Shown here: positions 1-64,000 of the stretch, one piece after another | How positions within the stretch are numbered: position 1 is the stretch's first letter | How the letters are laid out: every line of letters begins with the position of its first letter | The notes under the pieces: model-generated | What the model saw: the letters and a program-made list of their open reading frames with translations, nothing else | The model's database searches: none | Told to the model about the DNA's origin: nothing | Made by a program: the position numbers and the translations under genes | DNA from: a virus | Lineage: Duplodnaviria > Caudoviricetes | Direction: 5' to 3' (one strand) | IMG/VR virus record: IMGVR_UViG_3300030376_004895 | Location: 1 to 64,000 of that record | DNA length: 64,000 nt

Positions 1-1
1 C

Positions 2-568
2 TCGACAGACGGAGGAGCATGGTCGGTCAATGGGGATGATGTGAAGGCCATCCTGGCCGATACCCCCAACGTCTCGATTGACTCTAGTGGATGCTGGTAT
101 GGGGATGGCGACAGGCTCCCTGGGCAGGTGGATTTCGGCATCAATGCCCTTGTGATTGACGAGGAGAAGATCGAACAGGCGAAGGCTGTCCTTGCAAAAA
201 CCGAGGCAGAGCGTGATATGATTGTCAAGGATTGCCTTGAGGATTGGGAGGAGGACTATGGCGAGAAACCCACACAAGCGGATGAGGACGAGCTGTTTGA
301 GGATAACTCGACAAGTGTGGATTGGGCCTACGAGCGATTAGAGGAGGCCGAGAAGGGCGAATGGGAGTATGCAGGGTATGAGGGAGGCCCACAGGGCTAC
401 AACTCGTCAGAACATTGCCTAGTCACTAGGGAGGCCGAGATGACAGAAGCCCTTGAGATATGCGATACCATTGCAGATGCCATTAGACAGGCAACCAAGA
501 AGATATACAATTGGCAGATGGAGTGCCGACCATGTGATGCCGACTCATCCTGGGAGAAGGTGGCTTAG
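2..568 (+). CDS. Acidic hypothetical protein, 5'-truncated
   Basis: Frame of ORF 41..568 stays open back to base 2; very D/E-rich; next gene starts directly after the stop. Confidence 0.75.
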   Translation, partial: STDGGAWSVNGDDVKAILADTPNVSIDSSGCWYGDGDRLPGQVDFGINALVIDEEKIEQAKAVLAKTEAERDMIVKDCLEDWEEDYGEKPTQADEDELFEDNSTSVDWAYERLEEAEKGEWEYAGYEGGPQGYNSSEHCLVTREAEMTEALEICDTIADAIRQATKKIYNWQMECRPCDADSSWEKVA

Positions 569-760
569 ATGACAAAGGTGACAGATGGTATGCGTTTTGA
601 CGTGACAACGACTCTCAGGAGGCTTGAGAATGCATTCCATGATGCAATGGGGTTGCAGAAATTGGGCCTGATCTCTAGTGACGAGATGCACACGATTAAC
701 GACAAGATAGCCGAGTGCGAGAGGATAATCAAGGATGCCTTTGAGGAGGTGGATGCATGA
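569..760 (+). CDS. Small hypothetical protein
   Basis: 63 aa, abuts upstream stop, ATGA overlap with next gene. Confidence 0.75.
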   Translation: MTKVTDGMRFDVTTTLRRLENAFHDAMGLQKLGLISSDEMHTINDKIAECERIIKDAFEEVDA

Positions 761-1053
761 GCGTTGCCGAGAAGAAACACTCATTGTCAGGGTTGGCAGA
801 AATGCACAAGGAGGCCACAGAGGCCAAGATCAGTGCCGTCTGTCGCATCCTGGACGTGCCATTCATGGACGACAGTAGCATCAATGACCCTCGGGCCAAG
901 ACTCGCTATGCCTTCGCTATCGCTCACACCATGAGCCTGATGGTCGATGCTATGGACGATGATGCCCTTGAGTGCTTTTTGTCCGCCTGGAACGAGGCTA
1001 TGGATGATTCAGACAGATGGCAGAGGCACATACCCGAGGAGGCGAGAGCATGA
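757..1053 (+). CDS. Hypothetical protein
   Basis: 98 aa, ATGA overlaps at both ends, GAGGTGG SD upstream. Confidence 0.75.
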   Translation: MSVAEKKHSLSGLAEMHKEATEAKISAVCRILDVPFMDDSSINDPRAKTRYAFAIAHTMSLMVDAMDDDALECFLSAWNEAMDDSDRWQRHIPEEARA

Positions 1054-1265
1054 GGCTAACGAATGAAGTCAAGGAGTGGATGCACATCGCTCTCTATCTT
1101 GGCACAGACAACATGAATCGCTTTGATGTGTGTTGGGATTGGATTCAGGACGAGGGAGTCGTCAAGAGTCTGATCGAGGAGCATGGTGAGGAAGAGGCGT
1201 TTGACAAGGCCGAAGCAAAGATTGACAGATGCATGGATGAGATATGCAGGAGGCTTGGAGTATGA
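1050..1265 (+). CDS. Hypothetical protein
   Basis: Start moved to ATG 1050 (ATGA overlap, GAGGAGG upstream). Confidence 0.7.
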   Translation: MRLTNEVKEWMHIALYLGTDNMNRFDVCWDWIQDEGVVKSLIEEHGEEEAFDKAEAKIDRCMDEICRRLGV

Positions 1266-2398
1266 GTGACTACCATGAGGTTCAGGCCAATGGCCTGGGA
1301 GTGGATTCGACTTGTATGCTCGCCATGCATCTGGACCGTGAGGCCACAGCTAGCATCCTCGTGATGCTTGGCCTGTTCGAGACCTTCGAGTCAGCGATGG
1401 CGGCATTGAATCGCTACCTGCCCGACTTTGAGGCATCGGTGTTCTCTGATCCTGGCAATGAGCATACTCACACCTACGAGAATCTGGAATACACACTTGA
1501 GAAGTGTGCCGAGGCGGGGCATGAGTTTGTGGTGGTTCGCAACGAGGACTTGGGGCCGATATTCGATGAACACATCAAGACGGGTTCCATCCCATTCTTC
1601 AACGGTGGGAAGCACGTCTGTTCAATGAAGTGGAAGGTGCAACCACAACAGGCATGGGCCGAGGAGAGGTTCGGTGACGAGCCTGTCGCATGGTCGGTAG
1701 GGTATGCCGCAGATGAGGAGGCGAGATGCACCAAATTCAAGGCTAAGGACATTGAGAATGGTGACAACATCACTCGTCTGCCCATGAAGGACTTGGGGAT
1801 CACTAGGGAGATGGAGGAGGCTATCCTGGAACAGTTAGGATGGTTCCCCGCAGGGAAGCCTGTGCGTCAGTCTGCTTGCGTGTTCTGCCCTTACACCACC
1901 GAGCCAGAGCTGAGGATGATGATTGAGGAATACCCTGATCAATTCATGCTCTTGGTGGACATGGAGGAGAAGTTTGCGAATGTTTCAACAACCAAGTTTG
2001 AGGCATGGAATGACGCAGGGAATCCTCTGAACGGACGATGCCACAACATCTTGGAGAATGGTAAGGAGTGCCTATCCAAGCCCATTCATGGCGAGGATTT
2101 GTGTCCAGGATGCGGTTGTGACTACGACAATGCTCACCTTCTGCCCACGTTCAACAAGAAGTGCTTGGAGACCAATCCAAAGGGCTACGGCAAGAACATC
2201 AGACGCGCCCCTCCTGGGATGTGGGCTGCTAACTATTGGTCGGGCGAGGGATGCAGAGAGGGTTTTCAGAGGCTCATCCAGAGGGAGATGCCTGGTAAGA
2301 AGAAAGACAAGAAAGACCCCGACTATGATGAGACTAATCCCAAAGGCATGGCAAGCATTCCCGAGTGGTATGACTACATCACCCAGGAGGGGGCGTGA
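1262..2398 (+). CDS. PAPS-reductase / adenine nucleotide alpha-hydrolase superfamily protein with C-terminal Cys cluster
   Basis: PP-loop-like ANGLGVDST, CSMKWK, GYAADEEAR, SACVFCP; start at ATG 1262 by overlap. Confidence 0.7.
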   Translation: MSDYHEVQANGLGVDSTCMLAMHLDREATASILVMLGLFETFESAMAALNRYLPDFEASVFSDPGNEHTHTYENLEYTLEKCAEAGHEFVVVRNEDLGPIFDEHIKTGSIPFFNGGKHVCSMKWKVQPQQAWAEERFGDEPVAWSVGYAADEEARCTKFKAKDIENGDNITRLPMKDLGITREMEEAILEQLGWFPAGKPVRQSACVFCPYTTEPELRMMIEEYPDQFMLLVDMEEKFANVSTTKFEAWNDAGNPLNGRCHNILENGKECLSKPIHGEDLCPGCGCDYDNAHLLPTFNKKCLETNPKGYGKNIRRAPPGMWAANYWSGEGCREGFQRLIQREMPGKKKDKKDPDYDETNPKGMASIPEWYDYITQEGA

Positions 2399-2649
2399 TC
2401 ATGGGTTGGGAAGTGATGAGGAAAGTCGTCCATGCCGGAACGGAGAATGAGGTTGTGAAATTCTGCTTCTTCTGCAACACATCAGACATGGCCTTCGGGC
2501 CTGTGTTCTATCTGGATTGCACCGAGGATGAGTTTTACACAGCTTGGAGAGAGGTGAATCCAAAAATTGAGCCGAGGGATGCAAGAGGAACACATCTCCT
2601 GGGAGAAGCCATCGAGAAGATGCAGAAACACTTTGGGATGGTGATGTAG
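2395..2649 (+). CDS. Hypothetical protein with CxxC
   Basis: 84 aa, GTGA overlap, CFFC motif. Confidence 0.65.
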   Translation: MIMGWEVMRKVVHAGTENEVVKFCFFCNTSDMAFGPVFYLDCTEDEFYTAWREVNPKIEPRDARGTHLLGEAIEKMQKHFGMVM

Positions 2650-2650
2650 T

Positions 2651-3004
2651 ATGAGCGACCTACTGTTCACACTCTATGAGGCCGATGCAGATCACTTGGC
2701 AATCGCATGGGGGCCAATGTCCCTAGTCGCCGCCATAGATCAAGCCATCGAGCTCGTGGGCGAATGTTCTGAGTATGATGTGGACATCAACGCAGAGAAT
2801 GCCATCAGACAGGATTGGTTCGCCTTTGAGATTGGAATGCATTGCCAAGATAAGGATGAGGTGGATGATAGCAAGATAATGGCTTGGCTATGCGAGTGGC
2901 TCACACACAGAAGGAATCAGGCATTCACGAATGCTGATGGGTCGCCTTTCACGATGGATAATCCGGCTTACAGATACTTCTACACAGAGGAGGCGAAGGC
3001 GTGA
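2651..3004 (+). CDS. Acidic hypothetical protein
   Basis: 117 aa, coupled to neighbours. Confidence 0.7.
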   Translation: MSDLLFTLYEADADHLAIAWGPMSLVAAIDQAIELVGECSEYDVDINAENAIRQDWFAFEIGMHCQDKDEVDDSKIMAWLCEWLTHRRNQAFTNADGSPFTMDNPAYRYFYTEEAKA

Positions 3005-3399
3005 GTATAAATACCCCGACCCCCTCTGCTCAAATGGTGATACAGATGAAGACAGACAACATGAGAGAAGGAAAACAGGCCAAGCCCAATGAGGCATACA
3101 GATGCAAGTGCAAGTCCAGGAAGGGGCGCAAGATGTGTCGCTTTGAGGGCGACCCCAAGAGGGTCGGAGCGAGCTCACAGAAGGCTCCGTTTAGCAGAGG
3201 AGAGTATGGTTTCTGGTGTCAGTCATGTGGCAAGGTGGGGTTGAAGAGGAGAGAGATTGATCGAGAGATGAGGACGACCAGGATGCAGAAGTCAATCGTC
3301 CTGGTGGATATGTTCGCAGATGATCCAGACGCATACGAGTGGCTTCGGTTCACCTATGACCTTAGAGGAGCCACTTACAGAGAGGAGGGATTGGAATGA
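3001..3399 (+). CDS. Zinc-ribbon hypothetical protein
   Basis: CKC..CRF..WCQSCG, basic. Confidence 0.7.
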   Translation: MSINTPTPSAQMVIQMKTDNMREGKQAKPNEAYRCKCKSRKGRKMCRFEGDPKRVGASSQKAPFSRGEYGFWCQSCGKVGLKRREIDREMRTTRMQKSIVLVDMFADDPDAYEWLRFTYDLRGATYREEGLE

Positions 3400-3650
3400 G
3401 TGACGTTCCACCAATCTATACTCATCAGGGAGCCATCATCACTCGTGAGATGCTTGCTTCCGCCAGGAAGGAGTTAGACGGCTATCTCGACTCCATGTCT
3501 GACGGCTACACGGCGAGTGACTTCCTGGATCTCGATGAAGAGGATATTGACGACTCCTTGCAATCAGCAGCTCTCGCTAATGATGCCTGGGAGATTGTGA
3601 GGAGATGCCTCAAAGTTATTGATGAGGTCGGAAGAGAGGTGAAGGCATGA
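3396..3650 (+). CDS. Acidic hypothetical protein
   Basis: 84 aa, ATGA overlaps. Confidence 0.7.
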   Translation: MSDVPPIYTHQGAIITREMLASARKELDGYLDSMSDGYTASDFLDLDEEDIDDSLQSAALANDAWEIVRRCLKVIDEVGREVKA

Positions 3651-4219
3651 GCGAGAGGATTCACATCTCCCCTAACGGGGATTGGTGGCTTGGGAATAGC
3701 CCGCTATCCCTTCCGGTATCGGACGAGTTGATCGAGGCTCTAGGCACGGCTTCTGATGCCAGGATTCAGCAGCTCCATGACGATGCGAACCACATGGTTG
3801 CAGAGAGGAACGTGAAGGTCTGGATTGATGCCGTGATGGAGGATGAGATCAACAGTCGCAGAGTATCTGCACCGACCCATGATGACAAGATGTCGATGCT
3901 ACGGTCAGAGCTGAATCTGCCTGTTGGCAATTGGTATCTGCCCCAGGACTATGACCCTGGGCGGACATCATGCCATGACTTTCAATCTGAGGTGGAGAAG
4001 GCATACAAGACAGATGCACACTTGGCCGGAGGACAGGGGAGTCACTTCTGCTTGATATGGGTGAAGCCTCCCGAGGACTACATCTATCCCTCTGGATCAG
4101 AGGATTGGGATGAAGTGTGCTTTGAAATCTCACCAGGATATGATGAGCCTAGCGAGGTCAATGAGTGGAAAGGCGAATGGTATCTTGAGATTTACCCGCA
4201 GAATGATTATCCTGAGTGA
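3647..4219 (+). CDS. Acidic hypothetical protein
   Basis: 190 aa, GAGGTGA SD, ATGA overlap. Confidence 0.75.
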   Translation: MSERIHISPNGDWWLGNSPLSLPVSDELIEALGTASDARIQQLHDDANHMVAERNVKVWIDAVMEDEINSRRVSAPTHDDKMSMLRSELNLPVGNWYLPQDYDPGRTSCHDFQSEVEKAYKTDAHLAGGQGSHFCLIWVKPPEDYIYPSGSEDWDEVCFEISPGYDEPSEVNEWKGEWYLEIYPQNDYPE

Positions 4220-4230
4220 GAGTGTTCATA
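4218..4230 (+). promoter_or_regulatory. Recurrent promoter-like motif GAGAGTGTTCATA
   Basis: Ends 27 nt before helicase ATG 4257; identical core at 7909, 17568, 24144. Confidence 0.7.
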
Positions 4231-4256
4231 CCCAAATCAGAGTGTGAGTAATCTCT

Positions 4257-6476
4257 ATGATGATCGTTCAATCGAGATTTGAGGAGGGCGTGACTGAGCG
4301 CGAGCTGCATGATGCCGTGCCTCATACTCAGTCCTGGTCGCCCGAGCAGATGTGCATCCTCAATGACTTCGCTCATTGGCTGGATATGTGGAGGAGGGAC
4401 TTCGCACCAACGGGGCCGAGGATGGTGATCGAAGCAGTAGCAGGGAGTGGTAAGACGACTGTTCTCAAGGCCATGCTAGTCATTGTCAGGAGGCTATGTC
4501 CTTCATCTCCTACGATAGCCTCAGCCTTCAACAAACACATAGCCAAGTCCATGAGGGAGGCGTTGATTGAGGAACGGAGGAATGGCCTGTCAGGGGCTAC
4601 GCTCCTGGGGCGTTCCAATACTGTGAATGCAGGAGGCTATGACTTACTGAGGACGGAGTGCCACAAGAGAGGATTGAGCATGGGTGTCGAGCTAGGTGTC
4701 CCGAAGTATCGAGTCCTGTGCCGACAAGTATGGGCAGACTTCCTGGGCAATCTAGGGAGGCAGTTGGAGTATGAGGGAGGACGTGATTGGCGCATCCTCA
4801 TGGTGATCGCAGATGAGTTAGAAGTCCCTCCATCTCCCAGGCAATTGTGGTTCAGAGTAGCAAGGGACTTGGAGTCACTTGTATCTGTCCTGCAGGATTG
4901 CGGATTCAATCCAAGTGAGGACATCAAAGAGGATAGGAGGAGGATTGAGGCCATCATAGAGGCGAACATGGATTCGAGGAGTCTCGAAGGCTCATCGCTA
5001 TGGGCATTCCCCTATCCTCCTAATGCCCTGGACATGGCCCGTGATGTTCTCATCATAGGCAGGGACAGAGCCTTCGACCCCTCAGAGATAACGCCGAAGG
5101 ACATGGACAATGCAGTAGTCCCTCGGCCATCCTTCCACAAGGGAACGGGATTCATGCAAGACGCAAGATACGATACAGGGCTTTACCCATTGAGGAGGCT
5201 CGGATCAGACAGAGAACATTGGGCGAATAAGTCACAATTGTTATGGCCCACCAGGAAAGAAGGCAGCTCGTTCAATCTAGGCAAGGGGCAGACAAGGCCA
5301 CCGAGCAATGATACCTGTGTCATGTCATTCTCTGATCAGATATGGTTGCCATCTGCACTAGGTCTGAGCCTCGATAAATATCAGATTGCATTCATAGATG
5401 AGATTCAAGATTTGTCAGTCACTAAAGGCGACCTTATCCGTAGCCTCCTGGTTGATGATGGGTCAGAAACAGTAGTGCTAGTGGGTGACATTCGGCAGGG
5501 CATCATGGGATGGGCAGGAGCTGATAGAGAGGCGGTCAAGGAGAATGCCCTTGCATCTATGTGCATAGCATACCCGATGACATACTCATGGCGTGGTTCC
5601 TATGCCGTTGCAGAGAGTGCGAGGAGGATAACCTACGAGGCGACAAGGATGGCACAGGAGGCGTGGCCTGGATATGATTTCCCGCCCTTCCAGGATCATC
5701 AGGCTCCTCGCTCCGCATCCAATTGGCCCGAAGGCGAAGATGAGATCACAATCTCAGAGAGTGATTTGGCTTCGAGAGTGGCAGAGGTGCGAGCAGATAA
5801 CCCCGATGCGACTCAAGCCATCGTATCACGATTGAATGGCCCATTGGGAATGGTGGCTATCGAATTGGTGAAGCAAGGCATTCCCATCTCCACACCAGAT
5901 TCTACAGAGATACTAGACTCCATCAAATGGGTGTTGAAGAATGAATACAAGTCTCCTAAAAACAAGCATGAGAAGAAGGGGATTTCATTTGGAAATCCTA
6001 GCGGAGCCATTCCATCATCATTCGCATCTCGTTTTAGAATGTTGAAACTATGGTGCCAGGAGCAAGCAATCGAGAGAGCAGGAGGAGATAAGAAGGTTGC
6101 AGAGATGGAAGACAGGTTTGTCAAAGAGAAGGATGACATTGACTTAGCCGATTCTCTTGTCGCACTTTATGCGAAGACAAATCCCTCTGAATATTCTATA
6201 TCTCGTTTCAACAAGTGGGTGAAGAATGAGTTGTTCGGCAGCTCGGATAACCCTGTTCATCTAACATCTGTTCACAGATACAAAGGGGCCGAGGCAGACT
6301 ACATCTATCTCCTTCGATCACTCACTATGGATGAGGAGTCGAGAAACATATTCCTCCTGGATCACATGATGCACAAATCACCACAAACTGCCCAGGAGGA
6401 GGTCTGCATACTATATGTGGCCGCAACCAGGGCGAGGGTGCAGAACATCCAAGTGGTGACAGAGGGAGGGATATGA
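4257..6476 (+). CDS. Superfamily 1 (UvrD/Rep-like) helicase
   Basis: AVAGSGKTT, FIDEIQD, VGDIRQGIMGWAGAD, TSVHRYKGAE, LYVAATRAR. Confidence 0.9.
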   Translation: MMIVQSRFEEGVTERELHDAVPHTQSWSPEQMCILNDFAHWLDMWRRDFAPTGPRMVIEAVAGSGKTTVLKAMLVIVRRLCPSSPTIASAFNKHIAKSMREALIEERRNGLSGATLLGRSNTVNAGGYDLLRTECHKRGLSMGVELGVPKYRVLCRQVWADFLGNLGRQLEYEGGRDWRILMVIADELEVPPSPRQLWFRVARDLESLVSVLQDCGFNPSEDIKEDRRRIEAIIEANMDSRSLEGSSLWAFPYPPNALDMARDVLIIGRDRAFDPSEITPKDMDNAVVPRPSFHKGTGFMQDARYDTGLYPLRRLGSDREHWANKSQLLWPTRKEGSSFNLGKGQTRPPSNDTCVMSFSDQIWLPSALGLSLDKYQIAFIDEIQDLSVTKGDLIRSLLVDDGSETVVLVGDIRQGIMGWAGADREAVKENALASMCIAYPMTYSWRGSYAVAESARRITYEATRMAQEAWPGYDFPPFQDHQAPRSASNWPEGEDEITISESDLASRVAEVRADNPDATQAIVSRLNGPLGMVAIELVKQGIPISTPDSTEILDSIKWVLKNEYKSPKNKHEKKGISFGNPSGAIPSSFASRFRMLKLWCQEQAIERAGGDKKVAEMEDRFVKEKDDIDLADSLVALYAKTNPSEYSISRFNKWVKNELFGSSDNPVHLTSVHRYKGAEADYIYLLRSLTMDEESRNIFLLDHMMHKSPQTAQEEVCILYVAATRARVQNIQVVTEGGI

Positions 6477-6748
6477 TGACAAAAACATACACACCAACAG
6501 AAGAAGACGAAGGAAAGCAAGTGGAATACCTGGAACGAGTGATACTGACAGATGGGACGATGCTCGTAATGCCGATTGCAGATACCATCACTACGATGAC
6601 TCACCCTCTCACAGCTCGCACGATCACGGGGCCGACATCCATAGTGGCAAAGGTGTTCGCTCGATGGGACTTCATCGTGGGCCATCAGAACATGGCGGAT
6701 GAGATTACTAGGAACATGATGCAGATTGAAGGAGATGGAGAAGAGTGA
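6473..6748 (+). CDS. Hypothetical protein
   Basis: 91 aa, ATGA overlap, GAGGGAGG SD. Confidence 0.7.
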   Translation: MMTKTYTPTEEDEGKQVEYLERVILTDGTMLVMPIADTITTMTHPLTARTITGPTSIVAKVFARWDFIVGHQNMADEITRNMMQIEGDGEE

Positions 6749-6830
6749 ATGCTCTTGAGAGTCTAATCTTCTGGTTCCTCTTTTGGGTAGCATTTTATTG
6801 GATTTTCGACTAAAAATACGAGGTGATCTA

Positions 6831-7067
6831 ATGGCATCAAGAGCGAGAAGCGTAGCCCATGTAGAGTATGAGATGTTGGAATACATTGGTCGCCGGATAT
6901 TCCTGGATGATCTCATGTCACAGATGATCCCCGAAGGAGATGCGGTAGCGGCAAAGAGATTCAAGAAGGGTGCGGAGAACATATGCAAGTATCTCCAGAA
7001 CATGGGGGAGCGAAGGTTGCACAAGCTGCCACAGACCCATCCTGATTACAGGGAGAAGGGGGCATGA
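6831..7067 (+). CDS. Hypothetical protein
   Basis: ATG 6831 after GAGGTGA SD and an AT-rich stretch. Confidence 0.7.
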   Translation: MASRARSVAHVEYEMLEYIGRRIFLDDLMSQMIPEGDAVAAKRFKKGAENICKYLQNMGERRLHKLPQTHPDYREKGA

Positions 7068-7099
7068 CCCTCATCCTTATTCTTCCTCATCGTCATCAG

Positions 7100-7405
7100 T
7101 CAGAGTATCACCCCCTCTTGAATTAGATAGTAGAGAACAACGATTGACAGAGCAAGCTGAAAGGAGGAGGCGATTGTTGCCTTGATGGTCGATAGCGCAA
7201 AGCCTCTTGCTTTCTGCTTGCGAGCCTTTCGAGCCTCACAAACATCACAGTTTCTCAGTTTCTTCACCCCCCTTTTCTTCTTTGGAGCCGTTGTAATCAA
7301 CTTCTGATAATCGGCTAGAGCCATCTTTCTCCGACAATAGGAGCATACCCTATACGAGTAGGTTATGCCACCGCATCTCAAGCAATCATATCGTGTCTTC
7401 ATCAT
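7100..7405 (-). CDS. Basic zinc-finger protein with C-terminal hydrophobic helix
   Basis: CLRC, CSYC, CDVC; AAGGTGAT SD before ATG 7405; only clear - strand gene in the left arm. Confidence 0.65.
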   Translation of the reverse strand: MMKTRYDCLRCGGITYSYRVCSYCRRKMALADYQKLITTAPKKKRGVKKLRNCDVCEARKARKQKARGFALSTIKATIASSFQLALSIVVLYYLIQEGVIL

Positions 7406-7526
7406 AGTTATCACCTTGTCTTCTTCTATGGAGTGCATTAACGAGATTTGTTGGTTCGATTCTCAAACTTCAAGACTCGAACGGCTAAAGTCCACGATGG
7501 CACTTGTAATACAAATTGATTGGAAG

Positions 7527-7533
7527 TTTATAT
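7527..7533. promoter_or_regulatory. TATA-like element (TTTATAT) between divergent genes
   Basis: Reads TTTATA on + and ATATAAA on -; lies between 7405(-) and 7571(+). Confidence 0.5.
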
Positions 7534-7570
7534 GTGAATGGGAATTTAGTGAGTAAGGAGGAGATAGAAA

Positions 7571-7687
7571 ATGAAGATGAGTGTGTGTAAGAAGTGCGGT
7601 GACTCGGTTGTCAATCTTGAGGATGCAATCTGGATCGAGTGGCGGTCTGATGATGATTGTGGATGTGAGCATGATGGCGATGAATGA
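7571..7687 (+). CDS. 38-aa Cys microprotein
   Basis: MKMSVCKKCGD...DCGCEH; AAGGAGGAG SD; not in ORF track. Confidence 0.6.
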   Translation: MKMSVCKKCGDSVVNLEDAIWIEWRSDDDCGCEHDGDE

Positions 7688-7853
7688 TACCTGTTCCCTT
7701 TGTGGTAATGAGATCAACGGTATCGGCTTTGCTCATGCAAAGACATTCGTTGAAACTCATGCCAATGGTGTGGGAAAGGTATTGGTTGAGGCTAAGATCA
7801 AGTTGCCTGTTGGACAATGTTGTTATAGATTCATCACTAAGGCCGAGCGATGA
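7680..7853 (+). CDS. 57-aa zinc-finger microprotein
   Basis: CSLC...QCCY; overlap-coupled. Confidence 0.6.
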   Translation: MNDTCSLCGNEINGIGFAHAKTFVETHANGVGKVLVEAKIKLPVGQCCYRFITKAER

Positions 7854-7948
7854 AGTTGCCGAGTTGGGTTGAATCTGTTTTATCCATCCCAGGAGTATCA
7901 TTGGTGGAGAGTGTTCATAGCGATTCGCCCACGTCCGAAGAAGAATGA
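7850..7948 (+). CDS. 32-aa microprotein
   Basis: ATGA overlaps at both ends. Confidence 0.4.
   Translation: MKLPSWVESVLSIPGVSLVESVHSDSPTSEEE
7907..7919 (+). promoter_or_regulatory. Recurrent promoter-like motif GAGAGTGTTCATA
   Basis: Ends 26 nt before ATG 7945. Confidence 0.65.
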
Positions 7949-8022
7949 AGTCTATGCCGCTGTTCACTACGACCATTGATTGGATAATTGATTACAACCA
8001 GGGAGCTAGATACTATGTATAA
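7945..8022 (+). CDS. 25-aa microprotein
   Basis: Follows the motif at promoter spacing; overlaps next ORF. Confidence 0.4.
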   Translation: MKSMPLFTTTIDWIIDYNQGARYYV

Positions 8023-8128
8023 GATGTGCAAGCATGAGGGATGCTCGGCCTGGGCTAATCCCACTACTAGGTTATGCTATTATCATCTTACATTTGCAGA
8101 TGAGGTGATTGAATGCTCGAAGTCCTGA
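8015..8128 (+). CDS. 37-aa Cys/His microprotein
   Basis: CKHEGC...LCYYH. Confidence 0.5.
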   Translation: MYKMCKHEGCSAWANPTTRLCYYHLTFADEVIECSKS

Positions 8129-8232
8129 TCGGTTCGGCTTGTTTCGCAATCTGCATTTTCATTGCCTTGACTATGTATCAGGCATGGAAGGGAATGATTG
8201 AGATGATGAGCGATGCCGGACAATGGCCTTGA
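8113..8232 (+). CDS. 39-aa single-pass membrane microprotein
   Basis: GAGGTGA SD; VLIGSACFAICIFIALTMY hydrophobic helix. Confidence 0.6.
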   Translation: MLEVLIGSACFAICIFIALTMYQAWKGMIEMMSDAGQWP

Positions 8233-8247
8233 TGGAGGAATGGAACA

Positions 8248-8382
8248 ATGAGAACAAACCCAAACTTTGACCCTAAGAAGATAAAAGATAAGGATCTGAG
8301 AGAGCGATTCAGAAAGCCACCACCAGCCGATGGCTACATGAGAGGCAATGACCTGACCGAGTTAGCAGAAGAAGAAGAGTAA
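8248..8382 (+). CDS. 44-aa charged microprotein
   Basis: TGGAGGA SD upstream. Confidence 0.55.
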   Translation: MRTNPNFDPKKIKDKDLRERFRKPPPADGYMRGNDLTELAEEEE

Positions 8383-8407
8383 TCTGACTGTTAAGCCTGT
8401 CAATGTT

Positions 8408-8421
8408 GAGAATGATTAAAG
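8408..8421 (+). promoter_or_regulatory. BRE/TATA-like promoter of the thermosome gene
   Basis: GAGAATG-ATTAAAG; TATA ends 26 nt before ATG 8446; no SD, consistent with a leaderless mRNA. Confidence 0.55.
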
Positions 8422-8445
8422 GCGAACCAGGGGTTTGCTCGAACC

Positions 8446-10026
8446 ATGATAGCACAGGGGCCGAATGGAGAACCTATCTATATACTGCAAGAAGGGGCGA
8501 AGAATAGGAGTGGAAGAAACGCCCAGGATAACAACATACTCGCCGCAAGAGCTGTGGCTGAATCTGTCCGTTCCACACTCGGGCCACTTGGTTTTGACAA
8601 ACTCCTGGTCGGCGGTGGTGGTGAAGTCACTATCACCAATGATGGTGTGACAATCCTAGAGCTGCTTCATGCCGAGCATCCTGCGGCTAAGATCATTATT
8701 GAAATCTCCAAGACTCAAGATTCTCTGTGTCATGATGGGACTACTTCTGCCGCCGTAATATCTGGATCTTTGCTTGAACAAGCGAGCGAGTTGATTACCA
8801 AGCAAGTCCATCCCGCTATCATTGTGAAGGGCTATCACTTTGCTCTTTCAATTGTCAATGAAACCCTAGATGAAATGGGATGGGAATTGAGTGATGATGA
8901 GTTGAAAGATGCGGCTCGCACTTCCATAACTGGAAAGAGTGCCGAGTCTGCAATCGACATCCTATCCGATATATCCGTTAGAGCGATGGATGCAGTTAGG
9001 GATAAGGACGGAGTGAACCTAGATAACATCAAGGTATCAACATTCGAGGGTGGCACTTACGATCAGAGCGAATTACTCCCAGGATTGGTTGTGGAGAAAG
9101 AGCGAATACATTCAGAGATGCCCGCTAGTTTGACTGATGCGAGAGTCCTCCTCCTCAAGACGGGATTGGAACCAAAGGAAACCAAGATTGAAAGTAAGTT
9201 GAATATCAGCGATCCGAAGGTTCTCGAAGCATTCCTTGTGAGAGAAGAAGAAGTCATCCAGGCCATGTGTCATGAGATAGCAAAGAATGGAACCCATGCA
9301 GTTTTCTGTCAGAAGGACATTGACCCACTAGCAGCTCATTACTTGGCCCAGGCTAACATACTAGCCGTAAAACGTGTGAAAAACTCAGACATGGAGGCAC
9401 TACGCCGAATCACGGGTGCAAGATTGGTTAGTGAGTTGAAAGAGTTGAGATCAACAGACTTGGGCGATGCATCTTGGATAACAGAAGAGAAGTTTGGCGA
9501 ACATATCTGCATATGTGTCACCAACGAGGATGCTACTAGCGTCACGGCTATCCTAAGAGGGGCTACAATGCACACTACTGATGAGTTAGAAAGAGCCTTT
9601 GATGATGTAATCGGAGTAGTCGCATTATCTGATTCAAGCCGAATAATGGTTAGTGGCGGAGGATCTGCTTACGCACACCTAGCTAGAGTGCTACGAGAAA
9701 GATCACATGAGGCACCAGGACGACAGGCTATGGCAGTTGAGTCCTTTGCCTCTGCTCTCGAATCAATCCCCTGGACATTGGCAGAAAACTCAGGGGCCGA
9801 TCCTGTCGATACGCTTCTTTCCCTCAAAGGCGCAGATGTTCATGATGGAGTATCAATTGATGGTGAGATCGAGAACATGAAGGATTTGAAAGTCATTGAA
9901 CCGAGAAAACTAATCAGAACCGCAATATCCAGTGCGGTGGAAGCATCGACTCTAATCTTGCGAATTGACGATGTGATTTCAATGAAACCTGGGGATGGGA
10001 TGCAACTACCACCTGGGATGGGTTAG
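8446..10026 (+). CDS. ths: Group II chaperonin (thermosome subunit)
   Basis: RSTLGPLGFDK, ITNDGVTIL, DGTTSA, helical-protrusion lid, ERAFDD, GGGS, LILRIDDVI. Confidence 0.95.
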   Translation: MIAQGPNGEPIYILQEGAKNRSGRNAQDNNILAARAVAESVRSTLGPLGFDKLLVGGGGEVTITNDGVTILELLHAEHPAAKIIIEISKTQDSLCHDGTTSAAVISGSLLEQASELITKQVHPAIIVKGYHFALSIVNETLDEMGWELSDDELKDAARTSITGKSAESAIDILSDISVRAMDAVRDKDGVNLDNIKVSTFEGGTYDQSELLPGLVVEKERIHSEMPASLTDARVLLLKTGLEPKETKIESKLNISDPKVLEAFLVREEEVIQAMCHEIAKNGTHAVFCQKDIDPLAAHYLAQANILAVKRVKNSDMEALRRITGARLVSELKELRSTDLGDASWITEEKFGEHICICVTNEDATSVTAILRGATMHTTDELERAFDDVIGVVALSDSSRIMVSGGGSAYAHLARVLRERSHEAPGRQAMAVESFASALESIPWTLAENSGADPVDTLLSLKGADVHDGVSIDGEIENMKDLKVIEPRKLIRTAISSAVEASTLILRIDDVISMKPGDGMQLPPGMG

Positions 10027-10027
10027 G

Positions 10028-10297
10028 ATGCCCACTAAGATATTCGCAGGTAGAACCAAACGCTTGAGAAAGCAAATCATCAAGCATTTGCTAGAAGTCG
10101 GTGAGGCCGATACTGCGGATATTTATGAGCATCTGAAAGAGAATACCTATTGGGGAAAATCCATGAATCAAATCTCAAATGTGTTGGCTAAAGATCCTCG
10201 CTTCAAGTTAGTCGGTAAAACTCGAAGAGTCATGGGGATGAACAGTTTGCAGATATACAAACTCGCAGATGACTACCTGGACTACGAGGTGACGTGA
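10028..10297 (+). CDS. Winged-helix DNA-binding protein
   Basis: TADIYEHL..MNQISNVLAKDPRF; resembles 28179..28472. Confidence 0.7.
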   Translation: MPTKIFAGRTKRLRKQIIKHLLEVGEADTADIYEHLKENTYWGKSMNQISNVLAKDPRFKLVGKTRRVMGMNSLQIYKLADDYLDYEVT

Positions 10298-10455
10298 TGC
10301 CTCCTCAATACAAAACACATCTCAGACGAATCTGTATCGAACCAGGATGCAATCGAAAGATTCAGTCGAGTGCAAAGAAGGAGATACACCGATGCGGAAC
10401 GTGTTGCCGTTTGATCAGAAGGGCCAAAAAGGCAGCTCTAAATCAATCAGCATAG
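10297..10455 (+). CDS. 52-aa zinc-finger microprotein
   Basis: CIEPGC...RCGTCC; GAGGTGA SD; not in ORF track. Confidence 0.6.
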   Translation: MPPQYKTHLRRICIEPGCNRKIQSSAKKEIHRCGTCCRLIRRAKKAALNQSA

Positions 10456-10468
10456 AGAGTGTTCAATA
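10455..10468 (+). promoter_or_regulatory. Promoter motif variant GAGAGTGTTCAATA
   Basis: Ends 24 nt before the structured GC-rich element. Confidence 0.6.
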
Positions 10469-10491
10469 ACCCTATCTCACAAGACGGGTTT

Positions 10492-10600
10492 GAGTCGATT
10501 ATACCCCGTGCGGCGGAGAATGCTGGGCAATAGCAATTGTCGCGGGGGGAGGGGCGGCTCAAGGGTTTCTTTCCCCTTACATTCCCCTCCTCCCAAACAA
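10492..10600 (+). ncRNA. Candidate structured RNA with two alternative folds
   Basis: Stems 10492-97/10555-60, 10504-10/10541-47, 10521-24/10532-35; alternative 10544-54/10585-95. Confidence 0.4.
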
Positions 10601-10629
10601 CTTATCAATAGGAACCATCATTCAGAGTC

Positions 10630-10773
10630 ATGCCCATCATATGCTCTAAATGCAGAACAGAAATTAACGCCACCAATACAATGGGTGGCAGGTCAGATCG
10701 TAATCCCATGTGTGGTAAGTGCTACTTGAAGTGGAAAGCTCAACAGAGAAGGGAATTAGAACGATTGGTTTAA
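10630..10773 (+). CDS. 47-aa zinc-finger microprotein
   Basis: CSKC...CGKC; not in ORF track. Confidence 0.6.
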   Translation: MPIICSKCRTEINATNTMGGRSDRNPMCGKCYLKWKAQQRRELERLV

Positions 10774-10811
10774 TAACCCCTACCGCCCCTCACTAATCCC
10801 CCAAGCGGGGA

Positions 10812-11801
10812 GTGGTGATACTGATGACGAAGAAAAATATGACAAAAGAATTTGAAGAAGCAAAACTGAATACCGACCCAATGGTAATGTTCTATGCCTT
10901 GAAGGCATTTGCAGAGATTGGGATTGATGGCTTTCAAGACGAACATGGGCTATACTTGAACAAAGCAGAGCGTCAAGCGAGAGGCAAACAACCCTTGAAG
11001 ACGGGCGATGCCGAAATCAAGATTGAGATGGGTGGTGGAGTTTTCACCATCAAGGCAGACGACCCTGATCTCCCAATGGTGTCAATCCCTGTTGGTCTAT
11101 CCGACAAGGTGACTACTGCTACTATACCCTGGCAGAAGATTGCAGGAGTATTGTTCCAGGAGTTAATCTCAGTATTCGGTGGCGATACAGAATACGCTAT
11201 GACTACTGTGAAGGATAGAATCAACGCCTACATTGACGGAGGGATAGAGGAGACTGATGAAGGCAGGTTGAAGATCAATCAATCGAAACTTCCAGAGGTT
11301 CGCAATGCCGATGAGGTTGCGCTATTCCTCAACTCACTCAAGAGGCAATTCAAGTCCAAGAGCCGAGGGACTCCCGTTCTGAACCTATCAGTCGAGTGTC
11401 CAACAGCTCAACCAACGGAGGAGGAGCAGAAGAACACTCATCCAGCCCCACAGACGGATTACAACGCCGTCTTTGCAGTTTCCCCAAGTAATACCGAGGT
11501 GACTACAAGAGAAGCATCCCCTTCTGTCTCGGTTTCACCACCTGTAGCCTCGGGGGAAACGGAGGTGGCATCTGTAGTCAATGCCACTTCCACCTTGATC
11601 TCAAGGCGGGAGCAGGTAGCTGCCACCGTCAAAGAAGCCCTGGGTGATGAGAAGCGCACCATCGGCTATCTCAAGAAGGCGATATACCTTGATGAAGAGG
11701 CATGGAGGCCCATCCTGGAAAGCATGATTACAACGGGTGAGGTATTCAAGGAGGGCGAGCGTAGGTCTTGCCGATACTTCCTCCCTGGGGTGAGCGAATG
11801 A
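10812..11801 (+). CDS. Hypothetical protein with S/T/P-rich linker and C-terminal winged helix
   Basis: 329 aa; TTTAATAA upstream; C-terminal TIGYLKKAI..WRPILESMITTGEVFKEG. Confidence 0.75.
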   Translation: MVILMTKKNMTKEFEEAKLNTDPMVMFYALKAFAEIGIDGFQDEHGLYLNKAERQARGKQPLKTGDAEIKIEMGGGVFTIKADDPDLPMVSIPVGLSDKVTTATIPWQKIAGVLFQELISVFGGDTEYAMTTVKDRINAYIDGGIEETDEGRLKINQSKLPEVRNADEVALFLNSLKRQFKSKSRGTPVLNLSVECPTAQPTEEEQKNTHPAPQTDYNAVFAVSPSNTEVTTREASPSVSVSPPVASGETEVASVVNATSTLISRREQVAATVKEALGDEKRTIGYLKKAIYLDEEAWRPILESMITTGEVFKEGERRSCRYFLPGVSE

Positions 11802-11938
11802 GTCCCAAGCAAGTCGAGTGCATAGGTTGCGGACGGGTCATTGATGGGAAGAAGAGGCTTCAATCAGAAGACCCGTTGAGATGCGTGGTTTGCTACTTCC
11901 AGGGCGATCAGAAATTAGATTGGGGGCGAGGACTTTGA
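11798..11938 (+). CDS. 46-aa zinc-finger microprotein
   Basis: CIGC...CVVC; ATGA overlap. Confidence 0.6.
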   Translation: MSPKQVECIGCGRVIDGKKRLQSEDPLRCVVCYFQGDQKLDWGRGL

Positions 11939-12162
11939 GCAGATCTGAAACTAGAGGCAAGTATCCAAGACAGGATTGCATAAACTGTGCTGCCTGTAAG
12001 AGGATGGAAAAACCGAATCCCTACACTCCCAAGCAGAAAGTGTATGCGGGTTCTGCTCGATACTATGGTAAGTGCAAGCATTGTTTCTTCTCTCGTAAGG
12101 GTGGCTACAAAGGCAAGGTTCCACCTAATGACTTCAATTACAAGGCCACTTTTGGGAGCTGA
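11935..12162 (+). CDS. Basic zinc-finger protein
   Basis: CINCAAC...CKHC; TTG start by overlap. Confidence 0.6.
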   Translation: MSRSETRGKYPRQDCINCAACKRMEKPNPYTPKQKVYAGSARYYGKCKHCFFSRKGGYKGKVPPNDFNYKATFGS

Positions 12163-12166
12163 TGAA

Positions 12167-12379
12167 ATGACTGACGAAACTTACCTAACCAAGTCGAACC
12201 GCCGCTACAAGTGGCGCAACGATGAGACAGGAATCACCGTGATCAAGCACAAGAGGCTCAAGGGTGGTGCGCTTCCGTATGTCGTCAAGAATCGCTATGG
12301 CTCGTCCACCTATGACCTTAGAGGATTTGACATCAGACAACGCAACGCCTGGAGAAGAAGGGCATTGGAGGGATTCTGA
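12167..12379 (+). CDS. Basic hypothetical protein
   Basis: Start moved to ATG 12167. Confidence 0.6.
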   Translation: MTDETYLTKSNRRYKWRNDETGITVIKHKRLKGGALPYVVKNRYGSSTYDLRGFDIRQRNAWRRRALEGF

Positions 12380-12549
12380 TGGCACGGTTCAATTGGGGCT
12401 TTAGAGGCGTGGATAGAGCAATCAATATCGTTCGGAAATTGGAGAAGGAGTATAGCATCGAAGCCGACCATATCGAGGGACTTTACGAGATTCTATTTGA
12501 CGCAAAGAAGTTTGATTTCTCTAAGTATATCCCAGGAGGGGATAAGTGA
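12379..12549 (+). CDS. 56-aa hypothetical protein
   Basis: Overlap-coupled on both sides; not in ORF track. Confidence 0.6.
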   Translation: MARFNWGFRGVDRAINIVRKLEKEYSIEADHIEGLYEILFDAKKFDFSKYIPGGDK

Positions 12550-12749
12550 TGAGTGATCATTGGTGGAAGAGGTTCGGTGTGCAACCGAATCCACTAGAAA
12601 GGATTTCATTGAACATGGAGGCATTAGTCGGGATGCTCAATGTATTGGATGCCAGGCTAGAAGACGGTAAAGTCGATGAGGCTCGTTTGCAAATCAAGAG
12701 GATGATACTGCAACTGAGAGGACTTCCGTGTGAGGACTTGAAGGAGTGA
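12546..12749 (+). CDS. Hypothetical helical protein
   Basis: 67 aa, GGAGGG SD. Confidence 0.65.
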   Translation: MMSDHWWKRFGVQPNPLERISLNMEALVGMLNVLDARLEDGKVDEARLQIKRMILQLRGLPCEDLKE

Positions 12750-13006
12750 GTAGTGTGCCTGGGCCAACAGAGAAGACATGGACTTCGAGACCAAAGCCAA
12801 AGCGAGCAAAGTTAGTGTGGGCGGGCGCGGGTCATGCCATAGGAAAACCCCCGTTCTCGTTGCTGATGAGGCCGTCATTCATGATCAATGGCATGAGGAC
12901 TACTCGATGGGTGATTCATGCAGAGGAGAACGACCAGGATCCCATCATCATAGATGCACCTGCTAAAGAAGCATACAAAATCCTAACCAAGAAGGCGAGC
13001 GTATGA
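12746..13006 (+). CDS. Hypothetical protein
   Basis: 86 aa, overlap-coupled. Confidence 0.65.
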   Translation: MSSVPGPTEKTWTSRPKPKRAKLVWAGAGHAIGKPPFSLLMRPSFMINGMRTTRWVIHAEENDQDPIIIDAPAKEAYKILTKKASV

Positions 13007-13248
13007 CTGTCTTGAAGATCACGATTCCACGAGGCGATGAGCAGCTCATGGAGTCGTTGTTCTTGTCCGAGGGTCGTATGCAACCTGCATTCCCTATGTC
13101 ATTTGAAGTGGATGATGGTTCGACATACAGAGTGTGGCATATCGGTGAAGAAGACCCCCAGGTCTTACAATTCATTCCCGAGGGACTTGATTGGGCATGG
13201 TGGTGTGCGGCTGAAGATGAGGAAAAGGAACCATTTGAGGACTTTTAG
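13003..13248 (+). CDS. Acidic hypothetical protein
   Basis: 81 aa, overlap-coupled. Confidence 0.65.
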   Translation: MTVLKITIPRGDEQLMESLFLSEGRMQPAFPMSFEVDDGSTYRVWHIGEEDPQVLQFIPEGLDWAWWCAAEDEEKEPFEDF

Positions 13249-13538
13249 TGATTGATATGGTGAAGATACGGGTAAAGCAGGTCATAGAGTGCTATGTGGA
13301 CATCGAGTCTCCGACAAAAGTAGGAGCTACCAGGATAATGGATAGTCTGAATTTGGAACCGATCTCAATGACAGAACCTGAGACAGTTGTTCGGAGATAT
13401 AAGAAGAAATCAAAATTTTACGCAGTTGAATGTGTTGAGTGTGGAAAATTCACGAATAGTTGCTGGAAGAGACATGACGTATGTTGGTCTTGTCGGAATA
13501 ATCCGAATCCTGTTGATGAAGTGACCATAGATGAGTAA
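13248..13538 (+). CDS. Hypothetical protein with C-terminal zinc finger
   Basis: CVECG...CWSC. Confidence 0.65.
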   Translation: MIDMVKIRVKQVIECYVDIESPTKVGATRIMDSLNLEPISMTEPETVVRRYKKKSKFYAVECVECGKFTNSCWKRHDVCWSCRNNPNPVDEVTIDE

Positions 13539-13546
13539 TCTAGGGT

Positions 13547-13559
13547 AATGTGTTCATAA
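13547..13559 (+). promoter_or_regulatory. Promoter motif variant AATGTGTTCATAA
   Basis: Intergenic; TTCATA ends 25 nt before ATG 13583. Confidence 0.55.
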
Positions 13560-13576
13560 CGATAACGCACTACGGT

Positions 13577-13891
13577 ATGAGCATGGCAGACCACCGCAGA
13601 GAGGCATATGCCCGCGAGAGGAGATACAGGATGCTCAGTAAGCCCTGGTTAGAAACGATAGCCGAGATTAGATCAGAAAGAGGTGGGTTGCTTGGTTCAG
13701 AGCAATTTACTGCGTTGGCCGGTGTTGAGAAAGCTGAGAGGCTGGACATTGTTGATTCGAGATTGAAGACCGCAGAAGGATGGATTGCATACTACGAGAA
13801 GGAGAAGAAGCGAGGAGCGAGGTTCCGTGTGAGGAGATACCTTCGTGAAATAGCAACCATGTCTGACAATGACCTGGAGTGGGAAACGTGA
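13577..13891 (+). CDS. Charged helical hypothetical protein
   Basis: Start likely ATG 13577 or 13583 rather than GTG 13550. Confidence 0.65.
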   Translation: MSMADHRREAYARERRYRMLSKPWLETIAEIRSERGGLLGSEQFTALAGVEKAERLDIVDSRLKTAEGWIAYYEKEKKRGARFRVRRYLREIATMSDNDLEWET

Positions 13892-14028
13892 GTGAAGAAG
13901 AAGTCGAATGGTGTGAACCATGTGGTGCGAGGATGAAAGAAGGAGATGAGAGATATGACATTATCACTAAGGAGAAGAGGCCGATCAGGCGATGCCCCCA
14001 ATGCAGGAAATGGGAGTGGGTAGAATGA
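13888..14028 (+). CDS. 46-aa zinc-ribbon microprotein
   Basis: CEPC...CPQC; overlap-coupled; not in ORF track. Confidence 0.6.
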   Translation: MSEEEVEWCEPCGARMKEGDERYDIITKEKRPIRRCPQCRKWEWVE

Positions 14029-14516
14029 CCTTCCAGGATGAAGTCGAATGGTGCTTGCGCTTATGGAATAGCCTCCGAATAGGAGGAGTCTGGACTCTCG
14101 AAGGAGTAGGGACGTATGTGCGAACCGATCTCAAGGAGATGACTCTGACGGAGATTCACATTGATAGAGCCACACCAGGGGATGAGAGAAGCCTCTTCGA
14201 TCATCACGATTACCTTGCCACACTAGCTAGGGAAATTGGATGGGAGATGGAGATGAAGGTCGAAAGAGCATTCACCTTTGATGGCGAATTTACCGTTCCA
14301 GAGGATAGGATTGGAGATGTAGCAGTATGCAACAAGAAGTGCGGTGCGATAGCAAGAGTGGAGCCAATCGCCGTTGAGCAGACATACTACAAGCTGACGG
14401 ATGGCGAATGTCCGGTATGCGGCAAGAAGGGATTCACGAAGGATTGGCACGATCTCCATGTCGTCATTGATGACAGAGGCGCGACTCTGAAAGCGCAGAA
14501 AGAAGAGGAGGAGTGA
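14025..14516 (+). CDS. Hypothetical protein with C-terminal zinc ribbon
   Basis: CNKKC...CPVC; ATG 14025 by overlap. Confidence 0.7.
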   Translation: MTFQDEVEWCLRLWNSLRIGGVWTLEGVGTYVRTDLKEMTLTEIHIDRATPGDERSLFDHHDYLATLAREIGWEMEMKVERAFTFDGEFTVPEDRIGDVAVCNKKCGAIARVEPIAVEQTYYKLTDGECPVCGKKGFTKDWHDLHVVIDDRGATLKAQKEEEE

Positions 14517-14695
14517 TTATGCTAAAGGAATTTGAGGAGTTATTGAGAAAGATTCTCGAAGAACAACAGAGGACAAATCGAATCCTGGGAGAGATGGCGA
14601 GGCCGAGGTTAGGCACGATGCAATTAACTCAATGCTGGGCAGGGATTCGGAACAGATCAACAGCAGCTCTATGGGATAGAACAGAGGAGGAATGA
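14513..14695 (+). CDS. Hypothetical protein
   Basis: 60 aa, GAGGAGG SD. Confidence 0.6.
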   Translation: MIMLKEFEELLRKILEEQQRTNRILGEMARPRLGTMQLTQCWAGIRNRSTAALWDRTEEE

Positions 14696-14997
14696 AGATG
14701 GAGATAAAAATTGAGGAATTGATAATTGACGGAAAAAAGTGGACGATTGAGTATAGCGAGGATTACAAAGATGGATGGAAACTCATCAATCATTTCAGAC
14801 CAAGCATCAGGGGGTTGAGTATGGCTAGTAAGAAGAATAGCCCAATCGACTCTCACAGGCAGGAATACAAAGCCTGGAAAGCCAAGAAGAAGAGAGATTC
14901 ACAGACTCGAAAGGCTCTCGTTCATGCGCTATTGCAATCAGTCGAGATAATCAATTCAGAAGACCTGATCCTAAAGAGTGATGATTCTGAGGAATGA
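14692..14997 (+). CDS. Hypothetical protein
   Basis: 101 aa, GAGGAGG SD. Confidence 0.65.
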   Translation: MKMEIKIEELIIDGKKWTIEYSEDYKDGWKLINHFRPSIRGLSMASKKNSPIDSHRQEYKAWKAKKKRDSQTRKALVHALLQSVEIINSEDLILKSDDSEE

Positions 14998-15095
14998 GTA
15001 TGCTCTGTTCGTTTTGCAGGGATAAAGCGACAGGGTGTGTAGATGGGCATAATGTATGTGATAGAGAAGAGTGTTTTAACAAGGCAACGAAGTAG
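14994..15095 (+). CDS. 33-aa Cys microprotein
   Basis: CSFC...VCDREEC; ATGA overlap. Confidence 0.5.
   Translation: MSMLCSFCRDKATGCVDGHNVCDREECFNKATK
15068..15079 (+). promoter_or_regulatory. Promoter motif variant AGAGTGTTTTAA
   Basis: Same GAGTGTT core with a canonical TTTTAA; ends 28 nt before ATG 15107. Confidence 0.55.
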
Positions 15096-15106
15096 AGAGT
15101 GGTATT

Positions 15107-15406
15107 ATGGCGCAACACAATTACAACAATACGGTGCATGAAGAGATTGAAACGACTTGTCACATGGGTGAGCAGCTCCATGTAGTCACGTCAAACGCAT
15201 TCAAATCCCGAGTCTTGAATCTCAGGATGTTCAGAGTAGTCCCATCGAAGACGGGGCATACGGGATATACGCGCATCGGATTCTTCTTGACTAGGAATGA
15301 AGCGAGGACTCTCCGTGATTCTCTCTCTGAGATCATAGAGGATGAGAATGCCTGGGACACCGAGATACCAGAGCCATTGATTGAGATGGAGGATGATGTT
15401 GAATGA
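15107..15406 (+). CDS. PC4/YdbC-like ssDNA-binding transcriptional coactivator fold
   Basis: LHVVTS..RVLNLRMF..GYTRIGFFLTRNEARTLRDSL pattern. Confidence 0.65.
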   Translation: MAQHNYNNTVHEEIETTCHMGEQLHVVTSNAFKSRVLNLRMFRVVPSKTGHTGYTRIGFFLTRNEARTLRDSLSEIIEDENAWDTEIPEPLIEMEDDVE

Positions 15407-15792
15407 AGTTTGAAACTCTTGATGAATTTCTGGAATATCATCACAAGTTGATACTTGATATTTGTGAGAAATCAGTTGAGGATCATGTAGTCATTGCCAA
15501 TTTGGCATTCGATCTGTGGAACCAGGCTAGGCTTTTTGCCAATCGCTCTTATGTCACATTGGCATTCGATTGCTGCTATATCATATCAAATGCGACAGGG
15601 AACAAGGTTTCCATCTCACTCTTGAAGAATATCTCGGGGGATCTACTAGATGGACGAAGAGTCAGAGCCATGACTACATCATCTCGCAAGCGATGGTTCA
15701 TGACCTACAAGGGCAAAGATGCAATTATGGAGATACTCCAAGACCAAGAGCTGTATGATGACGTGACGAGCAATTGGACTGAGGAAGAGTGA
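15403..15792 (+). CDS. Single TFB/TFIIB-type cyclin-repeat protein
   Basis: IANLAFDLWNQAR..NRSYVTLAFDCCYIIS..GNKVSISLLKNI resembles GRSxxxxAAAxxYxA; no Zn ribbon. Confidence 0.55.
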   Translation: MKFETLDEFLEYHHKLILDICEKSVEDHVVIANLAFDLWNQARLFANRSYVTLAFDCCYIISNATGNKVSISLLKNISGDLLDGRRVRAMTTSSRKRWFMTYKGKDAIMEILQDQELYDDVTSNWTEEE

Positions 15793-17231
15793 TGCTTTCA
15801 TATCGCTCTCTTGCAGAATCCTGGCGAGTCATGTCTGCATACAAGTTGAGGAATAGGGCAGAGATAGTGGCGAACAATCTCCGAGCCTCTATGACAGATC
15901 CCTGGACAGTCATAGCATACTTCTATCCTCGAAGCCTCAATGGCAACAGACTAAGTGATGAGGATTTCAGAGAGATATATTACTTGCTTACTAATGCATA
16001 TCCAAGTGAGATTGAACCGAACCCTGACCCTATTGCTCATCTTGTCCAACTATCGGAAACAGAAACGACAACAGGTAATGCAAAGAGCGTAGTCGATAGA
16101 ATCTCCAAGATACTAGCTAGTGATGACAATGAGGTTCGAGCATGGCTCATCAGACCCCTGTTTGATAGAATCAACAAACGTGATCTTCATCCATTGTTCA
16201 TGCGCCTGAGCGTTCGTTCCGCCCCTATCAGGAGGAGAGAAGTGATTGGTGCTCTTGCATTGGCATATGATCAGCCATTCCACCATATCAGAACATCGGC
16301 TAATCTCCTGGGTTTAGGCAATACTGTGAATGATTTGTCATTGCATTCATTCGATTATACCGCAGTAAGACCCCTTGTTGGTTCACCACTTGTCATCCCA
16401 ACACCTACGCTCGTTGAGTCCGTCAGCACGGTTGCGTTCACCAAATGCCTTCTGGAAACTGTAGAGGGAGCATGGGTCACTATCCACAGGGGGAACGAAA
16501 CTATTGGTTTCACGGCATCGGGGTATGAGTTGCCTGATGATGATGACTGGATAGAGAAGTGGGCAGATGCCATTGGACTTGAACCAGGTATCTATCTCTG
16601 TGACTATGCAGAAATGCGCGACAATCCTCTTTTGTTGATTGATTGGTTAGACCCTTCTGACCCACAGATGACATTCGCAAAACGCAGAGAGAGATTTGAA
16701 GGGATTCCTGAATGGGCTACGAAACCAATGGTCTCTCTGGATCGGCCATATCATAGCGAGAAATATCAGGAGACAGGCCATCCATTCCTATTGCGTAATG
16801 CCCGAGGGATTCTAACATACGAGAATACGATTGAAGAAGTCGCGCTATTGAATCCCGTATCGAAGCATCGCATAATGAGGGTTCTATCTGGTCGGGTCTT
16901 CCAGAATCTAGCTCAAGGGCCGAACCTGTATGTTTTGTGGAAACTAGGCGTTCGAGATGGTTTTGATTACTTCCCCATAACTGAGATGACGAGTGGTGAT
17001 TTGACTGATCAGGATTTCAAGAGATATTGTGCCGAGTGGAAATGGCTACCAGGAGAAGCAATCAGAATCGAAACCCCCTTGTTCGTCAAAGTGAACATCC
17101 TTACATCAGGATGGGGGGAGATTGGAGCATACTTGAATGGCAACATCGCAGGTATTGATAGCTCTGCAGGATTAGCAGATACAATGGGAGTGGAGGAAAT
17201 AGGATATGTCGGGGATTCTCAACCAGGATGA
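15789..17231 (+). CDS. ATP-dependent DNA ligase homologue with degenerate active site
   Basis: DBD, adenylation and OB domains colinear with archaeal ligase; motif I reads ETVEGAW instead of ExKYDGxR. Confidence 0.7.
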   Translation: MMLSYRSLAESWRVMSAYKLRNRAEIVANNLRASMTDPWTVIAYFYPRSLNGNRLSDEDFREIYYLLTNAYPSEIEPNPDPIAHLVQLSETETTTGNAKSVVDRISKILASDDNEVRAWLIRPLFDRINKRDLHPLFMRLSVRSAPIRRREVIGALALAYDQPFHHIRTSANLLGLGNTVNDLSLHSFDYTAVRPLVGSPLVIPTPTLVESVSTVAFTKCLLETVEGAWVTIHRGNETIGFTASGYELPDDDDWIEKWADAIGLEPGIYLCDYAEMRDNPLLLIDWLDPSDPQMTFAKRRERFEGIPEWATKPMVSLDRPYHSEKYQETGHPFLLRNARGILTYENTIEEVALLNPVSKHRIMRVLSGRVFQNLAQGPNLYVLWKLGVRDGFDYFPITEMTSGDLTDQDFKRYCAEWKWLPGEAIRIETPLFVKVNILTSGWGEIGAYLNGNIAGIDSSAGLADTMGVEEIGYVGDSQPG

Positions 17232-17640
17232 TCGTGATGTTGTCATCCTCGCTTCACTCATCCGAGGCGGCATCAAATGCGTCAGAACAACGGAGAGGAA
17301 ATGCGGCTATCAAATAAGGCCCGAGCTGTGGTTCACAATAATCAAGCCTGGGATTCAAAGAGCACTTGAATCACATGGTCTAACCGTCCGCCTGACATAC
17401 TCCGACACCGAGGAGATAACCAGGATCCTCAACATAATCAACGGCCTGGATGACCTGTCATCCACAAGCCAGGGACTCCAAGCGGTTAGGGATCTCAACG
17501 GCATCATTGAACAACCACGCACACATGAGGATGTAGTCAAAGTCCTTGAGATGCTGAACAAATATGAGAGTGTTCATAACCCTCACCACGCACGGAGAGA
17601 ACCCAACAAAGGAGATGATGATGAATGGCAGATGGATTGA
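17206..17640 (+). CDS. Degenerate single LAGLIDADG-like protein
   Basis: ILASLIRGGIKC..GYQIRPELWF in an I-CreI-like pattern; GAGGA SD. Confidence 0.45.
   Translation: MSGILNQDDRDVVILASLIRGGIKCVRTTERKCGYQIRPELWFTIIKPGIQRALESHGLTVRLTYSDTEEITRILNIINGLDDLSSTSQGLQAVRDLNGIIEQPRTHEDVVKVLEMLNKYESVHNPHHARREPNKGDDDEWQMD
17566..17578 (+). promoter_or_regulatory. Recurrent promoter-like motif GAGAGTGTTCATA
   Basis: Inside the 3' end of 17206..17640, upstream of the SSB gene (ATG 17625). Confidence 0.65.
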
Positions 17641-18959
17641 AGAGAGTTGAAGATATAATGGGATGGACACCACAGGAAACAATAGAGAAGTTTCACGAGT
17701 GGTGGAAGGAAGAACGACCAGAGGAGTTTGAAGAGTTTGAAGGTGACTTGTCAAAGATTAGTGATGACGAGCATTCTGAATACTTGGTTGATGGATTCGA
17801 GGTCACATACAGGCGAAGGAATGCAGGATCAGGTTCTGGAACCAAGTATGTCGGTGTGATAATCGGCAACAATGGTCGGACTGACCTAATGGGCCGACAG
17901 AGGGAGAAGGCTATTGAACAGTTGAAGTATCAAGGGATTGACTACGTTCTAAAGAATGGCATTCAGCCATACTCTGACGACAGAGTAGTCCCTATCGGCA
18001 GAGGTGCATACCACGAGGGTGCATGGCGCGTTTGGGATGCTCAGGATAGCGAGGTTCACTTCGATGCAGATACGCCGGAAACTGATATTCCACCCTGGGC
18101 GATTTCCGTTCCTGGTGAGAAATACTGCATTGCACTTCTCGGTGGCCCAAGAGGCCCGAAGCCCGCTTACTCATACAAGCAAGAGTGGTTGTGCATCGTA
18201 GCCTCTGAGGCAGATTTCAAGGCAAAGGGTTTCGGAAGCCCAATCATACTAGAATGCTCGTTTGATGCCGCACACGTTGATCTCAGGCTTAACGAGCCTA
18301 TCTCTTTCCAGGCAGAGGAGGACGTATCTTGGTTCGACAAGACTACGCCTATCCTAAAGGCAAACAACATCAGTCCGGCCTATGGTCTTGGATGGTTGCC
18401 CGAGGATATGAGAGAAGCGGCAGGGGAGATCTTCGACCCTGCACAGATACTCGTCCAATTCGGAAACTTCGTTCCAGACTTGGGAGATGTTCATGACTAT
18501 CATGATGACAACAAGACTCAGCTCAATTCAGGACGTTTCGTTGGGCCGACATTCACCATCAGAGGGACGGTGGACTACATGGATCACGCAGGTCGAGAAG
18601 ACAAGATTTACGGGCTTTCCGCCGAAGGTGGGGGGCAACACCGTATGTCCGTTTTCAGCCAGGCTATACGCCGTGAGGATGCTTCTGCCGCTATCTATCT
18701 GTCAGTCTCAAGGAGGCTCATTGAGGACTTCCATGCCTTCCAGGTTAAGAGGGATGGAGAGTGGCTCGATTACACCGCCGGAACCCAAGTCTTCGCCGTG
18801 ATCAAGACGCGAACATGGGAGAACAACACCACAGGAGAGCAGATGCTCGATGCCGATGTTCTGAACATCTATGCTATACCAAACAGGAGTCGGATTGCCG
18901 CCACCGTTCCTGACGACACGAACGACCTGGGTTCGCTTGGCGGATTCAGGAGTGACTAA
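17625..18959 (+). CDS. Putative OB-fold ssDNA-binding protein (RPA-like)
   Basis: Acidic, aromatic-rich, repeated beta patterns (FTIRGTVDYMD, VFAVIKTRTW); precedes ATPase and nuclease. Confidence 0.55.
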   Translation: MADGLKRVEDIMGWTPQETIEKFHEWWKEERPEEFEEFEGDLSKISDDEHSEYLVDGFEVTYRRRNAGSGSGTKYVGVIIGNNGRTDLMGRQREKAIEQLKYQGIDYVLKNGIQPYSDDRVVPIGRGAYHEGAWRVWDAQDSEVHFDADTPETDIPPWAISVPGEKYCIALLGGPRGPKPAYSYKQEWLCIVASEADFKAKGFGSPIILECSFDAAHVDLRLNEPISFQAEEDVSWFDKTTPILKANNISPAYGLGWLPEDMREAAGEIFDPAQILVQFGNFVPDLGDVHDYHDDNKTQLNSGRFVGPTFTIRGTVDYMDHAGREDKIYGLSAEGGGQHRMSVFSQAIRREDASAAIYLSVSRRLIEDFHAFQVKRDGEWLDYTAGTQVFAVIKTRTWENNTTGEQMLDADVLNIYAIPNRSRIAATVPDDTNDLGSLGGFRSD

Positions 18960-18961
18960 TT

Positions 18962-20221
18962 GTGTCAGATGATTCAGGATTTGGATGGTTCACCAAGAAG
19001 GACACCACAACCGGAGAGTCAGATGGGGCAGCTCCCAAGCCAACCCCTGCTCCGGTCAAGAAGAACGTGTGGAACGAGAAGATCGAAGAACCGGATTTTG
19101 ATACAGAGGGAATGTCACTCGAAGAGATAGACAACCGAATGTTCGGTGAAGAAGAGAAGGCAGAAGAAGCCGAACCTGCTTCATCACTCCCCTGGGCAAA
19201 GACTACTGTTGAGGAACCTGTGAATCATACAGTCCCTAAGACTCCCCTCAAGCAAATCGTTGAAGCAACGAGAAGCAACAACCCACTATGGGCAGAATTG
19301 GATGCAGAGAGAGAAGGTCATGACTTCCTAGATAACTTGGATAATTATGTTCTGTGTGGACTCGCTGGCCCACCAGGCTCGGGGAAGAGTGGATTAATCC
19401 TTGACTCTCTGTCTGATGAGGAATTGGCAGAAGGGGCAGAGGTTTGGCACATTGACTACGACAGGGGCGGAAAGACTTCCAAACACGCACATCATAGAGG
19501 AAAGAAGAACATAATCATCTTCGACCCGATTGTGATGAATACCGATGTTGAGATTCAAGATCAGATTGACTACTTAGCCACATATGAGAGGACAATGAAA
19601 CTCCTCAAGATGGCTAATGAGCAAGTGGATGCCCAACTAGCCCATTACAAGAAGCATGGGAAGATGCCAAAGCCATATCTCAAGACACTACTATTCGATG
19701 GTGCAGACAAATTCAAGGATGTTTGTGAGAACGTCATGAAGATCTATGACTTGGGACTTGGGAATGATGCCGTTGGCGTAGCCACTAAGAGAGTATCAAG
19801 ATTCAGTTGGGGCGTTCGCAAGACTCGCTATCGAGCTGCTACCTTAGTGTGGCAATCATTGATGGCAAAGGGAGTCCATGTGTATGCGGTTTCTCACATG
19901 AAGTCCACTTATGACGGCGATGGGAATGTCATTGAGGGCAAAGATGTTCCTGGGTGGTTGAAGAACAGCGATGGTGATCTGCAACAGATAGTAATCCTCT
20001 ATATCGACCAAGAGAGGGATGACATGGGGAGGCTCACCGGAGCCGAGAAGTCCTTTGCCGTTCTGACTAAGAATAGAACATCCCTTGAGATGCCTGGACG
20101 ACACACCATCTTTGAGAGAGCACCCGAGGAAAGGGGCGGTTCCACATGGTATGGATGGCCTAGCCTAAAGGATGGGTTATTCGAGACAGACCAGTCACAG
20201 AAGGGTGCGAGCGATGAGTGA
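18962..20221 (+). CDS. P-loop ATPase (Sak4/RecA-like recombinase candidate)
   Basis: GPPGSGKS, HIDYD, LLFDG, VSHMK; disordered acidic N-terminus. Confidence 0.75.
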   Translation: MSDDSGFGWFTKKDTTTGESDGAAPKPTPAPVKKNVWNEKIEEPDFDTEGMSLEEIDNRMFGEEEKAEEAEPASSLPWAKTTVEEPVNHTVPKTPLKQIVEATRSNNPLWAELDAEREGHDFLDNLDNYVLCGLAGPPGSGKSGLILDSLSDEELAEGAEVWHIDYDRGGKTSKHAHHRGKKNIIIFDPIVMNTDVEIQDQIDYLATYERTMKLLKMANEQVDAQLAHYKKHGKMPKPYLKTLLFDGADKFKDVCENVMKIYDLGLGNDAVGVATKRVSRFSWGVRKTRYRAATLVWQSLMAKGVHVYAVSHMKSTYDGDGNVIEGKDVPGWLKNSDGDLQQIVILYIDQERDDMGRLTGAEKSFAVLTKNRTSLEMPGRHTIFERAPEERGGSTWYGWPSLKDGLFETDQSQKGASDE

Positions 20222-21252
20222 TTGTCGTGCCCTTAGAAGTGAGATTCCCTCGTAATGCCTACCCCATCCCCGTAGAGGGTTATGAGGACTTCGTGTCCTC
20301 CTATGGGTGGCATCCAGGACAACCGGAGAAGCACCTCCCTAAGTTCACTAAGTCATCCGTAGGTGCGTATGACTTCTGTGCTCAACAGGGCTTCATCAAG
20401 TATGTCCTCGGTGTGAAGGAACCCGAGAATGACAACATGATTCGAGGAACCAATGTCCACGATGCCATTGAGCAATTCTATCATGACGTGGATTTAGACT
20501 CCGTAAGAGGACTTGTCGAAATTTATTTTGATGCCGAGTCATTGTATGACTACTTCTTGGAATTGATTCCTAATCTGGATCAGTATGAGTTAGGAGAAGA
20601 AGAACACATCAAAAAATATCTATGGATTGAGGCAGAGCGAGCATTGGAATGCAACTTGGATTACTTTCTGCCTGTTGGCAACGAGCTGACTCTTCATGGA
20701 GTGGTTGAGTATGAAGACCAATTGATTCACATCACGGGGATGATTGATCGACTATTCATCAATGAGAATGGAGAGTATCATATCCATGAGCTGAAGACGG
20801 GGGTTTTCAAAGAGCATAAGAAGAAGAAGTGGGAACACATGAGGAGGGAATTGGCATACTATGTATTCCTCATGAAGAATTGCGACAATAGATTGTATGA
20901 TCGACAGGGGAATGTAGTTGGCAAGGCAAACTTCAACGATGCAGAGATTGCATATTGGGGTTGGGATCACACAGGAGGGGATGGAGTGTTCAGAGGCAAA
21001 GAGCCAATCAGAGTCAAAGAGATGGGACTAATGTATAATTCCATCAGCGATCTCCTCCTATATCATAGGAATTATAGAGGAGACATGGACGGTCTCCAAT
21101 TCCCCATGCTCCCTCGTGACTCACTCAATTACATCTGTGAACCCTGGTGCGCCCTCAAGGGATTCTGTCCTCGATATGAGAAGTCATTGATGCCTCCTGC
21201 GTCCAGAGTGTTCAAAAGGACAAGCCCCTCTGAGGAGGTTGAGAGTGGATGA
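20218..21252 (+). CDS. Cas4/RecB-like PD-(D/E)xK exonuclease with Fe-S cysteines
   Basis: DFC..RGTNVH, GMIDRL, ELKTG, CEPWCALKGFC. Confidence 0.85.
   Translation: MIVVPLEVRFPRNAYPIPVEGYEDFVSSYGWHPGQPEKHLPKFTKSSVGAYDFCAQQGFIKYVLGVKEPENDNMIRGTNVHDAIEQFYHDVDLDSVRGLVEIYFDAESLYDYFLELIPNLDQYELGEEEHIKKYLWIEAERALECNLDYFLPVGNELTLHGVVEYEDQLIHITGMIDRLFINENGEYHIHELKTGVFKEHKKKKWEHMRRELAYYVFLMKNCDNRLYDRQGNVVGKANFNDAEIAYWGWDHTGGDGVFRGKEPIRVKEMGLMYNSISDLLLYHRNYRGDMDGLQFPMLPRDSLNYICEPWCALKGFCPRYEKSLMPPASRVFKRTSPSEEVESG
21205..21217 (+). promoter_or_regulatory. Promoter motif variant AGAGTGTTCAAAA
   Basis: About 32 nt before methyltransferase ATG 21249. Confidence 0.45.
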
Positions 21253-23021
21253 GATATGTCAGCCTGTTTAGCGGTATCGAAGCGGCATCAGAAGCCTGGC
21301 ATTCAATGGGCTGGGATCCCGTTGCTTTCGCAGACATTGATAAGTTTCCCTCAACCGTATTGGCACATCACTTTCCCGATGTGCCGAACATGGGAAATGT
21401 AGAGGAGGTTGATTGGAGTGAGTTCAGAGGAAAAGCAGATCTCGTTGTCGGAGGAAGCCCCTGTCAATCCTTCTCGGTTGCAGGAAAACGACTCGGAATG
21501 GATGACCCTCGTGGCAACTTGGCCCTTGAGTTCCTCCGAGCTGTTAAGGAAATTCAACCAACGTGGTTCCTATTTGAAAATGTCCCAGGTCTCTTGTCAT
21601 CTGACGGAGGAAGGGATTTTGGCATCTTCCTCGGAGAAGTGGCAAAAATCGGGTATGGGTTCGCCTACCGAGTTTTGGACTCTCAATACTTCGGAGTCCC
21701 GCAGCGAAGACGTAGAGTCTTCGTTGTCGGACATATTGGAGGAGATTGGAGAAGTGCCGCAGCGGTATTATTTGAGCGAGAAAGCTTGCAAGGGCATTCT
21801 AAGGAGAGCGCGGCGCAGGGGAAAGCAATTACCGACTACATTGGAACAAGCACTTCTGGAGAAGGCGGGGAAGACGGAGGAGGAATAGATGCCTCTCCCG
21901 ATGAAGTAGGAATATTCAGAAAATCACGCAGAGCGCAATCCAAGACCGATTGTGAAACATGGGTCAAAGATACTGTGACTAATACACTCAACACATTCGA
22001 CCTGGGTGATACGCGGACTACTCAGATAATCAGAGAACCTATCGCCTTCGAGCAGAATCAACGATCAGAGGTCAGGGAAACAGAAGTAGCAGGGCCGGTC
22101 AAAGCAGAGAAGGGTTCCAACAACCAGACATTCATCGCACAGAATTGGGATGGCGAGGACAAGACTGGAACCCTAACAACCAGAAGTATGCAACAGTTCA
22201 TGCCTGACAAGGACAATTTCATGGCAGTTGTTGAGCCATTGCATGATCCGGCTCCCACGTTAGATGCAAGCTACTACAAGGGAACAGGAGAGAGAGCAGG
22301 AATAGAAAGGCAGATCATAGCCGAAAGCAAGGTATTCGATGCAAGAGGAGGAGGAGATGGTGAAACGGCCAACACCCTGGCGAGTGGGCGTAATGCGGCC
22401 GGAGTTAGTGATTTCACTCCTCTCGCAGTTGAAGGTCGAGAAGTCCAAGTCTATGAGAATCATCCTTCGGATGGACGAGTCACCGAAGTGGACACTAGCC
22501 CCACCATAACTGCCAAAGCAGGGACAGGAGGAGGCAATCTCCCATTGGTAAAGGAGGAAACAATTGGTTTCGATTGGAAGAATGCAGCTCAGACTAATTT
22601 CGATGAGAAACACTCAGGTGCGCCTGTGACCGCAGAAGGCGGGTTGGCAGTTGGCATTACTGCAAAGGGCAATGGGGATGTCTTTGAAAATGAGATTCAC
22701 ACCTCATTGAGCACAGGGGGAGGTATGCCTGGGCAGGGTTATCCGGCAGTAAGGCAAAGCATGGCCGTGCGCCGACTAACGCCTTTGGAGTGCGAGAGGT
22801 TGCAAGGATTCACCGATGGCTACACACAGATTGCTTGGCGCAATAAAGCACCCGAGAATTGTCCCGATGGGCCTCGCTACAAGGCATTGGGCAATTCAAT
22901 GGCGGTTCCGGTCATGAGGTGGATTGGAGAAGGTATTCAAATCGTTGATGATTTAGTGGGAAATATGACTGAAAGAGAAGATGCGGTATCAATTGTTCAG
23001 AAGTCAATCTTTGATTTCTGA
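21249..23021 (+). CDS. dcm: C5-cytosine DNA methyltransferase with very long variable region
   Basis: LFSGIE, GSPCQSFS, ENVPG, QRRRRVF, RRLTPLECERLQGF, YKALGNS. Confidence 0.95.
   Translation: MRYVSLFSGIEAASEAWHSMGWDPVAFADIDKFPSTVLAHHFPDVPNMGNVEEVDWSEFRGKADLVVGGSPCQSFSVAGKRLGMDDPRGNLALEFLRAVKEIQPTWFLFENVPGLLSSDGGRDFGIFLGEVAKIGYGFAYRVLDSQYFGVPQRRRRVFVVGHIGGDWRSAAAVLFERESLQGHSKESAAQGKAITDYIGTSTSGEGGEDGGGIDASPDEVGIFRKSRRAQSKTDCETWVKDTVTNTLNTFDLGDTRTTQIIREPIAFEQNQRSEVRETEVAGPVKAEKGSNNQTFIAQNWDGEDKTGTLTTRSMQQFMPDKDNFMAVVEPLHDPAPTLDASYYKGTGERAGIERQIIAESKVFDARGGGDGETANTLASGRNAAGVSDFTPLAVEGREVQVYENHPSDGRVTEVDTSPTITAKAGTGGGNLPLVKEETIGFDWKNAAQTNFDEKHSGAPVTAEGGLAVGITAKGNGDVFENEIHTSLSTGGGMPGQGYPAVRQSMAVRRLTPLECERLQGFTDGYTQIAWRNKAPENCPDGPRYKALGNSMAVPVMRWIGEGIQIVDDLVGNMTEREDAVSIVQKSIFDF
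21418..21888 (+). CDS. Nested alternative-frame ORF, candidate methyltransferase beta polypeptide
   Basis: +1 frame inside dcm; GAGGAGG at 21402-08 before GTG 21418; SLSDILE..RYYLSEKACKGILRRA. Confidence 0.65.
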   Translation: MSSEEKQISLSEEAPVNPSRLQENDSEWMTLVATWPLSSSELLRKFNQRGSYLKMSQVSCHLTEEGILASSSEKWQKSGMGSPTEFWTLNTSESRSEDVESSLSDILEEIGEVPQRYYLSEKACKGILRRARRRGKQLPTTLEQALLEKAGKTEEE

Positions 23022-23029
23022 GGGATAGC

Positions 23030-24136
23030 ATGGCTCATTTGTTCAATCACTTCCCCCGTGAGATTGACATGAAGGCCAGGAAGGTCATCAGAAGTATCGA
23101 GCAACTCCAACACTACGTCAATGTCACTAACGGGAAGGACAAACTCACAACAACAGTATATGGATTCAAGAAATTGAAGACGAATGGCAATAGGTGCGAA
23201 TACAGCACCGCAATCATCCCTCATTTTGTAGTTGATCTTGACAAAGGCAGAGCAGATGAGATTCTCAAACTAACAGGGGATGCCGCAGGTCAGAGATGCA
23301 CCGAGGATGCCCACAAGCTAGTCAAGCACCTATCTGAGAATGATATTCGTCATGCAACCTGGATGAGTGGTGGTGGCTACCATATTTGGGTGATGTTGGA
23401 TCAAGTGTATGATTTGCCGACAAATGAGATGAATGACTTGTTGTTCTCTGGTCGAGCATTGATCAACAAGTGGATTGGCGACATGGATTTAGTCACTATT
23501 GACCCCGTTGTGAGTTTCCGTCCTGATCGCCACATTGGAATCCCGAATACTTTCAATACGAAACGAGAGCTATGGAGCATCCCTGTCACGGAAGAAGATT
23601 TGGCTAAGGGATGGGGTCATGTGACAGAGGAGGCTAAGAACCCGAAGGGCGGTATGAAACCAAGTGGCAACAAGGGACTCAAGATTGAGATTGTCAAGAG
23701 TGATCCTGGCAATCCATACCTGTCAGGTATGACAGGATATTTCGGGAAGTTCGAGGCGGCGGAAATTTCGGTATCTTCGAGAAGACTATCTGGTATTCCC
23801 ATCTTACCCTGCCTTGATGCGGCTTGTTGCACCAAAGGTGATAACCCTCCGCATCTTCCTCGCTCCTACCTCTCCATGTATCTCTTAGATTACTTCCATA
23901 ATTTTGCCCGTCCGCGTTCCTCAAGCAAGACTACGCCCCAGGATGCAGTATCAAAAGCCCATATTTTCATTCGTGATTTGGAATGGGCAGACTACAACCC
24001 GAAGATCACCCAGGAACAATTAGTTCATGCATCTAACAGGCAATATCAGACTCCTAGTTGCCCGACCATATTCAGACAAGGACTGTGCGTTGGCAAGTGT
24101 GCATTCTATGATCAGAAAGGTGTTGAATCACAATGA
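23030..24136 (+). CDS. Fused archaeo-eukaryotic primase (PriS catalytic plus PriL Fe-S domain)
   Basis: VVDLD, SGGGYH, DRHIGIP; C-terminal LPCL..CC..TPSC..LCVGKC. Confidence 0.85.
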   Translation: MAHLFNHFPREIDMKARKVIRSIEQLQHYVNVTNGKDKLTTTVYGFKKLKTNGNRCEYSTAIIPHFVVDLDKGRADEILKLTGDAAGQRCTEDAHKLVKHLSENDIRHATWMSGGGYHIWVMLDQVYDLPTNEMNDLLFSGRALINKWIGDMDLVTIDPVVSFRPDRHIGIPNTFNTKRELWSIPVTEEDLAKGWGHVTEEAKNPKGGMKPSGNKGLKIEIVKSDPGNPYLSGMTGYFGKFEAAEISVSSRRLSGIPILPCLDAACCTKGDNPPHLPRSYLSMYLLDYFHNFARPRSSSKTTPQDAVSKAHIFIRDLEWADYNPKITQEQLVHASNRQYQTPSCPTIFRQGLCVGKCAFYDQKGVESQ

Positions 24137-24141
24137 GTGAA

Positions 24142-24154
24142 AAGAGTGTTCATA
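24142..24154 (+). promoter_or_regulatory. Recurrent promoter-like motif AAGAGTGTTCATA
   Basis: Intergenic; ends 26 nt before ATG 24180. Confidence 0.7.
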
Positions 24155-24179
24155 ATGGAAACGGAAGTAGTGAGAAGGA

Positions 24180-24308
24180 ATGAGTGACGAGTTAGAACAT
24201 TGGAGCCAAGCACACTTTGGAGAGTTGGCTCTCTATCGAACGATAGCCGCTACTGTGAATACTATACTCTCAGTCTTGGTGTTAGCAAAACTATTCGAGT
24301 GGATATGA
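24180..24308 (+). CDS. 42-aa membrane microprotein
   Basis: TIAATVNTILSVLVLAKLFEWI; overlap with next gene; not in ORF track. Confidence 0.6.
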   Translation: MSDELEHWSQAHFGELALYRTIAATVNTILSVLVLAKLFEWI

Positions 24309-24577
24309 TGAGTGAAGATATTAGAGAAATAAGGAAGAAGAAACTTGCTGAGGCTCTTAGCAAATTAGATGGAGATGATGAGAAGGAACGACAAGAAGTT
24401 ATGGAGACACTACCCTGGGCCTTTCGTCTTAACAAGGAAACAGGGTTCTATGAAATCTTACAAGAGGGAAACATGGTCGCCATTACTCAGGATCCACAGT
24501 TTGGCCTTCAGGTATGTGAGATGTTCAACCGTTTGACGCTCATCAAGGAAACTTTTGGAGAGGATGAACATGAGTAG
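24305..24577 (+). CDS. Hypothetical protein
   Basis: Start moved to ATG 24305 (ATGA overlap). Confidence 0.65.
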   Translation: MMSEDIREIRKKKLAEALSKLDGDDEKERQEVMETLPWAFRLNKETGFYEILQEGNMVAITQDPQFGLQVCEMFNRLTLIKETFGEDEHE

Positions 24578-24845
24578 CAAGGGAAAACTAGCTGAGATTG
24601 TCGGGATGCTCGACATAAATGATGATGGGCAGGTCGATGTTTGGGATATGACTCACTTAGTAGTTCGTCATGAGTTCATGTTCATAGCGGGCGTATTCAT
24701 TTTCATCGGGAGCATAGGTAATGTGATTGGGTGGTGGAACATTGACTCCGATGCTTATTGGGCGGCGGCAGGACTAGCGACCATGCTCGAATACGTTGAT
24801 GACACTAGAAGAATAAGGAAGGCGAAAAAGGATGACAAGAAATGA
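24570..24845 (+). CDS. EF-hand-loop plus two-helix membrane protein
   Basis: DINDDGQVDVWD then two hydrophobic segments and a basic tail. Confidence 0.65.
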   Translation: MSSKGKLAEIVGMLDINDDGQVDVWDMTHLVVRHEFMFIAGVFIFIGSIGNVIGWWNIDSDAYWAAAGLATMLEYVDDTRRIRKAKKDDKK

Positions 24846-24933
24846 ATGCACTTGTGGTAATAAATCGGCATGGCATCATCGCTATGGGATCTGCCTCCAA
24901 TGTAAGAGGGCAATACCTGGGTGGTCTCGATGA
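24832..24933 (+). CDS. 33-aa zinc-finger microprotein
   Basis: ECTCG...ICLQC; overlap-coupled. Confidence 0.55.
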   Translation: MTRNECTCGNKSAWHHRYGICLQCKRAIPGWSR

Positions 24934-25631
24934 AGACTCTATTCATAGACCATCGAGAGCGTTCGGGCTTAGAGAAATTAGTCATCAAGTATTGTGATAC
25001 AAAGGGACTTCATTATGAGATGAAGGAGAACATGATCACAGACTATGCCTTTGGCAATGTTGGGTTCGAGGCTAAGACGATTCACGATTACATGGGTAGC
25101 CTGTATAGTGGGCATCTGGATAAGCAATTGCAGAATCTTGATGATAACTACAATCAATATTTCTTGTTGGTGCATGGGACAATCGACAATTATATCTCAC
25201 GAGCTAGAAAGGGAGGGCGAAAGATACCCTTCGCTAAGATATTCAACGAGTTCCTGGGTTCGCTTGCTAGATTCCATACTGACTATGATCTCAACCTTCT
25301 CTGTTTCGCTACTACCTCGGAAGCAGCTAGGTTCATCTGCAAGAGGTTCGAGAAGGATGGGACTCTAGGCAAGTCATCCAAGTATCGTGTGATGAGGAAG
25401 ACGGCATCAGAAGACAGGCGCGTGGATGTCCTGCGAAGTGTCGGTTGCAGCGAGTCAATTGCAAAGGCGTTGCTCGATGAGTTTGGCTCTATCAGCGAAA
25501 TCACCTCACTTTCTCCGACAGAATTAGAAACCATGCCTGGTATTGGAAAAATTACCGCATCAAAAATCCTCAACTGCTTTGTCAGCGAGGAACCAATAGT
25601 GGATGAAAAGGTCAAGATGAAGAGGGCATAA
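24930..25631 (+). CDS. ERCC4 (XPF/Hef-type) nuclease with C-terminal (HhH)2
   Basis: IDHRE, TDY..EAKTIHD, MPGIGKITA. Confidence 0.85.
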   Translation: MKTLFIDHRERSGLEKLVIKYCDTKGLHYEMKENMITDYAFGNVGFEAKTIHDYMGSLYSGHLDKQLQNLDDNYNQYFLLVHGTIDNYISRARKGGRKIPFAKIFNEFLGSLARFHTDYDLNLLCFATTSEAARFICKRFEKDGTLGKSSKYRVMRKTASEDRRVDVLRSVGCSESIAKALLDEFGSISEITSLSPTELETMPGIGKITASKILNCFVSEEPIVDEKVKMKRA

Positions 25632-25632
25632 C

Positions 25633-27087
25633 ATGGTGATTGCACAGACTCAGGCCGATACCACAAGGAAGTGGTATGACTACCAAGTCGTCACAAGTCC
25701 CTATGATGGTAGCAAGTTTCTCCGCCGATATGTGGAGAGGTTCAGCACAGTCAGTTTCTTCAATGAATACGCAGGATTACTCTCTTACTATTACGTTTTA
25801 GCCGCAAGCCTCGCCCCCTATGTCCGCATCCCTATTCATGGCGCATACATTGATTGCAGGTTGCACGTCTTCTGGATTCAATCTGCAAGATCAGGGAAAT
25901 CTGTTGCATATGAGTTCATGTCAAAGGTCTTGAAATTACTAAGCATAGATACTGAGAAGTTTAGTGCGGGTTCGGATGCCAAGATGATAGGGACTACTCA
26001 GGAGATAAAGGTGGTTGATCCAAAGACAGGGAAACCAACAGGAGCAATTGAGCATGAAGTAGTTCCAGGACTACTCAATGGCTACAAGACTCTTCTATTT
26101 GACGAAGCAAGCATCCTATTGAATGACAAGAAAGCATACTTCTCTGACAAGATCCTCTTTTTGCAACAAGCAATGGCTCCTATTGGGACAGAGACTAACG
26201 AACTCGTCAATCACTTGAAGGGTGCATCCGTTCATACTCCTTCTGGAGTCTCCCTTTGGGCCACCACCTATCCTCCAAAGGACATCATGCACCATGTTCT
26301 CGACAAGGGGTTCTTTCAGAGAGTGTATCTTTTCCAGAATGACATCTCTACTGAGACAAGGCAGACGACAAGCGAGCATAGAGTAGCAGGTGCTTACAAG
26401 CCCGTGCCTGAGAGGCTATGGTCTTACGAGAACATAGCAAACGAAATGGCGAGCATCAGAGATGATGTGAAAGCCCGACTATTCGCTGGTGCTGGTCTGA
26501 CTGAGGAAGAATACGATGCATTGTCCGATGGAGAGAAGGAAACGATAGCCCAGGATCATGCCTATGATACATTCACTCCTGGCCCTAACTATCACGTTGC
26601 CCTCCTGTCTGCCGTTGATGATTACTATTCCCTTATCCATTCCATCAAAGACCCAAACATCAAGCAAACTGCCATCGGATTCCTCCCAAATGTTGAGAAT
26701 TACACGATGATATTCGGCAATTTGATTGCAGCTACTATGAGATCATCAGTCATTACTGCCGAGCACATCCAGATGGCAAGCGAGATGATTTACGACAACC
26801 TCCACAATCTCATCATCTGGTTGGAACAGAAGCAAGACTTCAAGGTCGGCAAGAAGAGGCAAGCAGACATTAGGGCATGGCGAGAGGCATACGGCAAGTG
26901 CAAGAGGAAAGTCCACGAGAGAACCAATAGGGAAGTCGTGCGAAAGTCTGACTTGGAGAAGATGTATTCCACTCTCAATGGCGTGAGTGTCAAGACGGCT
27001 CGAAGAAGGTTGGATGACATGATGAAGGCAAAAATGGCAATACGAGTGGCAGAAGGAAAGAATGCCTTCATCTCATTGGAGGCTTGA
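25633..27087 (+). CDS. MCM-like AAA+ helicase
   Basis: QSARSGKS, LLFDEA, GFFQRV, C-terminal winged helix. Confidence 0.7.
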   Translation: MVIAQTQADTTRKWYDYQVVTSPYDGSKFLRRYVERFSTVSFFNEYAGLLSYYYVLAASLAPYVRIPIHGAYIDCRLHVFWIQSARSGKSVAYEFMSKVLKLLSIDTEKFSAGSDAKMIGTTQEIKVVDPKTGKPTGAIEHEVVPGLLNGYKTLLFDEASILLNDKKAYFSDKILFLQQAMAPIGTETNELVNHLKGASVHTPSGVSLWATTYPPKDIMHHVLDKGFFQRVYLFQNDISTETRQTTSEHRVAGAYKPVPERLWSYENIANEMASIRDDVKARLFAGAGLTEEEYDALSDGEKETIAQDHAYDTFTPGPNYHVALLSAVDDYYSLIHSIKDPNIKQTAIGFLPNVENYTMIFGNLIAATMRSSVITAEHIQMASEMIYDNLHNLIIWLEQKQDFKVGKKRQADIRAWREAYGKCKRKVHERTNREVVRKSDLEKMYSTLNGVSVKTARRRLDDMMKAKMAIRVAEGKNAFISLEA

Positions 27088-27773
27088 TGATGAAAGACTT
27101 GGAAGATTGGATGTCAAAGAATAACCTCCTGGCATTCAGGGCATTCTCTGCTACTGATGCGAGCGATCTGCCAACGGGTTGGACTGAACCAACAAAATTC
27201 ACATTGGAGGCAGTAGCAGTATTCGATGGCCGACAGATGATACTCTTCACCGATGAAGTCCACAGGATGCTCATCAAGGACAAATCGACAAAGACCATGC
27301 CATTGGATAGTATTTCTGAAGAATTTGCGGCAGGTTTCGCAAACAAACCGCCCACTCTGATCGGCTATGGCTCATCCAAATTTGACCTACCGCTATTGAG
27401 ACATCATCACCCCATCTTCAAGCAATCAAATCACATTGATCTGAGTAAGATAGCCACCGATGCATCAGAGATACACTATGGGAGCTATGGGAGGAGGTAT
27501 GACTTGCGTAGCCTGGCAACGACTAACCGCCGAAAGCAAACGGCCATGCCTCACCTCTCATTGATGATGAAACCCATTGCTCTGTTCTCTGAATGGAGGC
27601 GTGGGTTGGCTCGCAATGTCATACGGACTCTCGCCGCAGAGGTTGAGTTGATCGCAGAGTTATACTGCTACGTCAAGACCAGAGAAGAAATCAGAATAAT
27701 TGATGAGAGGACAGACAGGCCCGTCACCGTGAATTGCGCTTTTGTGAGGGATCCCATAGGGGAGGAGGAGTAG
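27084..27773 (+). CDS. YprB/RNase H-like 3'-5' exonuclease homologue, degenerate
   Basis: LIGYGSSKFDLPLL, HIDL, EWRRG; ExoI DxE reads FRAF. Confidence 0.6.
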   Translation: MMMKDLEDWMSKNNLLAFRAFSATDASDLPTGWTEPTKFTLEAVAVFDGRQMILFTDEVHRMLIKDKSTKTMPLDSISEEFAAGFANKPPTLIGYGSSKFDLPLLRHHHPIFKQSNHIDLSKIATDASEIHYGSYGRRYDLRSLATTNRRKQTAMPHLSLMMKPIALFSEWRRGLARNVIRTLAAEVELIAELYCYVKTREEIRIIDERTDRPVTVNCAFVRDPIGEEE

Positions 27774-27774
27774 T

Positions 27775-28041
27775 ATGCCCCGAAGAGTTTGGCCCTGGTT
27801 GAGTCTCATTGACAATTGGGAAGATTTGCCCCCTTCTGTTAGAGGGCATTTGAGCGTGGGGAATTGGCATTATGTGCCTGAGCGAACAGAAGACATACAT
27901 GGCAAGATTTACTTCACACTTCATGGGCGGATTAAACCCAAAAAATGGGTTTGGGATGACAAGCTAACTGTTTCAACAGGTGATGGCTATCGTTTTCTTG
28001 AAATAATTTACAGAGATGATCCCGATTGGAAGGATGCGTAA
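27775..28041 (+). CDS. Trp-rich hypothetical protein
   Basis: 88 aa, GGAGGAG SD. Confidence 0.6.
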   Translation: MPRRVWPWLSLIDNWEDLPPSVRGHLSVGNWHYVPERTEDIHGKIYFTLHGRIKPKKWVWDDKLTVSTGDGYRFLEIIYRDDPDWKDA

Positions 28042-28178
28042 TGCCCTGGATCTGTGACAACCCCAAGTGCGACAGAGAAATCAAAGGATTCAGGAATGGC
28101 CGAACCCTATGTCACGTCTGTCGGAGAGTCCGTGAGCGTCTGAAGACCAAGAAGACATGGAATGGCAAGGTGATCTGA
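28041..28178 (+). CDS. 45-aa zinc-finger microprotein
   Basis: CDNPKC...CHVC; not in ORF track. Confidence 0.6.
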   Translation: MPWICDNPKCDREIKGFRNGRTLCHVCRRVRERLKTKKTWNGKVI

Positions 28179-28472
28179 TTGGATAAAGCAATGAAAGAAT
28201 GGTTAGAAGCCAACCCGACATATGATAAGAGAAGCCTAACCAAGAGCACACGAACCATAGGTCAAATCAAAACGGTTCTTTCAGAAGAAAGCCCGCTAAC
28301 TGCTGGTGACATTGTGGTAGCCATGAAAAAGAAATGGAAACGAATCCCCACTCTTCAGCAAATTAATAACTTGTTATGCAAAAACAAACATGATTTTCAA
28401 AAGGTCGGCAAAATAAAAATCAAAGTCTCCTGGGGTCGTGACTATAGTGTCAATCTTTGGATAGCGATTTAA
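28179..28472 (+). CDS. Winged-helix DNA-binding protein
   Basis: TAGDIV..PTLQQINNLLCKN..FQKVG; resembles 10028..10297. Confidence 0.7.
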   Translation: MDKAMKEWLEANPTYDKRSLTKSTRTIGQIKTVLSEESPLTAGDIVVAMKKKWKRIPTLQQINNLLCKNKHDFQKVGKIKIKVSWGRDYSVNLWIAI

Positions 28473-28720
28473 CGCTTAGTTTCCTTACGGCTTCCACCTG
28501 CACCTAGTTGCCTTCTCATCTTAGGTCGCACGTTGCCTCGTGTCTTGTTCCTAGCGTATCTCTTGCGAGTCCTGCCACGCTTGACCTTGCGGCTCTGGTT
28601 CCATGCCCTAGCCTTGCCAGCCCTCTCTGCCCTGCCGCTAATGGTATTCTTCGAGTAGCCCTGGAACTTCCCCTTCTCCTCTGACTTCATTGAGTCCCAC
28701 GCTTCATCGAACGCACTCAT
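28469..28720 (-). CDS. Arg/Lys-rich small protein
   Basis: Start MSAFDEAW (ATG 28720, ATGA overlap); very basic C-terminus. Confidence 0.7.
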   Translation of the reverse strand: MSAFDEAWDSMKSEEKGKFQGYSKNTISGRAERAGKARAWNQSRKVKRGRTRKRYARNKTRGNVRPKMRRQLGAGGSRKETKR

Positions 28721-28893
28721 GATGCCACCTTCAACCTGGGCTTGAGCTTCTTCCAGACCTCTTCGCATAGCGGGCATTCCCATAGGAATATCCTATCCCT
28801 TGATCCGGCATAGAATCCATTGATGCGATATGCAAGGACACGATTACCACAACCAGGACAGTCTTGGCTAATCTTATCCTGATATTTCTTCAT
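28717..28893 (-). CDS. 58-aa TFS/RpoM-like zinc ribbon
   Basis: CPGC-x24-CPLC-xxVW; overlap-coupled on both sides; not in ORF track. Confidence 0.65.
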   Translation of the reverse strand: MKKYQDKISQDCPGCGNRVLAYRINGFYAGSRDRIFLWECPLCEEVWKKLKPRLKVAS

Positions 28894-29975
28894 CCTGTGT
28901 GCCCCGCATGAACGTAGGAGATCCTAACGTGAGTTGGTGTGCCTGTGTATCCGAGAGAACCATTGACTGTCACCACGTTAGCAGAAATAGTATAGTCCGT
29001 GCCTTGAACGAGAGTAGCGATGTGTCTAGGTGTCGATGTCTTGTAGATCGTGACCTCCATAAGTTTGGTCGTTCCTTCATCTTGGGAACCAAGTGGACTG
29101 TATGTTAGAGTCACATTCTTCTGTGAACCATCGTAAGTGTCCGTCTTGATAGATGTCCTATGCGTGGGTGTAATCTGATACGCACCGCCTGTTCCCGATT
29201 GATTGACTCTCAGATCTGATTGATAGAACAGGTGAGTGCCACCACTACCGTCAGGATATGAACCAAGTCCTGCAGGATCGCGGGCGAAGACAAAACCCAT
29301 GTCCGTTATTGGCAGATTCCCTGCATTCCCTGAGTTGAGGTTGTTCGCGGGCATCGTTGCATTCCCTGCTCCATTGACGAGAGCTGAGAGTGGCATTGGC
29401 CCTGGGCGTAGGAATACTCTCTTGTCCTCAAGGGATGCAACCTCGACTTGGTTGCTATTGTAGTGCAATCTTGCCGATGCTAGGACTATTGTTTGGTTAG
29501 CAAGATGCCCCGAGGGACTCTGAGGGTATGCTCCCGATGAAACATCAATCGCGTTGCCATAGGTGAAACCAATGTTGTTTGTCCTGGTTGGATCGAAGAA
29601 CACCAGAAGGATTCTCTCATGATTAGCAGACAAAGTAGGAGCTGTTGATGAGTTATACGTTGCATACCTAGCCGTTGCCGTCACTACATGGTATGTAGTC
29701 TGACTTATGGAATAGAACACCCCATCCACTACGATAGTCCCTGCTGCTACTACAATCGACTGTGATCCTGATTTAGAACAGGCGCAATTTCCGGTAGTGG
29801 ATGAGTTTCTGCTTCCTGAGTTGTAATCATTGGAAACGACAGGGACGACACCATTCAACAATCCACGTTCATTGAAATTAGTCAGAGTAGGGCTTGCAAG
29901 GACATCAGTATCTCTCAGGCCATCTGTCTGATATGATTGCGTGGCTTTCTCGTGACCTTCACCCAAACCTGCCAT
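28890..29975 (-). CDS. Virion tail/baseplate-associated protein
   Basis: Beta-rich, IVVAAGTIVVDG pattern; ATG 29975 after GGAGGAG. Confidence 0.65.
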   Translation of the reverse strand: MAGLGEGHEKATQSYQTDGLRDTDVLASPTLTNFNERGLLNGVVPVVSNDYNSGSRNSSTTGNCACSKSGSQSIVVAAGTIVVDGVFYSISQTTYHVVTATARYATYNSSTAPTLSANHERILLVFFDPTRTNNIGFTYGNAIDVSSGAYPQSPSGHLANQTIVLASARLHYNSNQVEVASLEDKRVFLRPGPMPLSALVNGAGNATMPANNLNSGNAGNLPITDMGFVFARDPAGLGSYPDGSGGTHLFYQSDLRVNQSGTGGAYQITPTHRTSIKTDTYDGSQKNVTLTYSPLGSQDEGTTKLMEVTIYKTSTPRHIATLVQGTDYTISANVVTVNGSLGYTGTPTHVRISYVHAGHTG

Positions 29976-29977
29976 AT

Positions 29978-30340
29978 TCACTCCTCCTCCGTGTTGTCAG
30001 GACTGACAGGTTTTTCCTCAATTTGGGGCGGCGGCGAATTTTGGCACTCATGCCTCAACTGCTGTTCGTGTGCGGCGAAGTCCTCCGGTGCTCCATCGAA
30101 CTTGCGTGGCCTCCTTGCCTGGAAGCCACACCTGCGGCATATCGACATCTCCACATCCAATGCCTTGTCCACCTCATGATCCTGTATCACTTCAATCATG
30201 TCTGCCTTCCTCATGCCAACCGCAACTGGCTCTTTCAGGTTCCTCAATGCATATCGCAATTGCTTCACCGTTGTCTTAGCGTAGTCATCAATGTATAGAG
30301 TAGTGTCATAATCAGGACGGATCATAATAAACGGCATCAT
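29978..30340 (-). CDS. HeH/Rho-N-like plus zinc-finger protein
   Basis: TTVKQLRYAL..RKADMIEVI; CRRC..HEC. Confidence 0.55.
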   Translation of the reverse strand: MMPFIMIRPDYDTTLYIDDYAKTTVKQLRYALRNLKEPVAVGMRKADMIEVIQDHEVDKALDVEMSICRRCGFQARRPRKFDGAPEDFAAHEQQLRHECQNSPPPQIEEKPVSPDNTEEE

Positions 30341-30681
30341 CGCACCTCCATGAGAACATCAACCTTGATTTCATTCGTTGTGCCTTTGTTGATTGGTAAG
30401 AATGTTGCCCGATATGCAGGAGTGTCCAGCGCAGTATCTCCATGCAGGGCTATTTCCTTGATTGCCTGGGATGATGTCTGTTGCGTATCGAAGTTAGCGG
30501 ATATGGCGAGAGTCCTGTCATCTATCTTTGTGACCTCTGGAGTGACGGTGATCTGAGGAGTCCCTGCTCCGCCATCCCTGCTCGATGCATCACCTCCACT
30601 CGAACCAAGAGTCATGCGTGTGACTATTGTGGACAGATGGTCGGTCAGGGCGGACTTGAGTGAGTCTAACACTGGCATCAT
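30337..30681 (-). CDS. Tail-collar/fibre-attachment-like small protein
   Basis: MTLGSSG..IKEIAL..RATFLPINK pattern. Confidence 0.6.
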   Translation of the reverse strand: MMPVLDSLKSALTDHLSTIVTRMTLGSSGGDASSRDGGAGTPQITVTPEVTKIDDRTLAISANFDTQQTSSQAIKEIALHGDTALDTPAYRATFLPINKGTTNEIKVDVLMEVR

Positions 30682-33600
30682 TTCACCTCGTAATACAAAC
30701 TCTTGCTGGCCCCGATGGGTCGCCCCCGCTTGTTCCCGTCACGCACCCCTATTTTCCCCATTCCATTAGTGTGTTTCGCCCCTATAATGAATCCGGCGTT
30801 GCTTACATTACGCACGAATACCTTGTGAACAGCTACTACATTGATGCCACTAGACATTGAAATCTCTGCCACATCCACTACTGTTCCTGCCGCCCCATCG
30901 AGAGGTGCAGAGTTTCCAGATACTGCTTGGAGATCAGAGAGGATTCCCTCTATCCCCTTGTCATATTGGCCTACGATGAAGTCACTCTTGAGATTGGTGT
31001 AGTCGTGCCTTGCTTCAAAGACCGCATACTCTCCTCGTAGCCCATGAGTAGGTAGTTCGAGAGAGATTATCTCTCCTGGTTGTATTGAGGATGCCTTGAA
31101 TGCTCCTTGTAATGTGACAAGTGGTGCGCTATTCTCTGATCGTGCGAGGATTGACTTGGCTAATTTGAGTGCTTCAGCATTTGTCTTCAGACCTGGTATC
31201 TCTTGGCGTAAGGTGCGAACCATATTGTTCCTGGCTCCTCTGCTTGCTTCTTTCTTCATGCGTTCCAAGTCCTTGACGACTACGAAGACTCTCTCATTCT
31301 CAGCAAGAGGGTCGCCAACGACTACTATCTCATTGGGAGAATCAAACATCTTGCTAACTGACACACTCTGTATAGCACTACCTAATCCTAATGTGGTTCC
31401 TCTGTTGGTGAAATTAGCAGACGAATACACTAACGCACCGTTCTTCTCGTTCACAAGTTGCTTCCCATCAATCTGTGTCAAGTTTCTGATAATCTCCATG
31501 ATGTTCAGACCTCTTGTCTTTCTCGCCGTGAATACATTCGAGTGATCAGAGATTAATCTCAATGAGGGGTGTGCATCGAGTGTCGAAGACATCTCTCTGT
31601 CCTTTGACAAGAGTGCATTGGTTGGTGTCACATTGAAACCCGCCAAGTCAGAACCTGCATCATTGAGCAGGGTCATAGTGGCATCGCTTGTCCTTATCCC
31701 TACGAAGCCGAGCTGACCCATCAGTATCGGACCAGGCATGAGTCCCAAATCAGAGATACTGTCTGCGGCTATATTCCTGAATTGCAAGAAGGTCGATAGC
31801 TCGTCTGTTTCAACTCCAGCAATCCTTAGTGAGAATCCGCTTGTGTCATACAAGTAAGGTGGGAAGTGAGAGTCTGTCAATGTCTTTCCATCGAATCTTA
31901 TAGCCGTTATAGAAGGGGAGGAGGTTTTGACCTGGGCAGCGGTCTTTCCATTCTCTATCAGTATTGGACGTTGGTTCACCATCATGAAGTCTGATGGATC
32001 ATACTCCATCAAACCCCTGTATGATAGAGTGGTTTGTTTGACCTCATCCAAAGTCGTATCATAACGGTTCCACAAAGAGGAGGTTTGCTTTGCCAACACG
32101 ATTGAATTGTCGATGAAAGTGGGCGATACTAAGTGAGGGACGGTTAGTGATCTCAGATCCGAAAGGGACGAGGGGGTTGCAGAATCGGAAGCGTTGCTTG
32201 AATAGTATCGTAGTATCTTGCCTGTCAAATCGGCAACACCTGTGCTGTTAGTGACTCCTGTTAGTTTGTTTCGGGTCTTGCCTGTATAATGCACTTCTCT
32301 ATGGCCGACTAAGAATAGCGTCCCTGCTGTTGGAAGCATAGATGCATCCTTCAAGAATACATTCGACCCAACGTGCTTCGTGACCTCAAACTGAGGATAG
32401 ATTCGCATCGAAGTGTCCATGTGAGTATGAGTCACGGCATCGGGTGTCGTCTGCTTGACGAAATCCCCTGCTATGCCTGTCCCTTCGGCTCTGTATCGAG
32501 TTTCCGACTGATGGAGGCTCTCACCCCCTCCTGGGTGGGTAGTCTGCGAGTATCGTGCCTCTATCTCAGGGTTGAACTCTCCATCGACAGTCTTGCGAAC
32601 GGCATCGGACTTGAAGAATTGGAGCATGGACGCACTAGGGAGAAGATGGAACACGGCATCTAACTCATTTGCATCCGGCCAGGTCATCTCGAATACACCT
32701 TCTGCCGTGCTTATGTATTGTAGCGTCCCAATGGATTGTTCCATGTCTGCCTCGAATACTCCGTAGCGATTGTCCCTGGTGAATGGTTGATACTCCGTGT
32801 CGGCATCACCGAGGGATGATCGTGCGCCATGCACCCATCCATCCTGTAGTAAGTCCGATGCGAACCCGAATAGCTTGAGAGGTCTTACGGGGCGCACGAA
32901 GTAGTCAATTGACCTCCTCTTCTGATTGGATGTCGTAGCATTTCCCTCTGTCCCATAGATGTCTGTCGTCAGGATTCCTTCTTCAGTCCGGTTCAGGTAT
33001 GTCTTTCTTAGGATGTATGTTCCACCCCAGGGTGGGAGATCGCCCGAACCTCTTACGGCCCATGCATCCTTCGCATGAGTCTTGGCCGCATTTAGAACGG
33101 CAGGGTTTGCGGGTAGTGTGACTGTCGCAGATACATCGCCATTCGATCCACTACCACTCATCACTATGTCCGGTGCGGTGGTGTAGCCCGAACCACCGTT
33201 TGATATGCTGACTGTTGCTAACGGCCCTGTCGAGTCTAGTGAGGCGGTGATAGTCTGTGCGGTTCCACCACCGGCAAGATTAGTGGTCGCTGTGACCGTA
33301 GGTACTGATGTGTATCCACTTCCGTTGTTCGTCACATTGACGGCAGTTATCGTGCGAGTAGTCGGATGGCCCGTGTTGATGCTCGCAGTTAGCGAAGCCC
33401 CTCCTGATCCTGCTACTGTCACCGCAGGGGCGGAGGTGTATCCATCGCCCGCATTGTTCAGAGTGACTGAGGCTATCGTTCCACTCGTGTTCATACCAAT
33501 ATCGGCATTGGCGGCAGATTGAGTGCTGCTATCAATCCCATGTCCAAGAGAACTTGCTGTGGTTATTTGTATGACTTTGGTTCCGCTATTCGTGAATCCT

Positions 33601-36600
33601 GCACCTGCGGCAGTTAGAGAGTATGTAGTTGCTTGGTAGCCCTTCCCTGAGATGTAGGTATAGCCAATCTTGCCTGTTGCAACCGTTGTATGAGCAGGGC
33701 TAGTTTGAGTGATCTGGAACAGAACTGTGCTGCCTGATGCCCCAACTCCGTTCTGACTCAATGTCCTTATCTTGCTTCCAGAACCGAAAGAGAAAGACGA
33801 CACATGAAAAAGTGTCACTCCTGTGAACGAGTGGTTTGAACCCGCAGTAGTAGTCCCTGTGTATGTGAATGATAGTGTATTTGCCCCATCTCCTATGTAT
33901 GCTGTGCCGCTTGAGGGCCATGAGTTAAGAGGGTTGCCCGATGCCAATGTTATGGTTCCTCCGGTGAATGAGTAAGGCCCACTTCCAGTGCTAGCAACAG
34001 TCATGTTCGTGACTAAATCGGGATGCGACCCTGGCTCAATAGTCAATTGCACGTCACTAACTCCATTCCCTGCGACAGTAGGGTTTGTCATCGACACGCC
34101 GAAGGACAAAACGGCTGTTGCCGTTGCTGTCGTGTTCCCTGGGGTGGCAGATTGGGGTGTGGCTACGGTCAGAGCAGGTGCAGAGCTGTATGATCCACCG
34201 GAGGATACTGCTATGCCGGACAGGGGCTTGCCATCAGGACTCAGAGTGTATGTCCCTGCGGCCCCCGAACCACCACCGCCCGAGAATGATAGGTTTTTGT
34301 TTTGCACTCCCGAACCTGTGTATTGTTGGGAGGAGTTCGTGGCAAAAGAGAGGCCGTTGTTTGGAATTGACGTAGTAGTGGTGTATGTCCCTGAGAATCC
34401 TGACCCTCCACCACCACCTGTGGCGGTAAGTGTGCCACTTGGGAAGGTATAGCCTGACCCTGGCTCATCAAGGGAGAGTGCAGATACTTGCGCCCCCCCA
34501 TCACCCTTGTCGTCTTTCGCATCGGGACTCCATGTGGGCAACGTGTAGGGGTTGCTAATGGTTTGACTTGTTGGGCTTGAGGGATTGATTGTCATGTTAT
34601 GTGTAGTGAACTTCGCATTCACCGACCAGGAAGGCATGACGGGGAAGTGTTGGCCTACTATCAGATCACTATTCAGGGACGCGGCTTTCGTGGAGATGAC
34701 TGAGTATTGGGTTTTCTTATTGTCCTGACGCTCGCTCTCAGTCTGTATAACGAACCCTAATCGTGGTTCTGTGCGTGACTGAACCTGCCTGTGGTCGCTT
34801 ATTTCCGAGAGAGGGATAGGTGTGAGGCTATTGATAGTGGCATTCGTGTGCGTTCCAATGCCCCATCCTGTGGTGGGATAGTGGACGTTTGATGTGTTTG
34901 AGTGGTCTATCGCAGATGCATTCGTGTGCAGAGCGTTGCCTTTGAGGTGGTGGAAACCTCCGCCTACTCCGAATTGTGACGAGCTAGTAGCAGAAGGAGA
35001 GTTGCTCTGAGAGTAGGAGTTTGAGCCGGTGTATTGCGTCAAATCAATGAAAGGATCAGACCCCTTGTTCATTGGAATGGCCTTCAATGGCTCATTAGTC
35101 CCTTTGTCTGGATCAGTCTTAGACTCCCAAACCCCCGCAGGGAGTGACGTAGGCTTGACTAACCCCGCAGATTCGATACCTAGTGTCAAACCCATGCCAA
35201 TCGGTTGTTCTGACCCCATTGGTCTCTTGTTGCTCCTCCTGATTACACTTGAGAACGGTGTTGCTTCGGCAGTATGTGAGGTTAGGACTACACCGACAGG
35301 CATAGTCCTCTCCACCCCATTGTAGTCCGCAGGGAATACCCAGGAGTCGCCGTGAGTAGTGACGTTGGGCAATTTATTCATTGAATCGTGAATCCCTCCA
35401 TCGAATCTCCCCTTCCCATAGACTGGTTGATTGGCAGCTTGATTCTCATTGGGATCTCCGGCAAGCATATCCAGAGCATCCGATCCGGTTCGGAAACCCC
35501 ATGCTCTAACGGGCAATCTCCTACTGTAATCATATGCGACCATACTATCAACAACGGAAACATACTTCGTGAATGAAACGCTGTCAGTATCGGTGTCGTA
35601 AGATATGTTCACACCCGATCTCTCAGGATTTATCCCATCGCCTATACCTTCGCCCCTAGTATGTCGCACATTCTCATACTCTCTCTTCAGACGTAGGGTT
35701 CCCTGGGGTTCCCTAACAGTAGTATGACCCATGAGAACAGCATTAGCAGACTTCAATCCGACTATATTCCCATGCCCTCCTGCATTCAATCCATTGTATC
35801 CATAGTTCTGCAACCATTGTGTGACATATATTCTCTCGAAGGGTAGGGCATCCTCTGCCTGTGCAGTAGTAGTAGGGTTGGAGTGGTTGCGGAGGTAGAG
35901 GCTCCTCGTAGGGGGGTAGTTGAGAGAGCGAGGAGCACCTGCCTCCCTGTATCTGAAGGTCATGTAGTGCTCTCGACTCGTTCCGAGTAGTGCCGGATGA
36001 CTGTATTCGGCCAACCAATGGCATAGGAATGCGTCTGGAACACACCCTGTCCCTGTGTTGTCCTTACCTAGTAGTGCAAAATCACCATTTGTAGCAGTTA
36101 TACCACCACTACCCCCTGGTGTAAGGGCCGCTAAGTTGAGGTATTCGGGGTCGTGACACAGGAGTGGAGGCACAGTAGCCAATTCTGTTCCAGAACGGGG
36201 AACTGCAACGCCTTCTTCAAGCCCTAAAACGAAGTAAGCAGAGGTTCCTGAGTCAATTACAGGGGCAATTGGACGGCCTCCGGCGAGAGTGTAGTCACCG
36301 AGAACGAAGCCGTTCGTTATGGCCTCAGAACTTGTGTTATATCGGCTCCCACCGGACAAAGCAGAGGCTAAAGTGAGCCTAGTTGGCCCCGAATTTGAGG
36401 TCGTGGTGCGACTTGAGGCAGCTCTCCGCACCAAATGACCCGCACCAATGGTTTCTGTGTGCTCCTGACCAGGGGCTACGAGGTAGTCTAAATCGGTTCT
36501 AGGGGTGACGCTAGAGTAGGTTGCCTTCACATCAGGTAGTCTGAAACCTGAGATTTCTGACCCAGGAACGCCATCTGAGGCAAAGGAACCATTGGCACGG

Positions 36601-38780
36601 TAGCCACTCTCATCCTTCACTTCAATAGTGTCTAGCTCAAAGATAGTTGAGGAGTTGGTCGCCTTCGATGATCCGAAGACGTGATGCTTGTGTTCTGTTT
36701 CTGCCTCAAAGAGAAGAGAATAGGATGAACCGTGCGAACGGTGCAACTGCCTCCTCATTGCGGCTGGTGTGCCTCTATGAGTCATTGGGGTCACGAAGGA
36801 ATGCCCCTGCCTTGCAAAGCGTATCCTGTGGTGAGGGAAAGGGTAGCCTGTGTCTGTTCCGTTGTTAGTTTGAGTGAGAACCGCCCCTCTTTCCGCGTGA
36901 TCGGTTATCCTATGCGCTGCGAATAAGCGCGTTGAGCCGCTTGGAACGGCTCCGGCGGTAGTGTGGGGGGTCAGACCCTGTTTGGTCGCCATATCGGGAT
37001 GCAGAAGCCTCTGAACGTGGAAGATTAGCATCCTGTCGTGGGTGTCGAACTGTGAAGCACCACCTGATGCCTCTGCTACGCCTGGTTTGCGAGGGTCTGG
37101 TGCCGTTAGGCCACCTAACCCCCACGTCATGTTAGACCACGCTTGAACGCGGTCATGGCCGCTTCTAACGAACACCTCTCCTGGTATCTCAGAGGGATCA
37201 GGCAGTTGAATCTGCATATTTGGAGTCAGTTTGCCGTCTGTGGTGGATGGCCCTGTGACCTCCTCTCCTGTGATTGGATCTATCCTGGTGTTCTGCACGG
37301 TGAAGTCTTTGATGACTACTCCGAGGGGGGATTTGCCAAACAGAGTCAGTTTGTTGCCTTGATCATCGACAGTAGTGATGTCCTCGAACACCCATTCCTC
37401 ATTACTGATCTGCAATCCAGATACTCTGAGGGTATTGGTAGCCTTAGCTGAGAATATGGGACGAGGGACATTTATGCTGTTGTCACCATCAATTCCTGCC
37501 GTCTCAAAGTTGCCAACATATGTGATGTTCGTCAAATTGTCCTGAGAATCGGAGAGCATATTGTTGGAATTGCTCGTGGCGGTTGCCCTATACCCGTTGT
37601 TCAGATGGAACATATCTCCCGAAGAGGCAGGAAGGGTTGTCCCATATTCCATATCTGCCAATTTAATATTGTTGGATCCGGTAGTATCCGTCTCGACTTT
37701 CGTAATATGGGCGATAGAAGGTTCTGTGACTGTATAGTCTGGAGGAGGTATGTCGGGGAGGTTGCACGAGTTCAGTCCTTCTATACTGAATCTCACATAT
37801 CCATGACCTGTTGAATGTGCAACTGCGGTGGAACCTTTTGAGTCATAATTAGGAGCTGGGAGTCCCATGTTCCCCCCATCCATTGGTTTTGCGCCTAGAT
37901 ACCACATCGGAACAGATGCGCCGATGCCCTGGATGACCGGCCCTCCGTTTGCTGGTGCCCAATATCCTCCGGCTGCATTTGGAGTCACAGTTTCCCAAGT
38001 CATCACAATCGTGTGCTTTGCGGGTTCTCCGGCAATCGTAGCCGTAGCAGAGGTGAGAGTTTCAGGGTAAGAGCCACCTACTTGGGTGATTTGGGATTGG
38101 AGAGTGCCACCTGTGACTGTGAAATCGACATAGGATGTCTGATCGAAAGGAGTTGAGTTGTATTGTCGCCCACCTCTCCTGACTACTGAAACACCCGTGT
38201 AGGTGATTGAAAGATTAGTGTGATTGCCATCGTTGTAGGTCAATGTTCCACTCTGAGGCATATCTGAGGGGAATCCATTGCGATAAGCACCATCGAACTT
38301 CACTCGAAGAACCTGGGCAGATTTGGCAAGGGTAGCAGTTGTCGTATGAGATGGTTTGCCGGACATTCGGACGTATCTAGCCCTCAAGTAGCGAGTCTTG
38401 CTATGCTCTCCTTGTTGAATTGCCCTGCGACTGTTGATCTTAGCCGCTATGAGCCTAGTGGCTTCCTCCGTCCCTAGATTGTAGGTCTTGCTGTTCGTAT
38501 CGTCAGTAGCGGCTTGCTTCAGATCCACTACGATTACGTTCGTGTCCTCTGCAGGAGCAGAAGCAGTAGCAATAGGGGTGCGGACGATGACTGTCACTCC
38601 CTGCTTCCATTGGTCGTTGGTGTTCGTGCCGTATTCCCAATCAGTCACGGCATCGCCGTATTCCGTATCGGGATAGGTGATGTGCATTGCGAAGAATCCG
38701 CTTGCGGGGTATCCACTAGCAGAACCAAGAGGAGTAGTCCTGGCCGGATAGATTTGCTTCGTGTATCGAGTCATCACCAC
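30678..38780 (-). CDS. Giant tail-tip / baseplate hub protein (2700 aa)
   Basis: C-terminal hub-like EIVVVGD..AEALKLAKSIL..IQPGEII..YAVFEARH; internal GSGYT repeats. Confidence 0.7.
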   Translation of the reverse strand: MVMTRYTKQIYPARTTPLGSASGYPASGFFAMHITYPDTEYGDAVTDWEYGTNTNDQWKQGVTVIVRTPIATASAPAEDTNVIVVDLKQAATDDTNSKTYNLGTEEATRLIAAKINSRRAIQQGEHSKTRYLRARYVRMSGKPSHTTTATLAKSAQVLRVKFDGAYRNGFPSDMPQSGTLTYNDGNHTNLSITYTGVSVVRRGGRQYNSTPFDQTSYVDFTVTGGTLQSQITQVGGSYPETLTSATATIAGEPAKHTIVMTWETVTPNAAGGYWAPANGGPVIQGIGASVPMWYLGAKPMDGGNMGLPAPNYDSKGSTAVAHSTGHGYVRFSIEGLNSCNLPDIPPPDYTVTEPSIAHITKVETDTTGSNNIKLADMEYGTTLPASSGDMFHLNNGYRATATSNSNNMLSDSQDNLTNITYVGNFETAGIDGDNSINVPRPIFSAKATNTLRVSGLQISNEEWVFEDITTVDDQGNKLTLFGKSPLGVVIKDFTVQNTRIDPITGEEVTGPSTTDGKLTPNMQIQLPDPSEIPGEVFVRSGHDRVQAWSNMTWGLGGLTAPDPRKPGVAEASGGASQFDTHDRMLIFHVQRLLHPDMATKQGLTPHTTAGAVPSGSTRLFAAHRITDHAERGAVLTQTNNGTDTGYPFPHHRIRFARQGHSFVTPMTHRGTPAAMRRQLHRSHGSSYSLLFEAETEHKHHVFGSSKATNSSTIFELDTIEVKDESGYRANGSFASDGVPGSEISGFRLPDVKATYSSVTPRTDLDYLVAPGQEHTETIGAGHLVRRAASSRTTTSNSGPTRLTLASALSGGSRYNTSSEAITNGFVLGDYTLAGGRPIAPVIDSGTSAYFVLGLEEGVAVPRSGTELATVPPLLCHDPEYLNLAALTPGGSGGITATNGDFALLGKDNTGTGCVPDAFLCHWLAEYSHPALLGTSREHYMTFRYREAGAPRSLNYPPTRSLYLRNHSNPTTTAQAEDALPFERIYVTQWLQNYGYNGLNAGGHGNIVGLKSANAVLMGHTTVREPQGTLRLKREYENVRHTRGEGIGDGINPERSGVNISYDTDTDSVSFTKYVSVVDSMVAYDYSRRLPVRAWGFRTGSDALDMLAGDPNENQAANQPVYGKGRFDGGIHDSMNKLPNVTTHGDSWVFPADYNGVERTMPVGVVLTSHTAEATPFSSVIRRSNKRPMGSEQPIGMGLTLGIESAGLVKPTSLPAGVWESKTDPDKGTNEPLKAIPMNKGSDPFIDLTQYTGSNSYSQSNSPSATSSSQFGVGGGFHHLKGNALHTNASAIDHSNTSNVHYPTTGWGIGTHTNATINSLTPIPLSEISDHRQVQSRTEPRLGFVIQTESERQDNKKTQYSVISTKAASLNSDLIVGQHFPVMPSWSVNAKFTTHNMTINPSSPTSQTISNPYTLPTWSPDAKDDKGDGGAQVSALSLDEPGSGYTFPSGTLTATGGGGGSGFSGTYTTTTSIPNNGLSFATNSSQQYTGSGVQNKNLSFSGGGGSGAAGTYTLSPDGKPLSGIAVSSGGSYSSAPALTVATPQSATPGNTTATATAVLSFGVSMTNPTVAGNGVSDVQLTIEPGSHPDLVTNMTVASTGSGPYSFTGGTITLASGNPLNSWPSSGTAYIGDGANTLSFTYTGTTTAGSNHSFTGVTLFHVSSFSFGSGSKIRTLSQNGVGASGSTVLFQITQTSPAHTTVATGKIGYTYISGKGYQATTYSLTAAGAGFTNSGTKVIQITTASSLGHGIDSSTQSAANADIGMNTSGTIASVTLNNAGDGYTSAPAVTVAGSGGASLTASINTGHPTTRTITAVNVTNNGSGYTSVPTVTATTNLAGGGTAQTITASLDSTGPLATVSISNGGSGYTTAPDIVMSGSGSNGDVSATVTLPANPAVLNAAKTHAKDAWAVRGSGDLPPWGGTYILRKTYLNRTEEGILTTDIYGTEGNATTSNQKRRSIDYFVRPVRPLKLFGFASDLLQDGWVHGARSSLGDADTEYQPFTRDNRYGVFEADMEQSIGTLQYISTAEGVFEMTWPDANELDAVFHLLPSASMLQFFKSDAVRKTVDGEFNPEIEARYSQTTHPGGGESLHQSETRYRAEGTGIAGDFVKQTTPDAVTHTHMDTSMRIYPQFEVTKHVGSNVFLKDASMLPTAGTLFLVGHREVHYTGKTRNKLTGVTNSTGVADLTGKILRYYSSNASDSATPSSLSDLRSLTVPHLVSPTFIDNSIVLAKQTSSLWNRYDTTLDEVKQTTLSYRGLMEYDPSDFMMVNQRPILIENGKTAAQVKTSSPSITAIRFDGKTLTDSHFPPYLYDTSGFSLRIAGVETDELSTFLQFRNIAADSISDLGLMPGPILMGQLGFVGIRTSDATMTLLNDAGSDLAGFNVTPTNALLSKDREMSSTLDAHPSLRLISDHSNVFTARKTRGLNIMEIIRNLTQIDGKQLVNEKNGALVYSSANFTNRGTTLGLGSAIQSVSVSKMFDSPNEIVVVGDPLAENERVFVVVKDLERMKKEASRGARNNMVRTLRQEIPGLKTNAEALKLAKSILARSENSAPLVTLQGAFKASSIQPGEIISLELPTHGLRGEYAVFEARHDYTNLKSDFIVGQYDKGIEGILSDLQAVSGNSAPLDGAAGTVVDVAEISMSSGINVVAVHKVFVRNVSNAGFIIGAKHTNGMGKIGVRDGNKRGRPIGASKSLYYEVK

Positions 38781-41700
38781 ACCCCCCTACTTGCAAATAT
38801 CTCATCGCAATCCGAATCGGGCAGAGCGTAGTTGAATATCGCTACGTTCGCAAGGGCGGTTTCATGCAACCATAGATTATTGCCGTAGGTATTGACACCC
38901 GAATCTGAATCATTTGAAGCACCCGCCCCATCATCTGTTCCACACGCTAAAGTCGCACTACCAGAAGTGTTGCTAGTCAAGTCAGTCCAACTAGCAATGA
39001 TGTCTGATCTCCTGATTGTCGATAGACCGATGAATAATGAATTGGTTTTTGGGTTGCCGTCACAGAGGTCAGGAGGCAATTGAGCAGGTAGAGCACTAAC
39101 TGATGATGTAGCAAGTGAACGAACATTGTTCACATAATTCGATGCATTCGCAGGAAGATTGGAGCCGCCTGTCAGACTAATCATACTTGACTCATCATGG
39201 CTTTGAACTGCGCCTGTGCCTGTGTGCCAACGCTGGAATCTCAATGCTGTGGAATTGCCCGCACGGAAATCGACAACATTACTTGTCACTTTCACAATCA
39301 AGTTAGTCCATGTCAATTTTTGCACTTGCAAACCACCATTTGTGATGCCTATCGTTTTCCTAGTGTATCCAGAGCCATTGTGATAGATGTATGATGGTCT
39401 GATCTGTTGCCAAAGAGTTGAGCTTCCGGTGAGTCCTCTTGTTCCAGAGATATACAAACCCCATCTATACCCTCTCTTATCGACTCCCGAGACAAGAGGG
39501 CCACTTGCTACTTCGGAATCGCCAGCAAAACTCGTATCAGTTGGCTTGAACCACACGCTGATGGTGTGATCCTGAGAGCAATCGAACTCTTTGAGAGGCC
39601 CATACTCCACGCTATGTGTGGCAGTATCCTGGTTGAAATGATGTGCAGTAATGGCCGTCTGCCCATTGAAATGGATTCCTTTGTCAGAAGAGTCCACCGA
39701 ATTAGCAGGGCCGTTTGTGCTTACTGCCCCTACTCCTCCTGCCCTGATGAACATGACCTTGTTCCCTGCTGCCGCAGTTCCCGATCCATTTGACACGCTG
39801 TCAATTCCCCAAAAACCCAGGGTGGACATTCCTCCGCCACCTGTATAACTGAAAGCCTCGGCATTGCCATTGTCCAATAGGACGTAGCCATTGAATGTCG
39901 CATTAGTAGTGGAGTTTGGCTCAACCGTGTATCTGAGTTGTTGGTTTCCTATTACGGCATCGCCCGCAGTAGCCGTGAAGTTGATTGCATTGCCGTTTTG
40001 CAAGGCTACTCCTGTCAAAGTGTTGCCATTCTTGCCTGTGTATCTGCAAGATGTCCCATCAATGTTGATTATGTTCTGAGCACCTGAAGCTCCTGTCGCA
40101 GAAGCCGTGCCGACATAGAATCGTGATGCATCAGTAAGAGTGACGGAGGTAGCACCGGATGCCATGTTCGAGGCCAACGTGGTGCTGGCCCCCTTGATGG
40201 ACATCTGCGACCAAGTTCCGCTTAGGCTGCTTTGCAGTTCCCCTACGAAACCTCGCACGAGTCTTAGTTTCGACCCATAAAGATCCTCCACGAAGTAGGA
40301 GTCGTTCTGACCCCAGGGAGTCCCTACTGTTGTCGTAGGAACATCAACCGTAGCCTCATTCAACCTGGCATAGAACAAAGCCCTGCCTAGTGTTCCATCC
40401 TTCCTCTCCACTAGCTTGTGGTGTATCCCTCTTAGGGTGTTGTCGTTGATGGTGTCGTTGTTCGTTATATCGGTGAAGTCCAAGACCGCAGATGCCGTGC
40501 TGACTTCGTGCAGGTTCTGAAATCCTGAGAATCCTGTTGGCCCCTTAGAGTAGTGGTGAAGGAAGTCATCGCTGTAGTCGTTAGCCGTCCCATCGCTGAT
40601 GTCGAAGGTGACTCCGGTATGTCCTCCTCCGAAATACACGATTCCCTCAGAGTCTGAACCAGGATAGATCAACTCGAACTCGACACCTCCGATGGTGGCT
40701 CCTTCACTATCATAGAATGTCTCAAGGAATTGAGTCATGGTTTCTCCACGAGGAGTGATGTTGCGTATGAAGAAGCAGTTAGTCAGGACATCTGTTGAGG
40801 TCGGCAATCTCTGTTGGTCTATGGTTTCAAAGTCCGCTACTGCTGATCCGACCCTCAGTATTCCCTTCTTGTTCGGCCCCATGAACGTGGTGATTCTCTT
40901 GAGGTAATCCTCAACGCTAGTGCTAACGGCGATGTGAGAGAGGCTTGTCTGAGTAGTGAACTCAAGGAGGGTAGGGCTTGTCATAGGTATGGCTCTCTGC
41001 AACTCCTCATTATTTGCTAAAGTCTGACCGATGTTTCCTGTGAAGACTATCTGTGTTGCAGTTAGCGAGCTGATTGTCCCTACGCTTGCCCCATCATTGT
41101 CATAGACTGTCTCACCTACTCTAAATTTCGTTGTCGCATCGACAGTATCAACCGCAATAGTCGTGGTTGAACCACTACCATACCCCGACCCGTTGTTCAC
41201 CAATACTCCGCTATCCTCATACTTCGTAGCACCATCTAACTCCTCACTTGCAGGGCTTGCAACGGTTGTGACTTTGAAAGAACTGCCAAGACCATTATAG
41301 GATCGTGTGGAATTAGTCGAATCTAAGGCACTTCCTGATGGTGCGCCCCTGAATGTCGAGATAGGAACGAACGTCTCTCCATCTGCCCCTATTGGCATCG
41401 GAGAGGGTATCAGATTGGGTTGATACAACCTACTGTTGCTTGATAGTAGTCCTCCATAGCCTACGACTTGGACAGGTTTGTAAGAATAGGGAGTGTTGTT
41501 GCTCAGACGGATGTTGAAATTCCGCCCCGATGCACCTGGGACTGTGCTATGGATGACAATGGTGCTCCCTGCCTCTCCATCCCTGCTCTCTGTCCCTGTT
41601 CCTATGAATGCACGGACATAACCCATGTGAGTCCCTGTATCCTTGTTGGTAGCGACAGAGGGGAATATAGGAGGGGGGTCGAAGGCACTCCCTCCTTCGC

Positions 41701-44700
41701 TATTCTTCGCTTGAGGATGCCCTGCCATGTTGATTCTCCTGATCACCTCATTCACGCACAGATTGAACTCTCCCATCGTATTAGCGACATCGCTGAAGTC
41801 AATCTCTAATGGCCTGACGTATTCTAAGGCCGTTCCATCTGATTTCTTGCCCTTCAATCCGAGGTAGTTGGTTTGACATATGACTGGATGCAAGGATTGC
41901 CTGTCGTTTGCCGCCTCGTTGTTCTCCAGGATGTCCCACTCGAATGCCTCCATGTTCGGGCCATTTAGGATGAGGTATCGTGAGGAGTTGTTCGGATCCA
42001 CATGAACGGCATCAGTATTGAGTCCCATGATTGTCCTGACGGCAGTTGCTATATCACTAGCCACTTCGGCAGTAGTGTCGTCATTTGGTATCTGAATGAT
42101 GAAGTCTTGAGCGTTATTTGGGACTGAAGACGAACCATCTAGGATGATGTATCCTCCCATAGTCACCGTCATTCCAGGGTCAATATCAGTAGTCTGATTC
42201 GTGCTACTGCTGGCATTGTTGATGGTGTTCAGAGGATTCCACTCAAGGGTGTTCACGGTTATCTGGTTGTTGCCCGAGTTTAGATTACTGACTTTGAGCA
42301 TCACCCCATAGCCATCATTCAACACGCCTTCACCGACTGTGATGAAGAAGTTAGTGTCTGCCGCATTCCCTGCAAGCCCCCTCTCACCTGTCGCAGAGAG
42401 GAAAGGAGTGATGTCATCCACAGTCAGGGTATTGCTACCGCCTCCGCTTATTGCGGTCACAACCGCTTGCACGGATGGCCTCTGACACCTAATTACCCAC
42501 CTACCACTACCATATGCCCAAGCGTATAGCTGATCAGTCACCTCGAAGGAGGCTACCGGACTGACTTGACCCCAATCAACGGCAAAGCGAGACTCGTTGT
42601 CCCTCATCTCCGGCCTGTTAGTAGCCATCGTGCAATCGACAGTCATCTTGAATCTCTTGTCAGATGGCAGAGGGGTTCTCGCATCATTGTCTGCCGCGAC
42701 TAATGCATCCACATCGAAGAACATGGAGGGGAACAGGGGTATCTCAGTCACGGCTCTCGTGGATGCGTAGTATGTGGATGTCTGCTTGTCATTACGAACA
42801 GATGCATTGCCCGCGCCTACTATCTTGTCCTTCCAACCAGGGAGGAAGGGGTGTTCTGCATATGTGGGTTGAATATCCATCCCACCCTGTCCTGGCCCTC
42901 CTAGAGTCATAGTCACAGTAGGGGTTCCCAAGTCACCTATTTCTTTCACAGGAGATCCTTGCCCGATATTGAAATCACGAGTGGAACGATGGTCGATTAC
43001 ATCCATTAGGAGGGATCGACCTTCTATAATTACCTTCGAGTCTCCTTCATCCGCACCCGTCTGAGGAGTTATCTCTTCGATTCGCCCTCGCATGAGATTC
43101 TTCTCTACTGTCGCAAGCGAGCTATCTTTCGGAGAGTTAGACGTGTGAGATACATCATCCAAAGCGGCATATTTGTCACGATTAGCAGGGTGGGCTAAGA
43201 CGTAGTTTGAGTTTCCCGTCAATTCATTATCTATGACATCATAAACAGAGAGGTCAGACCGCCTGAGTGACGGAGGAGTCAGTTTTGAGGATGTATGGGA
43301 GATTCGATTGTTGCCACTTGGAGATGAAATATACATCAAGTGGAAATCGGAGTTGCTGGAATCATCAGGAGTATTGGTGCTTGCTATTGCTTTCGGAGGG
43401 GCGTTGCCAATGATCTCAACTCCATTCCCATAAGCAGTATTCTCAATATTGATGAATGGCGAGGGAGTTATGTCACCTGTTGGGTTAGACGACAGGGTGT
43501 TGGAAGCAGGTCTGTCATTGAAGCTAGTCGTAGGTAGGCTAACCAATCCTCCTGGGGCGGTGACTGTCAGAGTGATTGCCGAACCGTCTGTCTGATTGCC
43601 CGAATAAGGTCTTCTAAGCCAATCTGAGAGCGTCCGACCACCGAAGACGGCACTACCACAGGGAATGGTCTTGGACACGACTAGGTAAGCCGCATTTCCG
43701 GTAGCATGATCGGGCCGAAACTTAGCAGCCACTCCTGATGTTGCTAAACTTGACCCTGCCACTACTTCTCCTGTCAGATCTATGGCGTTATAATGCACCA
43801 GAATCTGATTGGGGCCACCTGCACTAACTAATACGGCTGGAGAGTCAATTACGGCCACTCTACTCTTTCTTTCGGGTGACAAGTGCCTGATGTAGCTGTC
43901 ATTCGTAGGGACTCCTCCTGAGAAATCAGCAGTATGCTCGGTATCAAGTCCCTTGAGCATAAATGGCTTCACATTGCTAACTGCAATTGCCACTATCTCA
44001 TCCCTAGTGGAAGCATACACGTTCTGACTGATAGTTTTGTCATAGAATCCTACGCCGGACTCGACCACTATCCTGTTGAATACATTGGTGCTACTGCTTC
44101 CCGAGTCAGTTGCCGAGATCGTTGAGGCTTTGTTGATGATGGTTGAAATCTCTCCATGATAAGCAGGTTCCGTCACTCTTACCTTCTCATTTTCTGAAAC
44201 AAGAGTGTGCAGAGAAATGTTATCATTCTCATATCTGAACGTATTAGCAATCCCCTGGACTGTTTGTTTTACTGTTTGTCTATCAGGAGACGGTAGCATC
44301 TTCAGGAAGAAATCGCCATCTATTAGGTTGTAAGTCGTGACCGCACCCATACCTGCGTATGTTTCACTTGGCTCATACAGAGTATTAGCATCAGTCGCAG
44401 ATGTGCTACGGCTCTTGGTGGAGAAGAAATAGGCATCGTTTGAATATCCCGAGCTATCGGTGAATCGTTGCCCCTGGAGATAATGAGCAAGAGTGAATGT
44501 GTCCTTCTTCCTTGTTCTCTGACCCGATACTGAAGTATGGGTTTCTTCATTACCAGGGTCAATCAATAAATCGGCTTTTCCTATCGTGAAATAAACAGGT
44601 GTGTTATCCGTATGGGAGAATAAGTGGCCTTGCGTCTCAGGGAGGTTATCGACAGTCCCGTTTGCAGCATCATTCGCTAGATGGACAGACGTGCAATTGA

Positions 44701-45925
44701 TTCTGTTATTTGCAAAGTCCAATCCTGTTATTCGGATCCTCTCAATTCGATTCACAGAAGGATTCAATGTCGAAGTGCTTGATGTGCTAAGGACGGCATT
44801 GTTGTTGTATCTGACATTCTGAGAATCGGGAGGAGTTATGATTCCTGTGCTTGGGCTAGTCCCTGCATGGTTGATAACTGCATTAAGGACTGTTGAACTG
44901 ACTCCTGTGAAGTATGCTTGATCAGTCAAATCCAATGTCGAAGCATACCATGTCTGATCCTTGACTTCATCCAACTCAATCCCCTGCGTCATAGCCGCTA
45001 GTTTCTCTAAAGCAGTATATCGGTCTGCTGGCCCTCCTGGGTTTGCAGAATAGTCCCGTAATTTGAAATGAGTAGTGTTGAAATCATAGCCAATTGCTAC
45101 CAAAGGGGTATCCAGGAGGCCATCATGAGTATCCGGCCCATCTCTCCCCTGATGAGTCGCGCCTGGTCTTGCATTGTCGAAGAAATAGAATTGAGGGATG
45201 TCATATTCATCGTCAAAAGTCCACAAGCCGAATGTATCCTCCGTCTTTGTCAGAGGTTCAACCATCGGATTGACTATACCTTGAGATATTCTTACACTTT
45301 CGATGATGCCTCTGTATTCTCCCCCTCTCCCTCCAATGAATATGTCCGATGAGGATTGATTGACTGTGTTATTCTCGCCACCTAGTATCAGTTTCGCAAC
45401 AAGATCGCCATTGATGAAGCATCGCAACTCATCTTGCGTATATTGAGCAGTAATCAACATCAGACCTTGTTGCCCAATAGTCATATCCTGTGGTCGATGG
45501 GCATTAGAGGAGGAAGAATACACTCCTGAGTTATTGGAGGTCATCACAGGAGCATCAAATGCAGTTGATAAGGTGCTAGGGGTATTTGCCGTCTGGACTT
45601 GGAACAATAATTTACCCGAAGAGAAGGGGTTGCCACAACTTAGTTTGAACGACCCAGGTTTTTCGACCACGACTCCTCCGTAATCAGGGATTATGTATGC
45701 ATCAATGGTAAATGCTCCTTGAAGCGCATTCAATGGGTTAGAAGGCGATTCGAGATGCATTCGTCCGGTCTTCGTTGCGTGACTCTTTGTCGATTTCACC
45801 GTTCCGGCGAACTCGGCGGGCCTCAGATCGAAACCTGCTTCTCTGTATTTCCCTGTGGGAACTACTAATCCATCTGTGAATCCATTTAGACGGAGAGCTT
45901 TGCCATGAAACCTCACAACGCCCAT
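38774..45925 (-). CDS. Giant virion protein with N- and C-terminal LamG/ConA-like domains (2383 aa)
   Basis: AFTIDAYIIP..LRCFINGD..YRGIIESVRI; HTISVWFKP..LANVAIFNYAL. Confidence 0.75.
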   Translation of the reverse strand: MGVVRFHGKALRLNGFTDGLVVPTGKYREAGFDLRPAEFAGTVKSTKSHATKTGRMHLESPSNPLNALQGAFTIDAYIIPDYGGVVVEKPGSFKLSCGNPFSSGKLLFQVQTANTPSTLSTAFDAPVMTSNNSGVYSSSSNAHRPQDMTIGQQGLMLITAQYTQDELRCFINGDLVAKLILGGENNTVNQSSSDIFIGGRGGEYRGIIESVRISQGIVNPMVEPLTKTEDTFGLWTFDDEYDIPQFYFFDNARPGATHQGRDGPDTHDGLLDTPLVAIGYDFNTTHFKLRDYSANPGGPADRYTALEKLAAMTQGIELDEVKDQTWYASTLDLTDQAYFTGVSSTVLNAVINHAGTSPSTGIITPPDSQNVRYNNNAVLSTSSTSTLNPSVNRIERIRITGLDFANNRINCTSVHLANDAANGTVDNLPETQGHLFSHTDNTPVYFTIGKADLLIDPGNEETHTSVSGQRTRKKDTFTLAHYLQGQRFTDSSGYSNDAYFFSTKSRSTSATDANTLYEPSETYAGMGAVTTYNLIDGDFFLKMLPSPDRQTVKQTVQGIANTFRYENDNISLHTLVSENEKVRVTEPAYHGEISTIINKASTISATDSGSSSTNVFNRIVVESGVGFYDKTISQNVYASTRDEIVAIAVSNVKPFMLKGLDTEHTADFSGGVPTNDSYIRHLSPERKSRVAVIDSPAVLVSAGGPNQILVHYNAIDLTGEVVAGSSLATSGVAAKFRPDHATGNAAYLVVSKTIPCGSAVFGGRTLSDWLRRPYSGNQTDGSAITLTVTAPGGLVSLPTTSFNDRPASNTLSSNPTGDITPSPFINIENTAYGNGVEIIGNAPPKAIASTNTPDDSSNSDFHLMYISSPSGNNRISHTSSKLTPPSLRRSDLSVYDVIDNELTGNSNYVLAHPANRDKYAALDDVSHTSNSPKDSSLATVEKNLMRGRIEEITPQTGADEGDSKVIIEGRSLLMDVIDHRSTRDFNIGQGSPVKEIGDLGTPTVTMTLGGPGQGGMDIQPTYAEHPFLPGWKDKIVGAGNASVRNDKQTSTYYASTRAVTEIPLFPSMFFDVDALVAADNDARTPLPSDKRFKMTVDCTMATNRPEMRDNESRFAVDWGQVSPVASFEVTDQLYAWAYGSGRWVIRCQRPSVQAVVTAISGGGSNTLTVDDITPFLSATGERGLAGNAADTNFFITVGEGVLNDGYGVMLKVSNLNSGNNQITVNTLEWNPLNTINNASSSTNQTTDIDPGMTVTMGGYIILDGSSSVPNNAQDFIIQIPNDDTTAEVASDIATAVRTIMGLNTDAVHVDPNNSSRYLILNGPNMEAFEWDILENNEAANDRQSLHPVICQTNYLGLKGKKSDGTALEYVRPLEIDFSDVANTMGEFNLCVNEVIRRINMAGHPQAKNSEGGSAFDPPPIFPSVATNKDTGTHMGYVRAFIGTGTESRDGEAGSTIVIHSTVPGASGRNFNIRLSNNTPYSYKPVQVVGYGGLLSSNSRLYQPNLIPSPMPIGADGETFVPISTFRGAPSGSALDSTNSTRSYNGLGSSFKVTTVASPASEELDGATKYEDSGVLVNNGSGYGSGSTTTIAVDTVDATTKFRVGETVYDNDGASVGTISSLTATQIVFTGNIGQTLANNEELQRAIPMTSPTLLEFTTQTSLSHIAVSTSVEDYLKRITTFMGPNKKGILRVGSAVADFETIDQQRLPTSTDVLTNCFFIRNITPRGETMTQFLETFYDSEGATIGGVEFELIYPGSDSEGIVYFGGGHTGVTFDISDGTANDYSDDFLHHYSKGPTGFSGFQNLHEVSTASAVLDFTDITNNDTINDNTLRGIHHKLVERKDGTLGRALFYARLNEATVDVPTTTVGTPWGQNDSYFVEDLYGSKLRLVRGFVGELQSSLSGTWSQMSIKGASTTLASNMASGATSVTLTDASRFYVGTASATGASGAQNIINIDGTSCRYTGKNGNTLTGVALQNGNAINFTATAGDAVIGNQQLRYTVEPNSTTNATFNGYVLLDNGNAEAFSYTGGGGMSTLGFWGIDSVSNGSGTAAAGNKVMFIRAGGVGAVSTNGPANSVDSSDKGIHFNGQTAITAHHFNQDTATHSVEYGPLKEFDCSQDHTISVWFKPTDTSFAGDSEVASGPLVSGVDKRGYRWGLYISGTRGLTGSSTLWQQIRPSYIYHNGSGYTRKTIGITNGGLQVQKLTWTNLIVKVTSNVVDFRAGNSTALRFQRWHTGTGAVQSHDESSMISLTGGSNLPANASNYVNNVRSLATSSVSALPAQLPPDLCDGNPKTNSLFIGLSTIRRSDIIASWTDLTSNTSGSATLACGTDDGAGASNDSDSGVNTYGNNLWLHETALANVAIFNYALPDSDCDEIFASRGVW

Positions 45926-45926
45926 A

Positions 45927-47156
45927 TCATATTCCCACCAATTGTTCCACCGCAGCGAAATTCAACTCATATTCCCAAAAACCATCACCGGCATTGTAAG
46001 ATGGCTTGAACATCTGCAAAACAACAGGTATTGCAACTCCTTGTTCGAGATATGGGTTAGGCCGTATAGTCTCATTATTGACAACAGTAGTGGGATCGAA
46101 CTCTTTCGTATTTTCTAGTGCAGAGTAATCAGTCCCTATCCCTGCGGGGATTAGGTATTGTCTGAGAACCCTATTCCCTGTGGTTGAGGAAGCCAGGGAC
46201 TCATATGGAACTCTGAGGCCCACGATATACTTCTTCACCGTCTTCATATCATCGACCCGTAGGAAACGAGATGCATCGAAAGATGCAATACCATCTGGAA
46301 TGTCGATGACTGATCCTGCCATGACATTTGGATTAATCAAAGCCCCACCCGCACTCATATTTGATAGGTTCAGAAGGTCTTGGACTTTATCCTCCATAGT
46401 CATCTGTTGAGCTGCAATTCCTCCCGTTGCATTTGTCACCCAAAACTGATTTGTCCAATCCGAACCCACATTATCCTTTGAAACCACTACTGTATGATTG
46501 CCAGCCGTGCCAAAAGTCTTGTTTGCAATTGTGATTTTCTCGCCATTGAATCCTGACCCTCCTTGTTGATCCTGTGAGAGCGTCTCGAATTGGCCGGAGG
46601 ACTGTGAAGTAGTGAATATAGCGGAAAAGTTAGTAGTGACGGTATTCACTTTCACTTGAGCACTCCCTAATGCAGATGCTATCGTATCTGCCAAACTGTC
46701 ACTATGAGTAGTGGAAGAGATATTCACAACAATGATGCTATTAGTGGCTACGGTGCTACTTCCTGATCCATTCTTCAATTGAATAGTTATGTCCTCTCCA
46801 AGACCGGCGTTGATTTGCCCTATACTCTTGAAATTTATCTCCACCCCATCTAAATCAAGTTTAACGGCATTCCAACTAGAATATAGCTCATACCACGCAG
46901 CCTTCAATGTCTGACTCCCATTGATTGATGTGTCTATAGTGAATGCAGACCCTGCTCCTGATGTTGCCTCTGTGTCATCCGTGAATATGCCGCCAATTTG
47001 AATCTGAATGTTAGTCTGATTGAGGTCAAGGGCGGCACGAGTGTTTATGATCGGCAGAGAGTATGCAGTAGTCACTCTGACTAAATCGAACATGATGCTT
47101 TCGGCATCTAATTCCAATATGCTGCTATCGCGTCTAATCAACTGAATCTTTGGCAT
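45927..47156 (-). CDS. Distal tail (Dit)/tube-initiator-like protein with insertion
   Basis: Directly after tape measure; C-terminal PSYNAGDGFWEYELNF. Confidence 0.55.
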   Translation of the reverse strand: MPKIQLIRRDSSILELDAESIMFDLVRVTTAYSLPIINTRAALDLNQTNIQIQIGGIFTDDTEATSGAGSAFTIDTSINGSQTLKAAWYELYSSWNAVKLDLDGVEINFKSIGQINAGLGEDITIQLKNGSGSSTVATNSIIVVNISSTTHSDSLADTIASALGSAQVKVNTVTTNFSAIFTTSQSSGQFETLSQDQQGGSGFNGEKITIANKTFGTAGNHTVVVSKDNVGSDWTNQFWVTNATGGIAAQQMTMEDKVQDLLNLSNMSAGGALINPNVMAGSVIDIPDGIASFDASRFLRVDDMKTVKKYIVGLRVPYESLASSTTGNRVLRQYLIPAGIGTDYSALENTKEFDPTTVVNNETIRPNPYLEQGVAIPVVLQMFKPSYNAGDGFWEYELNFAAVEQLVGI

Positions 47157-48556
47157 CAGATACCCCTCCCATAACCGCCTGACCTGGAACGGGACTTGAA
47201 GACTCTTTGAACTTCCTTTCCTACTGCCTTCGCAATCTTCTCTGGATCGCCATTAGCACCACTCACGTTGATGTTGAAAGTCCCACCTCCGCCCCCTCCT
47301 AATTCTCCCTCAATAGCAACAGGGATGCTATTTCCATCGGGCAATGGGACTACTGCCTCCGTTCCATGCAGTATGGCAGGGAACCCACTCTTTGGCCCCT
47401 TCATGATGCCGCCGGTAGCTCCCTGTGGCATCAAAGCACCCAAAGCGGCCCCTCCCATATCCATTATCCATTCTCCTGCATCACCCAAAGCACCCATTAT
47501 GTCGATGCCACCGAGCCACTCAAGGAGATCGTCAAATTTGCCTGTGACGAAATCATACAAACCTTGAGCACTATCCATCAATGGTTGGAAGGGGTCTTCT
47601 TCACCCTGCAAAAGATTGGAAATAGATTCAAAAAGTGAACCAAATAAATCAAGCATTTGATCAATTGTTCCTGTGATAGTTGTGAGGAGTGATTCCACCA
47701 TGCCAGCAAATATGTCAAATTCTTCTGTTCCGGTTAATTTGGCAATTTCAGTTAGGACTGTGCCAACGAGTGTCATTATCATCTCTATAAATTCGGAAGT
47801 CAAGTCTATTATTGAGTTGAATATCTCGATAATCCCCCAATCATCCAGGGCATTCCATATGTCCTCAGCCATAGCAATGATGGTTTCCGAGAGATCCATG
47901 CCCGAATAGCCCATTGCATCCAACATATCCGTCACACCCTGTATCAAGGGGTCAAGTCCGTCTTTGAGATTCTGCCATGCACCTCGAAGCGTATCTAAAA
48001 ATCCGACATCCTCCAATGCCTGGGGTATCTTGTCATAATTGTCCAGGACATGAATGATTATATCGACTACTTCGCCAAACAACTCTTCGGCAAGGCTAAC
48101 CCATGTGTCAATGACACCAGAGGCAAGATCGAAGACAGGTTGAAGGTCGAACTCTCCTATTTTCTCCCATGTTTCCACCAATTTATCTCTCAAACGCCCT
48201 ATTGAGGCAACCACCCCCTCTGATGCTTCGTTGCCCTTGCCCAAGCCACCGGCCAAGAGTGCGAGGAATGCAACGAATGTCATGAGGACTGTAATTATCC
48301 CAAGAAATGAGAGTCTGACGCTTTTTGAGGTCTTGTCCAGAACTGTGAAGGGTTTGGTGAATAGTTTCAAGGGGCTGAGAACCGCACTAATGGCCGGTTT
48401 CAATTTCATCCACACGTCCAGGAAAGGGCCGAAAGCCTTGCTCAGAATCGTGACCTTCGCATAGGTTGCCGTCAATGATTTGTTGAATTTACCCTTCAAC
48501 GCCGCATTGGTCTGTGTGACTTGCTTTGTGAAATCTGCAATGCCACCATCAGCCAT
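47156..48556 (-). CDS. Tape measure protein (short)
   Basis: Helical, one TM segment, C-terminal GGIMKGP..AILHGTEAVVPLP; follows the chaperones. Confidence 0.8.
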   Translation of the reverse strand: MADGGIADFTKQVTQTNAALKGKFNKSLTATYAKVTILSKAFGPFLDVWMKLKPAISAVLSPLKLFTKPFTVLDKTSKSVRLSFLGIITVLMTFVAFLALLAGGLGKGNEASEGVVASIGRLRDKLVETWEKIGEFDLQPVFDLASGVIDTWVSLAEELFGEVVDIIIHVLDNYDKIPQALEDVGFLDTLRGAWQNLKDGLDPLIQGVTDMLDAMGYSGMDLSETIIAMAEDIWNALDDWGIIEIFNSIIDLTSEFIEMIMTLVGTVLTEIAKLTGTEEFDIFAGMVESLLTTITGTIDQMLDLFGSLFESISNLLQGEEDPFQPLMDSAQGLYDFVTGKFDDLLEWLGGIDIMGALGDAGEWIMDMGGAALGALMPQGATGGIMKGPKSGFPAILHGTEAVVPLPDGNSIPVAIEGELGGGGGGTFNINVSGANGDPEKIAKAVGKEVQRVFKSRSRSGGYGRGI

Positions 48557-48920
48557 CTTCTTCCCTCAGTTTTGCATTCATTAAATCGAAACTATCTGTA
48601 AGGGTGGCACTATCACTTGTTGTCCGTAGTGGCCTCCCTTTATTTCGGTTTCCTCCGGCATTATAACGAGAAGACTGAGAATTATACCTTTTTTGATCAT
48701 CTGCTTGCTTTTCTTGAAAGGCTCTGACGAAGTTATACAGGAATTGAACCTCATCGGGAGGTTGATTATCCCAAGAGTGAGGTGGGCAGTTGAAATGAGT
48801 GCCTAACACGAAGGTAATCGCCCGATATGAGAGCATTAGGCTCTGTTTGGGGGTGAAGTCGCCTACCCTTCCATCTGAATTGAGAAACAATCGCAGCTCG
48901 GGGTAGGTTATCCCAAAGGG
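48549..48920 (-). CDS. Tail assembly chaperone gpT-like part, reached by -1 frameshift
   Basis: No ATG or SD; frame open from the C CCT TTG site to stop 48549. Confidence 0.7.
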   Translation of the reverse strand, partial: PFGITYPELRLFLNSDGRVGDFTPKQSLMLSYRAITFVLGTHFNCPPHSWDNQPPDEVQFLYNFVRAFQEKQADDQKRYNSQSSRYNAGGNRNKGRPLRTTSDSATLTDSFDLMNAKLREEDG

Positions 48921-49267
48921 GCAGACTCACCGCCGGAAATTGCACCCACTAACTCATCAATACCTGGGAGTATCCCCACTATTGCCTTCCCGACCTCTGG
49001 ACTGATCCTAAGAATGTCTTTCTTGGGGATCGAAGGCTCGGTATTCTCTATGCAATTCTTGAGGATGTATCTGTAATAGCCACCGAAGTCAATTTTTGGA
49101 ACCGCTTCATCACCATCAATCTGAAAATCCACAAATCTCGAAACTGCTTCTTGCTGCTGAATCCATGACATTGGCTTAATCCATACGACAAGATTGCCAC
49201 TTGGAGTTTCGACATCATGCCGAATGGCGGTGGTTCCTACGAGGAAATCATTCGCTTTCAGAGCCAT
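48908..49267 (-). CDS. Tail assembly chaperone (gpG-like)
   Basis: 119 aa between tube and tape measure; VWIKPMSW..LRISPEVGKAI. Confidence 0.75.
   Translation of the reverse strand: MALKANDFLVGTTAIRHDVETPSGNLVVWIKPMSWIQQQEAVSRFVDFQIDGDEAVPKIDFGGYYRYILKNCIENTEPSIPKKDILRISPEVGKAIVGILPGIDELVGAISGGESAPLG
48914..48920 (-). promoter_or_regulatory. -1 ribosomal slippery heptamer C CCT TTG
   Basis: X XXY YYZ in frame, one codon before TAA of the chaperone; -1 frame joins the next ORF. Confidence 0.75.
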
Positions 49268-49673
49268 CTACCTCATCTCCTCCGTCTTCGGTGGTTTCTG
49301 CAACCGCCTCTGACGTTTCCCCATCAAGAGGGGCATCGTCTGTGGCACTTGCCTCCTCCTCGACTACTGCTGGCGGAGTGTATCCGCCTGGATTGTTGGC
49401 ATCCCATGCCCTCAGCCTGTTGATCAACTGTTCCTTGTTGCCATAGATAGGCTCACCTCTCTGTTGTAGCAGGACTTTCAGCTCGGTGACGGTCAAATCC
49501 TCATATCCATCTTCAGGAGGTGCTTCTTCCTCGACTACGGCGGGTGCAAGCGCACCTTCGAGAGTTATCTCGGATGCACTCAAACCTGGGCCTTCTACTA
49601 TCTCTTCGCCTATTATTGTCCAATCAACCCACTCTCTTGAGCCATTGACTGTGATGAATCCCGTTAATCTCAT
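49248..49673 (-). CDS. SAP-domain protein with acidic linkers
   Basis: YEDLTVTELKVLLQQRGEPIYGNKEQLINRL. Confidence 0.8.
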   Translation of the reverse strand: MRLTGFITVNGSREWVDWTIIGEEIVEGPGLSASEITLEGALAPAVVEEEAPPEDGYEDLTVTELKVLLQQRGEPIYGNKEQLINRLRAWDANNPGGYTPPAVVEEEASATDDAPLDGETSEAVAETTEDGGDEVDGSESE

Positions 49674-49711
49674 TGTATATCCCTCATCCTCAATGGTTCT
49701 TTACTCTTCTC

Positions 49712-51883
49712 TCATAGAATGAAGTATGGATTGTTTTCTGTGACCTTCATGTGTCTAACTACTAACTCAACATCTGCCTCAATTGGCCCCTTGTCCGAGG
49801 GTATTTGGTGATCCGCCTTCATGATTGTATAATCCTCTATTGTAATAGTTGCAGTTTGCCTTGTAGTCGCGCTTCCTGGCTTTGTCATCGTGAAGGTGAT
49901 GTCATTTGTGTTCTGATGATGTCTGCGAGTCCTCAATTCCTCCCAAAGCCTGTCATCCTCCACTAGAGCCTTGAACGTGAAGGTGTATTCCCTTGCTCCT
50001 TCTGTGATGTCCATTGGTGTCTGCGTAGCTCCGTGTTGAACCTGATCGCTATCGTTCGATGCCCCTTCATATCCTCTGATGAACCACCGAGCCGTGTTAG
50101 TATTGGAGACACTAACGCTGAAAGAAGTTGCTCTCAGGACGGGGCGACCAAATATCTCAATACTGATGTCTTGGAAGAGGTATGGCTTCTCTCCATCAAC
50201 TGCGATTCCGCTAACTTTTCTGTTTGCAGAAGTGTTTGCAGTATTGTCGAACATCCTGTGGGGTGCGAATTTACTCCCTGTATCTGTGTAGTTTCTAGCC
50301 GCCTGATAATCACAGGAGATTTTCAATTCCCCCTCTGTATCTGCCGTTATGGTGGCACTACCTACTTTGCAACCACTATACAGTCTGAGAAGTTGCTCGC
50401 CACCAGGAGTAGCATCGCTGTTTCTCAGGGATTGCTCAATGGTGAATGAAGGGAGAGTATTGTGTCCGAAGAAAGTATGCGTCACGCCGTTCTGAAGTTC
50501 TTTCGTAGTGGCATTGATGTTCGGGCTACCCTTTGTCGCATCTGCGGTGTATCGTAATCTGTCAATCCCACAATCTGCAACTGCGTGAGCATACAATAGC
50601 CCTTCTTCGAGATGGAGATAATCGCCACCAACTGCGATGACTCTCCTGATCTCATGCTTGAAGATTGTCGGAGGAGTTCCATCCTGCCCAGGAATCTGAT
50701 GAGTGCTCTTGTCGATGATCTGCACATAGTCTCCAACAGAGAACATTGCACGAACGGTTGCACCCACATTGAGGAGAGTATCTCCAATGGATGCCGCACC
50801 TGCTAAGGGAGGCATTAGCACTACGCATTTGTTCTGAACAAGTGCTAGAGCTGCCGCACCGGAGTCGATGTCTGCTATCCCCTGGACATCATTAGAGGAT
50901 ATTGCCGTGTATGATGCGTATTTCGTAGTGCCGCTACTGTTCACTTTGAGGACACCGGCCGCAGTTCCGCTTGTGACGGCAAACACGGTCTTCGATGTCA
51001 AGGTGACATTGGTGCTACTTGTCGATGCCACTTTAGCACCGATCATGAAGTTGGTTCCACTTGTCGTGGACAGGCTATCTAACCCTGTAAATGTGGTTCC
51101 TGTCCCTCCAATTGCTGTGTAATCACCTGCGGTTCCCGAAGCAGATTGCAATTCGGCTCTGCCTGTCTTCGACCCATCGCCACCCACGTTGAATAGCTTC
51201 TCTGAGATAGTGTGGCTACCTGCTGCTAATGTCGCCAATGAGCCGTTGCCTCTTGCCGTATGCCCCCCAAGTGCATACTTCAACCACCTCATAGTGTGAG
51301 CATTGACCTCAAGCGAACCTCCATCGAGAGTCTCTCTGCCGCTTGTGATCACATTGACATCCCTGCCCATGCCAATGACGTGTTGCTTCCTCACATCTAT
51401 CTGAGGCTCGGGAACGGCAAACTCGTTCAAGAGTCCAATGAATTGATCTGTTCTGACCTTCTGCCCATTGGTGGCATCGGACATCGAAGAGTCGAAGGTA
51501 GGGCATTGATATGACTCAATTAGAAGATTGTCGGATGAACCTGCCGCCTGGGATGCGCTTGTGGCTAATGCGGGTTGAACGGTGATTGTTCCGGCAGTTG
51601 TGTCATTTGCCGTGATGTAGTAGGATCTCCTCGTTGTTGCATAGTCATCTGCCGAGAAATTAGTCCCACCTGTGATTTTCGCAACGCACCCAACAAGGAT
51701 GTTGTCAGGTATCTCCACGTCCGTTCCGCTACCCGTATGCCAATAAGCACCCGTTCCTACGGTTATCGTGCTAGTGCTACTCGTGCTTGATGTCAATGTC
51801 CAGGTGGCCCCATCGCACCGTAGTCCCGTTTCTTTTCCGAAGGAGACTTCGGCAAGATCTCCCTTGTATAGTGCATTCGCCAT
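49712..51883 (-). CDS. Major tail tube protein with inserted surface domains (723 aa)
   Basis: FAVPEP..SGRETLDGGSLE..WLKYALG; TLPSFTIE; YSGCKVGSATIT; EGAREYTFTF. Confidence 0.75.
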   Translation of the reverse strand: MANALYKGDLAEVSFGKETGLRCDGATWTLTSSTSSTSTITVGTGAYWHTGSGTDVEIPDNILVGCVAKITGGTNFSADDYATTRRSYYITANDTTAGTITVQPALATSASQAAGSSDNLLIESYQCPTFDSSMSDATNGQKVRTDQFIGLLNEFAVPEPQIDVRKQHVIGMGRDVNVITSGRETLDGGSLEVNAHTMRWLKYALGGHTARGNGSLATLAAGSHTISEKLFNVGGDGSKTGRAELQSASGTAGDYTAIGGTGTTFTGLDSLSTTSGTNFMIGAKVASTSSTNVTLTSKTVFAVTSGTAAGVLKVNSSGTTKYASYTAISSNDVQGIADIDSGAAALALVQNKCVVLMPPLAGAASIGDTLLNVGATVRAMFSVGDYVQIIDKSTHQIPGQDGTPPTIFKHEIRRVIAVGGDYLHLEEGLLYAHAVADCGIDRLRYTADATKGSPNINATTKELQNGVTHTFFGHNTLPSFTIEQSLRNSDATPGGEQLLRLYSGCKVGSATITADTEGELKISCDYQAARNYTDTGSKFAPHRMFDNTANTSANRKVSGIAVDGEKPYLFQDISIEIFGRPVLRATSFSVSVSNTNTARWFIRGYEGASNDSDQVQHGATQTPMDITEGAREYTFTFKALVEDDRLWEELRTRRHHQNTNDITFTMTKPGSATTRQTATITIEDYTIMKADHQIPSDKGPIEADVELVVRHMKVTENNPYFIL

Positions 51884-51896
51884 GTGCTATCAGAGA

Positions 51897-51924
51897 TTGC
51901 TAATCGGGCAATGCTATTTAGCAA
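51897..51924. repeat. Intergenic inverted repeat TTGCTAA...TTAGCAA
   Basis: 7-bp perfect arms between 51928(-) stop and tube start; overlaps a TAAATA TATA-like box. Confidence 0.35.
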
Positions 51925-51927
51925 CTA

Positions 51928-52194
51928 TCACTCAGAATCGGAATCTTCGTCTTCAGACTCTTCTTCTGCGTCTTCTTCCGGTATAACGGAGGACTCAGCC
52001 CTATTGCGGGCCTGTTGAGCTGCGAATACTTCGGACACATCTCTGTTGAGTTGTTGGGTTCTGGACTGAACGTAGTTGGTAATGTCCTGGTTGCAAGCCT
52101 CGTGTAGCCTTAATAGAACCAAGCGATCAGCATTCTGTTGCTGGAGGATTGGTATTGCTTCTTCTGCGGTAATAGTGCGTGGCTCGTCAGTCAT
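51928..52194 (-). CDS. Small coiled-coil protein with acidic tail
   Basis: 88 aa; TTTATG box 26 nt upstream. Confidence 0.7.
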   Translation of the reverse strand: MTDEPRTITAEEAIPILQQQNADRLVLLRLHEACNQDITNYVQSRTQQLNRDVSEVFAAQQARNRAESSVIPEEDAEEESEDEDSDSE

Positions 52195-52229
52195 TATACC
52201 GCCTCGGGTGTTTAAGGTTCATAAAGATG

Positions 52230-52388
52230 TCAGGACTGAGAGCATTCGTGAGCATCAATTACGTCATAGCAATCATCGCCGATCACCAATAATCCACATT
52301 GGCTACATTCCACATAGACATTCTTCTCATTCTCTAAGATGAGGTCGTGTCGTTCTTTCTTCGTTAGTCCTTCGTGTATTTCAGCCAT
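52230..52388 (-). CDS. 52-aa zinc-finger microprotein
   Basis: CSQC...HEC; overlaps fibre stop; not in ORF track. Confidence 0.6.
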   Translation of the reverse strand: MAEIHEGLTKKERHDLILENEKNVYVECSQCGLLVIGDDCYDVIDAHECSQS

Positions 52389-55300
52389 CTAATCTTGCCT
52401 CCAATTCCTCAACCTTAGCCGTCAGCTCCTGAACCGCCTTGACAAGCATCGGAACGAGCATTGACGTATCAAGGACGTGGAAGTCATCAAGTCCTTGCTC
52501 CTCTGTTAGTGTGACCGCATCGGGGATGACTTCCTTGAACTCCTGGGCGATGAAGTTTATCTGATCCTTCGCCCCGTCTATGTAGTCGAACTTGACGGGC
52601 CTTAGTGAGTTGATTACATCCAAACTCGAATCCAATTCGACTATGTTTTCCTTGACTCTCATGTCAGAAGACGTAGCCCAAGCCGAGTTCGTTGCCCTTC
52701 CTTGCCCATTGACATGGATGATATGGGAAGGAGCCGTGACTCCTATGCCGAGTTGCCCTCCTCCATCGAGATACATCTTCTCAGTAGGGGTAGTGCCGGA
52801 AGTCGTGCTGGATCTTGTCCAGAACATCATTCCCGTTGGTCTGCCCCAATTGGATGAGTCATCGCCCCTTGCACCGATACCTGCCCATTTGTCAGTTTCA
52901 TCCTCATTACCCCATCCTGATAGTTTGAGTTTGATACCGACTCCGTATCCATCAGAATTTGCATTCTTGGCGTTGGCGACTGTCACAGGCCATTGGATGG
53001 TATCATCAGTTGATTGGGCGACAAGCGCACCCGTCACCTTACTATGGTCTGCCGCTTGCATCTGGTCGAATCCATCGTGGATGAGCCTCAAAACCGCTTG
53101 ATCGGAGTATTGACTGTCATCACGGATGCGAACAAGGTCATTGTCCATATTGGATGCAGATTGGTTTCTCGTGATCTCCAAGCCAATGCCACTTGTCGTT
53201 GTGACAGTCCATGTTGGGTTGTTCGCCAGGTTGAGGTTGGTGTCAATATCGCCACCGTCTGCGGCCCACTCAAGGACGGTTCCACTTGAAGGCCACTTGA
53301 GAACTTGACCTGCGGAACCTGCTGTGCCAGGAATGACGTAGGCATTGTTGTTCGTTATCCCGCTTCCGTCAGATAGAATCTCGAACCTCTCAACTGCCGC
53401 ACCGCTTGATACGGAGCTTGTTCCTGAATAGAATTTCAAGTGATTGACATTCTCTATTCTCCAATCGTTGTAGTTGTCACCCGTTCCCCAAGTGTCATGC
53501 GTCCCTCTCATCATCTCTATTCTTGGTGCAGGTGATGAGTTCGTATCGGCGTGTATTCTGAGTAATTGATTTGCAGTTGCGGATTGTATGTATGTATCGC
53601 CTTTAACGTGAAGCAATACCTCTGGACTTGTAGTGCCTATTCCGACATAGCCCTCCTGTCCGAGAATGGTGAATCTGTCAGTCAAATTGGCAGTTCCTAT
53701 CTTCCTCGTTGCGATTCTGAAGTCACTTGTATGGTAGTCATCGGTCACACCATCAGATGTTCCTGAATTACCATGCACGTTGTATAGTTCAACTGTGGTA
53801 TTACCACTATTACCCGTGTGTTTTCTGAAAGCAATCTTGCTTAGAACATCCCCCGCACTCAAGGATGCTACGTTTGTATTGCGATAGATGCCAAGAATAG
53901 GTGCAGTAGCGTGTTCTATCGTCATTGTATCTGGTGGTGTATCTGTGCCTATTCCGACCTTGCCAGCAGAAGTGATCCTCATCTTCTCAGCAAGTGTCCC
54001 TGCTAGGGAAGTGCTGAATGTCATGTAGCCATCTTCGGCAGTATTTGTTGAATCTTCGATATTGCCAGTCATCCTAGCATACTCATGGCCTGATGATGCA
54101 CTACCTGAATCGCCAAATTGGAACTTGATTGCTGAACCGTAGTTTGCACCAGTAGCATCCCTTCTCAATACTAAGTGTGCTTCATTAGTAGCATTGTATA
54201 TCGTAGTGTCACCAGCAATTTGTAATGTGGAAACCGGACTAGCAGTATAGATTCCTACGCGATCAGTCGAACCATCGACCATTATCGCAGGTGTTGCTGA
54301 GTCTCCGTATATCTTGGTGTCCCAATCGAAATGCTCCCTGTTGAACTCAAGGGTTCCCGTAGTGGTGTCGTGGTCGGTCATCTTCATGATTGACCTGCGA
54401 GTGGATGCACCTCCTGTTATCTCGAAATTCCCATAGGTGTCCTCTGTCAGATCAGTCCAGGTATCTGAGCCGTGTTGCGACAGTAGCCTCAATGTCGCAT
54501 CTGCATCGGCAGAGGCATTGTCATTAGCGATAGTCACCATAGTTGATGTTTTTGTGGAATAGAAGTATCCGCCGTTGATTAACGAGGAGATGGGTGGTTC
54601 AGTCCCATCGCACAGATCGACCCTCGGGCCGAACAAGTATCCGTCTGGATCGGTGTTGCCTGTATCATCGTAATAGAACAGGAAGGAACGGTGTTTTGAG
54701 GTGGTTGTATCGGTGTGCCATCTGAATGAGTCTGTGATGTTAGCTTCTTTCTTCCCCGTATCGACATCATAGATTCCACCATAGATGTTAGTGTCGGGAG
54801 CAGTATCGCCGCTTCCCAGGACATGACCCACTAGCAAATACCACTTGCCCGTTTCAGGTAAGTCACCAGCCCAAAAGTATGGGTTGGTGCTCACCTGATC
54901 GTTGTCGATGTGAACTACACCATTCGTGTTTCCATAGCCGTGAGTGCCGAAATACAGAGTCATCGAGCCGCTACCGGATTGCGGACTCTCTTGCCTGGCG
55001 AAGACGCTGAAACGGTATGTCCTGGTGTGATCGACAGGGAAGGCATCAGTTGTCCAACCACCATCTCCCCCTCCTGCATCCATGTTAGTCATTTGCCATA
55101 GGATTCCTCGTTGCGGATAGTATGGAGATGGCGTATCACCCCATACTCGTGAGTTCTCGTTAGTGTTGCCATTCTGAACGAAGTCGAAGTATCCGTTTGT
55201 ATCGGATCCCGTTCCTACCGTCCATTGGACATCGAGCACTTGGCTACTCGCACCCACTACTCGGCTATTCTTATCGACAAATACTCCTGTGGATGTGACG

Positions 55301-58300
55301 TTGCCCTGGAACTCTGTATTAACTCCTTCAATCAAGAGGTTGCCACTTGAGGGGAAACTGATTGCTTGGTTGCCGTTGCTCGCATTCTTGATTTTGTATG
55401 CGCCTTGACTAATGTGAATGTCACCGCTTTGAACATAAGTATCACCAACGACATGGAGAGGATGTGAGGGACTCGTAGTTTTTATTCCGACCCTACCATC
55501 GCCCCTCACAATCATCACATCTTCGTTATCGCTGAATCTGAATGTGAAGTTATCAGTCGATGCAGTTCCGCCTTCGTGCTTGATGTAATGTCCACCTGCA
55601 CCATTGAAGTGCAGATTGCTAGAAAGTTCAATCGAGCCTGTGACATCCAATGGGCTTGAAGGACTCGAATTGCCTATTCCGACATTACCATCAGGGCCGT
55701 GTATCCTCATGGCTTCGACTACTGTGGAATCGCCGTCCGTCCCACCTGCATTGGTGGCAAATATGATGTCATCCGTATCGCGGTTGGTTTGGAGATACAA
55801 AGAATTACCATGTGCTTGAATCCTTGAACTGCTACCATCTCCGAATACCCTGATGTCTCCACCACTCGTATTACCGAGTTGTAGGTAGCCTGACCCGTTT
55901 GCTCTGATGATGCCATTATTTTGAACAAGGACTTGACCATCTTCGGCAATCCTCATTCTTTCCACGTTGCCATCGTTGTCATTCGTGAAGAATACCAATG
56001 CCCCACTCGCCCAAGAGTTAGCATTCCTTGTGTTGTAGGTGGCTGATATAGCGGCTACTGCTACGGGGTTCGCATTAGCGGGGTTGCCATCATCATCCTC
56101 GTGAGTGGTGAATGCTATGTGGGGCGACCAGTTGTTGTTTGTCGGATCTTCGTTATGCAGGGCAAGACCGATTTCTTGCTCATCCCAATCCGTGTTTGCA
56201 TCATCGGCATGGATAACCATCTTTGCGGCTCGTTGATGACTACCTGTTAGGAATATTCCATTTTCGACTTCATACGCAGTTGAACCCACATGGAGCTGTG
56301 CGGCAGGGCTTGTAGTGCCTATTCCGACCCTGCTTGTAGATGCTTCTCCGAATAGGTAAGTGCCACCTGTTCCCCTCACTAGGAAGTCAATGTCATCCGA
56401 GTCGGCTGCTATGATTACCTGCTTCTGACTGTGCGATTGAACTGTGACATACTCATCGCCTCCATTCTCTGGAGTTGCCATTATGCCCGCTTTGTGATTG
56501 GATGCATACTGCCTACCGAAAATCCAATCCTCTGTCACCGAACCATCGCTGTTGTCGTAATCCCCTATCACCATACCTGCGGCACGATAGCCATCTGCGA
56601 AGACTCTGATACCTGCTACTTGATCGCCCGATGAAGCGTTGTCGGACTTGAATGTCGCAAGCGCACTATCGCCTTGTAGCGTAAGATTCGGGCCACCTGT
56701 AAGGGCGGTGCTCTCACCACTCTTACCTAAGAAGAGGTTTCCGTCAATATCTAATTTATGTTGTGGGGATGTGACTCCTATCCCGACATTACCATCGGAT
56801 TTGATCGTCATTTTCTCTTGACGACCTGTTCCTGCATCGGTAGTATAGAAGTGAAGGCTACCTGTGACTGTGGCGTTTGCAGTAAGCCCTGTGTCAATCG
56901 TAGCACCGATACCACCGACTTCCTGTGCGCTACCATTGTTTTTCTTAGTCCTGAAGTGGATGTTAGAACCTGCTCCGTCTGCATCCATATTCATTCTGGT
57001 GATGTTTAGTGGCCCATAATTCGCCCCGTTGTTAGTAGTGGATGATGCCTCACGAATGTCCCAGGGAACGGGCGTTCCGCTTCCTGTGTGACTTGCGAGA
57101 ATAACTTGGTCGGTTCCTGTGTTGTCAATGATCACATTACCATCGTGATCGCCCTGTGCTTGGAATGTCCCTGTGACATCGAGTGTGAAGCCAGGACTCG
57201 TAGTGCCTATTCCGACTCTCATTGTGCTACCATCTAGCATCATCAAGTCAGTATTAGCGGCATTCATCCTGAATCGTATGTCGCCATTATCTATTCTTTG
57301 GTCAATGTAAGAAGCACTTGCTCTATGGAATGCGAAAGCATTGTTTGTCATTAGGGTGTAATAGTCATCTGCTTGTAGTCCTACTTGTATTGACCCATTA
57401 TCCACATGAAGTGTAGTCTCAGGACTCGTAGTGCCTATTCCGACTCTCGCGTTCGCCCCATCAATCTTCATGACATCGGTGTTCGCAGATTTGAATGTCA
57501 TCGAATCATCGGCAATCGTGATCTGCTCCTGGGAACTCATGGCACGTTGTAATTTCAGATCCTCGTTGTATGAGGAAACTATTCCCGAATCAACCACTAT
57601 TTGCTTGTTGAGATAGAATTTGCTGACATCGGTGCTGATGTGAGCATAAGTGCCGTTCTGAGGCCCAAATGAAATATATCCATTACTGTTTCTAGCTTGG
57701 AAAGTGACACCAGAATCTGGAGTGTAGGATTTCCAACAGTTATCTCCCTCATCAAAGAGGAGCGTAGCGTTTGCCGTGTCTCCCCTCTCAACCTCGATAC
57801 CCGCATCGACATCGGCAGGTGTCCCTGTGACGTTGCTATTGAGGACAACGATGTTATCCTCTACGGCAAGGTTGGTCGTGTTGATGGTGGTCGTTGTTCC
57901 TGATACAGTCAAGTCACCTGCGACAGTCACATTTGCACCTGATAGCGTTAGGGCAGTAGTTCCACCAGATGATTTGATGTCATTACCACTAACTTGTAAA
58001 TCTCCTGAAACGGTGACATTACCTGTTCTATTGATGTCAAGTAAGTTTGTTCCGGCGGCATTCCTAAAGAGGAAGCCATCTCCGTCACCGTTGTCTCGAA
58101 GAATGAATCTCAAATCTCTATTAAGTGGGCCGATGATTTCGGCATATGTGTCCGATCCGGCGTAGTTCATCGTAAGGGATCCTACTGCCGATGCCGCACC
58201 TGTGACAGTCAAAGCCCCTGTTAGCGTTCCACCGGCAGAAGTAGTCTCGAACGACTTAGTGTTATCATAATACAGCTCGACATTGCCATTCTTGTTTATC

Positions 58301-61300
58301 TCAATGCCCTTTTCAGTTCCAATGTTGAATTGGATACCTGCGCCATCCTCATTCTTGAATATCATCCAGGAGTCTGTTGCCGCATTGTGAGTTATGCGTG
58401 TATGCGAACCATCGAACTTCAACTCCAATTGTTGCGAAGCACCCAATCTCAGCCTTGCATCATTGACAGGCAGATCAACGCTGTTGTATGATTGGCTGCC
58501 ATTTGAATTGCCACCTCTAAGCCTCAATACTTCTTGAAGAGTGAATACATCATCATTTGAGTCATTTGTGTCAAGGTAGAATGACATCTGCCCTTCATTG
58601 ACAAGACTCGACCCTACTGATTTGTATGCAATCCTAGCATCAGCAGTATCGGTTCTGAATGTGACACCTGCCCATGACCCATCTGTGGTCGATTCGTTCT
58701 CAATGTATAGGCCACCGCCTTGAGCATTAGCCCCGATAGCACCCGCACCGCTTGATGAGCCGCTACCCTCTGGATCAGTCCTGTTATCTGTGTATTTCAG
58801 ATGAAGAGGGAACAATGGAGCTGTTTCGCCTATTCCTAACTTACCTGCTGAATTAAGTGTCATCTTTACTGCCGCACTTGTGGCGAACTTTATGTCGGCG
58901 GCTTCGGCATTCCAAATATAGAAATGCTCACCTGCGACTTGTAATAAGGAACCATGACCGGAAGCCGTTCCTGTTGTATCGTTGGTTAGTCTCAGTTCTG
59001 GAAGAGTAGCATCATTGATGTGTAGTCCTCTTCCACCATTTGAGTAATTTGCAGGGCTACTTGTTCCTATTCCCACATAACCATCAGAAGCAATCCTCAT
59101 GGCTTCGTTCTTAGTGCTACTACCGCTATGGGGGCTGAATACGATAGCCGCCGCACCGCTTGACACGTTCGTCAGTTCAAACTCTATGTCTCCGGCAGGA
59201 ACGGTATTCCAAAAGCCCTCGATGCCTATTCTCTCTCCAAGTGCATTGACTGTCGAATCCCTTAGCCTTAGCATCAGATTCTCAGCATCAGACTCGCTTC
59301 TCTCGATGTGGAGTTTGGTTGCGGGAGTAGTAGTGCCTATTCCGACATTGCCCGTTGTTCCTTCTACCACTAATCTATAGGCTGACGCATCTATATTGTA
59401 TAAACCAAATGCGCCTGTTCCATCCACAGTACCAGCATTGTCAGCCGCAGAAATTAATCTCCACTCATCCCCTCCTGTTGCAGTAGCATCAAGGCTAATC
59501 TGTGAACCTGTGATATGAGATGAATCAACACTCAATGACACTTCTGCGTTATCTGAAATATGAAGTTTAGTAGTTGGGGCTGTATTGCCTATTCCGACCT
59601 TGCCATCAGTCTTGACCACCATATGGACATTGTTGCCCTCAACGATGCGTAGTTTGTCGCTATCTGCCCCCCTTGCCTGTAATTTCCAATGATGGGAATC
59701 GGTCTTTATCTCAACCGCAGGGTTGCTGCTTGATCCTGTGTCTTCCACAAGGAGTGACGTTCCACCATCAGTTCCCTTTAGGTGCAGGGTATCATCAGGA
59801 CTTGCAGTTCCAATTCCTACTCGTTGATTCGCAGTATGAAGATACATAGGGGTTGCAGTAATTCCATCATAGATCCTATACTGAGTATCGCTTCCTCCAC
59901 CAAGACCCATTGCCATTGTTCTGAAATAAGCAGGAGAAAGTGTGCTGGAGTTGCCTTCTCCATCGGTAGCAGGTGTGGTTGTGGAACCCGTTGTCGTGTT
60001 ATACCAAGTCCAAGAAGTAGCGGGAATGTTATCCCCATGCCTTACGTTCTGTATGACTTGTAGGTATTTCTTATTCCATGCTTGGTCGTTTCTGAAATAC
60101 AGAGTTGCCTTCGGGTCTGAACCCCCGCTACTATGGTCGAATACCATTAGGAAGGTATCTTGAGCAGTTGAAGCGTAAGGCCCATGAATAGTGAAAGCCT
60201 TTGTCCACCAGGTAGTAGCGAACTCACCACGAATCAATAATTCTGTCCAATGAGAGGCGTTTCCTCTTTGAGTTATCTTTGCATGGAATGAGAATGAGTC
60301 ATAGTTGCTTCCATCCATGATCCACTCGCAAACCTTGATCCACTTGTTTGCGTTATTGCCATCAGCGACTCCTAGTGTGTATGAGTTAGGAGTAAATTGT
60401 CTGTTATCCGAACCATATAGCTCTCCCTTGTCATTTAGAGTCAGTTTCGTTGCCCCGCCCGTTTGGAAAAACATATCGTCATCAGCATGGAGAGTTAAAT
60501 CATCGTCAGCCGCTAATGTAATATCAGTTCCAGTAGCATTCCAATATAGGTAGGAACCTGTGGCATCTGCGCTTAGGAACATCTTACCTGCTTGACCAGT
60601 ATATCCTACTTTCGCGTTAGTAGTATTCAAAAATGTTTGAGCATCTTCCACCTTGACTCTTTGTGTGCCATTTGTTTTCAAAGTAATATGATTACCTGCC
60701 CCATTCGCAACAATATCCAATCCTGTTCCATCTGTGATGAGTCTGACATCGAAGTCATCAGATGAGTTATTCTTCAAGTCGATGTAAGCACCGGAAGACC
60801 CACCCATTTCTATGCGACCATAGCCACTTGAGGGATATATGGCTAACAACCCCGATGGGTCATAAGTCAAGGTCGATTCGACAGATGCCTCATCTGCATC
60901 CTTGTAGGTCAAGACACCATTGGCAGTTGAGCCATCGAAAGCGATTCCTCCCGCGCCACCTGTGTCTATGGAATCTTGCAAGTCATCAATCGTCATGTAT
61001 TTCCAGGAGGATGCCGACTCATCCCAAAGTATGATCTTGTCATCCGTAGCATCAGTCGATTCAGTCAGTTGAGTCAGAGTTGCAGGGTCGGCTAGACCAA
61101 GAGTGGCAGAGTAGGAACCTGAGCCTGTGTTCGTTTCGCTCGCTATCGTGATAGGGGATGTGACTGTGAGATCAACGCCCGTGATGTCGCCCGTGTTGGT
61201 AGTGTATCCGTATGACAGTATCTTGTCCTGGACGGCGGCTGAAGTCATGATGGTGGTGTCGTTATCCGCAAAGGACTCCGAACCTGTCTGTATGGCAGAA

Positions 61301-63999
61301 CCAGCTATGTTCGCTACTGCAACACTCTGCAGGAAGCCGAATGAGTTTGCTTCGATGTAATTCTTGATTCCCGCCGCAGTAAGGAATGATGTGTCGTTGT
61401 TGCCGAATGAGGATACCTCTGAGCTAGTCTGAACCGCCGCACCTGCAAATTGGGCTACTCCTAAACTGCCGACATTCAAGGTGTTGCCCGACTTAGACAA
61501 CCCTGTCCCTGCGGTTATTTGTCCCGTTCCTGTGAATTGGGTGAATGTCAATGAGGTTGAGTCAAGAGTAATGTCATCATTGGTCGTGAGAATCCAACCT
61601 TGATCTCCATTGACAGTCCCTTCTTCAACCCATACATAGAGTCCCGCCGTGACCTCCACATCAGCATCCGCATCAGAGGCCCGCGACCAGCCACTTGCCG
61701 AAGCGACATAGATGCCATTCTCTGATCCATCACTTTGATCTTTAACGAGAACTCTGTCATTTGCTTGCACGGATACCCCGTCAATGGTCTGTGTTCCACT
61801 ACGAGTTATGTTGGCCGTTGTAGCGACTCTCACAGAGTCTTTCGTGTCTAGCCCCTGCTTGAGTCCATCAACGTATGATTTGGTTGCTATCGTGCCTGTA
61901 TCGACATTGAATGTCAGCGTTTCATTCCCTGCCTGGTCGGTAGTGAAGTTGCCACCGCCGGATAGACCTGTTCCCGCCGTAAGGGTGATTGTAGCATCAT
62001 TGGCGGAAGGCACACCGGCTATTGTGAGTTGTTGGGGAGAGGTTCCTGTATTGGGTGTGAGCGTTATGTTGGCCCCTGCTACGAACTTGACATCCTGGGT
62101 TCCACTACTCGCACCACTCTTTGTTAAACGCAAGAGGGCATCGTTTGAGCTATCGACAAAGGATGTGGCAAAGACGTTCTGAGTGTTGGTGTCAGTCGAG
62201 GCTATGGTTAGTTGAGTGCCGCTATTCCTAGTGACTGTGACATTGGAACCACCTGTGATGGTGATGTCATCATTGCTACCTGTGCTTGGATCAAGTCTGA
62301 GGACAGGATCATTGTTGTCACCGAGCGTCTGTGCAACAAGGAGGTCATAGGTAGTTGCTGTTGTTGATGAAATGGTTATGGTATCGCCCGTTTCTGCAAT
62401 CTGGACGTTGGAACCTCCGGCAATGGTGATGTAATCCGTTCCGCTTCCCGAGCCTCCCGCAACCAGGTTGATTCGAGCATCGCTTCCAGATGTGGAGGAA
62501 TTGGTCGAGTATGTGGTATCGCTTGATACTATGGTGATGACATCGCTCTCTTGACTGACGGTGGTGTTCGTCCCACCTGCTAGCTTCACGGTGTCAGTCC
62601 CACTCCCTGAGCCACCTGCGGTCAGGACTAGGTTTGCCCCTCCTGTGACAGTCGCAGAACTGATTGCATAGGTATGGTTGTCGTTTTCATCCGTTCCCCA
62701 TGCTATTACGCCCCCTGCACCTGTCTTGAGGACTTGACCGGAAGAACCGCGATCCGTAGGGAATGTGAATGCATTGCCTCCTGAGTTGAATGCCACTTTG
62801 CCCGTCCCATGCGGGTCAAAGGTTATGTCGTCATTGTTATTTGATGTCTTGAATGTAAGAGGCGATGCCGTGACTATTTCCCCTCCATTCCCTGTCGTAT
62901 GAATCCTTATGTCAAAGTCATCTGACTCAGGTGATTTGAGGTCTATACGCGCACCAACGTCACCACCCATCTCCAATGTGGTATATCCCGCATCAAGGGT
63001 ATTCGTCCCACCCGTCTTGACAATGAAACTCTCACCCGCGCCCTTGTCTATGGAGAACACCGCCCCACCCGAATTACCATCAGGACTGAATGTTAGGTAT
63101 TCTTCCCCTTGAAATGTGTCTGAATTGATTGAAGTAAGGATACGATCATTAGAACCATTAGACATGAAGTCGCTGACATCCACGCTGAACTCGCCCGAGC
63201 CGCTAATGTCTATTCCTGTCCCTGCTGTTGGAACAGAACCAGCATTCAGACCTATGTTGGTTCGTGCCTGTGCCTTCTGAGTGGTTGTGAAAGATTGAGA
63301 TGCATCTGCTCTGATCCTGTTGCCAAGAGCCGTGTTGATGGTAGAGAAATATGAAGCATCATCATTGATTGCGGCGGCTAATTCATTCAGAGTATCTAAT
63401 GCACCAGGAGCTGAATCAATCAAAGAAGTGACTTCGTTATCGACATAAGCCTTGATTGATTGTTGTGATGCGGCATGAGTGGCTGAGTTGGATGCCATGT
63501 TGTCTTCGTCTTTGAGGTCTATTGTGATGGTGGCCGAGTAATCTCCGCTTGCCGTGTTGGTTTCGCTTTGGATGAGCATCCCCGTTCCTGCGGTCAGATC
63601 AACACCAGATGTGATGTCGGCCAAGACCGCATAGCCATAGGACAGTATCTTGTCCTGGATAGCCGCAGAGGTCATGAGCGATGTGTCATTGTCTGCAAAG
63701 GACTCAGAACTCACTTGAAGGCTATTGGCGGCTAATTCGGATACGGTTAGTCCACCTACATTGAGAGTGACCGCACCTGCGGCTTGATTTGCAGTAATCC
63801 CCGTATTCGCAGTTATGCTATACACTACGCCTGTGGTGCTTGTCCCAATGGCAACACCGTTGATAGAACCCCCTGTGATGGATACATCATCCGAATCCTG
63901 AGTGGCTATTGTCCCTAACCCCAGGGATGTTCGAGCCGTTGCACCGCTTTCTGCCACCCAATTAACGCCATTTCCTACTATGAATACGCTATCAGAGGG
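52381..63999 (-). CDS. Giant modular tail fibre with C-terminal peptidase S74 intramolecular chaperone, 5'-truncated (>3858 aa)
   Basis: About 15 (V/L)GI(G/K/Y)..P modules; SDMRVKENI..LRPVKF..FIAQE..LVKAVQEL; frame open to window end. Confidence 0.85.
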   Translation of the reverse strand, partial: PSDSVFIVGNGVNWVAESGATARTSLGLGTIATQDSDDVSITGGSINGVAIGTSTTGVVYSITANTGITANQAAGAVTLNVGGLTVSELAANSLQVSSESFADNDTSLMTSAAIQDKILSYGYAVLADITSGVDLTAGTGMLIQSETNTASGDYSATITIDLKDEDNMASNSATHAASQQSIKAYVDNEVTSLIDSAPGALDTLNELAAAINDDASYFSTINTALGNRIRADASQSFTTTQKAQARTNIGLNAGSVPTAGTGIDISGSGEFSVDVSDFMSNGSNDRILTSINSDTFQGEEYLTFSPDGNSGGAVFSIDKGAGESFIVKTGGTNTLDAGYTTLEMGGDVGARIDLKSPESDDFDIRIHTTGNGGEIVTASPLTFKTSNNNDDITFDPHGTGKVAFNSGGNAFTFPTDRGSSGQVLKTGAGGVIAWGTDENDNHTYAISSATVTGGANLVLTAGGSGSGTDTVKLAGGTNTTVSQESDVITIVSSDTTYSTNSSTSGSDARINLVAGGSGSGTDYITIAGGSNVQIAETGDTITISSTTATTYDLLVAQTLGDNNDPVLRLDPSTGSNDDITITGGSNVTVTRNSGTQLTIASTDTNTQNVFATSFVDSSNDALLRLTKSGASSGTQDVKFVAGANITLTPNTGTSPQQLTIAGVPSANDATITLTAGTGLSGGGNFTTDQAGNETLTFNVDTGTIATKSYVDGLKQGLDTKDSVRVATTANITRSGTQTIDGVSVQANDRVLVKDQSDGSENGIYVASASGWSRASDADADVEVTAGLYVWVEEGTVNGDQGWILTTNDDITLDSTSLTFTQFTGTGQITAGTGLSKSGNTLNVGSLGVAQFAGAAVQTSSEVSSFGNNDTSFLTAAGIKNYIEANSFGFLQSVAVANIAGSAIQTGSESFADNDTTIMTSAAVQDKILSYGYTTNTGDITGVDLTVTSPITIASETNTGSGSYSATLGLADPATLTQLTESTDATDDKIILWDESASSWKYMTIDDLQDSIDTGGAGGIAFDGSTANGVLTYKDADEASVESTLTYDPSGLLAIYPSSGYGRIEMGGSSGAYIDLKNNSSDDFDVRLITDGTGLDIVANGAGNHITLKTNGTQRVKVEDAQTFLNTTNAKVGYTGQAGKMFLSADATGSYLYWNATGTDITLAADDDLTLHADDDMFFQTGGATKLTLNDKGELYGSDNRQFTPNSYTLGVADGNNANKWIKVCEWIMDGSNYDSFSFHAKITQRGNASHWTELLIRGEFATTWWTKAFTIHGPYASTAQDTFLMVFDHSSGGSDPKATLYFRNDQAWNKKYLQVIQNVRHGDNIPATSWTWYNTTTGSTTTPATDGEGNSSTLSPAYFRTMAMGLGGGSDTQYRIYDGITATPMYLHTANQRVGIGTASPDDTLHLKGTDGGTSLLVEDTGSSSNPAVEIKTDSHHWKLQARGADSDKLRIVEGNNVHMVVKTDGKVGIGNTAPTTKLHISDNAEVSLSVDSSHITGSQISLDATATGGDEWRLISAADNAGTVDGTGAFGLYNIDASAYRLVVEGTTGNVGIGTTTPATKLHIERSESDAENLMLRLRDSTVNALGERIGIEGFWNTVPAGDIEFELTNVSSGAAAIVFSPHSGSSTKNEAMRIASDGYVGIGTSSPANYSNGGRGLHINDATLPELRLTNDTTGTASGHGSLLQVAGEHFYIWNAEAADIKFATSAAVKMTLNSAGKLGIGETAPLFPLHLKYTDNRTDPEGSGSSSGAGAIGANAQGGGLYIENESTTDGSWAGVTFRTDTADARIAYKSVGSSLVNEGQMSFYLDTNDSNDDVFTLQEVLRLRGGNSNGSQSYNSVDLPVNDARLRLGASQQLELKFDGSHTRITHNAATDSWMIFKNEDGAGIQFNIGTEKGIEINKNGNVELYYDNTKSFETTSAGGTLTGALTVTGAASAVGSLTMNYAGSDTYAEIIGPLNRDLRFILRDNGDGDGFLFRNAAGTNLLDINRTGNVTVSGDLQVSGNDIKSSGGTTALTLSGANVTVAGDLTVSGTTTTINTTNLAVEDNIVVLNSNVTGTPADVDAGIEVERGDTANATLLFDEGDNCWKSYTPDSGVTFQARNSNGYISFGPQNGTYAHISTDVSKFYLNKQIVVDSGIVSSYNEDLKLQRAMSSQEQITIADDSMTFKSANTDVMKIDGANARVGIGTTSPETTLHVDNGSIQVGLQADDYYTLMTNNAFAFHRASASYIDQRIDNGDIRFRMNAANTDLMMLDGSTMRVGIGTTSPGFTLDVTGTFQAQGDHDGNVIIDNTGTDQVILASHTGSGTPVPWDIREASSTTNNGANYGPLNITRMNMDADGAGSNIHFRTKKNNGSAQEVGGIGATIDTGLTANATVTGSLHFYTTDAGTGRQEKMTIKSDGNVGIGVTSPQHKLDIDGNLFLGKSGESTALTGGPNLTLQGDSALATFKSDNASSGDQVAGIRVFADGYRAAGMVIGDYDNSDGSVTEDWIFGRQYASNHKAGIMATPENGGDEYVTVQSHSQKQVIIAADSDDIDFLVRGTGGTYLFGEASTSRVGIGTTSPAAQLHVGSTAYEVENGIFLTGSHQRAAKMVIHADDANTDWDEQEIGLALHNEDPTNNNWSPHIAFTTHEDDDGNPANANPVAVAAISATYNTRNANSWASGALVFFTNDNDGNVERMRIAEDGQVLVQNNGIIRANGSGYLQLGNTSGGDIRVFGDGSSSRIQAHGNSLYLQTNRDTDDIIFATNAGGTDGDSTVVEAMRIHGPDGNVGIGNSSPSSPLDVTGSIELSSNLHFNGAGGHYIKHEGGTASTDNFTFRFSDNEDVMIVRGDGRVGIKTTSPSHPLHVVGDTYVQSGDIHISQGAYKIKNASNGNQAISFPSSGNLLIEGVNTEFQGNVTSTGVFVDKNSRVVGASSQVLDVQWTVGTGSDTNGYFDFVQNGNTNENSRVWGDTPSPYYPQRGILWQMTNMDAGGGDGGWTTDAFPVDHTRTYRFSVFARQESPQSGSGSMTLYFGTHGYGNTNGVVHIDNDQVSTNPYFWAGDLPETGKWYLLVGHVLGSGDTAPDTNIYGGIYDVDTGKKEANITDSFRWHTDTTTSKHRSFLFYYDDTGNTDPDGYLFGPRVDLCDGTEPPISSLINGGYFYSTKTSTMVTIANDNASADADATLRLLSQHGSDTWTDLTEDTYGNFEITGGASTRRSIMKMTDHDTTTGTLEFNREHFDWDTKIYGDSATPAIMVDGSTDRVGIYTASPVSTLQIAGDTTIYNATNEAHLVLRRDATGANYGSAIKFQFGDSGSASSGHEYARMTGNIEDSTNTAEDGYMTFSTSLAGTLAEKMRITSAGKVGIGTDTPPDTMTIEHATAPILGIYRNTNVASLSAGDVLSKIAFRKHTGNSGNTTVELYNVHGNSGTSDGVTDDYHTSDFRIATRKIGTANLTDRFTILGQEGYVGIGTTSPEVLLHVKGDTYIQSATANQLLRIHADTNSSPAPRIEMMRGTHDTWGTGDNYNDWRIENVNHLKFYSGTSSVSSGAAVERFEILSDGSGITNNNAYVIPGTAGSAGQVLKWPSSGTVLEWAADGGDIDTNLNLANNPTWTVTTTSGIGLEITRNQSASNMDNDLVRIRDDSQYSDQAVLRLIHDGFDQMQAADHSKVTGALVAQSTDDTIQWPVTVANAKNANSDGYGVGIKLKLSGWGNEDETDKWAGIGARGDDSSNWGRPTGMMFWTRSSTTSGTTPTEKMYLDGGGQLGIGVTAPSHIIHVNGQGRATNSAWATSSDMRVKENIVELDSSLDVINSLRPVKFDYIDGAKDQINFIAQEFKEVIPDAVTLTEEQGLDDFHVLDTSMLVPMLVKAVQELTAKVEELEARLDG
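53635..59598 (-). repeat. Eight identical 12-mers GTCGGAATAGGC (VGIG) at fibre module junctions
   Basis: + strand GCCTATTCCGAC at 53635, 53947, 55672, 56317, 57205, 57433, 59335, 59587; 29-nt exact pair 57192-57220/57420-57448. Confidence 0.85.
61214..63659 (-). repeat. Duplicated fibre module FADNDT..MTSAA.QDKILSYGY
   Basis: 19-nt exact repeat at 61214-32 and 63641-59 within a longer similar segment. Confidence 0.75.
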
Positions 64000-64000
64000 G

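Follow-up and report, generated by a model that had tools for sequence, protein, structure and literature searches.

No archaeal virus is known to encode an RNA polymerase; the host enzyme is steered instead, and genes derived from TFB recur in these viruses. TFB homologues are annotated in the Sulfolobales viruses YNP1 and YNP2, in Halorubrum tailed viruses, and in the Aoguangviridae exemplar ON649702. They have also been reported for the rudivirus SSRV1, the Asgard virus JinchiV1 and Aoguangviridae YSH_150918 (PMC13700489; bioRxiv 10.1101/2020.01.16.907410; PMC10768690). In yeast, Sub1 interacts physically and genetically with TFIIB and holds melted promoter DNA (PMC5389574).

Here, we analyzed a window of 64,000 nucleotides (positions 1 to 64,000 of the IMG/VR record IMGVR_UViG_3300030376_004895) from a tailed virus of marine archaea. 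Its hosts are Poseidoniales, an order whose abundance in surface seawater is among the highest of all archaea. A preliminary description of this DNA had proposed that a PC4-like protein, a truncated TFB and a zinc ribbon encoded further downstream constitute an undescribed kit for transcription takeover. The word "undescribed" is too strong, since TFB homologues had already been annotated in other archaeal viruses.

A conserved gene pair within a collinear block

ORF99 (15107–15406, + strand) and ORF129 (15403–15792, + strand) are real, conserved genes, present as first described. They overlap by ATGA, and ORF129 in turn overlaps by GTGA the 480-aa ORF480 (15789–17231, + strand), which according to synteny is always beside the pair. 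Synteny also identifies ORF144 (17206–17640, + strand) as the final gene of a putative operon. The block that includes the pair is shared, in collinear order, by 17 relatives (16 other contigs), and the segment from o113 through the MTase gene is collinear in every locus examined. The PC4-like and cyclin-repeat genes remain adjacent, or about 440 nt apart in L137, down to 27–41% identity.

Because the whole block is fully collinear, the adjacency of the two genes is no specific sign of joint work. This observation, together with a gene fusion that joins only zr49 (a zinc-ribbon gene described below) and ORF129, fits an arrangement in which two unrelated functions share one operon, ORF99 being an SSB that serves DNA metabolism and ORF129 with zr49 a transcription regulator or decoy, and in which adjacency reflects collinear genome architecture. 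We consider this arrangement unlikely in view of the ATGA overlap, of the range of divergence over which the genes stay together, and of the Sub1–TFIIB partnership, which is a precedent of joint action (PMC5389574).

A promoter-like box variant, AATGTGTTCATA, is located upstream of o113 (13547–13558, + strand). This box is the probable start of an ancestral operon comprising, in order, o113, zr49, o174, further genes, the PC4-like gene, the cyclin-repeat gene, ORF480 and o144. In L175 and L177, the box of the lineage was observed at the o113-equivalent position, and none was present directly 5′ of the PC4-like gene. The earlier proposal that the operon begins with the PC4-like ORF is valid only for this sub-clade; in distant relatives the pair is found mid-operon, behind the o174 homologue. 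The next promoter-like box, an exact copy of AGAGTGTTCATA (17567–17578, + strand), falls within the 3′ end of ORF144 and marks the downstream boundary; it precedes the operon formed by o444, a Sak4-like ATPase and a PD-(D/E)XK nuclease.

Both genes are covered by RNA-library contigs, which come from three studies. They report presence only; starts, strand and level are not readable from them, DNA carry-over may contribute, and uncovered parts carry no meaning. One of these contigs (14988–15337) crosses the proposed promoter of ORF99 uninterrupted, which counts against a promoter role.

Profile-level homology of ORF129 to TFB

The AF2 model of ORF129 (pLDDT 81.8, pTM 0.77) has a cyclin-box fold in which one repeat fills the 129 residues, with helix 1 starting at residue 6; a second repeat, an N-terminal TFIIB ribbon, a B-reader and a B-linker are all absent. 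A basic insertion is present at residues ~84–105, and the protein ends in an acidic tail. In the structure search, the best 32 of 48,161 PDB representatives were all cyclin-fold proteins (Z 7.8–10.3), and the first unrelated row had a Z of 5.6. TFIIB, TFB and Brf1 were matched with Z 9.0–9.8 over 94–113 aligned residues (rmsd 2.8–3.9 Å), tied with cyclin C (Z 10.3) and Rb pocket B (Z 9.9). Since these scores are tied, the fold alone cannot tell TFB from cyclins or Rb.

The sequence profiles favor TFIIB/TFB. With the broad family profile A3, the top five PDB matches were human TFIIB (E 8.7e-4), with both repeats in one register, and cyclin or Rb proteins were absent among its PDB matches at E ≤ 10. 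Likewise, no cyclin Pfam family appeared among the matches of ORF129 family members. The link to TFIIB emerged only with this broader family, given that the narrow profile A1 yielded chance-level PDB matches only. The hhalign comparison of the ORF129 family with archaeal TFB repeats gave a score of 32.5 (P 1e-4), against 11.5 ± 2.2 for shuffled columns (n = 60, maximum 19.1) and 14.7 for the reversed control. The TFB repeats used came from 21 archaeal genomes and were obtained by way of a Methanosarcinales MAG, the only match (37% identity) of the viral thermosome used as a query.

In absolute terms the sequence link to TFB is weak, and single-repeat matches are not significant alone. PF00382 was the most recurrent weak Pfam match, found in 3 of 27 family members at E 0.005, which is below the curated cut-off; ORF129 itself had no Pfam match at all, and PF00382 was absent from the record and from five relatives. 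The likeness to TFB spans helices 1–4, with the C-x-Y helix and the conserved Arg loop inside the matched region. As to the repeat of origin, hhalign favors the C-terminal one (P 5e-4 vs. 8e-3), and HMMER, with human TFIIB, the N-terminal one (12.1 vs. 8.4 bits).

These data allowed us to weigh whether ORF129 could instead bind proteins as a scaffold of the cyclin or Rb kind, without relation to TFB, or whether its likeness to TFB is convergent. The structural scores would accommodate this (cyclin C, cyclin K and the Rb pocket, Z 10.3–9.6; TFIIB, 9.8–9.0), but of these families the profiles match TFIIB/TFB only, and in the correct register, and identity to TFIIB (13–16%) is higher than to most cyclin/Rb rows (7–10%; cyclin C, 15%). 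In addition, we know of no cyclin-dependent kinases in archaeal hosts of the Poseidoniales type, and we regard either alternative as highly improbable.

The ORF129 family comprises 30 library representatives at E ≤ 0.001, of 75–191 aa save one spurious long match, and is confined to marine metagenomes. A tblastn search of a phage collection with ORF129 and ORF99 returned no match, and a PHROGs search with the single proteins returned nothing. The ESM Atlas was uninformative for ORF129 (scores under 0.9, unnamed clusters). The BFVD fold search gave weak rows only, those of best probability being giant-virus TFIIBs and the TFB of SSRV1. Taken together, the AF2 fold and the family profiles matching TFIIB/TFB repeats agree with the initial assignment of ORF129 as one cyclin box of the TFB type, and demonstrate, at the level of profiles, its homology as a stand-alone TFB/TFIIB-type cyclin repeat.

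The zinc ribbon as a separate gene

The preliminary description had noted that the 129-aa ORF has no zinc ribbon or B-reader. This is true, but it overlooked that a ribbon exists as a separate gene, zr49 (13879–14028, + strand), which encodes a 49-aa C4 zinc ribbon (WCEPCG...CPQCRKWEW) homologous to the C-terminal extension of the 186–191-aa homologues of ORF129. The zr49 gene is standalone in L001, L002 and L130–L136. L003, L005 and L006 have no separate zr49, and their cyclin-repeat protein, of ~190 aa, carries the ribbon at its C-terminus, the opposite end to that of TFB's own ribbon. This pattern of fusion or fission ties the zr49 gene to that of the repeat. In Pfam, zr49 matched generic ribbon models only and not PF08271 (TFIIB ribbon).

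A 58-aa ribbon located at 28717–28893 had been considered TFS-like and part of the kit. It showed generic ribbon matches only, the best being the IS1595 ribbon (E 0.0019), TFIIS_C was not listed, and the acidic hairpin tip is absent by the account of the preliminary description itself. Because this generic ribbon lies in the structural block, a three-part transcription kit that includes it is without support.

ORF99 adopts a PC4 fold

The AF2 model of ORF99 (pLDDT 77.5) shows a β4-α arrangement, with strands at residues 9–15, 22–31, 34–43 and 58–61 and a helix at 63–78. The leading Foldseek matches were all of the PC4 family, the best being PC4 homologues with a probability of 0.98–1.00, which bears out the PC4-like character first ascribed to this ORF. 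When aligned with VIA-align, BPSL1147 (5a4n_A) superimposed with Z 7.7 and an rmsd of 2.3 Å over 67/68 residues, followed by PC4, YdbC, SP_0782, Sub1 and the T5 PC4-like protein. At the sequence level, ORF99 and 25 relatives showed no PC4-family Pfam match at E ≤ 5, and the family profile A2 retrieved no PC4 protein from the PDB at E ≤ 10.

Within the ORF99 family, the basic residues R35, R40, R43 and K48 are invariant and those on strand 3 are conserved, an indirect sign that the protein may, as a homodimer, bind single-stranded or melted DNA. A long, highly conserved loop, PSKTGHTGYT, joins strands 3 and 4, and the protein has an acidic tail. The family amounts to 99 clusters, many of them on contigs of 90–117 kb. 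We know of no PC4-fold family noted earlier in archaeal viruses, and that of ORF99 would be the first. A complex prediction with two copies of ORF99 and one of ORF129 scored 0.00; it was run without controls and has no bearing either way.

Recombination and repair genes around the pair

The surrounding recombination and repair genes encode a Sak4-like ATPase (o419, which matches the Sak4-like phrog_124 with E 1.3e-4), a PD-(D/E)XK nuclease, a UvrD helicase, an XPF/ERCC4 nuclease and, as a lead only, the ligase-like ORF480. The protein-language-model neighbors of ORF480 are ATP-dependent DNA ligase families (score 0.90); no Pfam match and no PDB profile match at E ≤ 1 accompanied this likeness. 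The ORF144 profile also had no PDB match at E ≤ 1. Models for OB-fold SSB, RPA and PolB found no match in the 85.9-kb record, the completeness of which is only 81%; Pfam can miss OB folds that have diverged. Because of these neighbors, and because no other SSB is detectable, the PC4-like protein may simply be the viral SSB.

Extended to the whole locus, this possibility describes a recombination or replication module with no transcription factor. ORF99 as SSB would serve the Sak4/RecA-like ATPase, the PD-(D/E)XK exonuclease, the XPF nuclease and the ligase-like ORF480, and the cyclin repeat with its ribbon would be a protein/DNA adaptor like the TFIIB-like domains of Orc6. Besides the gene content and the lack of matches to other SSB models, two structural observations point in this direction: the matches of ORF99 include the T5 PC4 homologue (4bg7), which has been implicated in recombination-dependent replication, and those of ORF129 include Orc6 (Z 6.7 and Z 5.0). 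However, the Orc6 score is well under those of TFIIB and TFB, and archaeal TFB-type repeats are known solely from transcription initiation factors. The incompleteness of the record and the elusiveness of divergent OB folds also weaken the argument from missing SSBs, as does, for the ligase, the failure of Pfam and PDB profile searches to confirm it. We consider a recombination module a rather doubtful explanation of the locus.

Promoter-like boxes

As had been noted, a motif variant, AGAGTGTTTTAA, precedes the pair (15068–15079, + strand), with 27 nt between the box and the ATG of ORF99, a spacing compatible with a leaderless transcript. This box combines a GAG-rich half at the BRE position with a TATA-like half, and its geometry, a TATA-like hexamer plus a purine-rich segment at the BRE position, is that of an archaeal promoter. 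The variant was kept with its flanks and spacing in L001 and L002 (68% protein identity in the latter) and not in L005. The exact 12-mer AGAGTGTTCATA is present in four copies, all on the + strand, when 0.02 would be expected, and the degenerate form AGAGTGTTYWWA in six, including the copy at 15068, versus 0.05 expected. The bare heptamer GAGAGTG was dropped as a motif because it is not enriched (19 seen, 14.6 expected).

The window holds nine copies or variants of the box, five of which end 25–27 nt 5′ of a start codon. Boxes are strand-specific and multi-copy in all five close relatives, and across 11 lineages they hold their position with a lineage-specific sequence. When viral contigs were scanned for the 14-mer GAGAGTGTTCATAA, the matches listed were mostly on unrelated contigs and of no use for co-occurrence. 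Relatives without AGAGTGTTCATA also have the pair, and other GAG-rich/TATA-like boxes occur in them at the same places. Therefore, the gene and the exact motif are not strictly linked. These boxes could simply be the ordinary promoter type of the host.

A possible role in transcription initiation

We tentatively favor a reading in which ORF129 and zr49 act as a TFB-like factor that modulates initiation by the host RNA polymerase at promoters, with ORF99 as its ssDNA-binding partner or as an SSB. Against this reading stand the weakness of the sequence link, a ribbon unlike that of TFIIB in type and place, and the recombination and repair genes nearby. ORF129 and zr49 would constitute a minimal, permuted factor, with the cyclin repeat first and the ribbon last. 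Since this factor has neither the B-reader and linker nor the second repeat, it would not be a canonical replacement of TFB. Regarding the binding steps and the direction of the effect, we infer that it would most likely act on TBP-bound or TATA-proximal promoter DNA, where it would modulate initiation either by favoring the viral GAG-rich/TATA-like boxes or by competing with host TFB. ORF99, presumably co-expressed with ORF129 by translational coupling, would stabilize the melted promoter strand, much as Sub1/PC4 does alongside TFIIB within the pre-initiation complex of eukaryotes; alternatively, it may double as the SSB of the virus.

A more elaborate version, which seems to us quite improbable, is a self-contained viral initiation system with private promoters for each lineage. 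The repeat would read the lineage-specific sequence at the BRE position (GAGAGTG here; GAGTGAG, CATGAGG, GAGAGA/G and others in relatives), the ribbon would dock the RNA polymerase, and the PC4-like helper would provide in trans the strand-holding of the absent B-reader and linker. Factor and box would then co-evolve, and the system would amount to a TFB, permuted and split, that is assisted by a PC4-like protein.

Should the set act at promoters, one could learn from it which parts of TFB are sufficient to bind or block the pre-initiation complex, and it would echo the eukaryotic Sub1–TFIIB partnership. If it serves recombination instead, a TFB-type repeat would be at work outside transcription, comparable to Orc6.

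Comparison with known systems

ORF99 shares with the PC4/Sub1 family (human PC4, 1PCF; BPSL1147, 5A4N; YdbC, 2LTD; SP_0782; phage T5, 4BG7) the four-strand sheet and the helix over the whole domain, as well as a small size (~100 aa) and, on strand 3, R40 and R43, which are invariant. In contrast to that family, it shows no Pfam-level sequence match, and the PSKTGHTGYT loop and the acidic tail are its own. Like the viral pair, yeast Sub1 and TFIIB combine a PC4-fold protein with one of the TFIIB type. However, the yeast proteins interact, whereas the viral ones are linked only by gene adjacency in a collinear block; moreover, the genetic interaction of Sub1 maps to the B-reader of TFIIB, an element that ORF129 does not have.

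ORF129 has the cyclin-box fold in common with the core of archaeal TFB and eukaryotic TFIIB (PF00382; P. woesei TFBc, 1AIS/1D3U; human TFIIBc, 1VOL/1C9B/5WH1), with Z 9.0–9.8. TFB and TFIIB have two tandem repeats, preceded by an N-terminal ribbon, a B-reader and a B-linker. ORF129 has one repeat and none of these N-terminal elements, its ribbon being C-terminal or encoded by a separate gene and not of the PF08271 type. It is further set apart by the basic insertion of ~20 residues before its last helices. The other viral TFBs examined match ~160–195 residues of the two-repeat TFB core at the BLAST level, whereas ORF129, a single repeat with its ribbon at the opposite end, matches nothing in the phage collection at that level. 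Both are nevertheless TFB-derived genes carried by archaeal viruses, and among the forms compared here the ORF129 family is the most reduced, with one repeat and a ribbon fused or split at the end opposite to that of TFB.

Results

Conserved gene block around ORF99 and ORF129

The IMG/VR record is 85.9 kb long. The window, its first 64 kb, has a left arm on the plus strand (thermosome subunit, UvrD-type helicase, PD-(D/E)XK nuclease, C5 methyltransferase and ERCC4 nuclease) and a right arm on the minus strand with giant ORFs and tail-like genes. This layout agrees with the descriptions of published tailed viruses of Poseidoniales (PMC5434244, PMC11706807, PMC13108676). The pair reported in the preliminary description, a PC4-like gene followed by a truncated TFB gene, was borne out: ORF99 (15107-15406, +) and ORF129 (15403-15792, +) are genuine reading frames sharing an ATGA, and ORF129 overlaps the 480-aa ORF480 (15789-17231, +) by GTGA, with a 144-aa ORF next. 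RNA-library contigs from three studies cover both genes, and one crosses the proposed promoter of ORF99; these are evidence of presence only.

The PC4-like gene precedes the cyclin-repeat gene in 15/15 loci (14 IMG/VR contigs and the window), with approximately 440 nt between them in contig L137, and these loci continue with ORF480, the 144-aa ORF, o444, a Sak4-like ATPase and a nuclease. Two more distant lineages show the same order, with a PC4-like identity of 41-45% and a cyclin repeat matched by the HMM of the broad ORF129-family profile, A3 (E 5e-37 and 1e-29). Because the whole block is collinear, the adjacency of the two genes is not specific evidence of their cooperation. The nearest protein-language-model clusters of ORF480 are ATP-dependent DNA ligases (score 0.90); no ligase was identified by Pfam or by a profile of 10 sequences run against the PDB.

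In all relatives, the PC4-like gene is preceded by o174 (13992-14516), in which, as in its homologues, the N-terminal EVEW..LWNSL sequence is conserved and the C-terminus carries a ribbon-like motif (CxxxCG...CPxCG). Further upstream, RNA-library contigs from two studies (X17 and X20) join position 13244 to 13544 with CTGA between, leaving out a 96-aa ORF (13248-13538); most simply, this is a strain variant without that ORF.

ORF99 has a predicted PC4 fold and ORF129 resembles a TFB repeat

ORF99 matched no Pfam or PHROG model, and its family comprises 99 clusters, exclusively from marine metagenomes and many on contigs of 90-117 kb. An AF2 model based on 25 relatives (pLDDT 77.5) showed a sheet of four strands followed by a helix. 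The leading Foldseek matches were all PC4-family proteins or relatives of the Pur-alpha/Whirly type (probability 0.98-1.00 for the top eleven), and an independent alignment against 48,161 PDB representatives placed BPSL1147 first (Z 7.7, rmsd 2.3 A, 67/68 residues), followed by YdbC, Pur-alpha, human PC4 and the phage T5 PC4-like protein. Modest Z values such as these are normal for a domain of 70 residues; since the match extends over the entire domain and the matched family is consistent, the predicted PC4 fold is well supported, as an assignment by structure.

No single-sequence model matched ORF129. Among 1.84 billion representatives, a profile search retrieved only 30 relatives, none of them a full-length TFB, and all stand-alone (75-191 aa) except for one spurious long match. 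The AF2 model is all-helical (pLDDT 81.8, pTM 0.77), and its best 32 PDB representatives were all cyclin-fold proteins (Z 7.8-10.3), including cyclins C, K and T, the Rb pocket, TFIIB, Brf1 and P. woesei TFB; Orc6 reached Z 6.7 and the first unrelated protein Z 5.6. TFB and cyclins cannot be told apart by fold alone, but they can by sequence. The five best PDB matches of A3 were the human TFIIB core (E 8.7e-4 to 2.7e-3), with both repeats aligned in one register, and PF00382 was the weak Pfam match that recurred most often among family members. When compared by hhalign with the N- and C-terminal TFB repeats from 21 archaeal genomes, the family gave P 0.0078 and 5e-4, respectively, and 9.9e-5 for the pooled repeats (score 32.5), against 11.5 ± 2.2 (maximum 19.1) for 60 column-shuffled controls and 14.7 for the reversed alignment. 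We conclude that ORF129 is a diverged TFB-type cyclin repeat, in line with the resemblance noted in the preliminary description; it may descend from either the N- or the C-terminal TFB repeat. ORF129 lacks a ribbon, a B-reader and a second repeat, and carries a basic insertion of low pLDDT (approximately residues 84-105) where the last TFB helices begin.

Short frames with a single PF00382 repeat were also found in cellular genomes rich in TFB paralogues (G025:C5:73689-73919, G014:C1:103432-103656 and G017:C1:1313564-1313761; 188, 179 and 103 aa, respectively); therefore, solo TFB repeats occur in cells too.

A zinc ribbon accompanies the cyclin repeat

The absence of a Zn ribbon noted in the preliminary description is true of ORF129 itself, but a ribbon exists as a separate 49-aa ORF (13879-14028, +). 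This is the counterpart of a C4 ribbon (WCEPCG...CPGCKKWEW) that forms the C-terminal extension of five ORF129 homologues (186-191 aa). The short cyclin protein and a stand-alone ribbon gene occur together in L001, L002 and L130-L136, and the fused form, without a separate ribbon gene, in L003, L005 and L006. This fusion/fission pattern argues that the ribbon and the cyclin repeat would act together. The ribbon matched only generic ribbon models and not the TFIIB one, and it lies at the opposite end from TFB's own ribbon; for these reasons, the system is TFB-like in its parts but permuted.

A second, 58-aa ribbon (28717-28893, −; CxxC-x24-CxxC-xxW), previously considered TFS-like, matched generic ribbon families only, with no TFIIS_C match, and is located in the structural block.

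Promoter-like boxes

The exact 12-mer AGAGTGTTCATA is present in four copies (0.02 expected), on the plus strand only, between 4 and 24 kb, and the degenerate form AGAGTGTTYWWA in six (0.05 expected). One of these (15068-15079) is the motif variant already described upstream of ORF99, 27 nt from its start. The bare heptamer GAGAGTG was not enriched. In 5/9 copies and variants the box ends 25-27 nt upstream of a start codon, the distance that would be expected between an archaeal TATA box and the start codon of a leaderless transcript. A two-mismatch copy, AGCGTATTCATA (63979-63990, −), lies 21 nt upstream of GTG 63957, the start of a 3858-aa ORF heading the minus-strand structural block.

The link between gene and exact motif is not strict. 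Five close relatives carry 2-7 box copies apiece, all on the early-gene strand, but L175 and L177, the most distant lineages examined, keep the pair without AGAGTGTTCATA anywhere in their 12-kb loci. In both, no box directly precedes the pair, which sits within the operon, after o174; equivalent places contain the related boxes GAGTGAGYCTTTAAGMCCC (L175) and CATGAGGCTTTAWA..CCC (L177). L001 and L002 retain both the variant preceding ORF99 and its flanking sequence, and L005 lacks the variant; the internal box at 15068 is a trait of the window's sub-clade. Upstream of the o444 homologue, a GAG-rich stretch of lineage-specific sequence followed by a TATA-like hexamer was found in 11/11 lineages. 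Approximately 25-30 nt past the hexamer comes an (A)ATCCC(G/C)CAAGGAG-like element common to most lineages (window 17579-17625, and equivalent places in L130-L136, L175 and L177), a possible conserved 5' leader or ribosome-binding site.

Discussion

The proposal of a viral promoter-specificity module is partly supported, by both folds and the TFB-type sequence link, and not by the ribbon at 28717. To our knowledge, the TFB-type repeat is known in archaea solely from transcription initiation factors, which favors a role of the pair in transcription, as does the promoter geometry of the boxes; however, the latter may be plain host-type promoters. A precedent is provided by eukaryotic Sub1/PC4, which partners TFIIB in the pre-initiation complex (PMC5389574). 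Against this role, the neighbors are recombination and repair genes: o419 (region 18962-21252) weakly matches Sak4-like ssDNA-annealing/RecA-like ATPases (phrog_124, E 1.3e-4) and is followed by the PD-(D/E)XK nuclease gene, so that both look like a two-gene recombination module. In addition, PolB, OB-fold SSB and RPA/tRNA_anti-type (RPA-like) domains had no Pfam-level match in the 85.9-kb record, and DNA_ligase_A_M only chance-level ones; because the first three were undetected, ORF99 may instead be a viral SSB, like its T5 homologue. As described for Satyavativiridae (PMC13108676), the virus may combine reliance on host replication with recombination genes of its own.

The system had been called undescribed, but viral TFB homologues are annotated in the Sulfolobales viruses YNP1/YNP2 and Halorubrum tailed viruses, with further reports from rudiviruses, Asgard viruses and Aoguangviridae (PMC13700489; bioRxiv 10.1101/2020.01.16.907410; PMC10768690). 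The ORF99, ORF129 and ribbon proteins are not mentioned in the magrovirus literature examined. What is new is the lone repeat whose ribbon is C-terminal or split off, the restriction of the ORF129-type repeat to this family of marine viruses, the PC4-fold neighbor beside it, and the boxes with lineage-specific sequence.
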